A stretch of DNA of 64,000 nt from a virus: IMG/VR virus record IMGVR_UViG_3300031576_000004, positions 32,001 to 96,000 of that record. The stretch is one strand, 5' to 3'. Made by a program: the position numbers and the translations under genes. The notes below the pieces were generated by a model. That model did not search any database. It had not been told where the DNA came from and was given only the letters and a program-made list of their open reading frames with translations. Positions 1 through 64,000 of the stretch are shown piece after piece (position 1 is the stretch's first letter; each line of letters begins with the position of its first letter).

Positions 1-60
1 GCGTTTTCTGGTGGCCACCTTTTCCATCAACTGCTTATGTGCTTCGGCCAGTGCCATGTT

Positions 61-1008
61 TTAATGCCCCCTCAGGCCAGAGCCTGCATTCTCTTGTTGC
101 TGATCTACAAACGCATCAGTTGTAAGACTGTTATTAAGGAACTGGATCTTCTCGGTTACATATTGGGCCTTGCCATCCAACAGCAGAGTCGCATGCCTCA
201 GACGATCCTCTTCGGAGATTTGCTCTACGAGAGTATTGACCAAAGTGATTACTGGGTGGTTGCCATTAACAACGCGCACCTGCTGGTGGTGTTCAGTTGT
301 TGGGGAAAGGTCTGTAGAGATCAATTCCTCTCCAACGGCTTCTGCAGTCTTGAGCTGCATTGCTGCGCCATAGACGCCTTCCTTGGCTAGCTTGTGAGCA
401 ATTTTCTTAAAGGTGGTCAGGAGATAGTCGTTGTCAGCCTTAGTTGCTTCCTGGCAAGCATAGATGATGTCCTTGATATCTACGTCGTTCATAACCATCT
501 GCTTGGCGACCTTGTATAGATCCTCTTCGGTCTCTACGCGGGCGCGAACAACTGAAGAGAACTTGTCTGCAATCTCCTGCTTGGCAGCCTTGATTAGATC
601 TACAGCATTCTCTGCTCGCGCCTTCTTCTCTAGGACAGAGTCGCGATTAGAGATTGAACCTATGCCGAACACCTTATTAACATTGAAGTCTTCCCTGATA
701 GGCCTTGGCGCAGACTCATAAGAATCGGCAGTCTTCGCTGGTTCATCTACTTCTTCTAGGGAAGACACGATCTCGTTCAGGTGCGCCACGTCGAAGTGGA
801 AGTTCTTATCCTGTGACGTATTGAACATGTGTCCATAGGTATCAATGTTTGCGCTCTCAACAACCCTTGAGATCTGCTGTGGAGTAAGCCCGTTGTCACC
901 AGCCAGCTTCGAGATTGTCTTATTAAGAGGGACACCATTCTCGAGATATTCACGAGAAGCCTGATGGCCCCACTCAGAGAACTTCTCAGGGCTTAATTCG
1001 GATGGCAT
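61..1008 (-). CDS. Hypothetical protein, probably virion/late (KxA-motif protein)
   Basis: 315-aa ORF downstream of the terminase on the same strand; GGAG-like RBS; KTAD/KTAE/KLAG motifs. Confidence 0.6.
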   Translation of the reverse strand: MPSELSPEKFSEWGHQASREYLENGVPLNKTISKLAGDNGLTPQQISRVVESANIDTYGHMFNTSQDKNFHFDVAHLNEIVSSLEEVDEPAKTADSYESAPRPIREDFNVNKVFGIGSISNRDSVLEKKARAENAVDLIKAAKQEIADKFSSVVRARVETEEDLYKVAKQMVMNDVDIKDIIYACQEATKADNDYLLTTFKKIAHKLAKEGVYGAAMQLKTAEAVGEELISTDLSPTTEHHQQVRVVNGNHPVITLVNTLVEQISEEDRLRHATLLLDGKAQYVTEKIQFLNNSLTTDAFVDQQQENAGSGLRGH

Positions 1009-1067
1009 AGAATGCTCCTATTAAAACTGACATATCTTATCAGCCCAACTATTGGGCGTCAACAGGA

Positions 1068-2804
1068 TTAGATCGTGCCGCCACGATAATAGTAATTGGC
1101 AGCAAGCTTGCAATAAAGAATTGAATGGAATACGTCGTCTGGTTTCCCTTGCTGGTGATTGTAATGCATTATCTGGCGAGACTCGTTGTACTCAGTTTCG
1201 ATATTCATCATTTCCACGGCGTACTCTTTAAACTCGTCGTAATTAAAGAACTTAATATTCTGCTTTTTAATGTCCATAAATAGCTCGGACATCATAATGG
1301 TCCTATCTACAAGGTATCTCTGGGACGCCCCATCGAATTTGGCCCTTAGCTTGGACGATACGTATTGGATCTCCATTACCTTGTGATGTCCGAAGCCTTC
1401 CCTAAGGACTGCGTTCTTATCGGCACCGAAGCCCCAGTCACAGCCTACTAGCTGGACTTGGTAGTTACGCATCATCTGGGCGACGATCTTTGGCTGCACA
1501 GATAAGTCAGACTCTCTGCCCAATAGCTTCTTTATATGGAAGATTGTTACTCGCTTACCGTCCATAATAGCCCCGAAGGTAAGAACGGTATGCGAGCTCT
1601 CTGGGTCCTCAGCACTAGGGCCAGCCCAGTCGATACCCATTACAATTGGATATCTAAAGAAAATTGGATCTACTTGGATCTGGTTCTGTAGCTCATTATC
1701 GCAGCACTGCCTGATTTCCCACTCTGTGACTGGCTTAACGCCTGAGTCGTAAGGCAGACCTAGAACCTCGTTGTGGAACTTCTGAGTGCTGTAATGCTTG
1801 CGCTTCTCTAATATGTCATCATGTTTGATCCAGCTCACCATTAACTGCGAGATCCTGTAGCCTTTCCACTTTGCTCCCTTATTAAGGTCAACCCAGGTGG
1901 CGTCTGGCCGCTGTGGGTAGATCTGCTTCTTGCAGCGCTTGCACTGCAGGAATTCAGGCCCCACAGAGCTATCGTCAAGATAGTTCCAGTAGGCCTTAGA
2001 TTCGCTCTGTTTGGACGATCCAGGCCCCATTAGGTGCAATGTCACACAGTTGCAAGGAACGAGCCACTCCGTTTGAGTAGAGCGTTCCCAGTAGGACTGC
2101 ATGGCCGACGTGGTGGTCTTTGGCGTGCCCGTATAGACCTGGATCTTCATTTCGCCAGGTTCTATTTTGAATGACAGCGTTTCTTCAACGACTGGCAGGT
2201 TCTCTGTTAACAGGTCCTGAAGCTCGTCTACACACAGCAGCGATGCAGACAAACCGCGGACTCGGTCAGCATTCAAGTAGCAGTAGCGCAGGTGGATATT
2301 AGATCCATTAGTAAACGTTCTCTGCAGAACCTTCTTAATGCACTTGGTAGACGTCAACTCGCGTCTAATAGTAGGGCTGTACTCGATTGTGGCCCTCAGC
2401 CTGTCGTTTGAGAACTGTGACGTCTGGATAGACGACGGGCTCACGTAAATGCTTTTGAAGTGCGGAGTTACGGAAGAGTGATAGACAATGAAGTTGGCCA
2501 GCGATGTGCTCTTGGCAACCTGGCGGCCAGACATGATCAAAAGCTTTGGGTAGAACCTATTATAGATCGGCCTTAGGTGCGGCTGCTGGTTCAAAGAGAA
2601 AGGCCGTCCGTTAATCATAATGAAGCGCTCAGCGAACTGTTCCATTGTGACGCCATTAGTCCCAGTCGCCCCTAGAGACGGCGACTTTACCTCTTGGACC
2701 TTCTCGCCGCGCTTCTTAGCTAATATGAACTCGCGTCCCATGGCCTGAGCCTCGGACGGAGTCGCCCTTTCAATGGTTAAGTTCTTAGACTTTAGATCGA
2801 CCAT
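1068..2804 (-). CDS. terL: Terminase large subunit (lambda gpA-like)
   Basis: Walker A-like SGRQVAKS, Walker B LLCVDE, motif III GTP, Zn-ribbon CxC...CKRC, RNase H-like nuclease MGIDW...GCDWG...PDDVFHS. Confidence 0.9.
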   Translation of the reverse strand: MVDLKSKNLTIERATPSEAQAMGREFILAKKRGEKVQEVKSPSLGATGTNGVTMEQFAERFIMINGRPFSLNQQPHLRPIYNRFYPKLLIMSGRQVAKSTSLANFIVYHSSVTPHFKSIYVSPSSIQTSQFSNDRLRATIEYSPTIRRELTSTKCIKKVLQRTFTNGSNIHLRYCYLNADRVRGLSASLLCVDELQDLLTENLPVVEETLSFKIEPGEMKIQVYTGTPKTTTSAMQSYWERSTQTEWLVPCNCVTLHLMGPGSSKQSESKAYWNYLDDSSVGPEFLQCKRCKKQIYPQRPDATWVDLNKGAKWKGYRISQLMVSWIKHDDILEKRKHYSTQKFHNEVLGLPYDSGVKPVTEWEIRQCCDNELQNQIQVDPIFFRYPIVMGIDWAGPSAEDPESSHTVLTFGAIMDGKRVTIFHIKKLLGRESDLSVQPKIVAQMMRNYQVQLVGCDWGFGADKNAVLREGFGHHKVMEIQYVSSKLRAKFDGASQRYLVDRTIMMSELFMDIKKQNIKFFNYDEFKEYAVEMMNIETEYNESRQIMHYNHQQGKPDDVFHSILYCKLAANYYYRGGTI

Positions 2805-3088
2805 TAGACCTTAGACAGTTTTGGCTTAACTACATTAGCTGGTTCGCTAAATAGCTTAGCCATCGAGGCCCTCTGTGCTCTTAGTGCTGGGGTAACTTTT
2901 AGTTTAGTAATGTACTTAGGATCAGCGAAAGCGCTCTCTTTACGAAGGATGTAAGGCTTGCCTTCTAGGATCTTGGCCATAAGAATGGCCTTCTGTGACC
3001 GCATTGCGCGATCTGCAGGAGCCTCTGACAGATCAGCCAGTTTGGCTAATAGTTCGTCTTTAGCCATGAATGACAACCTTCGGATCAA
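2804..3088 (-). CDS. Hypothetical protein
   Basis: ORF abutting the terL start; probable true start MAKDELL. Confidence 0.5.
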   Translation of the reverse strand: MIRRLSFMAKDELLAKLADLSEAPADRAMRSQKAILMAKILEGKPYILRKESAFADPKYITKLKVTPALRAQRASMAKLFSEPANVVKPKLSKV

Positions 3089-3860
3089 TGAGTGTGCGGT
3101 TTAATAGCGGCTGGTCGATACTATCCTTGAATTTTGTAAGCATCGCATCCAGGTTCTTACTTCCACCAACTGCCTCAGATCCTGTCCGTAAGATCGGGTT
3201 GATTGTTTCGCGATCCATAACAGCAAAGGCAGCTTCAAGCGCCTTCTTGGGGTCTGTTTCAGCAATCTTCCTAATCTCAATTCTTGCTTGTTCAAAGTAA
3301 GCTTTTACCTGAGACATTCCTACAACACCGCCCTTGGCAAACTGCTCAATCTCTTCCTTCTGGACCATAATCTCGTTCTTGGCCTGAATTACCTGTTTCC
3401 TATTTCTCCAAAGCCAAGTGAGCAGACCAAGACCAATTGTGGCAGCGCCACCACCGCCAAGCGTCATCGTCATAGCTGTATTAGCCATGCTAGCGATCTT
3501 CTCTTCGTAGTTCTTTTCTTTAGCCTTGTACTCAGAGGTCAGGCGCTGATTCTCTCCTCGGACCATTCTTACTTCAGCGTCGTTCTGGTAGTCTACCTTC
3601 TTCATTGGCGACCCGAGAGACCTAGAAAGGTCAGTAGCCAGGGTATTAGCAACAACAGCGTTGCGGCCACCAGGCTCTACACCATTCTGGACTATGTCAC
3701 GGGTAACATCTACTCCAGCATCACCGAGCTGACGCTCGGTCTCAATATGCTCTTTATCCTTCTCAGGCCCAAGGCCCATATGAGCCAAGCCGAAGATGTT
3801 ACAGCCGGCACCAACAACAGTGAGAATACCGGCCATATACCACAGCGCTTGTCTCTTCAT
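3060..3860 (-). CDS. Putative lipoprotein/membrane protein (possibly lysis-related)
   Basis: Signal peptide with lipobox-like VGAGC, coiled segment and an internal hydrophobic helix (AATIGLGLLTWLW). Confidence 0.5.
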   Translation of the reverse strand: MKRQALWYMAGILTVVGAGCNIFGLAHMGLGPEKDKEHIETERQLGDAGVDVTRDIVQNGVEPGGRNAVVANTLATDLSRSLGSPMKKVDYQNDAEVRMVRGENQRLTSEYKAKEKNYEEKIASMANTAMTMTLGGGGAATIGLGLLTWLWRNRKQVIQAKNEIMVQKEEIEQFAKGGVVGMSQVKAYFEQARIEIRKIAETDPKKALEAAFAVMDRETINPILRTGSEAVGGSKNLDAMLTKFKDSIDQPLLNRTLIDPKVVIHG

Positions 3861-4009
3861 CTCACCCCCCTAAGTTTTCTGGTTCGCCTTCTTTACCTTT
3901 AAATATGTCGTTAATCTCTTTGGCCATCATCTGCTCTTCGTGGAAGCGGCGCAATTCTGACGGAGATAAATCAATATGGAAGCTATCTGTGTATATAATG
4001 CGTATTTGA

Positions 4010-4633
4010 TTAGGCCCTAATAGCATTACCTGTTTCGCATGAAATCTGTTTTCCATGATGGTGTTCTTCCTCCAGAGGAAGCGATGGCGTCACTTCGGAC
4101 GCAACATGCTCATCCAAATAGTCGGCAAGATTTCGAAGCACACCAGAATCTTCATGTGCCAACCCTATAATCACGTTGCATCGATGACAGAGAAGTCTGC
4201 GAATCTTCCCTGTAATGTGGGCATGGTCGACACTTAGCGCCCTTACTTTGCCACCCTTACCGATGGCAGTTTCCTCTTTTTTACACACGGCACAAACGCC
4301 ATTCTGGTCAGCGTGCATAATATCGTACATTTCTTTTGTAATGCCGTATAATTTAAGTCTGCTTCTGACTAGAACATCTGCTCGTTTTTCTGGATGCCTT
4401 TCCAGCCATTTCTTTACAGCCTGAGAGCGTTTGCCTGGGTTTTCTAAAGACCATTTTTTGGCGCGAGCAAGATGTTCATCTCTATGCCCTGCATAATATG
4501 CTCTTTTTTCAGCGCAAACGCATTGTTTGCAACGAGAATATATGCCATCTTTGCTCTGACTGCATTTCGGAAAATCTCTTAAATTCTTAACTTCGCTACA
4601 TTTAGAGCACTGTTTTGTGTCGATCGTCTTCAC
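4010..4633 (-). CDS. Endonuclease VII-family (His-Me) homing-type endonuclease
   Basis: CAVC...LSVDHAHITGKIRRLLCHRCNVIIG motif; N-terminal CxxC Zn finger. Confidence 0.85.
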   Translation of the reverse strand: MKTIDTKQCSKCSEVKNLRDFPKCSQSKDGIYSRCKQCVCAEKRAYYAGHRDEHLARAKKWSLENPGKRSQAVKKWLERHPEKRADVLVRSRLKLYGITKEMYDIMHADQNGVCAVCKKEETAIGKGGKVRALSVDHAHITGKIRRLLCHRCNVIIGLAHEDSGVLRNLADYLDEHVASEVTPSLPLEEEHHHGKQISCETGNAIRA

Positions 4634-4947
4634 TGGGATTGCTCCTTGTTCCTCTTATCGAGGTGGCGGCGCAGTTCCATTCCGCCAACAAAACAAAGCA
4701 GCATTAATATGATAACGATTACCCTGGTTGAGATGAATACAGAATCAGGGTGAACGTGGGTTCCTACGGCAGGCTCCACTAGGACCTCTGCCGCGGGCTT
4801 CTTAGTCAAGATTAACTCTGTAATCTTAATGGCTCCGGTAATAATAGTCGTAGCTAAAGAAACGAGAGCTCCGTATAGGGCATACCTGCCAACGGTGGAC
4901 TCTCCGGTCTTCTGAACAAATGGTTTAATGTCTTTAAATTGCATCAT
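4630..4947 (-). CDS. Small protein with two transmembrane segments (holin-like)
   Basis: Two hydrophobic segments and a basic C-terminus. Confidence 0.4.
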   Translation of the reverse strand: MMQFKDIKPFVQKTGESTVGRYALYGALVSLATTIITGAIKITELILTKKPAAEVLVEPAVGTHVHPDSVFISTRVIVIILMLLCFVGGMELRRHLDKRNKEQSQ

Positions 4948-4954
4948 TTTTTAC

Positions 4955-5458
4955 CTATGGCTTCTCAACGAATGAAGACTGGTTCTTCTTGTCGCCCATA
5001 TATCTCACTGCAAGCCCAGCCTTAATCAGCTCCTCGGAAAGATCCTTCAGGACACCGGCCTCATCATATTCTACCTTAGCGAGAAATCTCCCGAACTTCT
5101 CGCTATTGTTGTTCTTAACGGTGGTAATCCTGACGTATTTGTTTTCCACCTTTGATCTTGTGAATTCTGTGGCTTTTTTACCAGCTGTCTTTGTTGCCCC
5201 GTCCTTCTCTGGGGTGTCTGTGCCGTAAAGACGAAGGTTTCCAAGCTGGTATTCCCCATCACCCTCATCGCTCAGGAAGACGACTGTATCGCCGTCAACC
5301 ACACGCAGGATCCTTGCCATCCTGGTATAGTCGTCCTTGACGCTCTTCGGGATCGCGCTCGTATCAAACCCCATATTCAGAGCATCGTTAATACGCTTGG
5401 CCATTTGGGCTATCCTCCGGTTTGGAACCAGCTTATCAGACTTACACCCTTTTATCAA
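4955..5458 (-). CDS. Thermonuclease (SNase-like)
   Basis: RVVDGDTVVF, LRLYGTDTPE, EKFGRFLAKV and LIKAGLA motifs. Confidence 0.85.
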   Translation of the reverse strand: MIKGCKSDKLVPNRRIAQMAKRINDALNMGFDTSAIPKSVKDDYTRMARILRVVDGDTVVFLSDEGDGEYQLGNLRLYGTDTPEKDGATKTAGKKATEFTRSKVENKYVRITTVKNNNSEKFGRFLAKVEYDEAGVLKDLSEELIKAGLAVRYMGDKKNQSSFVEKP

Positions 5459-5471
5459 GGGCTTGTTTTAG

Positions 5472-5480
5472 GGTATAAGA
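5472..5480 (+). promoter_or_regulatory. Putative phage promoter motif GGTATAAGA
   Basis: Intergenic at a strand switch; the motif recurs upstream of several + strand units. Confidence 0.55.
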
Positions 5481-6448
5481 ACTTGGAAGCCTAAATATAA
5501 CTAACTACACAAGGAGAACCACCATGCCCATGCAAATCGAGACTATGGATCCTATCCCTGCCGGCGAGAATCCCTTCCTGTATGACCATTACCATATGGG
5601 AACCAGGATTGGCGAGAATATCATCATCATGCACGCCAAGCACACCGAGCAGAAGCAGGGCTACGTAATTGTCTGCAACACAGAGACTGGAGAGCGCTTC
5701 AAGATCCATTTCGACCAAGTCCAGTCCAAAAAGGACGGACAGATCGCCAGTGTCATGAATATGATTCTGGCCTCGGAGAATATGTGACCTGCAAATTCCG
5801 TTGCCAGAACTGCAGATCAGAGTGGGAGCAGGATAAGCCTGGGATGACCCATTGTCAGAAGTGCCAGAGTCTGTATTGCGACTGGGTTAACTACGAGGAG
5901 GTACGCCATGGGCAAGGTGACGCTTTATCTGCAAGTGCGGGCGTAGAGACACAATAGAGTTGTGCTCCTGGGAGTCCTTCATGGACGAACTCGAGTGCTC
6001 GTGGTGTTTCGCTGCAAGGATCCAAGCTGAAATCGATAAACAACACAATGAAAAGGAGAACACAAAATGAGCGCTGACAATGGCCACTACATTCTCGATT
6101 GTCCTTCTGCTGACGGAAAGGCTCGAGAGTATCGAGTCGCTCACGCCATGGCCATCGAGAACATCTACTGGTGGCCGCTGCCGGGGAAGTTCTTCAAGAG
6201 CGGTCATCCAGCCTCGGAAGAGCGCAACGAGATCTGTCCAGAAGTTCTCGTCGAGTACTTTGGGAGAGCCGTGGTTATCTCCGATAAGGCCGGAGCACTC
6301 CTAAAGGCATCTGAGATGGAAGACGAGTGCCTCAGCTCTTGCGGGTTCGGGTCAGAATACGGCATATCGTTCATCAAATACGATAAGCCGTTTCCTGTGG
6401 CGCAACCACAAACCACTCCATAGTCTAGCTGACTAGATTACGGATAAG

Positions 6449-6487
6449 GCGGGGTGGAGACTTAACCGTCTCCCCCCGCTGATTTTT
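6449..6487 (+). terminator. Intrinsic terminator-like hairpin
   Basis: GCGGGGTGGAGAC / GTCTCCCCCCGC stem followed by GATTTTT. Confidence 0.5.
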
Positions 6488-6503
6488 ACATAGGAGAAAT
6501 GAT

Positions 6504-7160
6504 GTGGAACAAGAAGATCTAACATTCGAAGACCTGCCACATAAGTTGCGACAATACCAGAACGACAAGGCATGTTCTTTCTGTAAGGGCAAATGCTGCA
6601 AGACAATGCCTGGGATCACACACCCAACCGATTGGGGCGCACCAAATAAAAGAGAAATGCTATCGCGCCTAAAAGCCGCGTTTATAAGCGGCCGTTGGGC
6701 GCTCGACTGGTGGGAGGGCGATCCTAGATACGATAATCATCTCGATGCTCCAAATAACTCAAATAGTGTTACCTACTTCGTTCGTCCTGCAGTTAAGAAC
6801 AAAGAGGGCGAGATGAAACATGCCTCATGGGGAGGCGAGTGCACCTTTTTAACTATGGGTGGGTGCTCCCTAGAACACGATGATCGCCCAACGGAATGCA
6901 GAGCTCTGGAGCCGAACCAGAAGGTCTTCACAGATAAGACAGTCGGCTGCATATCAAAGCTTGGCGAAAAGAAAGAATTCACCATAGAGTGGCTCCCTTA
7001 TCAAAAGGTCGTTAAGGAAGCAATCTCTCAGGCAGAGGGAAGCTTGATCGATACTCCTACAATAGATTATGTCAGAGAGGCAGCCAGAGATCGGGTTAGA
7101 TTTAATAGGGGGAAAGAAGTCAATGACAGCACCAGGGATACTGCCACTAATAACGCCTGA
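6504..7160 (+). CDS. YkgJ-like cysteine-cluster (CxxCxxxCC) protein
   Basis: CSFCKGKCC...ECTFL...GCSL..DRPTECR pattern. Confidence 0.7.
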   Translation: MEQEDLTFEDLPHKLRQYQNDKACSFCKGKCCKTMPGITHPTDWGAPNKREMLSRLKAAFISGRWALDWWEGDPRYDNHLDAPNNSNSVTYFVRPAVKNKEGEMKHASWGGECTFLTMGGCSLEHDDRPTECRALEPNQKVFTDKTVGCISKLGEKKEFTIEWLPYQKVVKEAISQAEGSLIDTPTIDYVREAARDRVRFNRGKEVNDSTRDTATNNA

Positions 7161-7421
7161 GCTTGAGCTTCCGGATGAACTTGTTTTCGTCGATTGCGAA
7201 ATAAGAGATTTTTTCAAAGGCAAGCCTTACGTCTATGGAATCCCGACAATGGTCCAACTAAACAAAAACATGAAGACGTTGCTCGATCCATACGGTCACG
7301 ACAGCATGATATCTCGCCTTAGAGAGTTGACGCAGCAAATAGGCCAGCTGCGTCGTGATCTAGCTACGGTAAACGGCTCCGTTAACAAACTCTTAAAACC
7401 ACAAGAACATCAGGAGAGCAT

Positions 7422-7979
7422 ATGAACTGCATTAATTGCGGAAACGAATTCGACGAGAGCTTGCTATATAAAGTCCAGCCAGAAAATAGCACGCAGAGGT
7501 GGTGTGTCGTATGTGGTGCCAAGGAAGAAGCCCGAAGCGCAGAAGACGACGGTCTAATCAGCTCCGATAAGCGCATTCGGCCCGCCCGCTATAGGCTAGA
7601 CAGTGCTCTGTGGAAGAAGAACGACTACGACAACAAGCCCGCAAGAGCAACAAAGCTAGATTCAGCGGTGGGGCAGAAGAAGGTCCATCCAAAGGCGCAG
7701 GCTGGGCAGATCACAATCCAAATGCCGCAGCTATCTGCCGGCGCAATGAAGACAATACAAAAGCAACAGACTCAGGCCGCGGTTGCTGCGCAGACAACCA
7801 TTGCTAACGAAGATGTTGTTGCCAAGCTCGCCGCAATCGCGAAGCTTGTTTATCGCGTCTACCAGCAGGAAGAGAGTGATGGAACCGATCACGGCTCAGA
7901 CACAGTCGAGGCCATGGAAGGCGTTAAGGATCTGTACCAGGACGCAACTGGAGAAGAGCTTGACTTCGATAGAATATAA
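7422..7979 (+). CDS. Hypothetical Zn-ribbon protein directly upstream of the pentamer array
   Basis: CINC...CVVC, AGGAG RBS. Confidence 0.6.
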   Translation: MNCINCGNEFDESLLYKVQPENSTQRWCVVCGAKEEARSAEDDGLISSDKRIRPARYRLDSALWKKNDYDNKPARATKLDSAVGQKKVHPKAQAGQITIQMPQLSAGAMKTIQKQQTQAAVAAQTTIANEDVVAKLAAIAKLVYRVYQQEESDGTDHGSDTVEAMEGVKDLYQDATGEELDFDRI

Positions 7980-7996
7980 GTGATATAAGTTCTTCC

Positions 7997-9411
7997 AGCA
8001 TAGCCAAGCAATACATACTCAAACCGAGCAGCAAAACAGAACAGTACCGGCCCTGACGCAGCAGCTTGACGTAATGGCTCCCCATCCGATTTAGCAGCTA
8101 CATCCGACACGGCTACACGACATCGCACTGAGCAGCGAGACCAGATATCATATTCACCCGACCTCATGGAGCAGTGCGACGAAACGGAATGCGATTGATC
8201 CCCATATGACGTAGCGGCGGGACGTAATGAGATTAAACCGAATGAAGCACTACCGCATGGAGCAGCTACACTTCACCCGACTTCGCGACGCGATATGGAG
8301 CAGCGACACACCATTTCGTGACTCGTAATCGAACGTGATACAGCAGCAAGGCGAGACAACATGGTATTGAGACGTTATATAGCAGCGACGCGAGACGCGG
8401 CACGACGGGGTTACGCCAGATGAAGCAGCATCACGACATAAGACGAGACAAAGATTTCACGAGATGTAGCAGTTACACCTCATCCGATGCGCCGAGACGA
8501 GATCCAGCAGCTACGCAAGACCAAACCTCACGGGATAACATGCATTTAAAGCGGCTAAACCCCACCACGCCACATTCTATGCAATTGAATGACATGCATT
8601 CATAGCAGCGAGCTCCTACACCATCCAACTTTATGGGACGCCACGCCCTGTCATAAAGCAGCAAGACGTCACGGGACTTGATTTCGTATCATCCCATGGA
8701 GCAGCAAGATAAGACCGCTCAGCACGTAAGTTTCATGAAGCAGCAAGACGACATTACATATACTCCTTATCCAGCAGCATCATACGGCTACACTGGACGA
8801 GACCTAATGTGACGTAGCAGCGTAACGCCATGTTCCCGCACCGTATTAAACGTAGCAGCGAGATTACACCGGACCGGATTTCATAAGACGAAGCGGCAAG
8901 GCAAGACCACACCAGATCAGTTACCATGAAGCGGCACAGCACAACCTGACGAGATGACCCACATTCTCACAAGATACATTCGTAGCGGCATCATAATGCT
9001 GGACGACACATCTCAAGATGCAGCAGCAAAATGACACACCCTTTGACGAAGCAGCGAGCCATGACCAGATGTTCCCGAATATAGGCCTAGCGGCTACATA
9101 TGACGACATACGGCACAGCAAAGCAGCTTCACGACACGAGGCGCGGTCAGACAAGATCTAGCAGCAACATAACACTACTCTGGACTTAATATGATGAAGC
9201 AGCAAGATCCGGCACGACCTCTAGTTACAATACTTGATGCAGCAGCATGACGAGTCGAAATCGGCATAAGATGGCACAGGATGAAGCAGCCAGACGAGGC
9301 GAGACTGAGGCACGGCTACACGGCATGAAGCAGCTACACACAATAGAATCCCACGATGCTCGATAAATTCATAGCAGCAGGACGAGACACCACTACATTT
9401 CATGGAGCGGC
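7997..9411 (+). repeat. Non-coding pentamer-periodic array (NN-VAY units delimited by AGCAGC/AGCGGC); candidate guide-RNA array
   Basis: 35 delimiters from 8027 to 9406 enclose 34 units of length 8+5n (22 exact, 12 with one extra nt); no credible ORF. Confidence 0.9.
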
Positions 9412-9826
9412 TAAATGAAAACAAAGTATAAGAAGAAAGACACGAAGGTCCTTGTGGACCTTCTCAGTCTGGTCAGCTGTTCTGTTTCAGAGGGATTCCT
9501 AAATACCCTGACACAAGCGCAACGCGATGAGGCTGACAAGTGGGCATGGCGAGAGCATATGGTCGCAAGCGATCACAGAGAATTAAAGAGACTTCAAAGA
9601 CCCGCATTCCTTCCAAAGGGGTAACACATGAAGGGCAACGATATGATCCCAAGGAAATCTGGCCTTAAAGACAGGTCTGTTGGATGGGGTGGCCAAAAGT
9701 GTCCATGCTGCAAGGTCAGCTCTGCTGTAATGAAGCTAGAACACCGGCGCATTCGCAGGATCCTAAAGCAGGGCACTAGGAACACGAACCCATACGTTGG
9801 CGAGATGTAATCAGGTATAAGGACTT

Positions 9827-10111
9827 ATGAAGAAATCCATAGCTAAAAAAGTGGACCATCCAGCCCATTACAACGCTGGGAAGATCGAGGTTATCGACGC
9901 TATTGAGTCCTGGGGCCTTGGCTTCCACCTAGGCAACGTCGTAAAATACGTAGCCAGAGCCAGGCACAAAGATAATTACCTAGAGGATATTCTGAAGGCC
10001 AATTGGTACCTTGAGCGCGCCATTAACAAAGAGTTAAAAGAAGAGAAAACATGGGGGAAAGCCTTCGCCGAAAGGAAATGCCGTGACCGCAAAGCTAGGC
10101 GCAGAACATAA
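9827..10111 (+). CDS. DUF3310-like phage protein
   Basis: VDHPAHYNAGKIEVIDAI...GNVVKYVARA..K...EDILKANWYL. Confidence 0.85.
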   Translation: MKKSIAKKVDHPAHYNAGKIEVIDAIESWGLGFHLGNVVKYVARARHKDNYLEDILKANWYLERAINKELKEEKTWGKAFAERKCRDRKARRRT

Positions 10112-13100
10112 ATTTACCAAGCTACGCGGAGAACTCAGGAAGATGGATCCTAACCTGGATCCAAAGTCTGAGGACTTCAAGATGGCAGCCACCCTTCTCG
10201 CCTCAGCTGTTGTAGGCCCTAATGTGGGCCGGCTGAAGGCATTCACGAGGTACCCACTTGGATTACTTAAAAAGGTTTCTACTAGAATGCGTGAAAACGG
10301 TATTTTTGTTAAGGGCAAGTTACATGTCGAGTGGCTTGAGAAAGAGACTGGTGGCATCGCGTTTTGGCTCGATGTCGCTTGCGCCAAAGGCTATATTGCG
10401 AGGTCTACAGGAGACAATGGGAAAAAACAAATCTCAGCCAAAGCTTAGCTTCGATCAAATAGTGTTTCAGGAATTGGTGAGGAAATGGCAGAGCGAGATC
10501 GCTGTCATGTCCTTCGAGGATCAGAAACATCCTCTATTCCAGAAGATCGTTGGATACGGGCCTAAGGCTATTCCGTGGCTGTTCCAAGAATTAAGGGAAC
10601 GCCGGAGCCATAGACTTATAGCGCCACTATGGTTCTTGTTAGAGAAACGGAAGCAATTCGTTCAGGTTCCAGCAGAAGAGCAAGGGATTGTGAATGTAAT
10701 GGTTAATCGTTACGTAGACTGGGGTAAAGCCAACGGATATCTATGAGGATGACAACCCAATGGAACACAACAATATAATCCTATGCCAAGCGACAAGAGT
10801 GAGTCGCCCAAGGGTGGCCGGATCTATCACGGCGAAATGTGATGATTGCTCTGAAGATGTATGGATCTCCTCAGCCGTAAAAGAAGCTGCAGAAAGCATT
10901 GGTAATTCCAAGATCGTATGCATCGGATGTGGCTTTCTTCTTATGATTAAAGATGACGGATCCGAAAAGGCGATCGTCACACCAGAGCAGTCTTCAATTA
11001 ACGCTTTTATTAGAAGAAAGAGGGCCGACAATAACTCTCCTTTCAGCAACATCAGCAATATCAGCAATAATAGAAACAATAGCTAATCCAAGATATCCAT
11101 TGCTTACTCTACTTACTCTGTGTAATATCCCGTCCGTGTTTAAACCTCTTTTGAAAGGGCAGTTGTTTCTTACATGCATGCAGAGAACGAAAAGCTACGC
11201 AAGGAATGCGCGGACCTACACAGACAGCTTGAAAAGGCTCGGCACGAGATCGACAAACTCCATCTGGAGATCTGTGATCATCGGCAGATCATAATCAGGC
11301 TAGAGGGGCAGCTTTCAAGCCACATGCCGATTATGGTTCCAAGGCCAACAGACGCTGACTTTCGGCCGGCAGTAATGCTGGCCTAGGAGCTCTAATGTTT
11401 AATGTGACCGAAAGGCTCGCTGCCATCGAGCTATCCAAGAAGGCAGCGCCTGAGGATGTTCGTTGGCTAATAGACACGATAAAAGAAGTCAGTGCGGACA
11501 ACGCAAAGCTGGCCTCTGCGTTAGATAAATGGCAAAACCCACATAGCGAGGCATGGGATGCCCCAGAACCTAAAAAACGAGATTCGTGATCAGATACGCG
11601 ACGCCTTCCTAGAAGGGCTTACAAGTGGGGGACTGCTGTCTCTCAGAGTCCATTCAAACTTTGCACACCCAGAGGCAGAGGCAATACTAGAGAAATACGG
11701 CTGCATCTGGCGTTACATTGGCCTTGGGCCACCCATGGGAGTTAATACATCCGATGTGCTCCCCCTGTGGCTGGATGACCCACTGCCAATGATTGAAAGC
11801 GTTCAGAAGCAAGGGATGCGAATGACGCTGGATCTATATCTCTACACAGCAAATAATGTTGGCGTTATAACTAATGTTTGGCCTGCAGACGGACCACCAA
11901 TATTGGCATCATGAAAGGAACAACATGAAATATGAAGTAAGTGTCACAAAGTACCCAGAGCTCGACGAAAAAAAGGGCAAGGGGAAAACATGGGTCGTAG
12001 AGGCCCCAGACAAGTTCCAGGCTGGCATCTGGCTTGAGAAACAGCTGGCTGCTCTTGGCCTGGATCCTGCTGGCGGGAAGCACCATGTAGAGGTCTTTAT
12101 GCCAGAGCTAAAGGAGCCCGCCAATGAAGTTTGAGATCAGTCTGGACGCAATCATAACCCTGTCTATTGCATCGCTCTTGTGCCTAGCTGTCTATGGGTG
12201 CACAAGCGTCTATGTTACTCGCGAGGCCAACAATCCTGGCCACGTGGCTGCAGAAACAAAGTCGGTCTACGGAAAATGACTTTCGTAGATCCGATGGATC
12301 GCGCCACATACCGCAAGAGAGCTGGAAAGCATCAGTGCAATATCGCGATTGATAATATGGAAGGCTCTGGGCACTGCGGAATAGAGCTCTACTGCTCTCT
12401 CTGCCAAAAGAGATACACCAAGCAAAACAGGAGAATCGGGAGCATTCTCACGATAATCCAAAAGCACAACGAATGGAAAGGTGGAGAACGCGTGAAACAT
12501 GAATTCAGAATGCTCCTGAATGTAAAATGAAGAAAAAGAAACCCTACGAAATCCGCCTTAACGATGACGGATCCCTAGATGAAATTGTTGCCAAGAACGC
12601 CAATGTCCACCTAGAGCAAATGAGCAATAACAGCTGGATCCTTCTTATCGATACGGGCAAGAAACATATCCAGGTATCTCTATACACAAAGGGCAGAGCA
12701 GCTATCCATGCCTTCGCAGAAGAAGATTCCTGATAGGTTCAAAATCGGAGATGTCGTCCGATTAAATCCAAAAAAAGTCAGTGCTCAGACCGTTATCGAG
12801 AAATGGGGAGAATACTGGCAGGTTGTTAATTTGCAGCTGCTGCACAAGCGAAACAAGCACGTCGCCCTGGCAATCACTGATCTAGAGCTGACGCTTTCCC
12901 CATTCACTATGGACAAGAAACAACCAAACGCCAAGCGCGTGCCAAAGAAGCCGCAGCACCCATTCATAGGGATAAAAGAAATGGATGACTACGATTTTGA
13001 TATCGTTGATCTGTGGTGTTTCATGATGCCTATAACGAATGCGGAGGGATAAATGAGCGAGATTAGATATCTCGAGGACCCAGACATCATGGCCGCAGAG

Positions 13101-13393
13101 GCCGTCAAAAAGGCCCTTCTGAGCGATCCAAACGCCACCCTGAGCACTTTGATCATCCAGACAAGGAGAGAGGCTAGAAAGCAGCTTCTTGACTCAATGC
13201 TATGGGAAATTAGCGATAGGTATGACGGCTGGGACAAACCACATGTTGGAGACGAGCGATTTAGAAGCGCTGGACGCCAGGCTCTGTCTGGCCTATTCCA
13301 CCACTTTTGGAGACACCCAAAGGCCGATGAACTTGTCCTCGGCGAGAAGCTAATTGATCCAGGAAAGCATTATATGCACGGGCTGTTCTATTA

Positions 13394-13693
13394 ATGGTTC
13401 ACAGTAAGAGCCAGAGCAGGTCCAAGCAATACCCAGAGAAGGTCTACGACGTTTGGCTTAGAGAGAAAGGTATCTGCTGGTTATGCCAATTAAAGGTGCC
13501 ATTTAAGACCGCTATTCACGGTCTGCGCCCAACCAGAGAGCATGTTAGACAGGCCAGAGATGGCGGATCTAATATGCCCGAGAATATCAAGCTTACGCAC
13601 CTGTCGTGCAACTCAATGCGCGACCATTACTCAGATTACGAAATGAGAGACAAAATTAGAGCCCTCGCTGCTCACAGCGGGACGGAGGTTTAA
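13394..13693 (+). CDS. Small HNH endonuclease
   Basis: CWLC...TREHV...GGSN...NIKLTHLSCN. Confidence 0.7.
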   Translation: MVHSKSQSRSKQYPEKVYDVWLREKGICWLCQLKVPFKTAIHGLRPTREHVRQARDGGSNMPENIKLTHLSCNSMRDHYSDYEMRDKIRALAAHSGTEV

Positions 13694-13974
13694 CCAATGA
13701 TTAAAGTTAAGTTTGATGGATACGCCTTTGGCGAAAGAACGCTTGAGGGAATGTCCTTCATCGGCGAAGTCGATGATAAGGGCAAGATCAAAAAGGTATA
13801 CGTTGCCCCTGCCGATGACGGCGACTATTGGCAGGAACAGAATACGAAGCTCTGGCTGAAGAGGGCAGAAGAGCACCTAGAACACATCCTGGAAGAAGGA
13901 TTCCAAGGAGATCCAGACATAACTGTAAAACAGGCCATTGAAGAAATGATTGACGTTGGAGAATTGGAAGCAGC

Positions 13975-14244
13975 ATGAGACCCGAAGTAGCCTGGTTCGC
14001 TGAACAGATGGAAAAGAAACTTCTAGCCAACGATCATAAAGGCGGCTGGGACAAGATGTCCTATGAAGAGTTAAAGTCTCGCCTCATTGAGGAGACTGGC
14101 GAACTCATCGGAGCTCTATACAGCAAGGATCCAAAACGCATTATCGACGAGGCTACAGACGTTGCTAACTTCTGCATGTTCATCAGTGATGTAGCCAAAA
14201 AGACAGAAGGGGAAGGCAATGAAGCTAACCAAGAAGAATCTTGA
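13975..14244 (+). CDS. MazG-like all-alpha NTP pyrophosphohydrolase
   Basis: LIEETGEL...IIDEATDVANFCMFI acidic helices. Confidence 0.55.
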   Translation: MRPEVAWFAEQMEKKLLANDHKGGWDKMSYEELKSRLIEETGELIGALYSKDPKRIIDEATDVANFCMFISDVAKKTEGEGNEANQEES

Positions 14245-15073
14245 GGCATATCTCGATAAGCGTATTGGCATCCTAGAGAGACAGATCGGCAAGATCGAAG
14301 ATGTAATGGGCGATGACGATCAGGACTTTAGAGCCTGCGAAAACGAGAGAGACACAAAACAATTGCTGGTAGACGAACTCAGGACTATCAGCACAAAATT
14401 CACATGTGGAGATTAAATGCCAAGAGAGCCAAAAAAGCCAAGACCGCTAGACGCTAACGGAGATCCGGTATTTACGAAGGAAGAGCTCGCTAAAATATAT
14501 AAGGCAGAGCTGGATGATGTTCTGCCAGACTGGCCATTCTCAAAGAAAGACCTCGCCGAGATCGATGCCGACATGGGCGGCGGATGTCTTCACATGATCG
14601 GCGAACTCTTGGGAACTATGGAATGCAAACACGGCTTAGGAGCCCATAAAGACTCAACTCCAGCCATGATGTACCCAGAGTGGATCGTATGCTGCGTGCG
14701 TAAGGCCCTTGAGAAGCAGCGCGAAAGAGATGCTGATGCAGCCAAGTTTTACGCTCTTGGCGTTTCAATTGCATGCAAAGATGAAGCACTGAAGTCAAAA
14801 TTCGAGATTATGGCGCTAGCGTTGAAGGCGCATATAACGGGACAGTCGCTACATCCAGATTACATCCCAAAGCCAAAGGTTAAAAACAATGAACAAGCCC
14901 CAGCTATCGGAGGCTAATGTACGAGCCATCCTTGGCTACGCTGTAGCTGCCAGGGATCAGAAGCTGAGATATATCACACACAAGAATATCGAACTTCTCT
15001 GTCGTGAAGTTCTAGAATCACGAGGCGTTAACGCTGAGACAGCCGCAGAACGCTTCTGGAAGGAAGGTAGAAA

Positions 15074-15649
15074 ATGTCGATCATCGTAGTAGACGTAGAG
15101 TCCGACGGGCCTATCCCTGGCAAAGACCATTTCTCCATGGTGTGCCTTGGAGCTGTCTTATTGGACGAGAAGCTTGATAAGACCTTCTATGGCCAGATGA
15201 GGCCAATCTCTGATAAGTGGGATCCAGAAGCTTTGGCCATATCTGGGTTCACCAGGGAGCAGCATCTAACCTTCCCAGATCCGCAATTGACCATGCAGCA
15301 GTTTGCTACGTGGATTCAGGTTAATAGCATAAAGCATCCTGTCTTTATTGCTGATAACCCAGCTTACGATTTCGCCTGGGTTAATTGGTACTTCCATGCA
15401 TTCTATGGATCTAATCCATTCGGTTACTCTGGCCGACGGATTGCTGATCTATGGTGTGGAATGCAGAAGGATATGCATGCCAAATGGAAGCACCTCAGAC
15501 AAACTCGTCATTCTCATAATCCAGTCGACGATGCCCGCGGGAACGCTGAGGCCTTGCTTGAAATGCAGAGGCTCGGCTTGAACTTCGACAGGAAGGCTAA
15601 GGCAGCATCCAGCACCAGCATCGCTGCTGGTATCGCTAGCCCAGGCTAG
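15074..15649 (+). CDS. DEDDh 3'-5' exonuclease
   Basis: VDVESDG, ADNPAYDF and HNPVDDA motifs. Confidence 0.85.
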   Translation: MSIIVVDVESDGPIPGKDHFSMVCLGAVLLDEKLDKTFYGQMRPISDKWDPEALAISGFTREQHLTFPDPQLTMQQFATWIQVNSIKHPVFIADNPAYDFAWVNWYFHAFYGSNPFGYSGRRIADLWCGMQKDMHAKWKHLRQTRHSHNPVDDARGNAEALLEMQRLGLNFDRKAKAASSTSIAAGIASPG

Positions 15650-15782
15650 AACTCAGAGCAATTAAAGACCAGCGCCTTGCATTGTTCACAACGAACTTTG
15701 CACTGTGCGCTGGTCAGCTTGGTAGATCCACATACTGGGCATGTGGTATCAACCTTAGCCTTATAATCTGTATTTTCTTTAG

Positions 15783-16301
15783 CTATTTGAATCTCTGCGT
15801 GATAGCGCGGATCTTGGAGACGATTGACTTTGCAATGGGTCCAGGGCGCTCGATTTCGGCCTTCAGGATGTTCAAAGCGCCTGGGTTGGTCGTTACAGCC
15901 ACGTTGCCAGCACGAATGCCTCTAATGGCCTTATTTAGCCTGCTCAGCAATGTAGATCTAATAGCCACATTGCTAATAGCATACTTGTTCATTAGCTTTT
16001 CTTTAAGTTTAATCCTGCGCCTGTCCTGGACAGAGGCGGTCTTTTCTTTCTGGCTAGACGTAATGGCCTGAGCCGTGGATTGCCCAGCCTCTCTGAATAG
16101 CCTGTTAAAGTCGTCCTCAGAGATCACAAAGTACCTGCCAGCCTTTCGGATGTGCTGGGTAATAGCCAGCTTCTCTATTAGCCCGTCATGCGCCGGCGTC
16201 CACATGGCCAAGATTCTATCCCGTTTAGGGTATAAGAGCAAGATACCTAACAATAACTTTAGGAGGACATATGAACGCAGAATTTGAGTTCTACTTGGCA
16301 A
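15783..16301 (-). CDS. Hypothetical protein (KxA-motif); start probably internal (MWTPAH)
   Basis: Lone minus-strand ORF with IEKLAI and EKTASV. Confidence 0.45.
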   Translation of the reverse strand: MPSRTQILRSYVLLKLLLGILLLYPKRDRILAMWTPAHDGLIEKLAITQHIRKAGRYFVISEDDFNRLFREAGQSTAQAITSSQKEKTASVQDRRRIKLKEKLMNKYAISNVAIRSTLLSRLNKAIRGIRAGNVAVTTNPGALNILKAEIERPGPIAKSIVSKIRAITQRFK

Positions 16302-18311
16302 GGCTTTACCGCAGGCCCAACAGTGAAGGCTGGCTTTTCACGGTCTGCGAGATCCAGAGATTTGATACAGATGCTCATTTTACCCTGCTTGGATTCGGAA
16401 GAATCAGGGGCAAGTACACCATAGGTATTATGGCGTAATGAAGATCCGCATGTGGGACGTCGGCCGTAACAAATGGAAAGGTGTTATCGATTGCAAGTTC
16501 CCTGGAGACCCTGCCATAGATGTTATTAAAGAAGCCAGAAAACACCTGGCTAGCAGGGATATCGATGTTTCAGATCCAGAGTCAACAGAGCCTGGGTTAA
16601 TATTCGCGGGCGTTAGAGCCGTTGGAAAATGGGAGATTATCAATGAATAGACCAGAAGATATCCCGCCAGATGTTAAGGGTCGTTTTGAATTCCTGGTTC
16701 GCGTGGACAAACTTTTAGACGACAAAGTTCGTGTCCTACTTATGTCTCCGGTGCCTGGAAAGATCCCATTCGAGGTCTTGATGCCAGCAACTGAATACAT
16801 GATTAACGTCGCTGCACAGGAATCAAACGCTGGCTACGAGAAAGCCATGGAATTGCTCTGTAAGGGAGCTATGACATACCGGAACCTTCTGAAGGACGGG
16901 GAGGTCACCAAGGAAGGGTACAAGGAGGGATTCGATGGAGATCGATAAACAGGCCTCCGTTGACGCCGACTGGCTTCTAAATAATCCAGACAAAACATTA
17001 GGATCTCAATACCACGATGCTGGATCCTGCTGGCAGTTAATCGATGCGTTTCGTTATAGGTTTATCCTTCTCCGAGAAGCCTTCAAGCAGCACTGGGATC
17101 ACATGGGCTATAACAAGGACGACAGAAAGTTCGAAGCCGCCCCCATGGAACAACGAGCCATGTTAATGATCGACGACCTCAGATGGAAGAAGGTCGATCA
17201 ATACAGACACGCAATAAAAGAGATAGAGAGCGGCCTTTCTATTCACCTAGACACAGCCTCTCCAGACCTAATGAAGCGCGTTATTCAGGTTACTAGAGAA
17301 GCGGCGGATAAGATCCTTAAGGAAGCGGAATGATGGATATAGTCTTAATATCAGTAGGCTTTATCCTCGGCTTCTTTGTCGGCGGCGAAGTCCGTATGTG
17401 GGTCCATAGCCTAGCAAAGAAACACGCAGACAGAGATTATGGCCACAGATGCACAGGAGAGCACGACTGCAAAGGATGCGAAGACTACCTCAAGGAGCCA
17501 AAATGATCTACGCAGAGAAGATCGCACTAGAAGAGCTTACGAAGCAATTAGACGGCCTTGTATCCAAGCCACGGACTCTGCGCGTGCATCTCGAGGATGC
17601 GAACGGGCAGCTAGTGTCTGTACAAGCTGGAACTAAGATCAACCAGGAGCTTCTAACAGAAACCTCATGGTTCAAGGATCTCAGGGACCTGGCTGGGAAG
17701 CTCAGCAACATCGCAAGCGCTGGATTTACTACGACCCATGAAATCAACGAAATGAGGGCTAAATGATGCATAAGATCGTTCTAATAGCTCAGCTAATCGG
17801 CTGCGTTGTATTCTCGTTCTTCGCGGCTAGCTTCTTTCCTGCTGCCAGGGCAAAGGACATGCTCATTGGCGGCATAGTCGTAATCGCGGTTGGGGCGTTC
17901 GTAGCAGCCATGAACGTTAGAGAAAAGTAATGACTCCAATTAACCAATATAGAATGTTTGTGAGGGCTCTTCAGAAGATGGAAGAAAACCACCCCGCAAG
18001 AGAGGCGATGCTAAGCGCCATGGACAAACTGTGGTACTCGTTGAGCAATCAAGAACACGCAAGGCTAGACCGATATCCAAAGGCCAGGAAGCAAAGAAAA
18101 CAGGAGAAACATTCATGATGATCGGAATCCAAGTTGGAGCATCAAAGGAAACCGTTGCCCAGGCCAGGGCGCTTATTCTTTCGATCCTGAGCTCAGACTC
18201 AGACGAAGCAACAAAGCAGGTCGCCCTTACTGCTGCAGTCGGGATCTGCGAGGTTAAGAACGCCACAGTCCAGAACTGCACAGTTAATGGCGGGAATCCG
18301 AAGAAGAAGTA

Positions 18312-18668
18312 ATGAGCTACGACATCTATCTAAAAGACCCAGTAACAAATGAAGTCTGCACTCTCAGCGAGCCTCACCACATGCGCGGCGGAACCTATGC
18401 GCTTGGTGGCACCACGGAATGCCACCTGAATATCACTTATAACTATAGTAATATCCTTCAAAACGTCCTCGGGAAAGATGGCGTCAGATCCATCTACGGA
18501 AAGACCGGAGCTGACAGCATTTCTCTTCTTGAGGAAGCCATAAGCAAGCTAAAAGACGATGTCGACGAGGACTATTGGAAACCGACTGAAGGCAATACTA
18601 AGAGATCGTTGCTGCAATTAGTAGCATTGGGCAAGATGAGGCCAGACGGGATATGGAATGGCGACTAA
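18312..18668 (+). CDS. Conserved phage hypothetical protein
   Basis: MSYDIYL...LNITYNY...YWKPTEGN pattern, recalled as common in phages. Confidence 0.55.
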   Translation: MSYDIYLKDPVTNEVCTLSEPHHMRGGTYALGGTTECHLNITYNYSNILQNVLGKDGVRSIYGKTGADSISLLEEAISKLKDDVDEDYWKPTEGNTKRSLLQLVALGKMRPDGIWNGD

Positions 18669-20476
18669 TATTAAATGTAGCGCTGTTGGGTGCAAGAATA
18701 GGTGGATGGAGCACGCCCCAGTATATAGCCTGCGTAAGAAACAAGCCTTTACGTTTAGACTCTGCGAGCGATGCTGGATGATTTACGAGGACTACCGGTT
18801 TGAGGAGAAGCAAAGAGAGTTTAACGAAGACGAGCTCGCAATCGCCAAGGTTAGAGCAGCCACAAGCGATGAGCACGGCTGCCGTCATGATTACGGCATA
18901 ATGTCGCGCCATATCAGAAAGGCCTTAGATGTTAAATCAGACGCAAAAGCGTTGTGGTGTAAAAACTGCGGAAAGGCTTTGGTGTTAAAGAAAAATGCCT
19001 AGCATATGTTATCACTGCGGGAAGACAAATCCAACTGACCAACAACCATTCATAAAGTCTGCTAATATCGATGGCGAGATCCAGGGGCTTGGCTTTAGCG
19101 GCGAGCAAAAACATCTAGAGCTCTCATTCCAGTACGGCAATCCGAACTACTTCCTTATCCGCCTGGTATCAGAGAAGGGCTGGAAGGCTCTGAGCCGCTC
19201 GTTCCCTCGTGCCATTATCCCGATGCTGATTAAAGTCCTACAAGAGGGCATTAAGGATAAGCACATCCCAAAGGCAGAGGTGTGCGAGCATAAGCCAGAA
19301 GCTAAACCTATACCAGTGGTGAGCTAATGGAAGTCGACAAGTTCGAAGAGATCATGATGGCTGCTATCGACGAAGCCGAAAAGATTAAGTGCCCTCTAGA
19401 GGACTACTATAAGGGCCTACAGGCTATGCGCAGCTGCATACAGGAGCGCATTGACGGCGTGGCTAGCGAGCTAGGACATCCGTAATGTGGGGAGTTAACT
19501 ACGTAATAGCCACGGCCGCCTGCTATTGTCACACTGGGACAGCTAAGAACTGTCCATATCATGCTCCGACTGGCGAGTTTGAATACGACCCAGACGTTAT
19601 CTCTAATACCGCTTCCTGTGGGCCTGAGCCAGCGCCAGTGCCTGTAGAGCCCGAGAAGCCAAAGTTCCAGATAAATCGCCTACAGATGCCCAAGCTGCCT
19701 AAGGCGATGCCAGTGTGGCAGCGAGCACCTATTAGGCTGTGTTCCAGATCCTCAATCTAGGAGTAATCATGAACAAGATCGGATGGACAAGTAAGCGCCG
19801 CGGAATTAAGGTCAGCATTGATAACCCGAACGACGAAATGAAGCTTCTTTGCCGTGACCACTTCCGTGAGGCTATTGACGACATGCTCCAGGAGTCTCTC
19901 GCAAAGGTGAGCGAGGGCCTTAAGAGCCTAAAGCCTGGCGAGAAGCGTGTCATGCAGTTCGCTCCCATGGTCGTCACAATCGAACGCCCGAAGGCAGAAA
20001 GAAAGAAGGCGAAGACCAATGAAGCGTAACGCGACTATTAAGGCGTCAGACAAAGACACAACGATCACTGTTGATATACAGGTCGAAAGCGTTGACAGTC
20101 TTACTAGGGGCGAGGTCGAGGTGGCTAAGGACTCTCTCGTTGACGCTGTCATGAGAACTCTAAATAACGGGAACGTTAGGTATTTCGCTGTCCCGCTTGG
20201 ATCCATCAATGTCAAAGCCTAAGTACAGCAAGATCTATTGGGTAGCCTGGTGGGTCATCACAAAGAAAAAGAGGTTTATCAGCGAGCACAGCAGCGAGAA
20301 GCTGGCCATGAAGCGCATGGATGAAATCATGGCTCGCAAGCGCCAATGGGGAATTCCAGCGAGTCTTGAGGTCGTTGAGGTTCATGGCTCAACAACAAAA
20401 CTCGGAAAGAAACTCGTGATTATAGACGATTCCATCTGCCAGGGCTGTGGCGGCAGAGGAAGGGAGTGCATCTGTA

Positions 20477-20764
20477 ATGACTGAGAAGACACCACCATGT
20501 GAGCATGAATACGGCGATCTCAAGCTAATCAACCGCAAGGAAGATAGATGGTCGAAGCTCTGCAATAAGTGTGGCAGAGATCAAGACGACGTGGCAATGG
20601 ATGCATTCCGACCTGAGCAGATCACCTTTATCCAATGTGGCTCTAAATGCGAGCACGAATATGGCGAGCTAAAACTCATAGATAAAAAGAAAGATCTGTG
20701 GACAAACTACTGCAAGAAATGTGGAAGAGACGCCATGGACATCGCACTTGAGGAGTTTAAGTAA
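20477..20764 (+). CDS. Small protein with a duplicated CxHxY...CxKCG module
   Basis: Two internal copies visible in the protein. Confidence 0.6.
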   Translation: MTEKTPPCEHEYGDLKLINRKEDRWSKLCNKCGRDQDDVAMDAFRPEQITFIQCGSKCEHEYGELKLIDKKKDLWTNYCKKCGRDAMDIALEEFK

Positions 20765-21129
20765 TGGTCAAGCAGGTCATCGTGATTAGAAAAGACTTGC
20801 GTATGAGGCGCGGCAAAGAGATCGCTCAGGGAGCTCATGCTGCAATGGCGTGGATGACTAATAGAGCCAGGAAGGGATATCATTATTTCTCCCCAGAAGA
20901 AGAGGCCTGGATTAATGGTCCATTCACCAAGATTTGTCTACAGGTCAACTCTCTTCCTGAGCTTAATGCCGTCTATGTATCAGCGCTAGAAGCTGGCCTT
21001 ACAACCGAGCTAATAATCGATAGCGGAGCCACTGAGTTCAACAATGTTCCGACAGAGACCTGCTGCGCCATCGGCCCTCACGAAGCCTCAAAGATCGATG
21101 CTATCACAGGACACCTAAAACTCTATTAA
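20764..21129 (+). CDS. pth2: Peptidyl-tRNA hydrolase type 2
   Basis: KQVIVIRKDLRMRRGKEIAQGAHA, KICLQV, IIDSGATEF, TCCAIGP and ITGHLKL match the Pth2 signature. Confidence 0.92.
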   Translation: MVKQVIVIRKDLRMRRGKEIAQGAHAAMAWMTNRARKGYHYFSPEEEAWINGPFTKICLQVNSLPELNAVYVSALEAGLTTELIIDSGATEFNNVPTETCCAIGPHEASKIDAITGHLKLY

Positions 21130-21422
21130 GAGGAGCCAATGACTGCCGAAGAGTGGGAAGCCCGCGTAAACATGATGGACAGGCTCAAGTGCATGCATCA
21201 TCCGGAACTGTTTATTGCCGAGATAGACTGCAAGAGATGCCTACTTGAGCTTGTTCTCAGTGTGGCTGAAATACATATTGCCCAAGGGCTAGCTCAAGGC
21301 AGGAAAGAGGCTGAAGATGAGTTCTACGATAAGCATCCAGACACCACATGGGATGAATATGAAGAAGTCGCATTTGGCAGCAGGATTCATATGTCGAAAA
21401 CTAAACAAAAGAGGAAAAAGGA

Positions 21423-21788
21423 ATGAGGCTAGCGATAGTTGGCTCTGTATCCCTCGCCGGAAACGACGAGGCAATAAAGCTGATCGGAAGCCTGCTGGAC
21501 GAGCTAAAGCCTGACACCGTAATCTCTGGCGGCGCTGTTGGCATAGACAGCATGGCCGCTCTTGCTGCTATAGCCAGAGGTATATTTCTAGTGCAGCGCT
21601 TCCCCAAGAATCAAAGATGGGCACCAGAAGGCTTCAAAGACAGAAACCTTCTGATCGCCCAAGACTGTGACATGCTAATTAGAATCGCAGACCCTAAATC
21701 AAAAACTTACGGCTCAGGCTGGACAATGAACCAGGCTAAGAAGCTTGGCAAGCCGACTCGTGAGATATTTGTGGAGAATAAACAATGA
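21423..21788 (+). CDS. SLOG/YspA-like (DUF2493-type) nucleotide-binding protein
   Basis: AIVGS...ISGGAVGIDSMA...RNLLIA...SGWTMNQAKKLGKP. Confidence 0.7.
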   Translation: MRLAIVGSVSLAGNDEAIKLIGSLLDELKPDTVISGGAVGIDSMAALAAIARGIFLVQRFPKNQRWAPEGFKDRNLLIAQDCDMLIRIADPKSKTYGSGWTMNQAKKLGKPTREIFVENKQ

Positions 21789-22192
21789 GATGCAAACATG
21801 GAGATCTGGTTGCAGTCGCCTATAACGATGCCCAGAGATGTGAATTTGGAATGTATCTTGGGAGAACATCTGGAATAGTGGCACATGGTGTATTTCTGTT
21901 CGAATCAAATAGGGTTGCAAACTTAGATGGCATGTCTCAAGTCCAGCACGTATTCGGCAATATCGACGACTTCACGCTAAAAGGTAACGGGATGACCGGT
22001 TATATCGAAGGTGCTGGAGAGATGACGTCAAAGCTTTGGCTAAAAGCAATGAAGAAGGAATCCTTCAAAGGCGAGAACAAGCAAGCCAGGCGCATGGCCA
22101 AAGAGATCGAGACAAAGATGAATGCCAACATCATCGCTGACATAAAGCGAAGAATGAAAATCAACCCGCGCAGCGTGAGATAAGGAGATTAA

Positions 22193-23023
22193 ATGAAGCC
22201 ATACCTGTGCATTTATCACGGCTCGTGTTTAGACGGGTTCTCTGCCGCCTGGGTTGTCCGTAAGGCCCTAGGCGAAGAGAACGTTGATTTCTTCCATGGC
22301 GTATATCAGCAGACGCCGCCTGACTGTAAAGGACGCGACGTGATCTTCGTAGACTTCTGCTACAGGCGCGAGATCATGCAACAGATCGTTATAGACTCTA
22401 AGTCTGTGCTAGTCCTCGATCACCATAAGTCAGCTCAAGATGAAATGTCGAATGTTCTGTTCAGAGCCAGCACCGATAAGGTCTTCTTCGATATGGAGCA
22501 TTCGGGTGCTGTACTGGCCTGGATTCATTTCTTCACTCCAGGGACAACGCCGATCCTGTTGAACCTAATCGAGGACAGGGATCTTTGGAAGTTTAAATGG
22601 CCGCTGACTCGAGAGGTTAATGCCGCAATGTTCTCTTATGAATACACCTTTGAGAACTGGGACAAGCTAATGAAGATGCAGCAAGACACCCTGGCCACAG
22701 AAGGTGCGGCCATCGACCGCAAGCACCACAAGGACATCGACGAGCTACTCAAGGTGGTGTGCCGACCCATGGTAATTGGCGGTATAAGGGTATTAGTAGC
22801 CAATCTACCATATACGATGGGCACTGACGCTGCTGTCAAGCTCATCGAGCAAGGCCAGCCATTTGGTGCCTATTGCTACGATGTTCCAGATGGCAGAGTC
22901 TTTGGGCTCAGATCCACAGACGCCGGCCCTGACGTAAGCGAGATTGCAAAGCAGTATGGCGGCGGTGGACATCGTAATGCCGCAGGTTTCAGAGTCAAAA
23001 TTGGATGGGTTGAGGAGGTTTAA
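22193..23023 (+). CDS. DHH/DHHA1 phosphoesterase
   Basis: YHGSCLDG, FVDF, LDHH, IEDRDLW and GGGGHRNAAGF. Confidence 0.9.
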   Translation: MKPYLCIYHGSCLDGFSAAWVVRKALGEENVDFFHGVYQQTPPDCKGRDVIFVDFCYRREIMQQIVIDSKSVLVLDHHKSAQDEMSNVLFRASTDKVFFDMEHSGAVLAWIHFFTPGTTPILLNLIEDRDLWKFKWPLTREVNAAMFSYEYTFENWDKLMKMQQDTLATEGAAIDRKHHKDIDELLKVVCRPMVIGGIRVLVANLPYTMGTDAAVKLIEQGQPFGAYCYDVPDGRVFGLRSTDAGPDVSEIAKQYGGGGHRNAAGFRVKIGWVEEV

Positions 23024-25775
23024 TAATGCAGATTACGACTCAGGAAAAGAAAGATCTCAACGCGGCCCTTAAACAGATCAACGATGTCCTAGGATGGGAC
23101 TTCGGCGCTTTCTGTGGAGACGAGGATCTGCTGTATCACCAGAAGGCGTCCAGCGCCGCTGCGTCAATCGATGGCCTTATCAAGACAGCAACGGTAATTC
23201 CATAATGGCTAAAAAGAAAGCCAAACGTAAGCGTGAATGCAAACACCCCGAAAGCAAACGGAACTATCTACTTCTCTCTTACATCTGCAACGGATGTGGA
23301 CAACACATTAAGATGACCAGAGAAGAAATGGGAAGATCACATGCGGCGCTTCCAAGAAAGAGGACAAACAGAATATGAAATACACCATGCACAATAAGAA
23401 GCATCCTGACTCTAAGCGAGTCAAGAAGCTAATGGAGAACGTGCATTTCTGGGCTCCTAATGATAAGGGTCTAGAGTCCATTCTCTTGTCTCTGTGCACT
23501 GAAATCAGACTTGAACAGCATCTCCAAAGCGTCGCAGACGTCAAGGCCAAAGTTATGAAGATGGCGAGGACAAATGCATCCAGCCGATAGTTATTCACGC
23601 GGCACTCCAGAGCAGCAGGCTAATACGCCTCCTACCAAACATTCTGTCGGCGATGAAGACATGATGCACGAATCTCCAATGCACAATCCAGACCCTGAGA
23701 TCATTAAGATCAATTCTCTATCCCATAGAGCCATGGCCAAAATGTGGAGATTCCATCCTTCGGGACATCCATATTTCGATAGCAAGCTGCCTTATTACAA
23801 GATATTCGAGGCAAGGTTCCAGTCGCTCGGCGGAATGACGCCTGAGCTTTCAAAAGAGATTGGATGGGAGATGTAATGAAACCCGCCGGTGAAGACCTAA
23901 TGAAGCGGCAGGAATCTAAGATGGGCGGGCTCACTAAGAATATTCTCAAGGCCAAGGCTCTTGAGATTATGAATGACTGCAGCAAAAAAGACTGGGACTC
24001 ATATGGAGCTAATCCTGTAACCCAGAAGACCTATGAGATGATCTGCAAAGTCATCGACGCCATGCCAGCTAACTTACCTAGACCAGAGATCGTCCCTGAC
24101 TCTGACGGTGAATATCAGCTGGAATGGGACAACAGCACCAAAGAGCTAACCGCTCTAATCGAGATCGCCGTCGACGCCAAAGGCCGCATGGCCTGGGCTG
24201 GCACATATGAGCGGGAAAGAGCCAAAGGCAATGTCGATGGCTGGTGGCACGGAGAAGACACTCTGGATTACGACAAGATCCTGCAGAGATATGTATTCCC
24301 TCAACATCTCGTAGACAAAATCATGAGGGTGATGGGAGAACAAAAACAAGATGCCCAAGATTCCATTCGGCCGACGCAGAGCTGAGGCTTTAGGCCGAGA
24401 GGTCAACAAGCTATTCGGCATTACGACGATTACGGACTTCCCAAGAACCGTTTATTACGATGGAATGTATTTCAAATGCTCCAACTGCGGTTCTTCAGAG
24501 AATTCGTGGTCTGGAGAGCCAAAGCGCCGCATGATAGGGGCATTCAGAAAGGATTCAGGAACCACAAATGCCAAAATCTAAGCGAAGCGTATTCTCTGGG
24601 AGCTGGCTTGAAAGAGACTTCAAGAAAGAGTGCTCTGACAGATCAAAGCAGATCGACAGCCAAGACGAATACGACTGGTATTCATTAACGCTGGGATGGG
24701 CTATCGGTAAGGGCATTAAGCCTGGCGCTGCCAAGAGATTCGCGATCCATATTCGATACAATACGGGTCTTGGTTAGTGAACGTCTGGGTTGTCTCTATA
24801 GATCATAAATATGGCTCAGATGCATCTGTGCATACAACACAGCGGCTTGCTACTAAGTATGTGGCCAATTTCGCTAGAGAATGGTGGCGTGAGACTGGCC
24901 GAAATGACGATCCGGAAAAGCTTTCTGATCAGAAGGCTATCGACGTTTATTTCGAGGAAATGCAAGACCGAGAGTTCTTTAGCATCACTAAAGTCAAAGT
25001 AAATGGATTCAAAGAAAACAAAAACAAAAGGAGTGTTTAGTGTTAAAAAAGCTATGGCACAAAATCCTGTGTTTCTTTAATAAGCATGTTTCTGTTGCGG
25101 ACTCTGTACCGCAAGGATCAGACCAAAAGCCGGCCCTTCGCTGCGATTGGTGTGGGCAATATATGGACATTCCTGGCAGAGGCGCTGGTCTATGACCTGG
25201 GCACAGACTGTTGCTGAAGTTAAAAATGATCGGTATCTGAAGGAAATTCGAAAGCTTCGGCTAAAGGTGCTAAAGCTAGAAACCGCGCGCAAGCGAATGA
25301 TCTGCAATTCATGCAAGAAGATGTTTCGCGTGGGTTGTCTCGAGCCAACGCAGATCATGGAGCTTGTAGCCCTTATGAGGCAGAGTGTTAGGCCTGAAGC
25401 GCTCTATAACCACCGCGGAGTACAGATCCACGTTGATGACGGCTTTATCATGTTCGAGGCTGACAGCCGCAGCGGCAAGATCAAGAAAATCACCATCAAT
25501 AAAGAATGGAAGATTCCAAGGAGCGCCCTTGTCGAAGGGCATTACAAGGTGAAGCGATGAAGGTATGGCTTGTTATCTTTCAACACGACGACGGAACAAT
25601 GCATCCATGCATCACGGCGCACACAACCAAGGCTAAGGCCGACAAGCAGGTCATGAAAATACTGAGTGAGCTCGGCCGAGATAGCCGCTATTGGAGCCAC
25701 GAAGTGCGCGACTGCAAAGTCGATTAACCAATTTACCTCAGAGTTGTTTAATGTTTTATTTTGAGGTGAACGAGA

Positions 25776-26828
25776 ATGGAAATAGACGGAGAATATTACA
25801 GGTCACAGGAAGAGTTTGATGAGGCCCTTAGATTTGGAAAGAAAGGCGAAGCTCTTGCTTTGGCCTTGATGAGACAGCTGTTCTCTGGCGCTAAGTTCGT
25901 CGATTATTGCAACAGGACTGAGTTATCAACAGAGCCTGGCAAAACGCAGGGTGCGAGCATCTATGTTAATGGCCAAAGAAGAATAAAGTACGATTACGCC
26001 TGCGAGTTTGGAGACAAGCTATGGGATGAGGAAATCAAGACCAGAGGGGATCTCTGGCAAAACAAAACGGAAGACATGGAAGATGCCCTTTGTTTCAGCA
26101 TTCGACAGGATGAACTTGCCGAAGCGCTGAAAACAAAGGAACTTAGGAAGCGGAATGCATATTTCCATCTTGTCATCCCGTCCGGCCTGTTAACAAAGCA
26201 GCTTAAAGAGGTGGAAGCCAATCATGCCGACCTAATCAGCGAAGGAAAGGCTTCTGGTGCTCGCAGAGCAATGAAGGAGATTAAAGCTCTGAAGGTCGTC
26301 ATTGAAGATAACGGCGGAGACAGGACAGATCATCATCTGTGGTTGGACCTGGTGAAATTGCAAGATAGGCCGGTTCGAACTCATAAAAACGAGAAAACGA
26401 ATACGCCTATGTGCGACATCCAGATCACGCTATTCAGTCGAGAGCACCCTGAAAAGCAGGCGCAGGAATCTGATCAGGATCCCATAGCATCCCCAATAGA
26501 GATAAAGAACTCGAAGCATATGCCAGCTGACAAAGAAGAAACCGCTTACGCCAGGGTATATATCCCAGTGACGCTGCAAGAGGCCCTTGAGAAGAAATAT
26601 CCTGGGAAGGGGAAATACAACCGCAAGCTTGGTGAATTCTTAGTCAAACACCAAGACGAGCTTCTGCATGGTGGCCAGCATCAGCAGGCGGCGTTTGAAT
26701 CAAAAGAGACGCCGGTAGCTGCGCAAAAGAAAGACTATACAGAGAAAGACTGGGAAAATATGCGCCGGCTTCTCAAGCTTTATGATGATGCAAAAGCAGA
26801 AGGCTTTGGCCTCACAAAGCTCTCCTAG
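25776..26828 (+). CDS. Putative PD-(D/E)XK nuclease with a C-terminal ribbon-helix-helix-like segment
   Basis: GKKGE helix, KYD...EEIK motif; ARVYIPVTLQEALEK. Confidence 0.45.
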   Translation: MEIDGEYYRSQEEFDEALRFGKKGEALALALMRQLFSGAKFVDYCNRTELSTEPGKTQGASIYVNGQRRIKYDYACEFGDKLWDEEIKTRGDLWQNKTEDMEDALCFSIRQDELAEALKTKELRKRNAYFHLVIPSGLLTKQLKEVEANHADLISEGKASGARRAMKEIKALKVVIEDNGGDRTDHHLWLDLVKLQDRPVRTHKNEKTNTPMCDIQITLFSREHPEKQAQESDQDPIASPIEIKNSKHMPADKEETAYARVYIPVTLQEALEKKYPGKGKYNRKLGEFLVKHQDELLHGGQHQQAAFESKETPVAAQKKDYTEKDWENMRRLLKLYDDAKAEGFGLTKLS

Positions 26829-26889
26829 CATTCACAAAACACATTTACCATAGATTGTCCCAACCGGTTCTCAGTCCAGGAGTCTACCA

Positions 26890-27294
26890 GTGCTAACATG
26901 GGCTCAGAGGAAGATCTCTGAGAAATACAACAATACAATGAGATGGGCCGCCGAGCGGGGCCTAAACTTTGAGATATCCGAACAAGGGGTAGGCACGTTC
27001 TGGCAAAAACCTTGCCATTATTGCACGTGGTCTATCCCAACAATTGGCCTTGATCGCATTGATAATGCGAAGGGCTATGTAATCGATAACCTGGTCTCTT
27101 CCTGTCCCGTGTGCAATGGATCCAAGTTGGTGTTCTCTCAAGCAGAGTACATCAACCATTGCAGGATCGTGGCAGCAGCTCATCCAGGAGAGATCGATTA
27201 CAACATGGAAGAAGCCATGCATCGGAACTACTACCGCGTAAAGATGCAGGCGTACGAGCGGGTGACAAGCGTAAGGGTGGCCCAAAATGAGTAA
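26890..27294 (+). CDS. HNH-like endonuclease (paralog A)
   Basis: CHYC...GLDRIDNAKGYVIDNLVSSCPVCN. Confidence 0.75.
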   Translation: MLTWAQRKISEKYNNTMRWAAERGLNFEISEQGVGTFWQKPCHYCTWSIPTIGLDRIDNAKGYVIDNLVSSCPVCNGSKLVFSQAEYINHCRIVAAAHPGEIDYNMEEAMHRNYYRVKMQAYERVTSVRVAQNE

Positions 27295-27640
27295 AGCTAA
27301 TCTAGCCTTTACAGGTTACAGCAAATCTACTGTAGATTTTAATTGTCCATCTTGCGGGCACCACATAAAGCTTGATTCTTTTGCAAAAGCAGCTGAGGCG
27401 ATCGAAGATACTGGGGCTGTGGATCCGAGTACTCCAGTTTCTGTGCTCTGCAAAAATGTGACAGAATCACGCTTTAAGGCACTCTTGAAAGAAGCTTACC
27501 CGAGCGCCGCAACCCTTGGCGATGTCGCAAAAATTCAAGATGCAGATCTGCTCCATATTAAGGGATTTGGAGCGTCTTCTTTGCGTATCATTCACTCAAT
27601 TAGAGAAAGAGTATCAAGGTTTAATTCAGCAAATGCTTAG
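27287..27640 (+). CDS. Zn-ribbon plus RNA polymerase alpha-CTD-like HhH protein
   Basis: CPSC; TLGDVAKIQDADLLHIKGFGASSLRII. Confidence 0.55.
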   Translation: MSKANLAFTGYSKSTVDFNCPSCGHHIKLDSFAKAAEAIEDTGAVDPSTPVSVLCKNVTESRFKALLKEAYPSAATLGDVAKIQDADLLHIKGFGASSLRIIHSIRERVSRFNSANA

Positions 27641-28670
27641 GAATATTGATAAGAGAAGGCTTAAAAACGCCGCTGCGGCCCACATGTGGGCTCCAGAGCC
27701 CTGTAACACAGATGGTCGTTGGATATGGCATACCGATGGTAGTAAAAGAAATTTCATCTCTTCTCCAACAGAAGAAGATATCTACCAAACAGCCGGTAAG
27801 GTGCTTGCCATGGGGATCAGGAGAATGTCTGTTCTTGAAACGCTCATGAAGAAAGTCGAGAGAACTGATAAGTGCTGGAACTGGAAAGGTGGGTTATCAA
27901 AGCTATCTAGATATGGCGTAATAGATATTAGGGTTATGGCTCATAGATATTTCTATGAAACGCTCGTCGGCCCCATCCCGCATGGTCTCGTCTTGGATCA
28001 CAAATGCCATAACCGTGGGTGTGTTAATCCGGTCCATTTGAATCCTGAGACCATGGCTGAAAACTCTTTCAATTCAACTTCGTTCCCAGCGCTTAACAAA
28101 GGCAAAGAGCTATGCAAAAGGGGACATAGTGACTGGGACAATAAGATTGATTCACACGGAAGGCCATTTAGAAGATGCCGCACATGTTGGAATGATTATC
28201 GCAGAGAGCGCAGGAGAATAGAGAGAGCGGCTTTCAAAGGGCTTAGGACGTCGGAAGCGTTTTCAACTGGCCAGCTGTGCAAGAATGGGCACGACCTGTG
28301 GATTATCTCATCATGCGGCGAGAAATATTGTCGCACATGCAACAAAATTAACTCCCTGACAAGGGAGCTCCCAACAGGGCAGATGAGGCACCAGGTCATC
28401 GAAAACATGCTGCCTGTTTCTGGCAAAAACAAGGACCGGACAATTACGGTACAGGACTGGTCAATTCATCCAAATTACGACATCAAAGTAGGGATGACGG
28501 TTACGCCGACCAGAGGCCTGAGGAAAGGTCAGACGGCAGAGGTTCTCGCGACCAATATCGATGCAGATAAGATGATATCTGTCAGGTACGGAGACGGCAG
28601 ATGCTCAATCATGCAGCCGCGCAATGTTGTCCCAGTTAATTCAGAGAAACCGGAGGATCTCAATGTTTAG
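27633..28670 (+). CDS. HNH endonuclease with a C-terminal KOW/SH3-like segment
   Basis: CWNWKG...AHRYFYE..VGPIPHGLVLDHKCHNRGCVNPVHL; CKRGH and CKNGH repeats. Confidence 0.8.
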   Translation: MLRNIDKRRLKNAAAAHMWAPEPCNTDGRWIWHTDGSKRNFISSPTEEDIYQTAGKVLAMGIRRMSVLETLMKKVERTDKCWNWKGGLSKLSRYGVIDIRVMAHRYFYETLVGPIPHGLVLDHKCHNRGCVNPVHLNPETMAENSFNSTSFPALNKGKELCKRGHSDWDNKIDSHGRPFRRCRTCWNDYRRERRRIERAAFKGLRTSEAFSTGQLCKNGHDLWIISSCGEKYCRTCNKINSLTRELPTGQMRHQVIENMLPVSGKNKDRTITVQDWSIHPNYDIKVGMTVTPTRGLRKGQTAEVLATNIDADKMISVRYGDGRCSIMQPRNVVPVNSEKPEDLNV

Positions 28671-29145
28671 TCCCAAAGAGCTAAGCGTGAAAAGAGCAAC
28701 TGACGCTTTCGAGCTTTATAAAACAAGAGCGATTAAAATGGGCTGGGCTTTCGATTTAACCATCGAAGACTTCAAGGGCGCAGAAGGCAAAGCCTGCTCA
28801 TACTGTTTGGTTAAGGTTTCCATGTTAGGATTCGATAGAGTCAACAACGACAATGGTTACACGCAGGACAACGTTGTTGGCTGCTGCGGAATCTGTAATC
28901 AGTTCAAGGCCACTTTCTCGAAAGAAGAGTTCTTAAATCACTGCAGGCTTGTAGCCCTAATGAACCCTGGCTCGGTTGATTACAATTTAGAATCCTCCAT
29001 GCGCGGGAAGTATTCTAAAACGAAATGTGATGTATTTCTTGCAAGGCAACAAGCCCAGGCAGAAGAAGCGATTCCGAACATGCCTTCTAATAAGGCGAAG
29101 ATAGATAAGGCGAAGAAGGAGCGCGCAACCGTTGTTACGGCCTGA
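28663..29145 (+). CDS. HNH-like endonuclease (paralog B)
   Basis: CSYC...GFDRVNNDNGYTQDNVVGCCGICN; alignable to 26890-27294. Confidence 0.75.
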   Translation: MFSPKELSVKRATDAFELYKTRAIKMGWAFDLTIEDFKGAEGKACSYCLVKVSMLGFDRVNNDNGYTQDNVVGCCGICNQFKATFSKEEFLNHCRLVALMNPGSVDYNLESSMRGKYSKTKCDVFLARQQAQAEEAIPNMPSNKAKIDKAKKERATVVTA

Positions 29146-29563
29146 AACGCAATACCGCTTCCAAGCAATAGGGCTTGGCAGCACAACCACGAACAAAATA
29201 TAGAAAGGAACCTAGAAATGGAAATGCAACTTGAGTCGCGTATTACAGCTAGTAACGTCAAAGACCGCAGTCAGGCTGTCTGTGGCGTATTTGGCCTGGA
29301 GATGTGGGTAAAGATGGACGGAATTGAAAACGCGCTTGTCTGCACATCAGTCGGCCTGTTTAATGAGCTTTCTGGCGCACGCGAGCGTGGCGAAGCGTTG
29401 CTCTGTCTTGGATATGAAGGATTTTTGATTAAACAGGGCAAGTTCTCCAGTGTCAGGAAATCTGATCTGGCGCTAGCTGACGGCACTACTGTTGTGTACG
29501 ACTCGCTGCGCGGAATCGGATTGCAGACAGAAGCAGCCTAACACGCGTTCATTAGTCTTTAAC

Positions 29564-29630
29564 GCCACCCAGCAATCCGGCTGGGTGGCTAGTACCTAAT
29601 TGACTACCCAGTTAATTAGGTACTGTTTTT
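29564..29630. terminator. Tandem hairpins between convergent genes
   Basis: GCCACCCAGC/GCTGGGTGGC and AGTACCTAATTGACT/AGTTAATTAGGTACT stems plus a T-run. Confidence 0.65.
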
Positions 29631-29953
29631 TAGCTATGCCCCACCATCTGCAGGAGCTTCTCTTTAATCACATCGGCGTGGCACAGCTTGGGGGCGCACC
29701 AGCATACGAGCTCCATATCCTCATTGGCGGCAATTAGAGATAGCTTGTGTATTTCGTCTGATTGTTCGCTATCTGATATTGCTAGCCTGACATCAAGCCA
29801 ATGGCGATACTTATCAAGGATAAGCTCTCGCTGAGACTCATCTCGCAATACGAATGGATTGCCTAATGGATTGCCTAATGGCGAAGGACGCCCAACGTAA
29901 CAGACGTGCTTGGTCAAATACTTAGCGTTCCGCTTGTTTATAACTGTGATCAA
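29630..29953 (-). CDS. DUF4326-like protein
   Basis: YVGRPSPLGNPF...LVCWCAPKLCHADVI. Confidence 0.85.
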   Translation of the reverse strand: MITVINKRNAKYLTKHVCYVGRPSPLGNPLGNPFVLRDESQRELILDKYRHWLDVRLAISDSEQSDEIHKLSLIAANEDMELVCWCAPKLCHADVIKEKLLQMVGHS

Positions 29954-30178
29954 GGTCTCTAACTCTTCGCCGCCGCTTTTTTAGCTATCTCTACTAGCCG
30001 CGTCTTGCGAGCTTTACCCATGCTCCTGAGGTGCCGCTTCTTCTCAGCAAGAAGGCGCGACTCAGCCCATTCAAGAGCCACGAGCCCTGCGTTGGCTTCC
30101 GATATGAAGCCCTTGAACTGAAAGCCCATAACCAAGATCTTCTCTTCAAGAATAGTCACATGCCCATACTTCTTTATT

Positions 30179-31294
30179 TTAGCCAACGTTTGCTCCTGAG
30201 CCCTTCTGGCTCTGATCGAAGACCTGCTTCTGAACCTCATCCTCAATGCCTAGAGAGGCTGCATCAGCGTCCTCTTCGTTCTTCTTAAACGTCGGTCCCC
30301 AGCCCTGAATGTCTGTCTGCTCTATCTTAGTCACTCCGCCCATTGTGGCCCAGGTCTTTGTCTTGGCATCGTATGTCCTAGACATAAGAGCCAGCTCCTG
30401 CATATTGCCGTGCTGGCCAAGATCAGCGGTGTTCATAAAGTTATTGTGAAGGATATTAGCCTGGGTCTCAAGTTGCTCCAGCGTTGGCTTGCCTTTAAAT
30501 ATACCCATGGACGCCAGGATCCTGCCTGTGTCCCCTGCTCGCTCCAACCCTTCAATCTTGGACGCCCGCTCGTCGCTCTTCTGGATTCTCTTAATGTACT
30601 GGCGATATGCGTAATCGCTCATATTCTCAACATCAAAGAAATACTTCTGATGCAGCATTATGTGTGAAGTCTCAATGGCTATCTTGAACTTCTCAAACAC
30701 ATGTTCTGCAATAGTGTCTGGATTCATATTCTCTTTTAACAGCACTTCTACAAAGCACCTAACAGTCGGCTTCATGGCCATCGGGCTCTTCAGTATTAGG
30801 CTCGGTGTCCAGTAAACATCCTGAAACCCAAGGGCCTCGATCCAGTCCATATAGTGCTTAGAATTCTTCTCAACCAAATGCGGTATCTTCTTCGCATACA
30901 TATTGGCCAAAGACGGGTGCGCAAGCTTTAATGCCCTAGAAGATATTAGCCTGGTCTCTGTCGGCCCTTGAGCCCTAGGCACAGCCAGGCCCACACATTT
31001 ATTATCAACCCAGGCCCAAGAGTGATTCACCACGTACATAAAAGTCAGAAGCTTCTCGTGCGGAAGAATCTGGTCATCAGTAATAACCGTTTCAGAGTTC
31101 TTGAATATGTCCTGCTCGCCCTTCAGACGCTCAACCTCAGCTGAAGGGATCCAGATGTCCCTGCCAGCCTTGTCACTGCTATCTGCAGGATGAATAACAC
31201 CCTGTTTAATAAGCTGGTGAATCGTGTCAATCGAGAAGCCAAGAGCCTCCGCGGCCTGGCCTGAGCTGAGCAATGTTCTAAATGGCGCTTTCAT
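30179..31294 (-). CDS. Protein with an N-terminal MerR/excisionase-like HTH
   Basis: LLSSGQAAEALGFSIDTIHQLIKQG...WIPSAEVERL. Confidence 0.6.
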   Translation of the reverse strand: MKAPFRTLLSSGQAAEALGFSIDTIHQLIKQGVIHPADSSDKAGRDIWIPSAEVERLKGEQDIFKNSETVITDDQILPHEKLLTFMYVVNHSWAWVDNKCVGLAVPRAQGPTETRLISSRALKLAHPSLANMYAKKIPHLVEKNSKHYMDWIEALGFQDVYWTPSLILKSPMAMKPTVRCFVEVLLKENMNPDTIAEHVFEKFKIAIETSHIMLHQKYFFDVENMSDYAYRQYIKRIQKSDERASKIEGLERAGDTGRILASMGIFKGKPTLEQLETQANILHNNFMNTADLGQHGNMQELALMSRTYDAKTKTWATMGGVTKIEQTDIQGWGPTFKKNEEDADAASLGIEDEVQKQVFDQSQKGSGANVG

Positions 31295-33667
31295 GGTCCA
31301 ATTCTGAAGCTATTTCCGCCGCCGCAACGTCTTGATGCTTAAGGGGTAGCCACAGGATCTCACGGAAGGATGTTGTAATTGTTCCATTTTCTACTTCAAT
31401 CTACATCCATTTCCACGACTAATCAAGCTCCTTGTTCAAGGGCCAACTATGTCGTTGCTTTGCGTATTATGCTAAATGGGCCAAAAAACGGCCTGCAGCA
31501 CGTCAGAACGATCCGGTGGCTAGTCCTGGGCATCTGGGTCGTGTTGTTTGGCTAGGATGTCAAGGACGGGGCGCTGCTCATCGGCTAGGAAGACTTCCTT
31601 GGCCAGATCTGGGAGATCCATCCCAGTCTTCTCCAAGCAGCAGGTGCACACGGCATTAAAGTACCCCAGCCAGAAGATAGACTCCTGACTTACACCCCTA
31701 CTTCCACAAACCGAGCATCCAGTGCTGCCTGGTTCGGTCAATGTACGCCCTCCTCACTGCTTCATGTTATAGCACTTATAGGCGTGGATGGCAATAGGGC
31801 GTTTTCCGGTATAAGAGTATGTGAAGGCATTTGTGCTTCGGTTCTTATTTGAGAGGGGAGAATTGGCGGTGTCCTGTGGCTCATTACGAAGAAGGCGCTC
31901 GGAAGGAGTTGATCAGCCTTATCAGGGTATTGGTAGAGAAAGAGCTCTACCCAACAAAAGAGCAGGTGGATAAGGCGATCGACATTGCGTTGGACAGGAT
32001 GATTAAAGACGTGAAGCATAATATCTCACGTAATTAATCCTTTTGTCGTGCGGCGGCGGGGCAACGTTGAGCCTCGCTGCCGCATCTTATCAGTCACCAA
32101 TGTTTATTAGCTTCTATATCCAATTTAACCACACAGGAGGCATCTATGCCTAACATTTGCGGGAGCACGAGGAACCATCATAATGCACAGACAATTATTT
32201 TTGATGGATACTCTAACTGCTTTGACGTGAAAACACCGAAAGACAAGTATGACAGAAATTATGTATACGCTGCTCTGCGTTGCGCTTCATGTGGAGCATT
32301 AAAATTCCACGTTGGGTCATATACAAGTGGCTGGTTAAAAGCTGGAATAAAAATGTCGAAGCTTAGATGGAAAAAGCATTGGAGCCAAAAATGAACACGC
32401 CAACAACTCCAATCACGCACGGAGGCACAGAGCGCACATATCAATTCTGCAAATGCAGGGAATGCGGCAGAATCGAGCGCTGCACACCAGATTTCGATTT
32501 CTATACCACAGCTAGAGACGGAGACACAGGACCGCTTTATTGCGAGAGCTGCATTTACGCTGTCCACGACCGACACAAGGCAGAGGATAAAGCGCGCAAA
32601 GAGGCTGAAGGAATAAGGAATATTGGATGGAAAACATTACAACTAACAACATAGATAGGAGACCAGAATGAATTACGCCATGGCTTTGCTCGTCGGCGTT
32701 GTTATTGGCTCAGGCCTCTGCAAGCTGACGTGGCTCTATTTCGGGAAGCCATGCAGCCCGATGTGCAATGGAAATGAAAATTACCAAAAGCTCATCGATG
32801 CATGCAAATGGTCTAAATGGCTTATTGATCAGAAGGAATACAAAGAAGTGCGCGAGCGTTTAAACGCCACAGGCTGGCAAGACACAGAGATAATTTATGA
32901 GATGCTTGAAACCGCGCTTAAACAGGAGAACCCATGCACGACATAATCCAAAACTGCTGCGTCGCCATTTGCTTTGGGACCACAGCTAATATCCACAGCA
33001 ATAACGATCTTTCCATGAGCTGCTCTTTCGCGATCTTCGGATACATCCTCAGCTCTATTAGGTGTGATATCAGGGATATCAGGAGGAAGTAATGGACGTA
33101 CAAGATCTTTTCGAAAAGCACGAAGATGAATTCATCAAGTTCGACAGGGTGCCTGAGCACACACGCGTGACCAATAGGGCAGACATTAATGCCTTTATCC
33201 TGCTGGATAAGTTTGTTCCTGGAGCCACCGATATGGTGTGCTCCGCTGGGCACGATGAGATCTGGCTGGACGTAAGCCCAGATGATCTGCAGGCAGGACT
33301 CAATGCCGCCGGCCTCTCTGAGCAGGATAAAGAGAATGTGGTCATCACTCTTGCCCGCTGTGGAGTGCGCTACGACAGCGAAACTGATTCATTGGCCATG
33401 TTTGTCTAATGCATCCTCGCTATCTCCATGTTTGCGATGGACACCGGTTCCTGGGATATCACGGCATTACAGATCTGTGGTATTGCCCAGATAAGGCTGG
33501 AGACCATCTGCTAATAGCCAGATACAGCAGTGGGGTGGCTGATTTCTCGTCCTATTCTGTAAGCTCAATATCTCTGAAAGAATTCAATAACTGGAGAGAA
33601 GAGATATTCAGCCGCGTCAGAGAGATGGAGCTGACAGGGTTCTATGTCCCATAATCGCAGGAGAAAC

Positions 33668-34111
33668 ATGAAAGTCTACGAAAAAATTGCTCTGCGGGCC
33701 ATTGAGATCGAAAAGATAGACTCAGAGCATTTAGACAAAGCAGTCAGTGCCTCTCTCTTTGGTGCTCTGATGGAATATCTCGACGAAGAGAAAGCTCGCA
33801 CAGACGTCATCGCAGAACAGCTAGTCGATCTGACCGATAGGATTGAAGAGGTTGCAGATGACGTTGAGGAACTATCAGACGAGGACCTTGAACAGTCCGA
33901 AAAGGAACTCAATCTCGCTCTAGCCGTCACGGATGCCCTTAATATTGCTCTCAAATATGGACAGATAGACGGCGCACACCACAAGCTCTGGGTAATCGAT
34001 CAGATGGTCAGAGCACTCACAGGCCATAATTATGATGCCTGGGTAAAGCTGCATTGCGCCGGATCTGACGGACCAAACACACATGGCTGGGATGTTGGGA
34101 TTGCACCATAA
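33668..34111 (+). CDS. Conserved phage hypothetical protein
   Basis: YGQIDGAHHKLWVIDQMVRAL...WDVGIAP pattern. Confidence 0.55.
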   Translation: MKVYEKIALRAIEIEKIDSEHLDKAVSASLFGALMEYLDEEKARTDVIAEQLVDLTDRIEEVADDVEELSDEDLEQSEKELNLALAVTDALNIALKYGQIDGAHHKLWVIDQMVRALTGHNYDAWVKLHCAGSDGPNTHGWDVGIAP

Positions 34112-34656
34112 CAATTTAAGGAGCTAACGACATGAAACTCCCTCCAAAAGTAAAAGCCGCAATTAAGCGGTATTTCGATAACAGGAACGTGATGAGGTTC
34201 CACGGTCAGCCATGGGATAAGAAAGCAGATCTGGACAACCTGATGGCGATCCTCATGAAGACCAAAGGATTCGGCAATCTCCAGGCAGTTGCTGGAACCT
34301 TCTGGATCTCATGGAAGAATGGCATCCAGACAACCCACAGCGAGAAGAATTATTGGACCTGCAAGGTCCTGTCGCGCAGGAATAAGAAGGGCATTTTCGT
34401 TTCTGTGGACAAAGAATGGCGCAAGAGAGAGCAGGCTAATAAGATTGGGCCATACTTTGCATAAGTGCTCCAACATTACGTGCAACAATAAAGCCACAGT
34501 CGATGAGGATGCTCACCGGCTATTCGCTGGCGATAAAGATCTCACCTACGTAAGGCTCAAGTTCTGCAGGCGCTGCAGCAATATCTATGAGCATTACCAC
34601 CAAGAGCAACGCAACGATGCATATGAAGCCGGAGCTGATTCTCACGGAGACAACAA

Positions 34657-35043
34657 ATGAGGCATAACTTGCTTACGTGCTGTTCGGAATGCCCTTTCAG
34701 GCGGAACGCAATGCCTGGCTGGCTCGGACCTGACACCATCGAAGCCGTGATGCGCAAAGTCCATGGCGAAGCCGGATATACCTGCCACATGAGTGTCAGC
34801 AGTGAGCTGGCTGGATTACCAGAAGATGAGGCGATTGTTGATATAGACAATATCGAACAATGCGCTGGTGCTTTAATGCATGCGAATAAGACTCATAAGA
34901 TTTATCGCAACCCAGAGCTGCGTGAGCACCAGGAACGCGTGAAAGATATCCCGATCCTTGGCAAGGATTTCTCTGAACATCACAGTGTTTTTGGGAGGAA
35001 GCTCAAATGCAAAAGAAAAAGAAAGAAATCCTCGCGTACTTAG
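34657..35043 (+). CDS. Cys/His-rich phage protein (CxxCPF family)
   Basis: CSECPFRR..PGWLG...TCH...QCAGA. Confidence 0.55.
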   Translation: MRHNLLTCCSECPFRRNAMPGWLGPDTIEAVMRKVHGEAGYTCHMSVSSELAGLPEDEAIVDIDNIEQCAGALMHANKTHKIYRNPELREHQERVKDIPILGKDFSEHHSVFGRKLKCKRKRKKSSRT

Positions 35044-35570
35044 CTGGTGTGATGGACAGCGATGGTTCGTTCGGAATTAAGAAAGACGGCAACCATGCCA
35101 GGGCAGGCAGGAACGGGAAATCTGAACAGATAAATTATTCCTATAGAATTCGCCTGGCAATAGCACAGGTTTCTTTAGAAGCCATTGCCTTGCTGCAAAT
35201 GACATTCGGGGGATCAATCAGGAGATCAAAGCCATCAACAAAAAATGGCAAACCCATGTTCAGGCTGGATCTTTTTGATCGAAGGGCCGAAACCGCGACA
35301 AGAGCTCTCCTGCCTTATTTGCGCATAAAGAAGCGCCAAGCAGAACTGCTTCTCGAAGTTCGAAAAATCAAGAAACAAGGACTAAAAGGAATTCATCTTG
35401 ATCGCGCAAAAACCAGATGGGGAAAGATTGCGCTTTTCAAGCGACGCTGTTGGTCAAATGAACAGGTCAACGCGATGGATTCCATCAGAGCGCAGGTTAT
35501 GTCTCTTAATGACTGCAGGAGACATCGTCGGTTCCAACCAAAAAGAATTCCACATGTTGTGCATACATAG
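35007..35570 (+). CDS. LAGLIDADG homing endonuclease (single motif)
   Basis: LAYLAGVMDSDGSF; LLPYLRIKKRQAELL. Confidence 0.85.
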   Translation: MQKKKKEILAYLAGVMDSDGSFGIKKDGNHARAGRNGKSEQINYSYRIRLAIAQVSLEAIALLQMTFGGSIRRSKPSTKNGKPMFRLDLFDRRAETATRALLPYLRIKKRQAELLLEVRKIKKQGLKGIHLDRAKTRWGKIALFKRRCWSNEQVNAMDSIRAQVMSLNDCRRHRRFQPKRIPHVVHT

Positions 35571-35579
35571 GCGGAATCG

Positions 35580-35867
35580 ATGAGCAAAGGAAAAGATTTT
35601 AAATTCCTCGGAACTATGGGCGGAATCCATATCGACGACTGGAGCTTGACACTGTGGGGCTGGATTGAAGGCGCGGATTCGTGGATGCCAATATGTCATG
35701 GCAACGACGTAAACGAAATGGTCGATTACTACGAAGGCAGAGTCACGGCAGACGAACGAATCGTTAGTGTTTTCGCAATAAGCCCGCGCCCAGGAAAAGA
35801 TTGGAAGCCTGAAGGACTTATGATTATCAGGATTGGAGATAACCCTCTTCCATTGGTGGTCATATGA
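35580..35867 (+). CDS. Hypothetical protein, tandem paralog 1
   Basis: WSLTLWG...FAIS...PLPLVVI. Confidence 0.6.
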   Translation: MSKGKDFKFLGTMGGIHIDDWSLTLWGWIEGADSWMPICHGNDVNEMVDYYEGRVTADERIVSVFAISPRPGKDWKPEGLMIIRIGDNPLPLVVI

Positions 35868-36145
35868 AAAAGGACTGGACTCTAACTCTCTGGGGATTCC
35901 ATTCTCAATATGGCCATTGGGCTCCGCTAGTCCACGGCTACACCGAAGCTTCAGTGATTGGCGATCTGGACGAATACCCAGATGAATCGCTTGAGCTGTA
36001 TTCCTATTTCGCCATCTCTAAATATAAAGAGGGATGGGACAGGATAGACGGAGATTCCCCAGACAGGTGGCGAGCGCATATCTATGCAAACGTGTTCATT
36101 AAGAACAAGAAGGCCAACAGCCCTCTTCCGCTAGTGATCATATGA
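35864..36145 (+). CDS. Hypothetical protein, tandem paralog 2
   Basis: WTLTLWG...FAIS...PLPLVII. Confidence 0.6.
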   Translation: MKKDWTLTLWGFHSQYGHWAPLVHGYTEASVIGDLDEYPDESLELYSYFAISKYKEGWDRIDGDSPDRWRAHIYANVFIKNKKANSPLPLVII

Positions 36146-36435
36146 GCCAAGATCCACCAAGTTTGATATACATGACTCTTTGGGGGTATTCCATTCAGTC
36201 CCAGGTCTGGCAACCGATGTCGGATGGATTTAGCAACTCTATGGAGTCCTTTATAAATAGAGTCTTTGATCCATTAGGCTACAAATCTCTGGAAGACAAA
36301 TACTCTGAATTTGCCATATCTTCTGGGAAAGTAGTCGATGATGGATCTGGGAATACAGAGCTTAGTAGAAACATCCCAAAGAATTATGTTTACCTGGTAC
36401 GAATGCCAGATTGCCCCATCCCATTACAAGTTTAA
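36142..36435 (+). CDS. Hypothetical protein, tandem paralog 3
   Basis: MTLWG...FAIS...PIPLQV. Confidence 0.6.
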   Translation: MSQDPPSLIYMTLWGYSIQSQVWQPMSDGFSNSMESFINRVFDPLGYKSLEDKYSEFAISSGKVVDDGSGNTELSRNIPKNYVYLVRMPDCPIPLQV

Positions 36436-37874
36436 TAGGAGCGCAAATGCTTGAGATTCTCAAGTTCGTGTTCTCGTCCTTCTGGATCTGGCTTGGCACC
36501 GCTGTTTTCCTTGGCATCATTGCTGAGGGGCTTAGCGGGATGGTCAGGAGATTCACAAAGTGATCGCCGACTTCCTGCGTAAGCTTGCCTCGTGCCTTGA
36601 TGGCAAGACCTACGTATATACAGAAACGACCTACACATGGGACGAAGCAAACAAACACTTCGACAAAGTGTGGGTCCATTTCGACGCTGCCTTTGCTGAA
36701 ATGCATAAGGCTTTCGACACAATACGCAAACAACCACATAAAAAGGAATAAATCATGCAGGAAATGAAAGAGTTCAAGCCAGAGATGCATCGAAGCTACC
36801 TGATTCAGAGACTGGTTAAACCTCATGCACTCTCAATGAAGATCGGCGGGAAGCAGATCGACAACCCATTCTGTTTTGGTGGTGGACTCGTAAATGGCGG
36901 TCTTTCTGATAAAGCCATGGACCTTTTCAGGGAGATCTTCTCATTCGACTATATGGGAGCAGCAGAATTTGAATTTGGATCTATCCCAGCAGCGTTTAAC
37001 GCAATCGCAAAAGAAATCAAGAAATACACCACATTCACGATTAGCCTAAAGCGCTCGGATCTCGGCAGACCTAGCTGGCTAAGTTGGGGACCAGCAAACG
37101 AACAGCTTGAAAAAGATAAGGCTTTTACGGAAATTCGGAAAGGATCAGCCGAGATCTACGTGTTTTGCCGCAAAGAACATGAAGAAGAGGTCCGCAAGCG
37201 CCTTCTTAAGATGGCACATGGCAAAGAGAGAGACACGAAAGAATATGTCGGACTGAGGGAGTCCATACTTCCTGACCCTACCTCTACATCTCGCCATAAT
37301 CCGCATGGATGGATTGAAATTGATAATGGTTTCATGTTCTTCACAGACAAAGAGATGGCTACAAAGACTTGCGGTCTTTTTGGCCTCAAGCTTTCACCAC
37401 ATTAAATAAGGAGTAATCAATGTTCACCACCTGGTGCAACGTGGACGGGTGCCGCACCCGCTACAAGGGCAACGACAGGCCGAAGGACAGCTACACCTGC
37501 AACAAGCACAAGAGGCTCAAGGCCCGTGCGCCGAAGCAGAAGGCCTACGCCGAGAAGGACGCGGCAAACAAGCTCGCTGCCGAGCAGGCTGGGATCATGG
37601 TCGTCGAGCCGCCCGCCTAGATAGCGGTATAAGAGCATAGAGACAAATCTAACTACACAAAGGAGGATCTATGACAGACTCAATGCCGATCTCTGCCAAT
37701 ATCCTCAGGCTTATGAGGATGCCTACCCAAAAGGAAGCCGACCACAGGATCAAAGCAGATAACTTCCTTCGGGCCAAGATCGCCCATATCACCATGCTCA
37801 AAAAGGATGGCGAGATGGTGTCCTTTGCGGATATGTATCCCCATGACAAAGACCAAATGGATCTGTGATCCAAG

Positions 37875-37901
37875 GCGCGGGCTAACAACCCGCGCTTTTT
37901 T
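37875..37901 (+). terminator. Intrinsic terminator
   Basis: GCGCGGG/CCCGCGC stem plus T6. Confidence 0.65.
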
Positions 37902-39494
37902 AAATAGGAGAATTAATGCCGTACACAACGGTTACTGATAAAGACGGAAAGAAACATCGACTTAAGCATATGTCCAAAAAAGAAATGAAAGCCCATGGGA
38001 AGCAGAGCGATGGCATGCACCGCGTATGGCATATCTTTAACAAAGAGATCCGCCCTAACGGAAAGTGGATGTACATTGGGTCAGACCTAGAAGACAAGGT
38101 CGAGGAATTCGCTAAGCGATTCCCGAATGATGTCTTTGTTAGCTACTGCGACGACACCACCTTCTGCTCTTCCACCATCGCTTTGTTTGAGCATAAGTGC
38201 GCCACTAAATACATGGGCACAAGCATGCTCCTAATTCCCCAGCACGATGGAGAGCCAAGCGAAGTATTCCTATACCCAGGACATCAGCTTGGATTAATCC
38301 GTAGTCTGCAGGCGCTTGGAAAGCTTCCTGGGAATAAGACAATCTACGGGCTCTATCATAAATCTGTGGGTATGAATAAATTCAGGCATATCTATGATTT
38401 CGAGACCAGAAAGAAAGCAGCAGCTGGCCTTAAGTCTGTCCAGAAGGCTTCAAAGGTTAAGGCTGACAAGACCCAGTGGAGACTCAAGGCATTCGTGGGC
38501 AAGCGCCCAGATTTGGAGATCAAGTGATTACTGAGAAACAATTCAAGGCTTACGTGAAGGTGCAGATGTCAGGTGTAACCAATATGTTCGACCTGCGCAC
38601 GGTCGAAGCGCTCTCAGGCCTTGAAAAGGATGAGATCGAAGAGATCATGGCTAACTACGATGAACTGGATAAGAAGTATGGAACGCCGGTCTAATGCTAA
38701 AACTGTTTTGCAACAAGTGTGAAAAGCCACTCGAATATGATGTCAAGAGGTGGGGCAATCTAACGCTTGTCCCAAAGTATTCTTCAGTCCTTCTGATGAA
38801 CACTAATCACGACATGCCTGGAATGGCCACAGACAGATCCATTATGGTTAACGATCTCATGAAGGCAGACTGCATCCGTCTATGCAATAAATGCACCATG
38901 GATGTGAATGATTGGATCAATGGGGACAGCAAGACCTTAGTAACCAAACCAGGCTTCCAAGACATTGGGAATAAGGTTGGGCTGAAAGAGAAGACCTATT
39001 CACATGCCAAACAATATAGAGAGCTTGAGCTTGTGCGTGAAGAGCTCAGACGCATTCGAGCTGATATGGTCGAGGGCAACTATTCCAAGAAAGACGCGGC
39101 TGGCTTCACTCTAGAACACCAACTCAAAGACCTTATCGGAGCGCTTGCACAGCGCCCCTATCCAACGGAAAGATTCGGAGATATAGAGGTCGGCTTCAAA
39201 CAAATCACAGAGGACGCCACAGCTCTTCTGGATAATTTCAGAAAGCTGCCTATCCATGTGAATTATTGGCGCTGGAAGAGAATTCCCGCCAATTTGACCC
39301 ACGATACTCGCACATGGAAAAGGTGTGGCGACGGCGGCACAGGCAAGGTTAGAAGCTTCTTGAGAATGTCTGAGGCTAAAAGAGATCTTAATAAGAATAG
39401 AAACGGAAGGTTTAGCAGCAAGCATTGCGCTTTTATGATGCGCACATATCGTCCTGGACAAGAGATCCTCGACACAATACCGTGTAAGTAATAT

Positions 39495-39648
39495 TGGTGG
39501 CGGCGGCTGGACAGCCTAGCGGTGTAATAGCCGTAGAACATAGTCCAGATTGTTGACAGAACGGCCGAACCTTGGTAGGCCGCGTATGAACAAGAGCAGG
39601 GGGACAAGGTTAGCCATGCGCGCAGGAGTAGCGTCCTGCCCGCCACCA
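39495..39648 (+). ncRNA. tRNA-like RNA without a canonical anticodon arm
   Basis: TGGTGGCGG/CCGCCACCA closing stem; T-arm GCAGG-AGTAGCGT-CCTGC; both ends resemble 50332-50479. Confidence 0.65.
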
Positions 39649-42600
39649 TTCAACTCAAGGAGACAAATGATCGAACTTCCAAAGGTTCCTAAAGGCTTTA
39701 AGCTAATGTTCTGCCGATGCAAAACCAAAGGCTGCAAGCGAGTATATTCTCGAGTTTATCAACCATATTCTTTGGGGAGCCCAATTCTAACAACGCCATG
39801 CGGCCACAGTATTGGACATCAAGATTACAACTTAGTGGAAATCACCAGAAAGCAATTTGAGCTTGTGGAAGGCAGACGACTAAGGCAGCTAAAGCTCGCT
39901 GGATACCAGATGACAGAGAAAGGGTTTTAATGCGCTTCGCAAGAAAGATAAGTAAATTCAAAGCAATCGAGTTAGATGTCCTGCAGTTCAGGTGGTCTAA
40001 GACCGCCCAGGTCTTCACGCCATTCTGCCTGGACTGCAATCTCCATTACAGGGGAGATCATAGTCCATCGTTCTATATCCAGTGCGTCCTGTTGAATATC
40101 AACCTCATCGAATTCAGCTGGCACGACATTAGGCACGAGGAGGATCTTGATGACAGCTTCGACGTCCACGATTAAGTTCAAACCGCATTACTCAGGTCCA
40201 TTATCCAGGAAGTTCTGGAGCCAGGTTAATTCTGTTAAGGGCTCAGCGTGGGGACCAATGTATACGCTTGGCTGCGCCCTGCAGAATCTCGAAGGCCAAG
40301 TGCTTAGAGAGCTAGCGGAGCTTCCTAAGGGCAAGAACCGCGAAGCAGCCATGCGTAGGTGGTGTGATAAGCGATCCTTTTCAATAATTGTGGAGGAGTT
40401 AGGTGGGAAAAATAATAAAAATCGTGAAACGCGACGTTATGGCCCTCAAGGATCTTGCAGAAAGAGCTGATGCTATCCATAAAAGCATAGCGACCACATA
40501 CCATAACGCAGACCCAAAAGTATTAGGTGAAGAAGACTGCTTTGAGCTTCAGGTCGATCTAGAGCAAATTCAAAAATGCTCGGATCACCTTTACGAAAAG
40601 TTCTGCCGCTAATGGCTACATCACCAAAGATTGATTGCACGGATCTTGCATTAAAGATAGATCATATCGAACGCGAGTGTCACGCCCGCGGCTTCCACAT
40701 CACAGGCCATGCTCTCAATGCAGCCAAGAATAAACTTGGCTATGAGACTGTCTACAAGCTGACAGGCAAGCTTGAGAATCTAGATGCTGAAGGCCGCCCG
40801 ACTCGTTAGGTGGATCCTCAAGTGGCGATGCTGGCCTAATTATCACGACTATGACTTCAAGCGTTCCGCATCATGCAATAGATGCGGATTTATTTCGTTG
40901 TCGAGTCTTTATCTGTACCAACATGCCCACTGGGAAGACCACAAATGGCTATTAGGAGGATGGTGATGAAGAAGCTTGAATATGTGTTGTTTGTGCTTGG
41001 GATCTTAATGATATGGTACGGAAGCTTTACTGCTATTACCAACAAACTAGATCATATCGAATCCATGGTAAATATAGAGGCTGATTGCATCAAGGAACAG
41101 AACAAGCTTCTCCGTAGGGGCATTAATCTCATGGGAGGAGGACAGGAAGAGCATGGCCAAGAAAAGCCCGCCAAAGACGCTAGATAAGTACGCCATTAAA
41201 TATAAAGTCGAGACATGGGATCCGCCGCTTTCTTGCGAAGAGGCTCGGGAGCAGGCAGAGAAGCATGGGTGGGGAAGCACTCACGCCATGTTTATGGCCT
41301 CTATTCTTTATCCACCGAATGGCGCTTTGAGCGTTCAGTTCATGTCTAGAGACGGGCGCAATGCCGGCAAGGAGCTAGAGGATAATGAGTGGGTTAAAGT
41401 CTGGTTCCTATTAGGCCAAAGGCTGTCAGCATCTAAGACTCTGCCAGAGTTCAAGAAGCTGCTGTGCGAGAAAGTCACAGAGGCGGCTAGAGAGGTTCTA
41501 TTCGATGGCCATAAGTGCAAAGGCTTAGATTGCGCAACCAACGGTTATCACAATAAAGATAACCATGACTTCGGTGGCTAATGGATATCACTAGCTCTGA
41601 TAATGCGGCCAGAGTTGAAGAGCTTACTATTGAGAACACATTGCTCGAAAGACAAGTTGCAAGGCTTGAAGCAGAAGCCGGCGTATATAAGGCTGAGTTC
41701 TATTTTGAGATGCAGAAGTTGCTCAGAAAGATCTTGTCTGGAGATGTCCGCAATTGGCGAGACGAATACTTTAAACACGTTCGAGCTCTCCAGAAAACAT
41801 GCCGGCGAGTTAGCGCTGCAATAAAAGACATTGATGATCCCAGGCTAGACCAGGCTAAGAGGGATCTCGGAAAGGTGCTATCTGGTGAGTACGGAAAAGA
41901 CCCAGCCGAAGACTGACATGGCCACTGGCGGATTTACTGCGGCGCAAATTCATAAAATGCCGCTAAGATCTCTAAGGCCTATCTTGGTCATAACTAATAT
42001 CAAGGAGGAACCAATCACTATTCCAGAGGAATACGTAACGTCTCTAGAGAACGCCAGGACGTTCCTTCAGGGCATACTGGCCAATACAAAGCTTCCAATA
42101 AAGATGCGCAAAGAGGCCAGAGCCAGGCTAAAGCATTTACCATCACACATGGATCTTGTAGTCCGCGGCGACGAAATAATTACAGCCGCAAGGGAGTTAT
42201 ATGATCGACGAAAGCAAGCTGCAAATGATCGAGAGCTCCGCGTGTAGCAGGAGCGTAAGTCATCCGCACATGGCTGGAGATACAGACGCAATCTGCCAGC
42301 TCGTGCACGACTACAAACAGCTCAAGGAAGCCGCTGCAAAGGTAATGTTCTCTATCGATGAGCGCATCGAACATTGCTGCGGGAGCGATGAGGCGCAGGC
42401 CCCTAGCTTCTGTGAGAGCTATGGCTGCAGCACTCTTAGAACCTTAGAGAAACCTTTGGTGGAGGCAATGAAGTGAAGAGAAAGCAGAAGAAGGCCCACA
42501 AGGAGCTACCTAAAGAGGCGGTCCTAACTGTCCTAGAAGAAGTAAATTCGTATATTGAATCTGCAATTCACGAGATCCCTAATGAAATGTTTGACAACAA

Positions 42601-42720
42601 TTCTCCTTATGGGAAAAGCCTAAGCGAACTCAGGAGCAAACTCTTTGAAGCTCAGGTCGAATATCTAGAAGATCTGAAAGGCACGATCGAGGATGCACTG
42701 CAAGAAGAACAGGACGCGGC

Positions 42721-43176
42721 TTGAAGCTAGTAAATAAGGACATATGGGAGTCAAAAGACAGCGTTATCGCTGTGACCACCAACAGCTTCATAAAGAAGTC
42801 TGGCGATCTGGTTATGGGCCGCGGAGCTGCCTACGAGGCCATGCAGAGATTCCCGTGGCTACCTAAGATCGCCGGCGACCAAATCCTGAAGCATTACAAA
42901 CATCTTGGCGTGTATCACTGGATGGTTCTCGGTCCAATGGGCAATGCACAGGACAGAAGCATTGGCCTATTCCAGGTTAAATACCACTTCAGGGATGCTG
43001 CTAGCCTGCAGCTCATAAAAGAATCTGTGGATAAACTTAATGAATGGGTCCGGATTTCTGATAGAACCGTCTCCCTGAATTTCCCTGGAATAGGGAATGG
43101 CGGGCTTTCGATTGATACCGTACTGCCAGTTGTTTCAAATCTTGATGAAAGGGTTACTGTTTACAAGTGGCCTTGA
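42721..43176 (+). CDS. Macro-domain-like (ADP-ribose processing) protein
   Basis: VTTN...LVMGRGAA...FP; FQVK; FPGIGNGGL. Confidence 0.75.
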   Translation: MKLVNKDIWESKDSVIAVTTNSFIKKSGDLVMGRGAAYEAMQRFPWLPKIAGDQILKHYKHLGVYHWMVLGPMGNAQDRSIGLFQVKYHFRDAASLQLIKESVDKLNEWVRISDRTVSLNFPGIGNGGLSIDTVLPVVSNLDERVTVYKWP

Positions 43177-43201
43177 CTCAATGAAGTGGTCTCGATATAA
43201 T
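43173..43201 (+). promoter_or_regulatory. Sigma70-type promoter for a probably leaderless LAGLIDADG mRNA
   Basis: TTGACT-17 nt-TATAAT, with ATG 6 nt downstream. Confidence 0.65.
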
Positions 43202-43207
43202 GGCTGA

Positions 43208-43981
43208 ATGAAAGCATTCAACATGTCGACGCCAGAGGTTTCTTACTTCTTTGGATTTGCCCAAGCAGACGGGCATCTAGAAGATGGCGCTGGGAACAAG
43301 GGTAGATTCAGGATAGAGATTTCAGCGGAAGACAAATGCATCCTTGAAGCGTTCGCAAAGATAATACCAGCATATACTTCTATCACTGAACGAACGAGAG
43401 ACACTAACTTCAAGAAGGCATCACGTTTAGCGGCATTGGCCGCATACGACCTTGCGTTTAGAGATAGACTGAAATCTCTTGGATTTCCGGCTGGCCGCAA
43501 ATCAAATATCGTCTCAATGCCGGCAGAAGCTATAGAGAAGGATTATCTTCGAGGCTTTGTTGATGCTGATGGCTCTGTTGGGCTAACGCGTGCAAGCATA
43601 CCATTCATAAGCCTATGCACAAGCAGCGAATACATTAAAGACAGCTTTCTGGCATATACCAACAAACTAACTGGCAGGATAAGGCGGCCAGGCAGAAACA
43701 AACGAGACAATATATACAATATTTGCGTGTTTCTGGAAGACGCTCAATTGCTCATCAAGGATCTCTACTACGAAGGGGCATTGGCGCTGCCTAGGAAGGC
43801 CGCTAGCGCACGATCGGCCCTTGCCTGGTCCAGAGAGCCAGGGACGACTCGCCGGTTCAAGATGGCCTGGATTCGGGCCGAAGACGCAACGGTATTAGCT
43901 AACAATAATGCAAAAGCAGCCGAGCTACTCAATAGAACAGTAAGAAGCGTAAAAATGAGGAGATGGAGATTAAATGCCTAA
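43208..43981 (+). CDS. LAGLIDADG homing endonuclease (double motif)
   Basis: YFFGFAQADG and YLRGFVDADG. Confidence 0.88.
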   Translation: MKAFNMSTPEVSYFFGFAQADGHLEDGAGNKGRFRIEISAEDKCILEAFAKIIPAYTSITERTRDTNFKKASRLAALAAYDLAFRDRLKSLGFPAGRKSNIVSMPAEAIEKDYLRGFVDADGSVGLTRASIPFISLCTSSEYIKDSFLAYTNKLTGRIRRPGRNKRDNIYNICVFLEDAQLLIKDLYYEGALALPRKAASARSALAWSREPGTTRRFKMAWIRAEDATVLANNNAKAAELLNRTVRSVKMRRWRLNA

Positions 43982-44870
43982 GACACCAGTTAAAATTTCT
44001 TATGATTCTTATGACATTCCAATTGTATGGCTAACTTGGGGTCTTCGTTATAACGGCCTAACAGAGATTTGTTCTGTCAGTCTATCGCCAAATCACCGCG
44101 ACTACAGCAGAAATGTAATCGAACAGATGATCGAAAATGGCACAGGGAAACATCTGAACAACCCATTTATCCGGACATGGACTGAACAGCGACAAGCAGA
44201 ACATATCTTTGGAGCGTCTCAAAATGGCGAAATGGTAGCTCTTGCCGCGATGACACAACCTAGAAGAAAGAAGAAACATGCCAAAAAGCAAATGTCAGAA
44301 TTGCCATAAAACTTTCAAACACGACGACGATTTAAACCAAATCAAGGATCTTTATCAGCGAGTGGCTCCTGGTGAACCATTCCCAAGTGGGGAGTGCCCC
44401 AGCTGTGGATGTTTATGCCAACCAATAAGCGATCTTGAACATGAAAATAACGAGCTTGCTGAGGTTAATATCTTCGAGGCTCAACAAGCCAGAAAGCTCT
44501 TAACCCTTCTAGTAGACATCAACGACGATATAAAAGAAGTCGTTGGGGACAAAAAAGAAGATGATCCTCTTAGTGAAGAGACCCGAAAAGAGCTCGACGC
44601 GGCTATATTAGGGTATAAGAGTTAACGTAACCCGTTTAACTAGGAGATCCACATGGCAGAGATGCCGAAGCTTATTCGTAATAGGTTTGGAGAGTCTGCC
44701 ACCTGGGATGCCCGCCAGAAGCCGAACAAGTTCTTTGTCGCTGAGCTGGTATTCGACCTATCTGACGGCAAGGGAATTGAAGGCCTTATTCGTAGCGCAG
44801 AATTCCCATCTGAGGAAGCCGCTCTAAACTCGTTGGAAAAGCACCTCAGAGATATTCTGGGAGAGAAGTA

Positions 44871-45358
44871 ATGAAACAACACGTTAAAGTCTATTGCAGA
44901 TCATGTAGAGGAACCGGACTATATCGCGGATTCGGAGAAAAAGAAGGGGCCGCCGTTTATGCACAACCTGCAAAGGAACTGGTTGCGATGAAATATCATA
45001 TACTGTCTTTGAAAAGAGGCGTAAGAAAGTCGGAGTTAAACGTGTCTTTAGAGCCTGTGGTTACGGATCCACACCAGTCGATCATACTGATCCTGAGACC
45101 GGCATTACCTACGAGTTCTCAAAGGCTGGCTGCTCATATAAAGAGTTCACTCAAGGCGTGCAGCCGCGACCTGTCCGTAATCAATACTGCCCTTACGTCT
45201 GGGAAAATCAACACCTACAGACAACGGATGTAAATAATCTTTATCACGATAGGTGCAGCAAGGGCATGACAGGATGCGGCTTAATTTCAGCATGCACCAA
45301 GTGGCCAGACAAAGCCAAATGCTGGGAGATCTATGAAGGCAAATCAAAGCATGCCTAA
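44871..45358 (+). pseudogene. DnaJ-type Zn-finger protein broken by a 1-nt frameshift near 44958
   Basis: CRSCRGTG in frame 0; CTTCKGTG and an open frame to 45358 in the -1 frame. Confidence 0.65.
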
Positions 45359-45600
45359 GTGGAATAAAAAGATCGACTGCTCTGGAGTCCCTCGCGTATG
45401 GGAACGCAAGGAGCGCATGAGGCGCAGAGTTCATTATCCTCCTACGCTTTATGTTAAATGCGGGGACTGTGACGAGCATTTCGAGATCAGCTGCGTAGAC
45501 TCAAAGATAGACATGATCGACGTCAACGGCGTATTAATGAACGCCGACGAGTTCTGGAAGATCATTAAGTGGGTTAAGAAAACGAAAACTAGGAGATAAA

Positions 45601-46074
45601 ATGGACACAGAGACATATACGCAAGGTCTTTACGACTTTGCCATCGAGAGCAATAAGATCGAGGGCATCAAGCTCACCTATCGCCATAAGAACCATTCAG
45701 AAGCGCTGGAGAAGTTCCTCGCGAAGGCTGAGCTTGACATCTCTGCTCTAGAAGAGTTCGTGCACGCCGTCCAGCCTCGAGGTGGCCGGTTCCGCGTTAC
45801 CGAGACGGACATGGTCCAGGTTGGCACCCACATTGCTCCTGCACCAGCCGTAATGAAGCCGATGCTTGAGGAGCTTCTAAAGGAGATCAACACGGGCTCA
45901 GTTGACGAGTGGAACGCCCATGCCCGCTATGAGGTCCTGCATCCATTTATGGATGGCAACGGCCGCAGCGGAAGGGCAATCTGGTTGTGGATGGCAATGA
46001 AGAAGGGCTGGGAGTTCAAGCTTTCATTCCTGCAGATGTATTACTACCAGACTCTCAGCAATTACAGGAAGTAA
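45601..46074 (+). CDS. Fic/Doc family protein
   Basis: HPFMDGNGRSGR catalytic motif; ESNKIEG inhibitory-like motif. Confidence 0.9.
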   Translation: MDTETYTQGLYDFAIESNKIEGIKLTYRHKNHSEALEKFLAKAELDISALEEFVHAVQPRGGRFRVTETDMVQVGTHIAPAPAVMKPMLEELLKEINTGSVDEWNAHARYEVLHPFMDGNGRSGRAIWLWMAMKKGWEFKLSFLQMYYYQTLSNYRK

Positions 46075-47040
46075 TTATGAAGTACGTTGTGTACACAGTC
46101 TTATGGGCTGCGAGTTGCGCTATTGTCGGTGCAACCCTGTGGGGATTGTCTTTTATCGTCGCATACGGAGCCCATAGTGGCTGGCTTGCTGCGAGATAAA
46201 CTAAAAGATATTAAACAATGGGTTAAAGACCCTTTAAAGTGCAAGTTTGGAAAGCATGTAGTCACAGGAGCAGAGGCCGGCGTCAATATGGACGCCAAGC
46301 ACTCAATTGATCTCTACTGTGACAAGTGCTTAGTCTTTATTCGTACCGTCAAGATGGACGATATGGATAAAGAGCAATTAGAAATCAGAACAAAGCTTCT
46401 GACTTTCGCCGAAGACCTTAGACAGCATCTCAACCAATAAATCGTTCAAACTTGGCCTGAAGCCAAGGGACGGGAGAACCACGCGTGATGGAAGTCGTTG
46501 TATTCACTAACAAGGCAAATAAGACCTGTGCCATTGTCCTCTTGGATAGCAATAACGGGAAGATCATCAAGGATGTTAGAAAGAGGCTTTGGCCAAAGAT
46601 CGCCAAGGTTATGCCCTATCATTCCAAGACAGAGCCTATTATCATCGCCACCTGCACCGAGGGCGTTGCTCGCCTTAACGTGGACAGGGTCATCAAGGAA
46701 TACCTTAAGAACAGGCGAGAGCTCATCTTCAGGAAGGTTGATATGTCCGAATTGAAGAGAAGGCCTGACCACGTCATTGCGAGGTCTTAATGATTAAAAA
46801 CAAACTAAAGTTCACAGAGGCCACCTGTGACGCCTGTAAGTCTGACCTCTTGAAGAAGTTTGGCCCTACAGGCGAGATGTATCCTCAGTATGGACAGCTC
46901 TCTTCGCACTTTGGATATGAGCATCGCTTTGATAGCATCGATACCCGCAGGATCGAGATCTGTGATCTCTGCTGGGAGAAAGCTCTTAAAGCGATCGGTC
47001 TCGACCCAATGGATTACACCGGATGAAAGGAGATGAATTC

Positions 47041-47444
47041 GTGTGGAATTACAGGATCCTGAAGCGCATTAATAAGGTCGACAAGAAGCCTTATTACGCC
47101 ATGATTACGCCATGCACGAAGTCTATTACTCCAAGGACACTAAGACCGGAAAGGCCATCGCTAATGGCTGGACCCAGGATCCTGTAAGCGCCTACGGCGA
47201 TACTCCTAAAGAGGTCGTCGAGGCGCTCACCATGATGCTGAAGGATGCCGTTAAGGCCCCCGTCTTCGATGAGGCAAAGCAGGAAGCGTTTAATAAAAAG
47301 CGCAAGAAGCTTGGCTTCAAGACTGAGATGCAGCTGGCCGAAGAGGAAGCCAAGAAAGAAATGCGCGAAGGAAAGTGTCTCCCGATGGACACTCTCTGGG
47401 ACGATATCATTAAAGAGGGCAAAAAGAAGGAGAAAAAGAAGTGA
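47041..47444 (+). pseudogene. WNYR...HEVYY phage protein interrupted by an 11-bp tandem duplication
   Basis: AAGGAG RBS and GTG at 47041; ATTACGCCATG occurs twice at 47093-47114. Confidence 0.6.
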
Positions 47445-47881
47445 TTCACTATGACGCCTTGCGCCTCGACTGGCTGGCCAAACAGGAAGGATCTGCTCTT
47501 GTCAGTGACGATAATGGCCATTGGGCTGTTGCAACCACTGGCACACAAAATGTCCCAATGGGGAAGGATCCAGTTGATATCAACACCACCTTCTGGATCA
47601 AGAAACAGGAGTGGCATAATTCCATTCGTGAGGCGCTTGATGCAGCAATGAAGGAGGACGCCGATGCCACATAAGACTGATGCCCAGATCAATGAGGCCT
47701 GCAAGCACCTACATCACGCTGCTACTACTGAGATAGATGTATGCGATGATCTTATCGCCGCCATTGGAGATGCTGTCCTAAGCCCAGAAGACAGAGTCAT
47801 CCTATGGCGGAAGGCAAAGGTCATTAGGGCTAATGTAGCAAGGCTCACGAATGAGATAGACTTCGATGAACCTGAGCTGAC

Positions 47882-49324
47882 GTGAATAAGAAGACGATCC
47901 GTGGCAAGGACTACGAAATCACTATGTCTCCGATGTCTCCAGAAGACATAAAGAAATTAACCGAAAAGACAGATCTCGTAGGCATAGAAGGATTAACAAT
48001 GGATGTTTCATTTGAATGGAGCGAAACAGGAGACAAAATGCAAGGATCGTCAATTGGAGCGATGGAAGCTGTAGAGGTAGCTCGTCCTAGCAACGAGCCT
48101 CCGATGCAGGCAACAAAGGCCGAGAGAAATCGGCCAATGATTAGGAACAAGCTCGATAAATCAAAGATGGTTACACATCCACTTGGCATCCCAGGTGGAT
48201 TTAGCTCTCAGTTCCACTTCAAGCCTCAATCCATGATTGAGTACACCATCGCCATTAAGGGCGCTGCGGATCTCTTCCAGCAAATGGACTATGTCAACGC
48301 TGGACCGAGAAACTACCTGCAAGTGGGACTAATGGAACACCAGGAATGCTTGGCAAATGGAGCAGCCGTTAAGAACATAGATGGGCATCTTACATCAGTT
48401 GTTCTTTCTACGAATCCCGACAACGGTATCTTCTCCGCTTCATTCCATAGTTACAACGAAGATGCCATGCAGAAGATGGCCAGCGAGTTTCATCGCGTTT
48501 GCAGCGAGGGAAACTTTTACCGTGGGAAGCATCTTAAGGCTATGGACTTTGATTGCCCACAGCCTCTGGTATTCCTATCTCCTCCAGCAAATCCTCTAAT
48601 CTACGGATTCAAGGAAGAGCAGGATGCAATTAATATGCATGCTGTTCGGTATTTCGAATGTGAAGAGATCCATAAGATCGCCCCTCAGAGAGGAGTTCTT
48701 CTCTATGGGCGTCCAGGCTCTGGAAAGAGTCTATTGGTCTCAAAGACGAAGTACGAATGCCTACAGAAAGGCATTACAGTGGTTGAGGCAAGCATCGAGG
48801 GTATGCGAGAGATCGGTAAGTGGTTCGCTCTTATCGAAGCATGGCTTGCCCCTGCCCTAGTTGTCCTTGAGGACGTGGATCTTATTGGTGGAGACAGGGA
48901 TATTCCTGAACTGCCCCACCAGCTTACTACAGATCTTCTGTCCAGCCTTGGCGGCAACACCAGGCGCATTAATCCCATCGTGACCATTGCCACGACCAAC
49001 CGCTTGGACTCTCTCGATAACGCATTCCTTCGGGCTCGGCGAATGGACAAGGTTATGGAGATCAATGGTCTCCAGCCTGATTTTAAAGCCGAGTTGTTCC
49101 GCCGGCATGGGATGAAGGTGACAGAACAGGCTCTTCAAGCCGCGGTTACTCAGCTCGGACCAGACACTACTGGAGCCGACGTTGAAGAGATTTCTGTCAG
49201 CACTCTGACCTATAGCCATTTCGGAATGCCACATGAAGAGGCCTTCACCAAGAGCCTGGGAGAATGGGCTAAGGGCCATTCCGCTAAAGCAAATCTTGGC
49301 TTTAACAAGAAGCAGCAAGACTAA
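47882..49324 (+). CDS. AAA+ ATPase
   Basis: GVLLYGRPGSGKS, VVLEDVD and ATTNRLDSLDNAFLRARRMD (second region of homology). Confidence 0.9.
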   Translation: MNKKTIRGKDYEITMSPMSPEDIKKLTEKTDLVGIEGLTMDVSFEWSETGDKMQGSSIGAMEAVEVARPSNEPPMQATKAERNRPMIRNKLDKSKMVTHPLGIPGGFSSQFHFKPQSMIEYTIAIKGAADLFQQMDYVNAGPRNYLQVGLMEHQECLANGAAVKNIDGHLTSVVLSTNPDNGIFSASFHSYNEDAMQKMASEFHRVCSEGNFYRGKHLKAMDFDCPQPLVFLSPPANPLIYGFKEEQDAINMHAVRYFECEEIHKIAPQRGVLLYGRPGSGKSLLVSKTKYECLQKGITVVEASIEGMREIGKWFALIEAWLAPALVVLEDVDLIGGDRDIPELPHQLTTDLLSSLGGNTRRINPIVTIATTNRLDSLDNAFLRARRMDKVMEINGLQPDFKAELFRRHGMKVTEQALQAAVTQLGPDTTGADVEEISVSTLTYSHFGMPHEEAFTKSLGEWAKGHSAKANLGFNKKQQD

Positions 49325-49328
49325 CCTA

Positions 49329-49518
49329 TCCGTGTGGCTGCGAGGAAGGACTCGCAACAGTTAATAGAACAGAAAGGCACGGCTATCTGGTGGTTCCAGA
49401 TAGTTGTAATGGTCAATCTCCTATTGGTTGGAATGTGTCGCCAGCGGGCGGCCTCCGCAAATAGCCTCACCAGCCCTGAAAGCGGAAAGCCGGTGTCAAG
49501 TCCGGTCCACACGGGCCA
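49329..49518 (+). ncRNA. tRNA-like RNA (about 190 nt)
   Basis: TCCGTGTGG/CCACACGGG stem then CCA; D-arm-like TGCGAG-GAAGGA-CTCGCA; T-arm GCCGG-TGTCAAGT-CCGGT. Confidence 0.65.
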
Positions 49519-49575
49519 TAGCTACTCAACATATTTATAACTATATTTATAGGAGGATTCGCAGCGGAGACTTAA

Positions 49576-50325
49576 ATGAAACTTACGAGTAAGGATCTTG
49601 AAGAAGTTTATGAGGGCGAGACTCGGTTTGTTAAGGCAAAGGCGATGTTCGTTACCCCTCTGGTTGGCGGCGTTCCTGCCAGCCGTGAGGGTGTAGAGAA
49701 CTATGTCGAGTTCGCCATGAATCTTGTCCGTGACTCCCAGGAGTTCAAGGACAAGGTAGCCGAGATCTTGAAGGAAGAGATCGGCGAGAGAGAGATCAAG
49801 CCAGATGAGGGCGAGAAGGATGAGGTTGCGTCCTATGGCGTTAACTGCATCCGCAAGGATAAGTTCGGCCATTTCCTGATGGACTTCCAGATCAAGGCCA
49901 ACCTGAAGTGCGCTGCATCAAGGATCGGGCTATTCGTGGCCGATAAGGCCGCCGGCCGTAAGGCTGGAGCCAAGGGAGATATGGCTGAGCTCGGACGAGT
50001 TCACGCTATCGGTGCCTCATTGAGGGATGTTGAAAACAAGAGGAAGATCTATCTTCTTCAGAATGGCGGAACCCCAGTAAAGACTGTCTATGAGAAGTTC
50101 ATGGGCAAGGTGAGCAACGCCTCTGGCTCTCACTCCATCGTCCATGACTCTGAGGTCGCCCCTGCTGGAACCTGGTTCGAATTCGAGTTCAGGGCTCCGG
50201 ACAAGCGCCTCAAGGCTGAGGACTTCAAGCGCATCTTCGCGCACTCTGGTATTATCGGCTTCGGTTCCGCTCGTTCTCTGGAGCGCGGCAAGGTCGAGTA
50301 TCAGGAAGTTGAGATCGAGGATTAG
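49576..50325 (+). CDS. Stand-alone RAMP/Cas7-like protein
   Basis: MFVTPLVGGVP (beta1), QIKANLK, SEVAPAGTWFEFEF and the C-terminal G-loop GFGSARSLERGKVE. Confidence 0.75.
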   Translation: MKLTSKDLEEVYEGETRFVKAKAMFVTPLVGGVPASREGVENYVEFAMNLVRDSQEFKDKVAEILKEEIGEREIKPDEGEKDEVASYGVNCIRKDKFGHFLMDFQIKANLKCAASRIGLFVADKAAGRKAGAKGDMAELGRVHAIGASLRDVENKRKIYLLQNGGTPVKTVYEKFMGKVSNASGSHSIVHDSEVAPAGTWFEFEFRAPDKRLKAEDFKRIFAHSGIIGFGSARSLERGKVEYQEVEIED

Positions 50326-50331
50326 TTAGTA

Positions 50332-50479
50332 ATTGGTTGGCGGCGGCGTGGAGAGCAGACACGCTTAAACAATACTGCGGATCCTACCCAATCACTGGAA
50401 CAGGTAGATTGAAGCCTATTGTTTTGCTGGACCCAGTGAATTCCAGATAGCCAGAGTAGCGCCTGGCCCGCCAACCAAT
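50332..50479 (+). ncRNA. tRNA-like RNA (about 148 nt)
   Basis: ATTGGTTGGCGG/CCGCCAACCAAT stem; D-arm GCGTG-GAGAGCAGA-CACGC; T-arm GCCAG-AGTAGCGC-CTGGC. Confidence 0.65.
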
Positions 50480-50497
50480 CTTTTTTGAAATTAGTTG

Positions 50498-50526
50498 TTG
50501 ACACCTATCCCATAGAATGCTAAAGT
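50498..50526 (+). promoter_or_regulatory. Sigma70 promoter of the tRNA operon
   Basis: TTGACA-17 nt-TAAAGT with an extended -10 TGn. Confidence 0.75.
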
Positions 50527-50543
50527 TCGCCCCGAGGAGATCC

Positions 50544-50669
50544 ATGCTTTCATATAGGAAACCCTTTATTCAATTGTCGTGCGTGTGGGGAGAAAGCCTC
50601 CCACTACGCCCGATAACGCTCCATTCCGCCGGTCAGGCGGATAATACAAAGGAGCGGAGACTGGGATAA
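50544..50669 (+). CDS. 41-aa pan-codon leader peptide MLSYRKPFIQLSCVWGESLPLRPITLHSAGQADNTKERRLG
   Basis: GAGGAG RBS; 39 distinct codons of 41; all 20 amino acids; the stop abuts the antiterminator. Confidence 0.8.
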   Translation: MLSYRKPFIQLSCVWGESLPLRPITLHSAGQADNTKERRLG

Positions 50670-50700
50670 CGGGTTCCGAACTAGAGATAAAAGGAACCCG
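50670..50700 (+). promoter_or_regulatory. Antiterminator hairpin
   Basis: CGGGTTCC (50670-50677) is perfectly complementary to GGAACCCG (50693-50700), which overlaps the terminator 5' arm. Confidence 0.75.
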
Positions 50701-50736
50701 AAATCCCTGAAAAGGAATTTCGGGTTTTTTGTTTTT
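50695..50736 (+). terminator. Attenuator terminator upstream of the tRNA array
   Basis: AACCCGAAAT-C-CCT-GAAA-AGG-A-ATTTCGGGTT followed by TTTTGTTTTT. Confidence 0.85.
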
Positions 50737-50774
50737 ACCTAGGACGACGAAAGGACGGTGCGGAAGAAATAACT

Positions 50775-50849
50775 GGGTCCTAAGCATTAACAGTGATGCA
50801 GTTGGCTCTTAACCAACAGAAGAGGGTGCGATTCCCTCAGGACCCACCA
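50775..50849 (+). tRNA. tRNA-Lys(CTT)
   Basis: Cloverleaf; encoded CCA. Confidence 0.9.
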
Positions 50850-50851
50850 AT

Positions 50852-50926
50852 GGGCTGTAAGCTTTAAAAGTGAAGCAGTTGGCCTTTAACCAACAGAACT
50901 CGGAGCGTTACCGAGGCGGCCCACCA
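50852..50926 (+). tRNA. tRNA-Lys(TTT)
   Basis: Cloverleaf; C33; T-loop AGCGTTA; CCA. Confidence 0.88.
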
Positions 50927-50941
50927 ACTAATGATTTAAAC

Positions 50942-51017
50942 GGTGCTATGGTGTAGCGGCTCTGCATGCCTGGTTGTCAACCAGTAGGTCCGAGTTCGAC
51001 TCTCGGTAGTACCGCCA
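50942..51017 (+). tRNA. tRNA-Asp(GTC)
   Basis: Cloverleaf; G73; CCA. Confidence 0.9.
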
Positions 51018-51032
51018 GATTAGATCGGTTCG

Positions 51033-51045
51033 GTTCTTTGAAAAC
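51033..51045 (+). promoter_or_regulatory. boxA-like antitermination element
   Basis: GTTCTTTGAAAAC resembles rRNA-operon boxA. Confidence 0.55.
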
Positions 51046-51109
51046 TTTGCGTGCGGGAACACCTGACTGAAGGAACTTCAGTAGGCCCGCATGATGTTGT
51101 GTGGTAAAT

Positions 51110-51185
51110 GCGCGCTTAACTCAGCGGCTAGAGTGCCTCTTTTACACGGAGGAAGTCAGGGGTTCGAGTCCCTTAGCGCGTACCA
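51110..51185 (+). tRNA. tRNA-Val(TAC)
   Basis: Canonical cloverleaf; CCA. Confidence 0.93.
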
Positions 51186-51187
51186 GT

Positions 51188-51262
51188 TGCCCTGTCGTCT
51201 AATTGGCAAGACGCGAGACTTTGGATCTCGCTATTCAGGTTCGAACCCTGGCGGGGCAACCA
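51188..51262 (+). tRNA. tRNA-Gln(TTG)
   Basis: Cloverleaf; U1-A72; CCA. Confidence 0.92.
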
Positions 51263-51272
51263 ATTTAAATAT

Positions 51273-51347
51273 CGGGCTCTAGGCTCGGAGTGAGCCGCTT
51301 GTTTCGGGAACAAGAGGCGGCGTGTGCAACTCACGCGAGCCCGACCA
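51273..51347 (+). tRNA. tRNA-Pro(CGG)
   Basis: Cloverleaf; C1-G72; CCA. Confidence 0.88.
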
Positions 51348-51348
51348 T

Positions 51349-51423
51349 TCAGGAGTAGTTCAATTGGTAGAACGACAGACTCTGGATCTGTAGATCTTGG
51401 TTCGATTCCAGGCTCCTGAACCA
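51349..51423 (+). tRNA. tRNA-Gln(CTG)
   Basis: Cloverleaf; CCA. Confidence 0.92.
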
Positions 51424-51442
51424 ATAGTAAACGATAAAATAT

Positions 51443-51517
51443 GGACCTGTAGCTCAAGGGTCAGAGCACGTGCCTTATAAGCACTAGACGGTGGTTCGAC
51501 TCCACCCAGGTCTACCA
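51443..51517 (+). tRNA. tRNA-Ile(TAT)
   Basis: Cloverleaf; loop CT-TAT-AA; CCA. Confidence 0.88.
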
Positions 51518-51518
51518 T

Positions 51519-51592
51519 GCGGGTTTAGCTCAAAAGAAGAGTGTTAGCGTGACATGCTAAAGACAGAGGAGCGTTACCTCTAACCCGCACCA
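51519..51592 (+). tRNA. tRNA-Val(GAC)
   Basis: Cloverleaf; T-loop AGCGTTA; CCA. Confidence 0.88.
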
Positions 51593-51593
51593 T

Positions 51594-51668
51594 CCACCCT
51601 TAACATAGAAGTCTATGTGCCTGTCTGATACGCAGGAAATCGTGGAGCGTTACCACGAGGGTGGACCA
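51594..51668 (+). tRNA. tRNA-Ile(GAT)
   Basis: Cloverleaf; T-loop AGCGTTA; CCA. Confidence 0.82.
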
Positions 51669-51687
51669 ATATAACAGGAGTTTATTC

Positions 51688-52056
51688 ATGCCATACAAAG
51701 ACCCAGCCATTCAGAGAGCATTCCAAAACAAATTCTTAAAAGAAAGACGGGATCTATGGCTAGCATCTAATGGCCCATGCTCCTGCGGATCTCGAATAGA
51801 TCTTCAAGTCGACCATGTGGATCCAAGCAAAAAGGTGGATCATAAAGTTTGGTCATGGTCAGAAAAAAGAAGAGCCGAAGAGTTGTCTAAATGCCAAGTT
51901 CTTTGCAAGAAGTGTCATAGAAAAAAGACGAACAAAGACAACAATTATGGACAAATCCACGGCACATATAATTCGTATAAACGATATTGTTGCCGGTGCG
52001 CTCCATGCAAAAAAGCTTCGGCAGAAGATAGAAGAAGGTGGAAGCGAAATAGATAA
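51688..52056 (+). CDS. HNH endonuclease within the tRNA array
   Basis: CSCG...LQVDHVDP...CQVLCKKCH; AGGAG RBS. Confidence 0.8.
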   Translation: MPYKDPAIQRAFQNKFLKERRDLWLASNGPCSCGSRIDLQVDHVDPSKKVDHKVWSWSEKRRAEELSKCQVLCKKCHRKKTNKDNNYGQIHGTYNSYKRYCCRCAPCKKASAEDRRRWKRNR

Positions 52057-52059
52057 CTT

Positions 52060-52134
52060 CGGGGTGTAGCTCAGAGGAAGAGCGCCTGGTTTGGGACCAG
52101 GAGGCCGAGATATCATAATTCTCCACCCCGACCA
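52060..52134 (+). tRNA. tRNA-Pro(TGG)
   Basis: Cloverleaf with an atypical T-loop; CCA. Confidence 0.85.
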
Positions 52135-52136
52135 AT

Positions 52137-52212
52137 GGTGGCTATAGCTCAAGTAGTAGAGCACGGGTCTGTGGAACCTGTTATGCGAGTGCAAGTCTCG
52201 CTAGTCACCCCA
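52137..52212 (+). tRNA. tRNA-His(GTG)
   Basis: G-1/C73; cloverleaf; CCA. Confidence 0.9.
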
Positions 52213-52221
52213 ACACAAAGT

Positions 52222-52328
52222 GCGCCGACCGATCGGATGGACGATCAGTGGGGATATCCCTTACCCATGAATACGCCCGAAAGGGGAATAGTGGGATAGC
52301 CAGAATCAATCCTGGCGCGGCGTTACCA
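52222..52328 (+). ncRNA. tRNA-like RNA (about 107 nt)
   Basis: GCGCCG/CGGCGT stem; D-arm GATCG-GATGGA-CGATC; T-arm GCCAG-AATCAATC-CTGGC; ends in ACCA. Confidence 0.6.
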
Positions 52329-52329
52329 A

Positions 52330-52403
52330 GGGCATTCAGCTCGGAAGTCGAGCGCTTCCCTGAAGAGGAAGAGAGCCAGGAGCGTTACCTGGAATGCCCA
52401 CCA
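52330..52403 (+). tRNA. tRNA-Phe(GAA)
   Basis: Cloverleaf; T-loop AGCGTTA; CCA. Confidence 0.88.
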
Positions 52404-52412
52404 ATCAAACAT

Positions 52413-52486
52413 GGGCTTCTAGTTCAACGGTAGAACGTCAGCCCTGCAAGCTGAATATCGGAGTTCGATTCTCCGGAGGTCCACCA
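52413..52486 (+). tRNA. tRNA-Ala(TGC)
   Basis: G3-U70; C33; CCA. Confidence 0.9.
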
Positions 52487-52487
52487 T

Positions 52488-52561
52488 CCGGCTGTAGCTC
52501 AATGGCAGAGCGCTAGCTTCCCAAGCTAGTTACGGGGGTTCGATTCCCCTCAGCCGGTCCA
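52488..52561 (+). tRNA. tRNA-Gly(CCC)
   Basis: Cloverleaf; U73; CCA. Confidence 0.92.
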
Positions 52562-52562
52562 A

Positions 52563-52636
52563 CCACCTGTAGCTCAATGGTAGAGCGTCTCTTTGCCAAG
52601 GAGAACACGGGAGTTCGATTCTCCTCAGGTGGTCCA
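52563..52636 (+). tRNA. tRNA-Gly(GCC)
   Basis: Cloverleaf; U73; CCA. Confidence 0.92.
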
Positions 52637-52644
52637 TTAAAATT

Positions 52645-52718
52645 GCACGTGTATCTCAATGGCAGAGAGCGAGTTTTCCAAACTCGTTACGAGGGTTCGA
52701 TTCCCTCCACGTGCTCCA
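52645..52718 (+). tRNA. tRNA-Gly(TCC)
   Basis: Cloverleaf; U73; CCA. Confidence 0.92.
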
Positions 52719-52719
52719 A

Positions 52720-52793
52720 GCCCGCATAGCTTAGTGGCAGAGCACCTCATTGGTAATGAGGAGATACTGGTCCGATTCCAGTTGTGGGCTCCA
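52720..52793 (+). tRNA. tRNA-Thr(GGT)
   Basis: Cloverleaf; CCA. Confidence 0.92.
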
Positions 52794-52794
52794 A

Positions 52795-52868
52795 GCTACT
52801 GTAGTTCAATAGTAGAATCTCTCACTCGTAATGAGAGGACGGCGGAGCGTAACCGCCCAGTAGCTCCA
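52795..52868 (+). tRNA. tRNA-Thr(CGT)
   Basis: Cloverleaf; T-loop AGCGTAA; CCA. Confidence 0.88.
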
Positions 52869-52869
52869 A

Positions 52870-52943
52870 GCTGGTATAGTTCAACGGCAGAATAGGTGCC
52901 TTGTAAGCACTTGATGAGGGTTCAATTCCTTCTACCAGCTCCA
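52870..52943 (+). tRNA. tRNA-Thr(TGT)
   Basis: Cloverleaf; CCA. Confidence 0.92.
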
Positions 52944-52954
52944 ATAAGATCCGT

Positions 52955-53039
52955 TCAGGGGCAGCATGATGGTCATGCGCCTGGCTGTTAACCAGCGTCC
53001 GCAAGGACAATGTGGGTTCGAGTCCCACCCCCTGAGCCA
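52955..53039 (+). tRNA. tRNA-Asn(GTT) with a long variable arm
   Basis: Loop CT-GTT-AA; V-arm GTCC-GCAA-GGAC; G73; CCA. Confidence 0.85.
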
Positions 53040-53040
53040 C

Positions 53041-53128
53041 CCCGTACTAGGCAGATAAAGATTCTGCGCAGACTGTAAATCTGAAGCCTTAAAAGCCACT
53101 CCTGGAGCATTACCAGGGTACGGGACCA
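53041..53128 (+). tRNA. tRNA-Tyr(GTA), C1-G72 type
   Basis: CCCGTAC/GTACGGG acceptor; loop CT-GTA-AA; long variable region; CCA. Confidence 0.82.
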
Positions 53129-53137
53129 TTAAATATC

Positions 53138-53350
53138 GCGGGGAGACATGTTCGAAGCAGGACCAATCCTTAATCGGATTGATATAGTGTAATAGGCAGC
53201 ACACCCGCATTTGTTTTAGATATGGAGAGAGAGGTGGGTTCGATTCCCACGCGGTGGAAGGAAGCATTCGTATGCCGTAGCGGTATAGGATCCCGAGTAG
53301 TAAGCGGGGTCTTGCATGCTGACAGCCGTTGTCTGGGCCGAGCTCTCCGC
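53138..53350 (+). ncRNA. Structured RNA with embedded tRNA D- and T-arm motifs
   Basis: GCGGGGAG/CTCTCCGC closing stem; TAGTGTAATAGGCAGCAC and GTGGGTTCGATTCCCAC inside. Confidence 0.45.
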
Positions 53351-53355
53351 ATTTT

Positions 53356-53430
53356 GCTCTCGTCGTATACTAGTTAATACCTCTGGTTCTCATCCAGAAA
53401 AAAGCGGAGCGTAACCGCTCGAGAGCACCA
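53356..53430 (+). tRNA. tRNA-Glu(CTC)
   Basis: Cloverleaf; T-loop AGCGTAA; CCA. Confidence 0.87.
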
Positions 53431-53432
53431 AC

Positions 53433-53506
53433 GGCGCATTCCTCTATCGGCAGGAGACCTGGTTTTCACCCAGGCAAGACGAGTTCGACTCTCGTATGCG
53501 CTACCA
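53433..53506 (+). tRNA. tRNA-Glu(TTC)
   Basis: Cloverleaf; CCA. Confidence 0.9.
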
Positions 53507-53513
53507 TAAATTC

Positions 53514-53584
53514 GGGTCGTCTTCTGGGGAAGAGCTAGAACTCCAAATCCTGGCAGGAAGGTTCAATTCCTTCACGACCCGCCA
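53514..53584 (+). tRNA. tRNA-Trp(CCA), compact D-arm
   Basis: GGGTCGT/ACGACCC acceptor; loop CT-CCA-AA; G73; CCA; 71 nt. Confidence 0.78.
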
Positions 53585-53592
53585 AAATCTAA

Positions 53593-53669
53593 GGCCGATA
53601 AGCTAAAGCATAGGAAGCGCCTGCCTGCAGAGCAGGTATTAATTGGTGAAACTCCAATATCGGCCTCCA
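53593..53669 (+). tRNA. tRNA-Cys(GCA)
   Basis: Cloverleaf; U73; CCA. Confidence 0.87.
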
Positions 53670-53690
53670 ATCTTTCTGATATAATACGGG

Positions 53691-53764
53691 CGCGGGATAG
53701 TGAAGTAGTATCACGTGAGCCTCATAAGCTCAAGACCTCCGTGCGAACCGGAGTCCCGCTACCA
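53691..53764 (+). tRNA. tRNA-Met(CAT), initiator-like
   Basis: CGCGGGA 5' end with an unpaired C1:U72; CCA. Confidence 0.85.
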
Positions 53765-53783
53765 CCTAATATTAGGAGGGCGC

Positions 53784-54113
53784 ATGCCGCCAAAGTTGCT
53801 CACTGCGAACAGAAAAAAGTATGACGCCACTTACGCTGTTAAAACAAAAAAGACAAGGCATGAGTTCTTTTTAAAAGTCGGTTCTTATTGTCTTTTCTGC
53901 AGAAAGCGAAAACATCTGAAATGTCATCGTACTGATTGGATCCGACACGTTCCTTTTGAGAATATGTCGCGTGTAAAGCTTGCGGCAGAAAATCCAAAAG
54001 AATACGCGAGAGTTTGTTTCGGCTGCCATTATGGGGTTCATTGGCTACATGACCGTTTTGGACTTACTTGGCCTGAGATTCTCGCGCTTAAAGCTAGAAA
54101 ACGGAAGGTTTGA
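53784..54113 (+). CDS. HNH-like protein within the tRNA array
   Basis: CLFC..HLKCH...VCFGCH; AGGAGG RBS; 3' end overlaps tRNA-Ser. Confidence 0.55.
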   Translation: MPPKLLTANRKKYDATYAVKTKKTRHEFFLKVGSYCLFCRKRKHLKCHRTDWIRHVPFENMSRVKLAAENPKEYARVCFGCHYGVHWLHDRFGLTWPEILALKARKRKV

Positions 54114-54193
54114 GCATTGGCAAGCTCACCCGCCTTGAAAGCGGACAGTCGGTGAAAGCCGGCTTGCGAGTCCGACTCTCGCACCTTCCTCCA
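54103..54193 (+). tRNA. tRNA-Ser(TGA)
   Basis: Long V-arm; CCA. Confidence 0.88.
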
Positions 54194-54202
54194 ATTATGC
54201 AT

Positions 54203-54287
54203 GGAGAGCAAACTAACCGGTGGTTAGCCTAGTCCCGAAAACTAGTGGGCGCATTGCGCTGGGGTGCGAGTCCTCTACTCTCCGCCA
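54203..54287 (+). tRNA. tRNA-Ser(CGA)
   Basis: Long V-arm; C33; G73; CCA. Confidence 0.8.
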
Positions 54288-54294
54288 TTAAAAT

Positions 54295-54407
54295 AGCCCT
54301 GTGCGTTCTGTGCGCGACAGAAAGAGCCGTTGAGCTCCCAGAGGGGTATCTCTAGTTGAGCCGCGGTGAAACGAACGGGTGATCCAATTCACTCACAGGG
54401 CTTTCCA
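54295..54407 (+). ncRNA. tRNA-like RNA (about 113 nt)
   Basis: AGCCCTGTG/CACAGGGCT stem; T-arm-like GGTGA-TCCAAT-TCACT; ends in TCCA. Confidence 0.5.
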
Positions 54408-54408
54408 T

Positions 54409-54496
54409 GGATAGGATTGAGAGCGGCTACTCTACCCAAGTTGGAAGCTTGGCAGGTGTAAAAGCCTTGTGGGTTCGACGCCCACCCTATCCGCCA
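54409..54496 (+). tRNA. tRNA-Ser(GGA)
   Basis: Long V-arm; G73; CCA. Confidence 0.85.
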
Positions 54497-54503
54497 AAAC
54501 TAT

Positions 54504-54591
54504 GGAGTGAATTGCAAGCGGCTATGCTAACCGGTTTGCTAAACCGACACGGGTAACACCGTTGAGCGTTCGACTCGCTCTCACTCCGCCA
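54504..54591 (+). tRNA. tRNA-Ser(GCT)
   Basis: Long V-arm; G73; CCA. Confidence 0.85.
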
Positions 54592-54593
54592 AT

Positions 54594-54667
54594 GGCTAGG
54601 TAGTTCAATAGTAGAACGTGGGTTTCATAAGCCCAAGACGATGGAGCGTAACCATCCCTAGCTACCA
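54594..54667 (+). tRNA. tRNA-Met(CAT), elongator (lysidine Ile2 not excluded)
   Basis: Cloverleaf; T-loop AGCGTAA; CCA. Confidence 0.85.
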
Positions 54668-54668
54668 A

Positions 54669-54753
54669 CCGCTCGTGGGGGAATAGCAGTCCCATCCGGC
54701 TCAGAACCGGACGGTTAACAGCCATGCAGGTGCAACTCCTGCCGAGCGGACCA
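54669..54753 (+). tRNA. tRNA-Leu(CAG)
   Basis: Long V-arm; A73; CCA. Confidence 0.87.
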
Positions 54754-54760
54754 AACTAAT

Positions 54761-54842
54761 CCCGAGGTGGTGGAACAGCAGACACAGCAGCCTCAAAAAC
54801 TGCCGCGAAAGCGTGAGAGTGCAATTCTCTCCCTCGGGACCA
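54761..54842 (+). tRNA. tRNA-Leu(CAA)
   Basis: Long V-arm; A73; CCA. Confidence 0.87.
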
Positions 54843-54845
54843 TTC

Positions 54846-54931
54846 GCGGATGTGGCGTAACGGCAGCCGCACCAGCTTGAGGTGCTGGCGCTCGAAAGGG
54901 CGTGCAGGTTCGACTCCTGTCATCCGCACCA
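54846..54931 (+). tRNA. tRNA-Leu(GAG)
   Basis: Long V-arm; A73; CCA. Confidence 0.92.
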
Positions 54932-54937
54932 ATCTTT

Positions 54938-55011
54938 GTCCCTGTAGGCTAATAGAAGACCACAGCGCTACGAACGCTGAAATCCTCGTGCAAATCGAGG
55001 CAGGGATACCA
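54938..55011 (+). tRNA. tRNA-Arg(ACG)
   Basis: Cloverleaf; CCA. Confidence 0.87.
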
Positions 55012-55020
55012 ATAAATAAT

Positions 55021-55105
55021 GGGGGAGTGGCGGAACTGGCAGACGCGCTAGCCTTAGGAGCTAGTGGGTAATACCGTGCAGGTTCAAATCCTGTCTCCCT
55101 CACCA
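55021..55105 (+). tRNA. tRNA-Leu(TAG)
   Basis: Canonical; long V-arm; CCA. Confidence 0.93.
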
Positions 55106-55106
55106 T

Positions 55107-55177
55107 GCCCCGCGTGCCGAGCACATCCAGCTCTTCTAAAGCAGGATCGCCAGGATTAACACCTGGGCGGGGTACCA
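55107..55177 (+). tRNA. tRNA-Arg(TCT), truncated D-arm and extended anticodon stem
   Basis: GCCCCGC/GCGGGGT acceptor; loop CT-TCT-AA; CCA; 71 nt. Confidence 0.7.
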
Positions 55178-55186
55178 ACTTTAAAT

Positions 55187-55261
55187 GCCCGATTCTTCCA
55201 GCAGATAGGATACCGCTCTCCGAAAGCGGCGACCCGTGTGCAAGTCACGGATCGGGCACCA
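55187..55261 (+). tRNA. tRNA-Arg(CCG)
   Basis: Cloverleaf; CCA. Confidence 0.87.
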
Positions 55262-55263
55262 AT

Positions 55264-55338
55264 GGGCCTGTGGTGTAACGGATAGCATGCTCCTTTCCTA
55301 AAGGAACGGCGAAGGTTCAATTCCTTCCAGGCCTACCA
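55264..55338 (+). tRNA. tRNA-Arg(CCT)
   Basis: Cloverleaf; CCA. Confidence 0.9.
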
Positions 55339-55344
55339 TTCTGT

Positions 55345-55421
55345 GCGGGGGTGATGTAATTGGCAAACATCTGCGACTTAAAATCGCGGTTCTACGGGTT
55401 CAAATCCCGTCCCCCGTACCA
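55345..55421 (+). tRNA. tRNA-Leu(TAA) with a short variable loop
   Basis: Loop CT-TAA-AA; 5-nt variable loop; CCA. Confidence 0.85.
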
Positions 55422-55488
55422 CACAACATCATTGCGTCTCGCAAACAAAGTATTGACATGTTAGTTGACTGGAAGCATTATTAACATC

Positions 55489-55974
55489 ATGGAATACAAT
55501 AAACAAACAAAAACATGTCCGCACTGCAAAAGAACTCTCCCTGTGAAGGCTTTTCCGCCTAGACATGTCGGAGAAAATTATCCAGGATCATATTGCTATG
55601 AGTGCAATCGGAAAAGAGGGAAAAAGTACTACAAAAAGAATAAAAAGATATGGGTCGAATGGGCAAAAAATAATAAAGATAAGGTGGCTGAGAGCAACAG
55701 AAGAACTTGGGATAAGTTAAGAAATGGACTGTTTGACGCTTATGGTGGCAGATGTACATGCTGCAAAGAAAGTCATAGAGAATTTTTAAACTTAGAACAT
55801 ATCAAGAAAGACGGACAAAAAGAGCGAAAGCTGCTCAGAAACAATAGGACTGTTTACAGGAAAGTGCGTGATGCTGGATATCCAAAAGACCGCTATACAA
55901 TTCTATGCTGGAACTGTAATGTTGTAGAACGACATGGGAAAACGTGTCCACATAAATTAGAAAAGAGGAATTAA
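55489..55974 (+). CDS. HNH-like endonuclease
   Basis: CPHC..CYEC Zn finger; YGGRCTCC...LNLEHI...LCWNCN; TTGACA-17-CATTAT at 55453-55481. Confidence 0.75.
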   Translation: MEYNKQTKTCPHCKRTLPVKAFPPRHVGENYPGSYCYECNRKRGKKYYKKNKKIWVEWAKNNKDKVAESNRRTWDKLRNGLFDAYGGRCTCCKESHREFLNLEHIKKDGQKERKLLRNNRTVYRKVRDAGYPKDRYTILCWNCNVVERHGKTCPHKLEKRN

Positions 55975-55975
55975 A

Positions 55976-56575
55976 ATGACTTGTATGGTTCTCGATAGCC
56001 CAGTCTTGGAATTGAACAAAAGTTGGATGCCGTTAAATATTATTGACGCGCGTCGGGCTTTTTCCATGATGATGGCTGGACTGGCGAGAGCCGTCGAGCC
56101 TGAAACGTATCAGCTTCACACATTCGATACCTGGGCTGATCTATTAGCTATGGATGACGAACCTGTTATTCACACCGTCAGCCTGGCTCTTAAGATCCCA
56201 GAGATCATCGTGCTGAACAAGTATGACGCCATGCCAATGAAGAAGACCATCTTCAGCCGGCGCAACGTCTACAAGCGGGATAAGAACACCTGTCAGTATT
56301 GTGGATCTCAGCCTGGGACAGAGGAAATAACCATCGACCACGTTATTCCAAAGTCTAAGGGTGGGCAGTCTTCTTGGACTAACTGCGTGTGTGCTTGCGT
56401 ACCTTGCAACGCCAAGAAGGCTGCCAAGACGCTGGTCCAGGCAAAGATGAGGCTAAAGCATCTACCTATTGAGCCTAAGTGGACGCCTGGGATGGCAATA
56501 GCTAGATTCAACATGAAGTCATCCTGGAGCAAGTTCATTAGCGACGCCTACTGGAATGTGGAGCTTCAGGGCTAA
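55976..56575 (+). CDS. HNH endonuclease (McrA-like)
   Basis: VLELN...RRNVYKRDKNTCQYCG...TIDHVIPKSKGG.SSWTNCVCAC.PCN..K. Confidence 0.9.
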   Translation: MTCMVLDSPVLELNKSWMPLNIIDARRAFSMMMAGLARAVEPETYQLHTFDTWADLLAMDDEPVIHTVSLALKIPEIIVLNKYDAMPMKKTIFSRRNVYKRDKNTCQYCGSQPGTEEITIDHVIPKSKGGQSSWTNCVCACVPCNAKKAAKTLVQAKMRLKHLPIEPKWTPGMAIARFNMKSSWSKFISDAYWNVELQG

Positions 56576-56619
56576 ATTCTGGTATAAGAACATAGCAGCC
56601 TAAAGTTCGTCTTTGAAAT

Positions 56620-57095
56620 CCTGAGATCTAGACGAATTCCTAATAACAGTAACCCGCTAAATGCGGTGATCTGTAGATCCTGTCCGAGTGGGATAAAGAC
56701 CTACTCGGGCGGTTGTTTTAATCCCGAAAGGGATAAGAGGTGGGGTGCACAGATGTCTTTCGGTGTACAGGTTTATAGTGGAGCAGGTGAGTTACCATTG
56801 GTGACCCGATCTGTGATGAAGCTATAAATCCGAGGCCCAGCTCTGTGCAAATCCATGGTAAACCATGGGGTCTGTGGGGAAACCCTATGACTGCCTCATC
56901 TCGGGCCTAATAATAGAGAGCTTTGGATGATTCTCACCGCGACATGCGGGAGAGAATCCTTGCTGTGATAAACGTGTCAGCGATCTAACCACAGCAATTT
57001 GCTTGGCCTGACATCCAAGTAGATAATGCAGGCGGGTGCCCACGACAGTCCTTAACTCTAGCTAGGTGGGAGATGCCTGGTCCATGGCTCTTTTT
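56620..57095 (+). ncRNA. Candidate large structured ncRNA (about 470 nt)
   Basis: No ORF of 60 aa or more; many hairpins, some with GAAA loops; follows a GGTATAAG motif and a boxA-like site. Confidence 0.55.
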
Positions 57096-57104
57096 CTAAA
57101 CTCT

Positions 57105-57495
57105 GGGGGTGAATAGATTCGACTGATTACGTACGGACTAAAGGTGCGTCTCGCGGAAGTCTGCTCGGCCGCGTTAAAAAAGCAGGCACACATTACATGC
57201 TAACAGCAATGTAATCAACGGCAGCTTCGGCTCACGGGCCGGAGTGGTCGCTATGGCTGCTTAGGCAACCATGGAAATCGAAGCGCAAAGTCTGTAGCGC
57301 CGAGAGGATAAACGCAGGCTGGACCCAGGAACTGGATCGCACTGGGTTGAGATAAGATCCTAGCTGACGGGGTTAGATGATGGCAAAACAGGTGACCCGA
57401 AGGCGAAATCTAACCGCATCTGATCCATTAATAGACGTAGCAACCTTTAGCTGAATGTTTTCAGGACGCGGGTGCGAATCCCGCCACCTCCACCA
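57105..57495 (+). ncRNA. ssrA: tmRNA; tag (A)ANSNVINGSFGSRAGVVAMAA*
   Basis: GGGGGTG...GATTCGAC 5' end; GCGGGTGCGAATCCCGC T-arm; CACCTCCACCA 3' end; G3-U; tag ORF 57199-57264. Confidence 0.92.
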
Positions 57496-57502
57496 TCTTA
57501 AT

Positions 57503-57670
57503 CTCGCTGGGTGACAAGTAGCGACTCCTGGCAATAAACGGGTAAGATATTAATGGTTATAACCACACTACAATCAAGACAGATCGAAGGACGTGTGGTT
57601 CCTTCTGGACTATTAATATATGCCCGCCATTAATGCCAGAACACGGGTTGTAAAAAACCAGTCGGCAGTT
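57503..57670 (+). ncRNA. Rod-shaped ncRNA candidate (6S-like)
   Basis: Nested complementary blocks separated by internal loops. Confidence 0.4.
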
Positions 57671-58239
57671 CTGGCTTGTCACCCTGCTGTTCCTTTGATC
57701 TTTCTTTTGTCGCGCAACCACGCACACGAAAGGAGAATCATATGCTCATTCAGATCGACACGGCGGTTCTGAATAAGATCCCTCGCGGAAGAATCCTTCG
57801 TGCGGAAGAGACCCGCGATATGGATGGTAAATTGAGAGACGCTATCGTTGTCGGTTGGTGGGACGGACATGATCCGCAGATCAGGAAGTCTTTCTTTGAT
57901 ATCAAGACCGCGGAATATCTCGGGGAGACTTTCTGATATAATATTATAAGCCTCGCCTGCCATGTGTAGGTGGAGATCTTAGGCCGTCACCCTCATCAGG
58001 TGGCGGCCTTTGCATTTAACAACACAAGAGGGGAACACATGCCACAAACAGCAGAAGACGTAGCGCGAGCCTGCTGCACCCATTGCAGCTCTCAAGTATT
58101 TATGGATGGTCCACACCCATGCTCTCGCTGCATCGCGAATGCCAGGATAATCAAGCATTACGCGTTAATTCAATGGCGAGAGGGATGGGTAGCAAAAGGA
58201 CTTGGGAAAGAGATCAAGGACAATCCGAACTATTAGTTC

Positions 58240-58278
58240 AAAGAGTCACACAGATTAACTCTGCGTGGCTCTTTTTTT
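58240..58278. terminator. Terminator between convergent genes
   Basis: AAGAGTCAC-A-CAGA/TCTG-C-GTGGCTCTT stem plus a T-run. Confidence 0.65.
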
Positions 58279-58758
58279 AGCTATCGAGGCATTGCGCCAA
58301 TCATGAAGTTGCCAGTCTCGTCTGATTCGTAGGTCAGCTTCATGCCCTCGAGCTTTTCTTTTAGCTTGTGATATCCACAACTGCACTTCCCGTTCTTGCG
58401 GCGCATCATGTTGCAGCCAGCCTTGTGGTAGGCGAACGAGTAAGCCTCTCTTACGAGTTGGGGGTAATCCACAGGGGCGTCGCCTTTCATGTCCGTGTGC
58501 GGATTCATCAAGATATCCTCCAGGGCGTTAATGGTGCTGGATCCCATATACATGCAGAATGCGCAGGCCATAGGTAGCCCAGGTCTGTCAGAAGGGGCTG
58601 GATTGAAGTCGTCGCAGTGGCCCTCGATATGCACAGAGTGAAGATGCCTCATACACATGTGCGCCACTATTTATCCCCCTGATCCTTGTCCATCCCACTC
58701 TGAACCCATATCAGAAGAAGTATCGCAACAACCCATGCAAATAATAGTGGCTTCCACA

Positions 58759-59607
58759 CTACGGTGGTGGAGCAGCCTCGAAATCTATATCGAAGTCTTC
58801 CGCCCTATACTCAAAGTTATATTGTCTTGCCAAAGCTATACTTAGGCCAAGAGCGAATCCAGCTGTGAGGTTTGCTACAGACATGGCGGCAAGAATAGCC
58901 GTCGTTCCCCACATTGGATCCGTAATGATGGTGTTGTAAACGGTGAACCTTGTCTGGTGGCGAGCTATGTCGGTCGATGTCGGGACATCATTAAAGTTAA
59001 CTGATGGGGCGAAAGAGTAAGCTATTGGACCCCCGCCAGGAACGCTATATGAGTCACCGGCAAGAATCCCACCAATAGAAACAGCAAGCGTTATCGTTGT
59101 AGCTGTATTAGATGATATTAGGAACGTGTTGCCTGTTTCCGCTCCGCTGGTCATAAGGAGCAAACGCCCCGCCAATCCATTAGGAGAGGGGAACGAGGCG
59201 AAGGTGTCTTCCAGGTCGAACGGAGGCGTTGCAAGCGTAATGGACCCCGTTCCTACCTCATTGATCTGCCAATCTGTGGGGTCTATGCCAGCAAATGGGA
59301 AGGCTGGCCTGTACCAGATGGCGTGAGGGGCGTTTCCAGGGAAGTCTGTGTCGAGTTGAGCGTTCTTCGCCGTCAATAAATCAGTTATATTTGTGACTGC
59401 ATCGATCCTGAATTTGATGTAAGTGTTTTCCTCGTTTGTGATTCTGTCGATTTGGACCTGAATTTGTGCAGTTGGGATGGGTCCGGCATTCAGGGCTGTC
59501 AGCTCTGCCACGGCCCTATCTAGGCCTGCTGCCTCCTGAACCTTGTCGCGTACAGTCTCTGTTACGAATGTGTGCTCAGACCCAAGAAGCAGCTGGGTAA
59601 ACGGCAT
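58759..59607 (-). CDS. Putative virion/tail protein
   Basis: Thr/Ala/Gly-rich beta segment GRLLLMTSGAETGNTFLISSNTATTITL. Confidence 0.45.
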   Translation of the reverse strand: MPFTQLLLGSEHTFVTETVRDKVQEAAGLDRAVAELTALNAGPIPTAQIQVQIDRITNEENTYIKFRIDAVTNITDLLTAKNAQLDTDFPGNAPHAIWYRPAFPFAGIDPTDWQINEVGTGSITLATPPFDLEDTFASFPSPNGLAGRLLLMTSGAETGNTFLISSNTATTITLAVSIGGILAGDSYSVPGGGPIAYSFAPSVNFNDVPTSTDIARHQTRFTVYNTIITDPMWGTTAILAAMSVANLTAGFALGLSIALARQYNFEYRAEDFDIDFEAAPPP

Positions 59608-60064
59608 GCTCTTATTCTACTTACTTCTCTTACCTAGTCAAGCTAGATTCTTGGCGTGTCAGGATTCTCGCCCTTTGGCTCTGGTTTTGACGGGTCATTC
59701 AGCTTCGTTTTTAGCTTTGATCTTGCGCGTTGTTTCCGCGCCTCAAGGGCGTCGTAGTCAGGAGACCTTGGATCTTCGTCCAGGTATACGCTTGCGAGCT
59801 TCTCGAATAGGGTCTTGTGGCCAGCGCCCCACATGCAGCACCTACTTCTTTGTTAACAAGTGCTTGGCGTAAGGATAGGCCAATGTCCCAAGGCCAGCAA
59901 TGTCCATTGCGCGCATCCACTTGCCATGTTTCTTTTCTGCCTTAGGGTTAGTAATTGATAAGGCGGCGGGAGCGGCAATAAGACCAAGACCAATGAGCTC
60001 TCTAATGGCTTCAGGATTGCCTCCAGCAAGCTTGGAGAATTCATCCATGAACCCATCCATCTTC

Positions 60065-61801
60065 TTACTCATTAGTTCCCCTCAGCATCTTTAGGGCATT
60101 GCTGACCTTAACCAGGGCTTCCATCGCGGTCTTGATTGGCTTCTCTTCGATCTTGGCTCCGATCCTTGAGGCAATCAAAAGATCTGCCAGATGAGAGGCG
60201 GCCTTCTCATACTGAGGAATGTGGCTGACATAATCAGCAACGTTCTCTTCGTTAATAAAGTTAAGACTTAGCACTGTATCAACTACGCCCTGGTCAGGAA
60301 GTTCTGCGGCGCACTTAATAAGTTCGCCACAGTCAAACCGAAGCGAGCCTAAAGTGGTCTGTATCTTGTGGTTAGCTACTTTAACAGGCTCCTCAAGGAT
60401 GACATCGTTAACGACGACTTTCCCATTCTTCATAGCGCGGAACATGGCTTCCTTGATGGCAGGCTCAGTGTAGCGCTCGCGCAGGAAGTTGAGAGCTTCC
60501 TTCCTTGTGACTCCCTCGCGAAGGCTGGAAACCTTAACGCTCTCTCCGCTGAACGAGAATGAGTGCCCGTCGCACTTGATCTCAAGGTTGCGCCCGCCAA
60601 CCTTCCGGATGCCATCCAGCATCGCAATATTGAATGGGTTATCCTCAAGCTTTGTTACGTTCTTCAGGGTCGCGATCTTCATCGCGGTCGGGACATATGT
60701 GATCCCTTCCTGACTGAAGATGTTCTTAACCTTATCACTCTGAACAATCTTGAAGCTGTGGCCGAATGTGTCCTGGACACCCCACTCGCGCACGCCATCA
60801 TTGGCTGTTTTTGCCATGACCTTTACTGGAGTCGTAGCCACGGAAGTCGTGCCGCGCTCAGTGAAGAAGAACATGGTGTCGCCTAGCTTCGGATCTTCGC
60901 TCGGAAGATTGTGAGCAATCCCAGCCTTGAAGCCGGCGAGCTTCTCCTGGATGGCGCAGCGATCACCCTTGAAGATCACTTGGTCCTGGCGGTTCAGGCT
61001 GTAGTCATAAACATTAGGGAATACAACCCCCTCAACACGTTCGCCATTCGGCCTGACTGCAGCATATTTCGCAAAGGTATCAGCCATGACGGGCACTTCA
61101 GATTCCATAATAGAAATGTCATGCCTTACGCGTGGTGTTACCCGCAGTGCTGCGGCAGTCTTCTTTAGGCCAGAGCGCTTCTTAGCGTGGGTGAAGGCCT
61201 CCTTGATGACGCCAATTGTTCCATTAACAGCCATGGCAGCCGTGGACGACTTATCCTCAGCAAACTTCTCAAGCATGAACTTTACCTGGTCCTCGTGTAG
61301 GTCTACGGCCTGCAGGATGGACCCGTATGTCCGACCCTCGATGTGGATCTCCTTCTGCGCGCCATTAACATTGGCATAGGTATATTTGCCATCGTAAGGT
61401 GGCATGGTCCTGTTGTAGATCAGGGAGTCAACGTAGGCGTCCTGCTTCTGGTTCTGTGGCTTGCCCACGTCTGTCTTCATTAGAACCGTCTCTAGGGTAT
61501 CCTTGGTCAGAGGATATGCCGAGCCTGCTTTCAGGAAGACGTCCAGCGGAGACATCTCGCCCTTCTTGATAATCAAAGGTACATTAACATCGACGCCAAG
61601 CTTGATGTACCCGTAGGCATATCCCTTCTTGGCGTCGGCCTTCTTGATAATTACCTCAACATCCTTGTTGGCCATATAAGGGTGCTCTTCATTGAGGATC
61701 TGAATGATCTCGGCATCCCACTGCTCTGGCGTTCCAGAGAGCTGGTGGTTAGCTACCTTCTGAAAAGAGTTCTTCTCAATGAATAGATTTTCGAGATCCA
61801 T
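60065..61801 (-). CDS. Large hypothetical protein, probably virion (many KxA motifs)
   Basis: 578-aa ORF with AGGAGG RBS in the late-strand cluster. Confidence 0.6.
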   Translation of the reverse strand: MDLENLFIEKNSFQKVANHQLSGTPEQWDAEIIQILNEEHPYMANKDVEVIIKKADAKKGYAYGYIKLGVDVNVPLIIKKGEMSPLDVFLKAGSAYPLTKDTLETVLMKTDVGKPQNQKQDAYVDSLIYNRTMPPYDGKYTYANVNGAQKEIHIEGRTYGSILQAVDLHEDQVKFMLEKFAEDKSSTAAMAVNGTIGVIKEAFTHAKKRSGLKKTAAALRVTPRVRHDISIMESEVPVMADTFAKYAAVRPNGERVEGVVFPNVYDYSLNRQDQVIFKGDRCAIQEKLAGFKAGIAHNLPSEDPKLGDTMFFFTERGTTSVATTPVKVMAKTANDGVREWGVQDTFGHSFKIVQSDKVKNIFSQEGITYVPTAMKIATLKNVTKLEDNPFNIAMLDGIRKVGGRNLEIKCDGHSFSFSGESVKVSSLREGVTRKEALNFLRERYTEPAIKEAMFRAMKNGKVVVNDVILEEPVKVANHKIQTTLGSLRFDCGELIKCAAELPDQGVVDTVLSLNFINEENVADYVSHIPQYEKAASHLADLLIASRIGAKIEEKPIKTAMEALVKVSNALKMLRGTNE

Positions 61802-61811
61802 CGAATCCTCC

Positions 61812-63098
61812 TTAAATTGCTTGCGCTATCGGAGAACCAGTAACTGCAAAGCCTACACATGGCCCAAACGGCCCGTTCACTATTATAATGTCTACGAACG
61901 CCCGAACAATAGGAAGTCCTGATCCAGGGATCTCAGACCCCAATGTTAGCGGTCCGGTGGTCCCAATACCCATTGATTTCGCCCTAATACTCACATCATA
62001 AGCAGCTGCATCTATCGGGATAATTGTTCCAGGCGCAGCTGGGCCATCAGGTGGTGGCTCGTACGGAACGAACTTAATTGGGTTGACGGATATCTCGTGG
62101 AGAATTGCAGAGACATGCCTGGTACCTGAGACATGCTCTCCCCTCAATTCCCCGAATACATCCATCCTGCTTGTCCCAGATACATATTGGGAATGCGTCC
62201 CAGCTGGGTCATATTCGTGATCGTATTTCTTTATTCCGCCAGACTCTACGCGCTCTTTAAAATGCCCGTCCTTTGCGATCTGGCGCTCATAAGTTCTCTT
62301 CCCATGCACCGGATCTGCAGCAGACTCTGCCTGCGATGGGTCCTGCATCCGCTCGGCATAGAAGTTAACCTTGGTTCCAATCTGCCGAATGAACGTCGGG
62401 CGCTTATCAGTTACCAGGTTCCTGTAGGTTGACTCGTGGTCCACATGGTCAGCGTCGTTCGTGACCATATCAGTCATGCCTGGCGTGATCAGCTTGTAAT
62501 TAATGCAGATGTCTGCAATTGTGTTCTTGAGAACTGAGAACACGCGCTGACATACCGCATTAGCATAATGAAGGATATCGCCGCTGGCATATACGATCGA
62601 CTTGTTCCCAGCCTTAGTTTTGCTGATAGAGTCGCCTGGCTGGAGATCCTCGTCTGTGTTGTTATAGGAGACCTTCCTTGATCTAGACGAAGACTTGGAT
62701 GTCCTGTTGGCAGACTTCTCTGGGAATACGTCTTTCAGTCTGTCATTGATGGCTGTTTCGTTAGTGGTCTGAATCCTTCCGTTCTCCTGAGTCGCCGCAA
62801 ACGTGGCATCTCGGTTAACTCGTGGAAGGAAACCAATAACAAAATAGGTATCAATTGTCCTAGCCATGACAACCTTAGAATCTATCTCTGGAACAACGTA
62901 AGTGCCATATCCACCAAGAGATTGGTAGTATGACCTCATTACTGGGATGTCTTTTATAATTGAGCCGCTGGAAGTGGACCTAACTGTCACGAGCCCTCGG
63001 CTAGCATCGACGTCAAGAACAGTCCCGACAGTTATCTCTGTCTCTTTCGGGAAGTAAAAGTCTTCCCTCTGTGGCTTCTTTTCCTGGGTATAAATCAT
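61812..63098 (-). CDS. Putative baseplate spike (gp5/gpV OB-fold-like)
   Basis: GTVLDVDASRGLVTVR...YVVPEIDSKVVM N-terminal pattern and a beta-rich C-terminus. Confidence 0.5.
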   Translation of the reverse strand: MIYTQEKKPQREDFYFPKETEITVGTVLDVDASRGLVTVRSTSSGSIIKDIPVMRSYYQSLGGYGTYVVPEIDSKVVMARTIDTYFVIGFLPRVNRDATFAATQENGRIQTTNETAINDRLKDVFPEKSANRTSKSSSRSRKVSYNNTDEDLQPGDSISKTKAGNKSIVYASGDILHYANAVCQRVFSVLKNTIADICINYKLITPGMTDMVTNDADHVDHESTYRNLVTDKRPTFIRQIGTKVNFYAERMQDPSQAESAADPVHGKRTYERQIAKDGHFKERVESGGIKKYDHEYDPAGTHSQYVSGTSRMDVFGELRGEHVSGTRHVSAILHEISVNPIKFVPYEPPPDGPAAPGTIIPIDAAAYDVSIRAKSMGIGTTGPLTLGSEIPGSGLPIVRAFVDIIIVNGPFGPCVGFAVTGSPIAQAI

Positions 63099-63485
63099 TT
63101 CAACCTAACATTTTATCCAGATTGCTCCCTATGGTCAATCAGTCTAACAAGCTCCTGCACAAAGGCATGTTTAGAGTGAACGTTTGTAAATTCAGTCACA
63201 TTATATATTTCGGTTCCATTGTGCAATGGGATCTGACCCCAGCTCACGCTTTCGGCATGGGTTGGACGCCCTTGTCTCCAATCACTAGTGGCAGGCCCAG
63301 GCCCACCGCCATGAAGACCTTTAACGCCAAGTATCTTCTTTTTCAGCTTTTCTTTGTTTTTCATTCTTCTGAACTTCTCTTAGAAGATCTTCGTCTAGCA
63401 TTATCTCCCTAGTGTCACAGACGACACAGACCTTAAAATCTTCTATATTCGCTCCGCACTTCGAACAGGTTGCCATTTGTTTCTC

Positions 63486-64000
63486 TCATTTCATTGGTGA
63501 ATTCTCGGGGACGCTGCCAGCCTCATCGGCCCCGATGGTTTTTAGTGCCGGTGCTCTTAGAGCTCCGGATGGGAACTGCTCCTGAGCCTGGACCTTGGCA
63601 TAAAGACCTCTGTATGCCTTCGGGTTCTCCCACATCTTCTTCCTAAGCGCATGAGAGAATCCGGTCCCGACTTTGCCGACGACATCCGAAGTAGGCTTCA
63701 TGCTATATGTGAAGCCGCCAGCCATCTTTCCTTTCATGCCGCCGCCTGCAGGGAACACATCCCTGATGACGACATCATAAACTGGCTTTATTTTAGCTTT
63801 AATTGGTGTCTTGGGTTCATCTAGGTTCCAGAGAACTACGCCCTCCTTTGTCTCCGGATGCCTCCCAGCTTTGATCTTCTCAAGGAGCTTTTCTTTTTCG
63901 CTTGGCCCGTGTGCTTCCGCTGGGAGCTCGAAGATCTTGGGTAGCAACTTTCTAACTTCCTTAAGAGCTTCGAGCCTTTCTCTGTAAGGCTTTTTAGAGT
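63486..64000 (-). CDS. ATP-dependent DNA ligase, C-terminal part (runs off the window)
   Basis: PYRERLEAL, KEGVVL, KAKIK, KVGTGFS and SGALRAP; frame open to the window edge. Confidence 0.8.
   Translation of the reverse strand, partial: SKKPYRERLEALKEVRKLLPKIFELPAEAHGPSEKEKLLEKIKAGRHPETKEGVVLWNLDEPKTPIKAKIKPVYDVVIRDVFPAGGGMKGKMAGGFTYSMKPTSDVVGKVGTGFSHALRKKMWENPKAYRGLYAKVQAQEQFPSGALRAPALKTIGADEAGSVPENSPMK

Follow-up and report, generated by a model that had tools for sequence, protein, structure and literature searches.

A candidate vrRNA array of short guides and its presumed stand-alone RAMP protein partner in the genome of an uncultured 163-kb phage

The region at positions 7997..9411 (+ strand) of the window, the 64,000-nucleotide stretch of viral DNA analysed here (positions 32,001 to 96,000 of IMG/VR record IMGVR_UViG_3300031576_000004), is very probably an array of vrRNAs belonging to an RNA-guided, DNA-binding system of the VIPR type, partnered by a RAMP protein of 249 aa and silencing genes of rival phages. 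The observations behind this reading are the grammar of the array, the RAMP fold of the protein, the linkage of such arrays to such proteins across phages, and the gapped, in-frame matches of the decoded guides. A VIPR system pairs one ancestral, stand-alone RAMP protein (Vipr) with vrRNAs made of alternating GGY/NN units; one protomer occupies each unit, the NN bases pair with double-stranded DNA while leaving out every third base of the target, and most targets lie in rival phages and satellites (10.64898/2026.04.26.720920,.720927, 10.64898/2026.10.15.759431). The type II VIPR of Escherichia phage SUSP1 has Vipr YP_009199429.1, vap1, and four vrRNAs (10.64898/2026.04.26.720920,.720927, 10.64898/2026.10.15.759431). 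Passages of 10.64898/2026.04.26.720920 mention seven VIPR types, variant units and 'staggered' arrays, and state that the types other than type II have other architectures; a report of October 2026 describes 21 clusters with non-canonical triplets near Vipr-like folds, detected through entropy periodicity, naming GAC/NN and CAC/NN (10.64898/2026.10.21.760802).

The array consists of 34 full units, preceded on the leader side by a partial one that begins near 7998. The pattern AGC[AG]G[CT] occurs 35 times as a delimiter (26 AGCAGC, 7 AGCGGC and 2 AGCAGT), from 8027 for the first copy to 9406 for the last, with counts, types and end positions exactly as claimed in the original prediction. From the rest of the 163-kb genome 1.4 delimiters were expected (Poisson P 7e-36), and over 2000 shuffles of the array region the count averaged 1.6 and peaked at 9. 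The 34 units run from 28 to 54 nt; 22 have lengths of 5n+3 and 12 of 5n+4, the other residue classes being empty (binomial P 2e-8 for 22 of 34 in one length class). Pentamer logos anchored at both unit ends showed that positions 1-2 vary, that position 3 is G/C with some A, that position 4 is A (about 80%) or G, and that position 5 is C or T only; the fixed triplet of the array is S-A-Y (GAC 41, CAT 33, CAC 29 and GAT 27 of 219). Identity at lag 5 was 0.336, compared to 0.242 +/- 0.014 for other windows of the genome, and this measure, which had been suggested as a check, agrees with the logos in supporting the predicted 5-nt grammar. Fourier power at period 5, taken in 300-nt windows, did not single out the array region because the phase is reset at every unit; the lag-5 identity and the anchored logos do single it out.

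Dynamic-programming parsing resolved each unit into 5-10 steps, a step being two variable bases plus the S-A-Y triplet. All 12 of the one-nt-longer units are in phase at both ends and contain one internal three-base variable step each. In 21 of the 34 units a G stands two bases ahead of the delimiter, and the boundary is therefore read as the last step of one unit (G-N + AGC) abutting a second triplet (A/G-G-C), which accounts for the +3 phase shift of the units. The 'delimiter' is thus a pair of fixed triplets not separated by a variable dinucleotide, and a unit is laid out as an opening triplet (A/G-G-C/T) followed by 5-10 steps, the last ending in AGC. The variable dinucleotides differ in every unit.

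The array region is non-coding, as judged from its period-3 power of 0.57 (genome median 3.47) and its longest ORF of 92 aa, and the prediction that it holds no credible ORF is borne out. Likewise in line with the prediction that this is not a CRISPR array, the window contains no CRISPR-like family of 23-50-nt repeats; the array delimiters are 6 nt. A search of Rfam with the array gave no match, and the units showed no stable fold (z about 0 vs shuffles). No second delimiter cluster was found elsewhere in the phage genome; a delimiter-rich bin at about 25.5-27 kb of the contig was considered as a second array and rejected as ordinary coding sequence. The sequence GATATAAG at 7982 is a candidate promoter site and occurs twice in the whole genome; a search for sigma-70-like promoters had no result.

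The source genome is a 163,302-bp single-contig virus, and the array lies in its + strand early region, with a 185-aa ORFan (7422-7979) as upstream neighbour and a 69-aa ORF (9415-9624) as downstream neighbour. The three upstream ORFs and the small downstream ORFs had no informative Pfam/PHROG match, with the exception of a DUF3310 gene at 9827-10111. A second assembly has the same 1436-nt gap between the same array-flanking genes. Searches for close relatives of the phage revealed no DNA similarity beyond 69 nt and a terminase at best 27% identical, and the array-flanking protein had no relative among viral contigs. Two genes upstream of the array, a 218-aa Cys-rich ORF (6504-7160) with C-x2-C-x3-CC near its N-terminus had no family match.

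The presumed protein partner of the array is encoded at 49576..50325 (+ strand), and was assigned by structure prediction and fold search as a 249-aa stand-alone RAMP/Cas7-fold (Vipr-like) protein. The protein had no sequence match in Pfam, NCBIfam or PDB, and thus no Cas match, and phmmer searches with SUSP1 Vipr and vap1 as queries found nothing in the phage genome. The AF2 model (17 homologues; pLDDT 84, pTM 0.78) was compared to PDB by Foldseek, giving 147 matches at E<=1e-3, and all among those listed are CRISPR effector (RAMP) entries; the best PDB fold match listed is Csm3 (E 5.5e-7), to which the model aligned with a Z of 10.5 using VIA-align. The nearest predicted models are viral lone RAMPs (E 2e-12, TM 0.63-0.72). 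An exhaustive profile search put 561 representative clusters in the protein family, and the family conserves a C-terminal glycine-rich loop, G-[LF]-G-S-x-[KR]-x-x-E-x-G-K-[FV]. When the family was aligned to 114 SUSP1-type Viprs by hhalign, a match of 87% (E 3.7e-6) was obtained over the C-terminal 50 columns only, a part comprising the last strand, helix and glycine loop; weak colinear matches to SUSP1-type Vipr were seen at helix-1 and the G-loop. The published Vipr clade is delimited by PSI-BLAST from X1U2U4. In SUSP1 the G-loop residues D177 and W178 hold the two G's of GGY (10.64898/2026.04.26.720927), and these residues align with Ser-Ala/Cys in the 249-aa family, as would fit a change of fixed triplet.

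The RAMP gene is immediately preceded by a 480-aa AAA ATPase gene (47882-49324), which is probably not an accessory gene since it is not conserved beside the RAMP homologues. The flanks of the RAMP gene at 49329-49518 and 50332-50479 fold far better than shuffles (z of -2.9 and -3.8, respectively), and the downstream flank closes with a 12-bp terminal stem. ARAGORN calls neither flank as a tRNA. A block of 33 tRNA genes, on the + strand at 50775-55421, begins 450 nt past the RAMP gene, which places this gene at the head of an RNA-gene block.

Linkage between protein and array was assessed at 14 fetched distinct loci encoding RAMP homologues. At 12 of these an array lies directly upstream of the gene and on its strand, with GC[AG]GC delimiters, spacings mostly 3 mod 5, and NN-xAC pentamers, and a few of the loci have further arrays downstream of the gene. 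Distant relatives of the RAMP protein (E 1e-17 to 1e-24) are accompanied by NN-GAC arrays that have another delimiter and the same abutting-triplet boundary. The window's genome lacks an array flanking the vipr gene, the feature present at 12 of the 14 homologue loci; its single array precedes the RAMP gene by 40 kb, unlike in the published loci. The RAMP gene in this genome, together with the homologues situated beside like arrays, points to a VIPR-type system with an S-A-Y scaffold. No accessory (vap) gene emerged, in that no protein cluster was common to at least three loci within 3.5 kb of the RAMP gene (BLASTP, 15 loci; remote homologues would escape this comparison).

Several features of the relatives' arrays were recorded along the way. 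The NN-GAC arrays at L016:60-420 and L017:390-870 are delimited by CCTTG[C/T]GAC and not by AGC[A/G]GC. At L003:5351-5456, two adjacent 10-step guides are paralogous, with differences at three variable dinucleotides and in a few bases of the triplets; they resemble alternative versions of one guide, directed against variants of the same target. A called 237-aa gene at L005:1301-2014 lies wholly within a continuous array of 46 delimiters and is almost certainly a false gene call; translation of arrays also produced spurious 'protein clusters' in the neighbour comparison.

The rule by which the units would be read was evaluated with 219 decoded guides, 34 from the window and 185 from relatives, by scanning 292 kb (the phage genome plus the relatives' loci, with arrays masked) at skips of 0-3, with order-shuffled decoys as control. 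The sole perfect long match arose at skip 1. The guide at L015:3873-3922, with 9 steps and the last before vipr, matches its own vipr gene 18/18 at L015:4307-4332; the site covers codons 103-111 of vipr, within the conserved helix-1, and every skip falls on a wobble base. Duplication cannot produce such a match, since it is gapped. The same guide matched the homologous site of two other vipr genes at 16/18 and 15/18. This suggests autoregulation, or it could represent an attack on rival VIPR systems in which self is hit as well.

The original prediction had allowed for either two or three variable bases being read per step. Among the three matched guides, the third base of the step agrees with the target in 1/9, 3/7 and 2/8 cases, which is chance level; reading of three contiguous bases per step is thereby ruled out, and two bases per step are read. 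In silico, the NN-x register of these three guides coincides with codons in such a way that each skipped base is a wobble base, and on that basis the published rule, two read and one skipped, appears to hold for this type of array. The prediction had further proposed that a (V)AY scaffold in place of GGY could be a new code; a scaffold of this kind, S-A-Y, is indeed seen, and the code is not new, for the read-out follows the published rule and GAC/NN and CAC/NN were already reported (10.64898/2026.10.21.760802).

Candidate targets of the window guides were found on one 13.5-kb viral contig, L025, which encodes a DNA polymerase, terminase, SSB, major head protein and tail protein, has no vipr, and shows no detectable similarity to the window's phage. 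The guide at 8930..8983 (+ strand; 10 steps) matches L025:5110-5135 exactly with its first 9 steps, i.e., 18 of 18 bases, at codons 2-10 of an 83-aa DUF3310-family ORF. The guide directly before it in the array, at 8892..8929 (+ strand; 7 steps), matches L025:5898-5917 14/14, at codons 7-13 of the next gene upstream, on the same strand; adjacent guides thus have their sites in adjacent genes, and at both sites the match keeps the reading frame, wobble bases being the ones skipped. These matches are what the prediction that the variable bases spell a target would lead one to expect. The phage's own DUF3310 gene (9827-10111) has only 13/18 with guide 8930, and no guide of at least 7 steps matched the phage genome at one mismatch or fewer.

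For guide 8892, a perfect match on L025 was obtained from 1 of 420 permutations (the real order) and from 4 of 20000 random 7-step guides, so that the chance of a second perfect 7-step match on L025 is about 3e-3, before adjacency and register are considered. The guide 8930 match taken alone is within the background of such scans, and the guide 8892 site is Gln-rich and of low complexity. L025 has 13 relatives of about 17 kb each, two of which are matched by guide 8892; in one close relative the site of this guide differs only at a skipped base. It is plausible, from the decoded matches, that guides 8892 and 8930 target a pair of neighbouring genes in a small podophage-like virus, which would make the two viruses a candidate pair.

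A plausible target was obtained for 2 of the 34 window guides, 8930 and 8892 on L025; the other 32 guides were not above decoys on the 14 relatives of L025. Exact skip-1 scans of public collections were also run with the window guides. Guide 8604 (20 bases) matched no viral contig, and matched one metagenome contig and one Iamiaceae MAG, of about 70% G+C, with the frame ambiguous. Guide 8213 matched five contigs with skips at codon position 1, which count as one event because the contigs are near-identical; a single event, skipping codon position 2, came from guide 8550, and guide 8773 had two matches with skips at codon position 1. All four were treated as background since no second guide matched the same contig.

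Several other explanations were weighed against a guide array served by the phage's own RAMP. The array might consist of solo, or decoy, vrRNAs that load onto and misdirect the Vipr of a competing phage and have no connection to the RAMP protein of this genome. The array is not adjacent to the vipr gene here, and solo vrRNA loci have been documented in satellites and phages (10.64898/2026.10.15.759431), both of which would suit decoys; however, the RAMP family of this genome elsewhere adjoins arrays with the same delimiter and scaffold, and both matched targets are ordinary genes of a small phage without vipr. We regard decoys as very unlikely, and place at about the same low level the proposal that the region is some other structured or regulatory non-coding RNA, such as a protein sponge or processed leader, which merely resembles a guide array. 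That no Rfam family matches the array leaves room for an RNA of this sort, but its units are without a stable fold and their grammar is positional, not structural; moreover, such an RNA would account neither for the target matches nor for the RAMP linkage.

A DNA-level element was the alternative against which the original prediction had itself been set: the repeats could be protein-binding iterons of a replication origin, or a packaging or partition site, and not be transcribed as guides. A dense run of short repeats, non-coding and situated in the early region, is what such an element would present. Iterons are near-identical, whereas here each unit has variable dinucleotides of its own; at 12 of the 14 loci, in unrelated phages, a RAMP gene accompanies this grammar; and an iteron model gives no function to gapped, in-frame matches with foreign genes. 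A DNA-level element is accordingly held to be extremely improbable, and the predicted non-contiguous guide-RNA array resembling VIPR is upheld by the lone RAMP gene, the linked arrays, and the gapped matches under the published rule.

Compared to the SUSP1 system, the phage described here likewise carries a lone RAMP and RNAs of 5-nt steps, each with a fixed triplet and two variable bases; in both, two bases are paired and one is skipped, on the wobble position, early codons of rival genes are matched, and there is no self-match. The two differ in the fixed triplet (S-A-Y here, GGY in SUSP1) and in the corresponding residues of the G-loop (Ser-Ala/Cys vs Asp-Trp), as well as in the guides, which number 34 with 5-10 steps here and four with 10-16 steps in SUSP1. 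The pseudoknot 3' tail of about 40 nt that caps the filament in SUSP1 has no counterpart; the invariant structured 3' tail of type II VIPR is absent from the array units, which are separated only by 6-nt junctions. The protein is 249 aa, compared to 195 aa for SUSP1 Vipr, with sequence similarity confined to the C-terminal 50 residues; the BLASTP comparison of 15 loci yielded no vap gene, and 40 kb separate the array from the protein gene.

The array belongs to the already reported non-GGY branch of VIPR. It shares scaffold triplets and a Vipr-like fold with the non-canonical arrays of 10.64898/2026.10.21.760802, where the protein is nearby, and its clade is probably the same as, or neighbouring to, that one, as far as the available part of that report allows comparison. 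Those arrays are described as motifs repeated 10 times beside the protein, and the accessible portion of the text gives no delimiter grammar, targets or skip rule. The 'staggered' vrRNA arrays of Fig. S18 in 10.64898/2026.04.26.720920 are, going by the figure legend alone, comparable in having back-to-back guides, the start of each being marked by the end of the one before; they have a 1-nt overlap where the present array has an abutting-triplet junction. As with the Cas7 backbone on a Class 1 CRISPR crRNA, a RAMP filament would run along the guide with a thumb breaking the pairing periodically; unlike Class 1 CRISPR there are no 23-50-nt repeats, spacers, other cas genes or adaptation module, and the period is 5 with 2 paired bases instead of 6 with 5 paired.

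We propose that the array is transcribed rightward, as the flanking genes and the co-orientation of array and gene in relatives suggest, and that the transcript would be cut at or near each AGC|RGC junction to yield RNAs some 28-54 nt long. Judging from its homologue, SUSP1 Vipr, the RAMP protein would line the RNA in multiple copies, one per 5-nt step, each protomer holding the S-A-Y triplet and exposing the two variable bases. The filament would then bind double-stranded DNA as NN-x-NN-x, two bases paired and one skipped, and binding within the first codons of rival phage genes may block transcription, as in the published SUSP1 work. The array may thus serve as a panel of about 34 guides, two neighbours of which would be aimed at two adjacent genes of one virus. 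Since guides have only 5-10 steps (10-20 read bases), the shortest would be poorly specific alone.

The guides of 5-10 steps, their lack of a 3' tail, and the distance of 40 kb between array and protein gene are unusual traits. We tentatively raise the possibility, which we hold somewhat short of even, that they define a distinct VIPR architecture. Tail-less, very short guides (5-10 steps) would have their ends set by abutting triplets, acting as a stop/start signal for filament assembly or cleavage, and this boundary logic recurs in distant relatives (CTTGC|GAC compared to GN-AGC|RGC); large panels could stand far from the protein gene; and some members would carry a guide against the helix-1 codons of vipr, which may represent autoregulation or attack on a rival VIPR.

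An RNA-guided class that is months old would by this reading extend to an uncultured 163-kb phage, and the two-read, one-skipped code gains support at the sequence level as holding in the non-GGY (S-A-Y) branch too. The system would furnish a natural case for the study of triplet recognition, with Ser-Ala in place of Asp-Trp in the G-loop, and of how tail-less guides are delimited. It also provides a concrete, predicted phage-vs-phage pair, in which a large phage would silence the first codons of two genes in a podophage-like virus of about 17 kb.

Follow-up and report, generated by a model that had tools for sequence, protein, structure and literature searches.

A compact cassette that precedes a large tRNA array in an uncultivated phage has the organisation of a ribosome-coupled transcription attenuator, and on the grounds of its sequence we give about even chances to the reading that it gates the tRNA genes by controlling the read-through of transcripts started at an early host-type promoter. 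A promoter, a Shine-Dalgarno sequence with its ATG, a short leader ORF, an antiterminator and a terminator are packed into 240 nt, and the putative switch is kept in a distant relative in which the sequences of the pairing arms have changed.

Large phage tRNA arrays are usually seen as aids to codon usage or as a reserve against host defences that cleave tRNAs, and to our knowledge little has been learned of how they are regulated. A translated leader reporting decoding capacity would, if the reading is right, close a feedback loop in which the switch senses the very class of molecules that it controls: leader-peptide attenuation would be applied to tRNA genes, and the phage may raise its tRNA production as decoding slows. 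It would become testable whether phages respond to tRNA depletion by switching on replacement tRNAs, with an element that is compact and portable. If the codon breadth of the leader was selected, this would moreover be the first attenuator designed for sensing many tRNAs at once.

Genomic setting and tRNA array

The window, that is the whole stretch of 64,000 nucleotides analysed here (positions 32,001 to 96,000 of IMG/VR record IMGVR_UViG_3300031576_000004), comes from the 163-kb record of an uncultivated virus, recovered from a cave metagenome. No RNA sequencing run was among those listed as containing this DNA. The phage resembles a myovirus, as judged from a Baseplate_J match and a weak match to a gp10 domain, and no close relative of it was found in INPHARED, a collection of deposited phages. 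The gap between a gene coding for a 249-amino acid protein (end at 50325) and the first tRNA (50775) contains two structured stretches, the second of which is the cassette. An AAA ATPase gene lies 1.2 kb upstream of the cassette. Other structured RNAs adjoin tRNAs in this phage lineage. The genes that the cassette would control form a single large feature:

50775..55421, + strand: tRNA array, 42 genes with 40 distinct anticodons (relaxed ARAGORN and Rfam)

Default ARAGORN detects 33 tRNAs, and a relaxed ARAGORN search combined with Rfam brings the number to 42 plus-strand tRNA genes, the additions being Lys-TTT, Val-GAC, Ile-GAT, Pro-TGG, Tyr, Cys, Ser-CGA, a Ser-like gene and Arg-TCT. Within the array the tRNA genes are broken up by a single HNH endonuclease gene and a single unassigned ORF. 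The first-pass annotation, made from the sequence of the window, had counted 41 tRNAs; the large array stands and its number is corrected to 42. The annotation had also held that a promoter for the tRNAs downstream of the leader terminator would speak against attenuation. No consensus promoter was found between this terminator and the array, and promoter and terminator scans of the inside of the array revealed no further TTGACA-type promoter and no + strand terminator.

Promoter, ribosome-binding site and leader ORF

Three features make up the upstream part of the cassette:

50498..50526, + strand: sigma-70-type promoter, TTGACA, 17-nt spacer and TAAAGT with a TG extended -10 (10/12 matches)
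50534..50539, + strand: Shine-Dalgarno-like GAGGAG, 4 nt from the ATG, or 6 nt if counted from GAGG
50544..50669, + strand: leader ORF of 41 codons plus TAA (MLSYRKPFIQLSCVWGESLPLRPITLHSAGQADNTKERRLG), with the ATG at 50544 and the TAA at 50667-50669

Both the TTGACA-17-TAAAGT promoter and the GAGGAG ribosome-binding site that had been proposed are present as described, and the TTGACA of the leader promoter is the single one on the + strand upstream of the array. A G+C-rich TCGCCCC separates the -10 from the predicted transcription start near 50533-50535. The transcript would begin at or just before the Shine-Dalgarno sequence, leaving ribosomes an unusually short 5' end on which to load. In the genes of the phage itself, GGAG or GAGG is found at 5-8 nt spacing, and GAGGAG is unpaired in the predicted fold of the window leader. 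As expected of an attenuator, the promoter is directly followed by a ribosome-binding site (GAGGAG at 50534-50539) and a short ORF (ATG at 50544), and this arrangement is kept in the distant relative, designated L027, that is described below.

A recount of the ORF agrees with the description first given of it: 39 of the 41 sense codons are distinct, all 20 amino acids are encoded, and CTC and GGA are the only repeats. The regulatory codon cluster of classical attenuators is therefore absent, there being no codon run. The estimate by hand of about 30 +/- 2 distinct codons by chance also proved accurate, uniform draws giving 30.0, with a P(>=39) of 9.5e-6 that is inflated by selection, the leader having been picked for its extreme diversity. 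Among 86,028 stop-free 41-codon windows covering the six frames of the 163-kb genome, the leader ORF is the sole maximum of codon diversity, the next-best one elsewhere holding 37 distinct codons. The other two frames of the leader stretch hold 33 and 32, and none of 29,863 composition-preserving stop-free shuffles of the leader reaches 39. The excess of codon diversity is real and specific to the frame of the ORF. Because the finding was selected for diversity, its P-value alone cannot carry the interpretation, and a homologue is needed.

A match had been claimed between the Arg and Ser codons of the leader and the tRNAs downstream, and the array indeed holds Arg tRNAs with anticodons ACG, TCT, CCG and CCT and Ser tRNAs with anticodons TGA, CGA, GGA and GCT.

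A predicted RNA switch

The leader ORF is superimposed on, and followed by, a set of predicted RNA elements:

50557..50571, + strand: region 1, 5' strand of the long-range helix P1 (GGAAaCCCuUUAUUC), ORF codons 5-10, pairing with 50664-50677
50574..50616, + strand: hairpin P2, within the ORF, helices 50574-50579/50611-50616, 50581-50585/50605-50609 and 50588-50592/50598-50602
50617..50656, + strand: hairpin P3, within the ORF, conserved GGCGGAUAAUA...AGGAG, helices 50617-50622/50651-50656 and 50625-50630/50636-50641
50664..50677, + strand: region 2 (GGAUAAcGGGUUCC), comprising the P1 3' strand, the stop codon and the antiterminator 5' arm
50670-50677, + strand: antiterminator 5' arm, CGGGUUCC in RNA or CGGGTTCC in DNA, complementary to GGAACCCG
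50693..50700, + strand: region 3 (GGAACCCG), partner of region 2 (antiterminator) or of region 4 (terminator)
50694..50736, + strand: intrinsic terminator, 14-pair interrupted stem of about -19 kcal/mol, followed by UUUUUUGUUUUU (TTTTTTGTTTTT)

The window leader folds far better than its shuffles (z -5.4). In the predicted structure, P1 closes a three-way junction with P2 and P3 inside the ORF. This pairing of the antiterminator arm with 50557-50571 is an element missing from the first-pass annotation. The terminator, strong and canonical in the window, is made of stems 50694-50704/50717-50727 and 50706-50708/50713-50715 with a U-run at 50725-50736, and region 3 is its outer 5' arm. The annotation had proposed that the arm just after the stop codon pairs with the 5' arm of a terminator ending about 40 nt before the first tRNA; this pairing is confirmed, the end of the U-run lying 38 nt before that gene. 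As in known attenuators, a terminator (stem 50694-50727, U-run 50725-50736) thus stands immediately before the genes to be regulated. The antiterminator hairpin folded alone gives -14.6 kcal/mol.

With constrained folding, the OFF and ON states of the window leader are at -75.6 and -74.1 kcal/mol and those of L027 at -97.0 and -94.1 kcal/mol. In these folds the pairings of regions 1:2 and 3:4 on the one hand and 2:3 on the other are mutually exclusive in both leaders. As modelled, both are balanced switches, predicted to be bistable within 1.5-3 kcal/mol.

The position of the ORF relative to the switch suggests how a ribosome might act on it. With UAA in the A site, the footprint of a ribosome would extend to about 50679 and so over region 2, and the overlap between the footprint of a stop-codon ribosome and segment 2 that characterises attenuators is found here, UAA (50667-50669) directly preceding CGGGUUCC. 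We modelled the ribosome as a 28-nt footprint blocked at each P-site codon in turn, followed by constrained folding. When the footprint of the terminating ribosome is blocked, the terminator alone remains, in line with the masking of the antiterminator that had been proposed. With early codons blocked (P-site codons 5-16 in the window, 1-9 in L027), the antiterminator is favoured by 2-5 kcal/mol. With later codons blocked and P1 allowed to close around the ribosome, the terminator state is ahead by 1-5 kcal/mol; if P1 is barred from closing around the ribosome, the antiterminator is ahead in L027 at every P-site codon up to 39. The original proposal that a stall at any codon turns the array on is thus borne out by the models for the early codons and fails for the later ones unless P1 cannot close. 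In its general form it hinges on a steric assumption that folding cannot settle. Taken together, the folds agree with the classical scheme, in which the switch is off when the leader is untranslated or read to its end and on upon a stall.

The strength of the terminator also suits an explanation without any sensing, in which the promoter-to-terminator unit would be a small RNA, the gene of a 41-amino acid protein or a stable 5' leader, the codon breadth would be due to chance, and the array would be expressed through leakage at the terminator or from phage-specific promoters invisible to a consensus scan. Such a terminator should stop most transcripts at a length of about 200 nt, and structured RNAs next to tRNAs are, as mentioned above, found elsewhere in this lineage. 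RNAs that derive from attenuators and have their own functions are known (rnTrpL/peTrpL; PMC6614838, PMC7968998). We regard this explanation as improbable, since near-isoenergetic folds kept by complete covariation of four arms in L027 are hard to explain without switching.

A homologous leader in a distant relative

A homologue of the window's AAA ATPase, 56% identical, is encoded on a Logan contig of 190,922 bp, and the tRNA genes arrayed on that contig are in the order seen in the window. L027 is a Logan locus extended to the start of its array via a gene from inside that locus, and it provided the sole leader homologue found. Its tRNA genes are in the same order as those of the window and include tRNA-Lys, Lys and Asp, as there. 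Four elements of its leader can be matched to the cassette:

5909-5938: promoter TTGACA-18-TAAACT, homologous to the window promoter
5955-6092: leader ORF of 45 codons, an open frame called as a gene by the gene caller of the source
5984-6031: P2, conserved
6032-6081: P3, with a compensatory change of one outer pair, CGCUCC/GGAGCG in the window becoming CCCUCC/GGAGGG in L027

The segment CCGAGGAGA is identical in the window and in L027, where it is followed by CATG. The two leader peptides are poorly conserved, at 41% identity. An alignment of the ORFs made blind to reading frame contains gaps of 3 and 9 nt only, and the other two frames are closed in both leaders. In each leader the stop codon lies directly against the 5' arm of the antiterminator or reaches into it, the UAG of L027 overlapping GGCUUCUUUCC by one base. 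Counts of synonymous and non-synonymous substitutions are 5/25 in frame 0 and 3/29 and 5/28 in the other frames, i.e. no significant coding bias. As the substitutions show no clear coding bias, the openness of the ORF rests on two sequences. The leader ORF is probably translated, as argued from the conserved Shine-Dalgarno-ATG, the kept frame, the indels in multiples of three and the stop at the antiterminator arm in both sequences.

The L027 leader also folds far better than shuffles (z -6.3), with the architecture predicted for the window: a three-way junction closed by P1, P2, P3 and a terminator-type hairpin. P2 and P3, which lie inside the ORF, are similar in sequence between the leaders and are their best-conserved parts; P1 is at the same position with a different sequence. 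The four arms of the switch have no sequence in common, yet the 1:2, 2:3 and 3:4 complementarities are kept in both leaders. Arms 1 to 4 of the window are GGAAaCCC, CGGGUUCC, GGAACCCG and CGGGUUU, and those of L027 are GAGGAGA..GAAGUC..UAGGCC, GGCCUAGGCUUCUUUCCUC, GAGGGA..AAGAAGCC.GAGGCCC and CUCGGCUUC. An RNAalifold analysis of a MAFFT alignment misaligns P3 and P1 and was excluded from the pair counts. The attenuator geometry claimed for the window is consequently found again in a distant relative, with arms that differ in sequence and remain complementary. This covariation is the strongest evidence that the alternative pairings are functional, and the two leaders together support a conserved, putatively ribosome-coupled attenuator.

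Two details of L027 differ from the window. Its terminator hairpin is followed by AAACGUUUU, without an adjacent U-run, and was not flagged by the terminator scan. The discrete end expected of a small RNA is therefore not conserved, which counts against a unit devoid of sensing. In addition, the Shine-Dalgarno sequence of L027 is sequestered by the long-range helix P1.

This sequestration would also fit a switch made of RNA only, i.e. a riboswitch or a protein- or RNA-binding leader in which the P1-P2-P3 junction is the sensor and the ORF a by-product of a stop-free structure. The sensor would stabilise P1 and so favour the terminator, and upon opening of P1 its 3' strand would form the antiterminator. 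The conserved P2, P3 and internal loop (GGCGGAUAAUA), the covarying P1, the location of the best-conserved hairpins inside the ORF, as for an aptamer, and the substitution pattern without significant coding signal are what such a switch would predict, and a P1 3' strand that doubles as antiterminator arm is the usual expression platform of riboswitches. We consider it unlikely nonetheless, as it leaves unexplained the conserved GAGGAG-ATG, unpaired in the window, and an open frame that in both lineages has indels in multiples of three only and stops at the antiterminator arm.

Searches for relatives and known RNA classes

INPHARED was searched with DNA and protein sequences, and neither the leader nor the 249-amino acid gene upstream yielded relatives; a search of the same collection with the tRNA array returned generic tRNA similarity only. 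Homologues of the 249-amino acid gene (about 45% identity) occur in unrelated contexts without arrays. Scans of viral, metagenome and genome contigs gave no second leader homologue, the queries being neighbour proteins, exact tRNA-Asp/tRNA-Asn stretches, the P3 motif, an SD-ATG-TCAT.TAGG motif and the 3' end of the first tRNA-Lys. These scans had one hit, L028, which falls in a coding region and is due to chance. Among the AAA-ATPase relatives L020-L026 and L030-L040, none has an array beside the gene except L038, in which no comparable cassette was seen. A word search with the leader peptide gave no homologue, and a two-peptide profile run against 1.84 billion representatives retrieved the peptide of L027 only.

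The searches also bear on an RNA-only switch. Rfam 15 gave no hits above noise for the window leader (E<=10 over 301 nt) or for L027, so that neither leader matches a known family. No other copy turned up when 185,579 prokaryote genomes and the viral and metagenome contigs were scanned for the motif, which makes a widespread aptamer class unlikely; the viral scan used the shorter CCGCCGG..GGCGGATAATA, without the trailing AGGAG. In a closer relative, about 87% identical and present in a sediment run only as contigs of up to 430 nt, the flanks were aligned and the central 99 nt of the leader were not at 80%, a pattern that also speaks against a conserved sensor.

Readings of the leader as a T-box, YrlA, a piece of tmRNA, 6S RNA or an HDV-like (theta) ribozyme were considered and have no model support. 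In a full-text literature search no paper was found that reports an attenuator or riboswitch in front of the tRNA arrays of phages; theta ribozymes beside viral tRNAs came nearest and are a different thing.

Breadth of tRNA sampling

The first-pass annotation had taken ordinary codon diversity in homologous leaders as evidence against its "pan-codon" claim. On raw diversity L027 is indeed ordinary, with 34 of 45 codons distinct (P=0.25 under a uniform null; top 6.6% of its own locus), a result that by this criterion speaks against a pan-codon design and that suits chance breadth in a leader chosen for extreme diversity. A measure closer to the proposed function is the number of distinct array tRNAs needed when each codon is assigned to the best tRNA in the array. 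By this count the window leader needs 36 of the 40 array tRNAs (uniform null 24.1 +/- 2.1; 0/100,000 random ORFs, P<1e-5) and is the only place in the genome to reach that value. The L027 leader needs 30 of 40 (uniform null 25.3 +/- 2.1; P=0.022) and so reaches a level found in 44 of the 10,247 windows of its locus (0.4%); ten tRNAs of its array are not sampled, and eleven codons common to both leaders by descent give it a small head start.

With standard wobble, the in-frame counts are 37 (window) and 34 (L027) of 40 anticodons, and the other frames give an ordinary 24-26/40. Under strict Watson-Crick decoding, the window leader still reaches 26/40 (P=0.007), and L027, with 22/40 (P=0.44), has no excess. 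Use of more array tRNA species than expected by chance, in its own frame only, is thus found for the window leader (36/40) and for L027 (30/40, P=0.022), and a breadth raised in both leaders in the ORF frame is a further difficulty for an explanation without sensing. The replication in L027 is suggestive, not strong: the pan-codon pattern is seen in the window and is only weakly echoed by its homologue.

A possible parallel was found in Caulobacter phage CcrBL9, in which gp149 (MH588546.1 81307-81426) is a 39-codon ORF located 120 nt before a 12-tRNA array. It uses 12 of the 12 tRNAs; windows of this locus use 6.5 +/- 1.8 on average, and 16 of 11,801 reach 12.

Proposed mechanism

In the attenuator that we propose, the leader ORF would begin at the 5' end of the transcript, cross region 1, P2 and P3, and stop exactly at region 2. 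In the OFF fold, the helix between regions 1 and 2 would close the three-way junction with P2 and P3 and regions 3 and 4 would form the terminator; in the ON fold, regions 2 and 3 would pair as antiterminator. A ribosome reaching the stop codon would cover region 2, the terminator would form and expression of the array would stay low. Without translation, the 1:2 helix would lead to the same outcome. A ribosome held inside the ORF would leave region 2 free for region 3, and RNA polymerase would enter the tRNA genes. The effect of a stall would be clearest over region 1, and likely anywhere in the ORF if the ribosome keeps the 1:2 helix from closing around it. The sequence features of this attenuator, the extent to which they are conserved and the energies of its two states come from the analysis itself; translation of the ORF, efficiency of termination and the response to stalling are the parts that we infer. 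As the leader draws on 36 of 40 tRNA species, the switch would report shortage of many tRNAs.

The breadth of codon sampling may have been selected; this is the least certain part of the explanation. A more ambitious version, which we put forward only tentatively and hold to be doubtful as matters stand, sees in the leader a selected roster of the array, acting as a general tRNA-pool sensor and a counter-defence circuit. If almost any array tRNA ran short, be it because a host nuclease cuts its anticodon, because tRNAs are degraded during shut-off or because the cell starves, the ribosome on the leader would stall, the antiterminator would be freed and all 42 tRNA genes would be turned on. Such a roster fits the window and the analogy with CcrBL9, and L027 only weakly.

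Comparison with known systems

The attenuators of enterobacterial amino acid operons (trpL, hisL, pheL and the multivalent ilvL and thrL) resemble the phage leader in their promoter-proximal short ORF with a Shine-Dalgarno sequence, in the choice between 1:2 plus 3:4 and 2:3 pairings, in the intrinsic terminator before the regulated genes and in the masking of segment 2 by a ribosome at the stop codon. The phage leader differs from them in several respects. It has 39 different codons instead of a codon run for one or a few amino acids, with 41-45 codons its ORF is long and has a three-way junction within its span, and the regulated genes are tRNAs, so that the switch would sense the class of molecule that it controls. 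Sequence is no guide to membership of this class.

Attenuation of the pyrBI/pyrE type likewise has no special codon run, and its outcome is set by the closeness of ribosome and RNA polymerase. In pyrBI, however, the ORF extends across the terminator and termination is prevented by the ribosome, whereas the phage ORF ends before the switch and a terminating ribosome should favour termination. Riboswitches built on a three-way junction, such as the purine and TPP classes, share with the phage element a P1 3' strand that alternates with the 5' arm of the terminator, as well as conserved inner helices and a covarying P1. Unlike them, the phage element matches no curated family, has a conserved Shine-Dalgarno-ATG and an open frame, and was found on two phage contigs only.

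The closest likeness in terms of tRNA use is CcrBL9 gp149, also a short ORF upstream of a tRNA block whose tRNAs it uses beyond chance (12/12, compared with 36/40 in the window). The comparison is limited to tRNA use, as the two leaders have no sequence similarity and the phage lineages are unrelated. The CcrBL9 block consists of 12 tRNAs for 8 amino acids and its leader is accordingly skewed, whereas the array of the window is nearly complete and its leader maximally diverse.

RNA elements bordering the leader and the tRNA array

The leader of the window is preceded by a protein-coding gene and by a second structured RNA, and a tmRNA gene lies on the other side of the array. Coordinates in L027, the locus of the distantly related phage that has the same tRNA gene order and a homologous leader, follow those of the window:

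49576-50325, gene for a 249-amino acid protein, preceding the leader
50332-50487 (L027 5644-5850), second structured RNA, immediately 5' of the leader promoter
57105-57495 (L027 5240-5632), phage tmRNA (Rfam, 103 bits)

The structured RNA is closed by a 12-bp stem, UUGGUUGGCGG/CCGCCAACCAA, carries GGCGGCGGCGUGG at its 5' side and has, close to the 3' end, a T-arm-like hairpin followed by a U-run (fold z -2.6). It matched no Rfam family, and its end motifs recur at the equivalent place in L027. The tmRNA is found 3' of the array in the window but immediately 5' of the leader region in L027, and the block has therefore been rearranged. The 249-amino acid protein matched nothing in Pfam or PHROG; its homologues, about 40-46% identical, are dispersed over phage or prophage contexts that are unrelated, and several lie close to integrases.

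Elements within and near the tRNA arrays

51661-52056, 55465-55974 and 55976-56575, HNH endonuclease genes (PHROG matches)
52955-53039 (L027 9468-9552), 85-nt tRNA-Asn (GTT) that carries a long extra arm
53129-53355, 227-nt gap with a mini-ORF, a U-rich stretch and a T-arm-like fragment
L027 6777-6908, 7187-7315 and 8188-8318, Y-RNA-like (YrlA) matches inside the relative's array
L019 (same contig) 13550-15109, Ro60-like protein gene (vWA_Ro60, with a faint TROVE match)

The three HNH genes are located within and directly beyond the window array, and one (199 amino acids) is shared with the relative. The long-arm tRNA-Asn is kept in both phages, in the relative next to a tRNA-Asn of normal size. 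The gap, with its 14-codon mini-ORF (GGGGAG precedes the ATG) and U-rich stretch ATTTGTTTT, may be a cassette internal to the array or the remains of a tRNA. The YrlA matches score under the Rfam gathering threshold (best 51.7 bits, E 1e-9) and share a contig with the Ro60-like gene; together they suggest a Ro60/Y-RNA module carried by the phage and adjoining the tRNAs.

Leader promoter

50527-50533 (TCGCCCC; L027 5939-5945, GATCGCC), G+C-rich segment separating the -10 hexamer from the inferred start

Both promoters are G+C-rich here, and we infer a resemblance to discriminators of the kind found in rRNA and tRNA promoters under stringent control.
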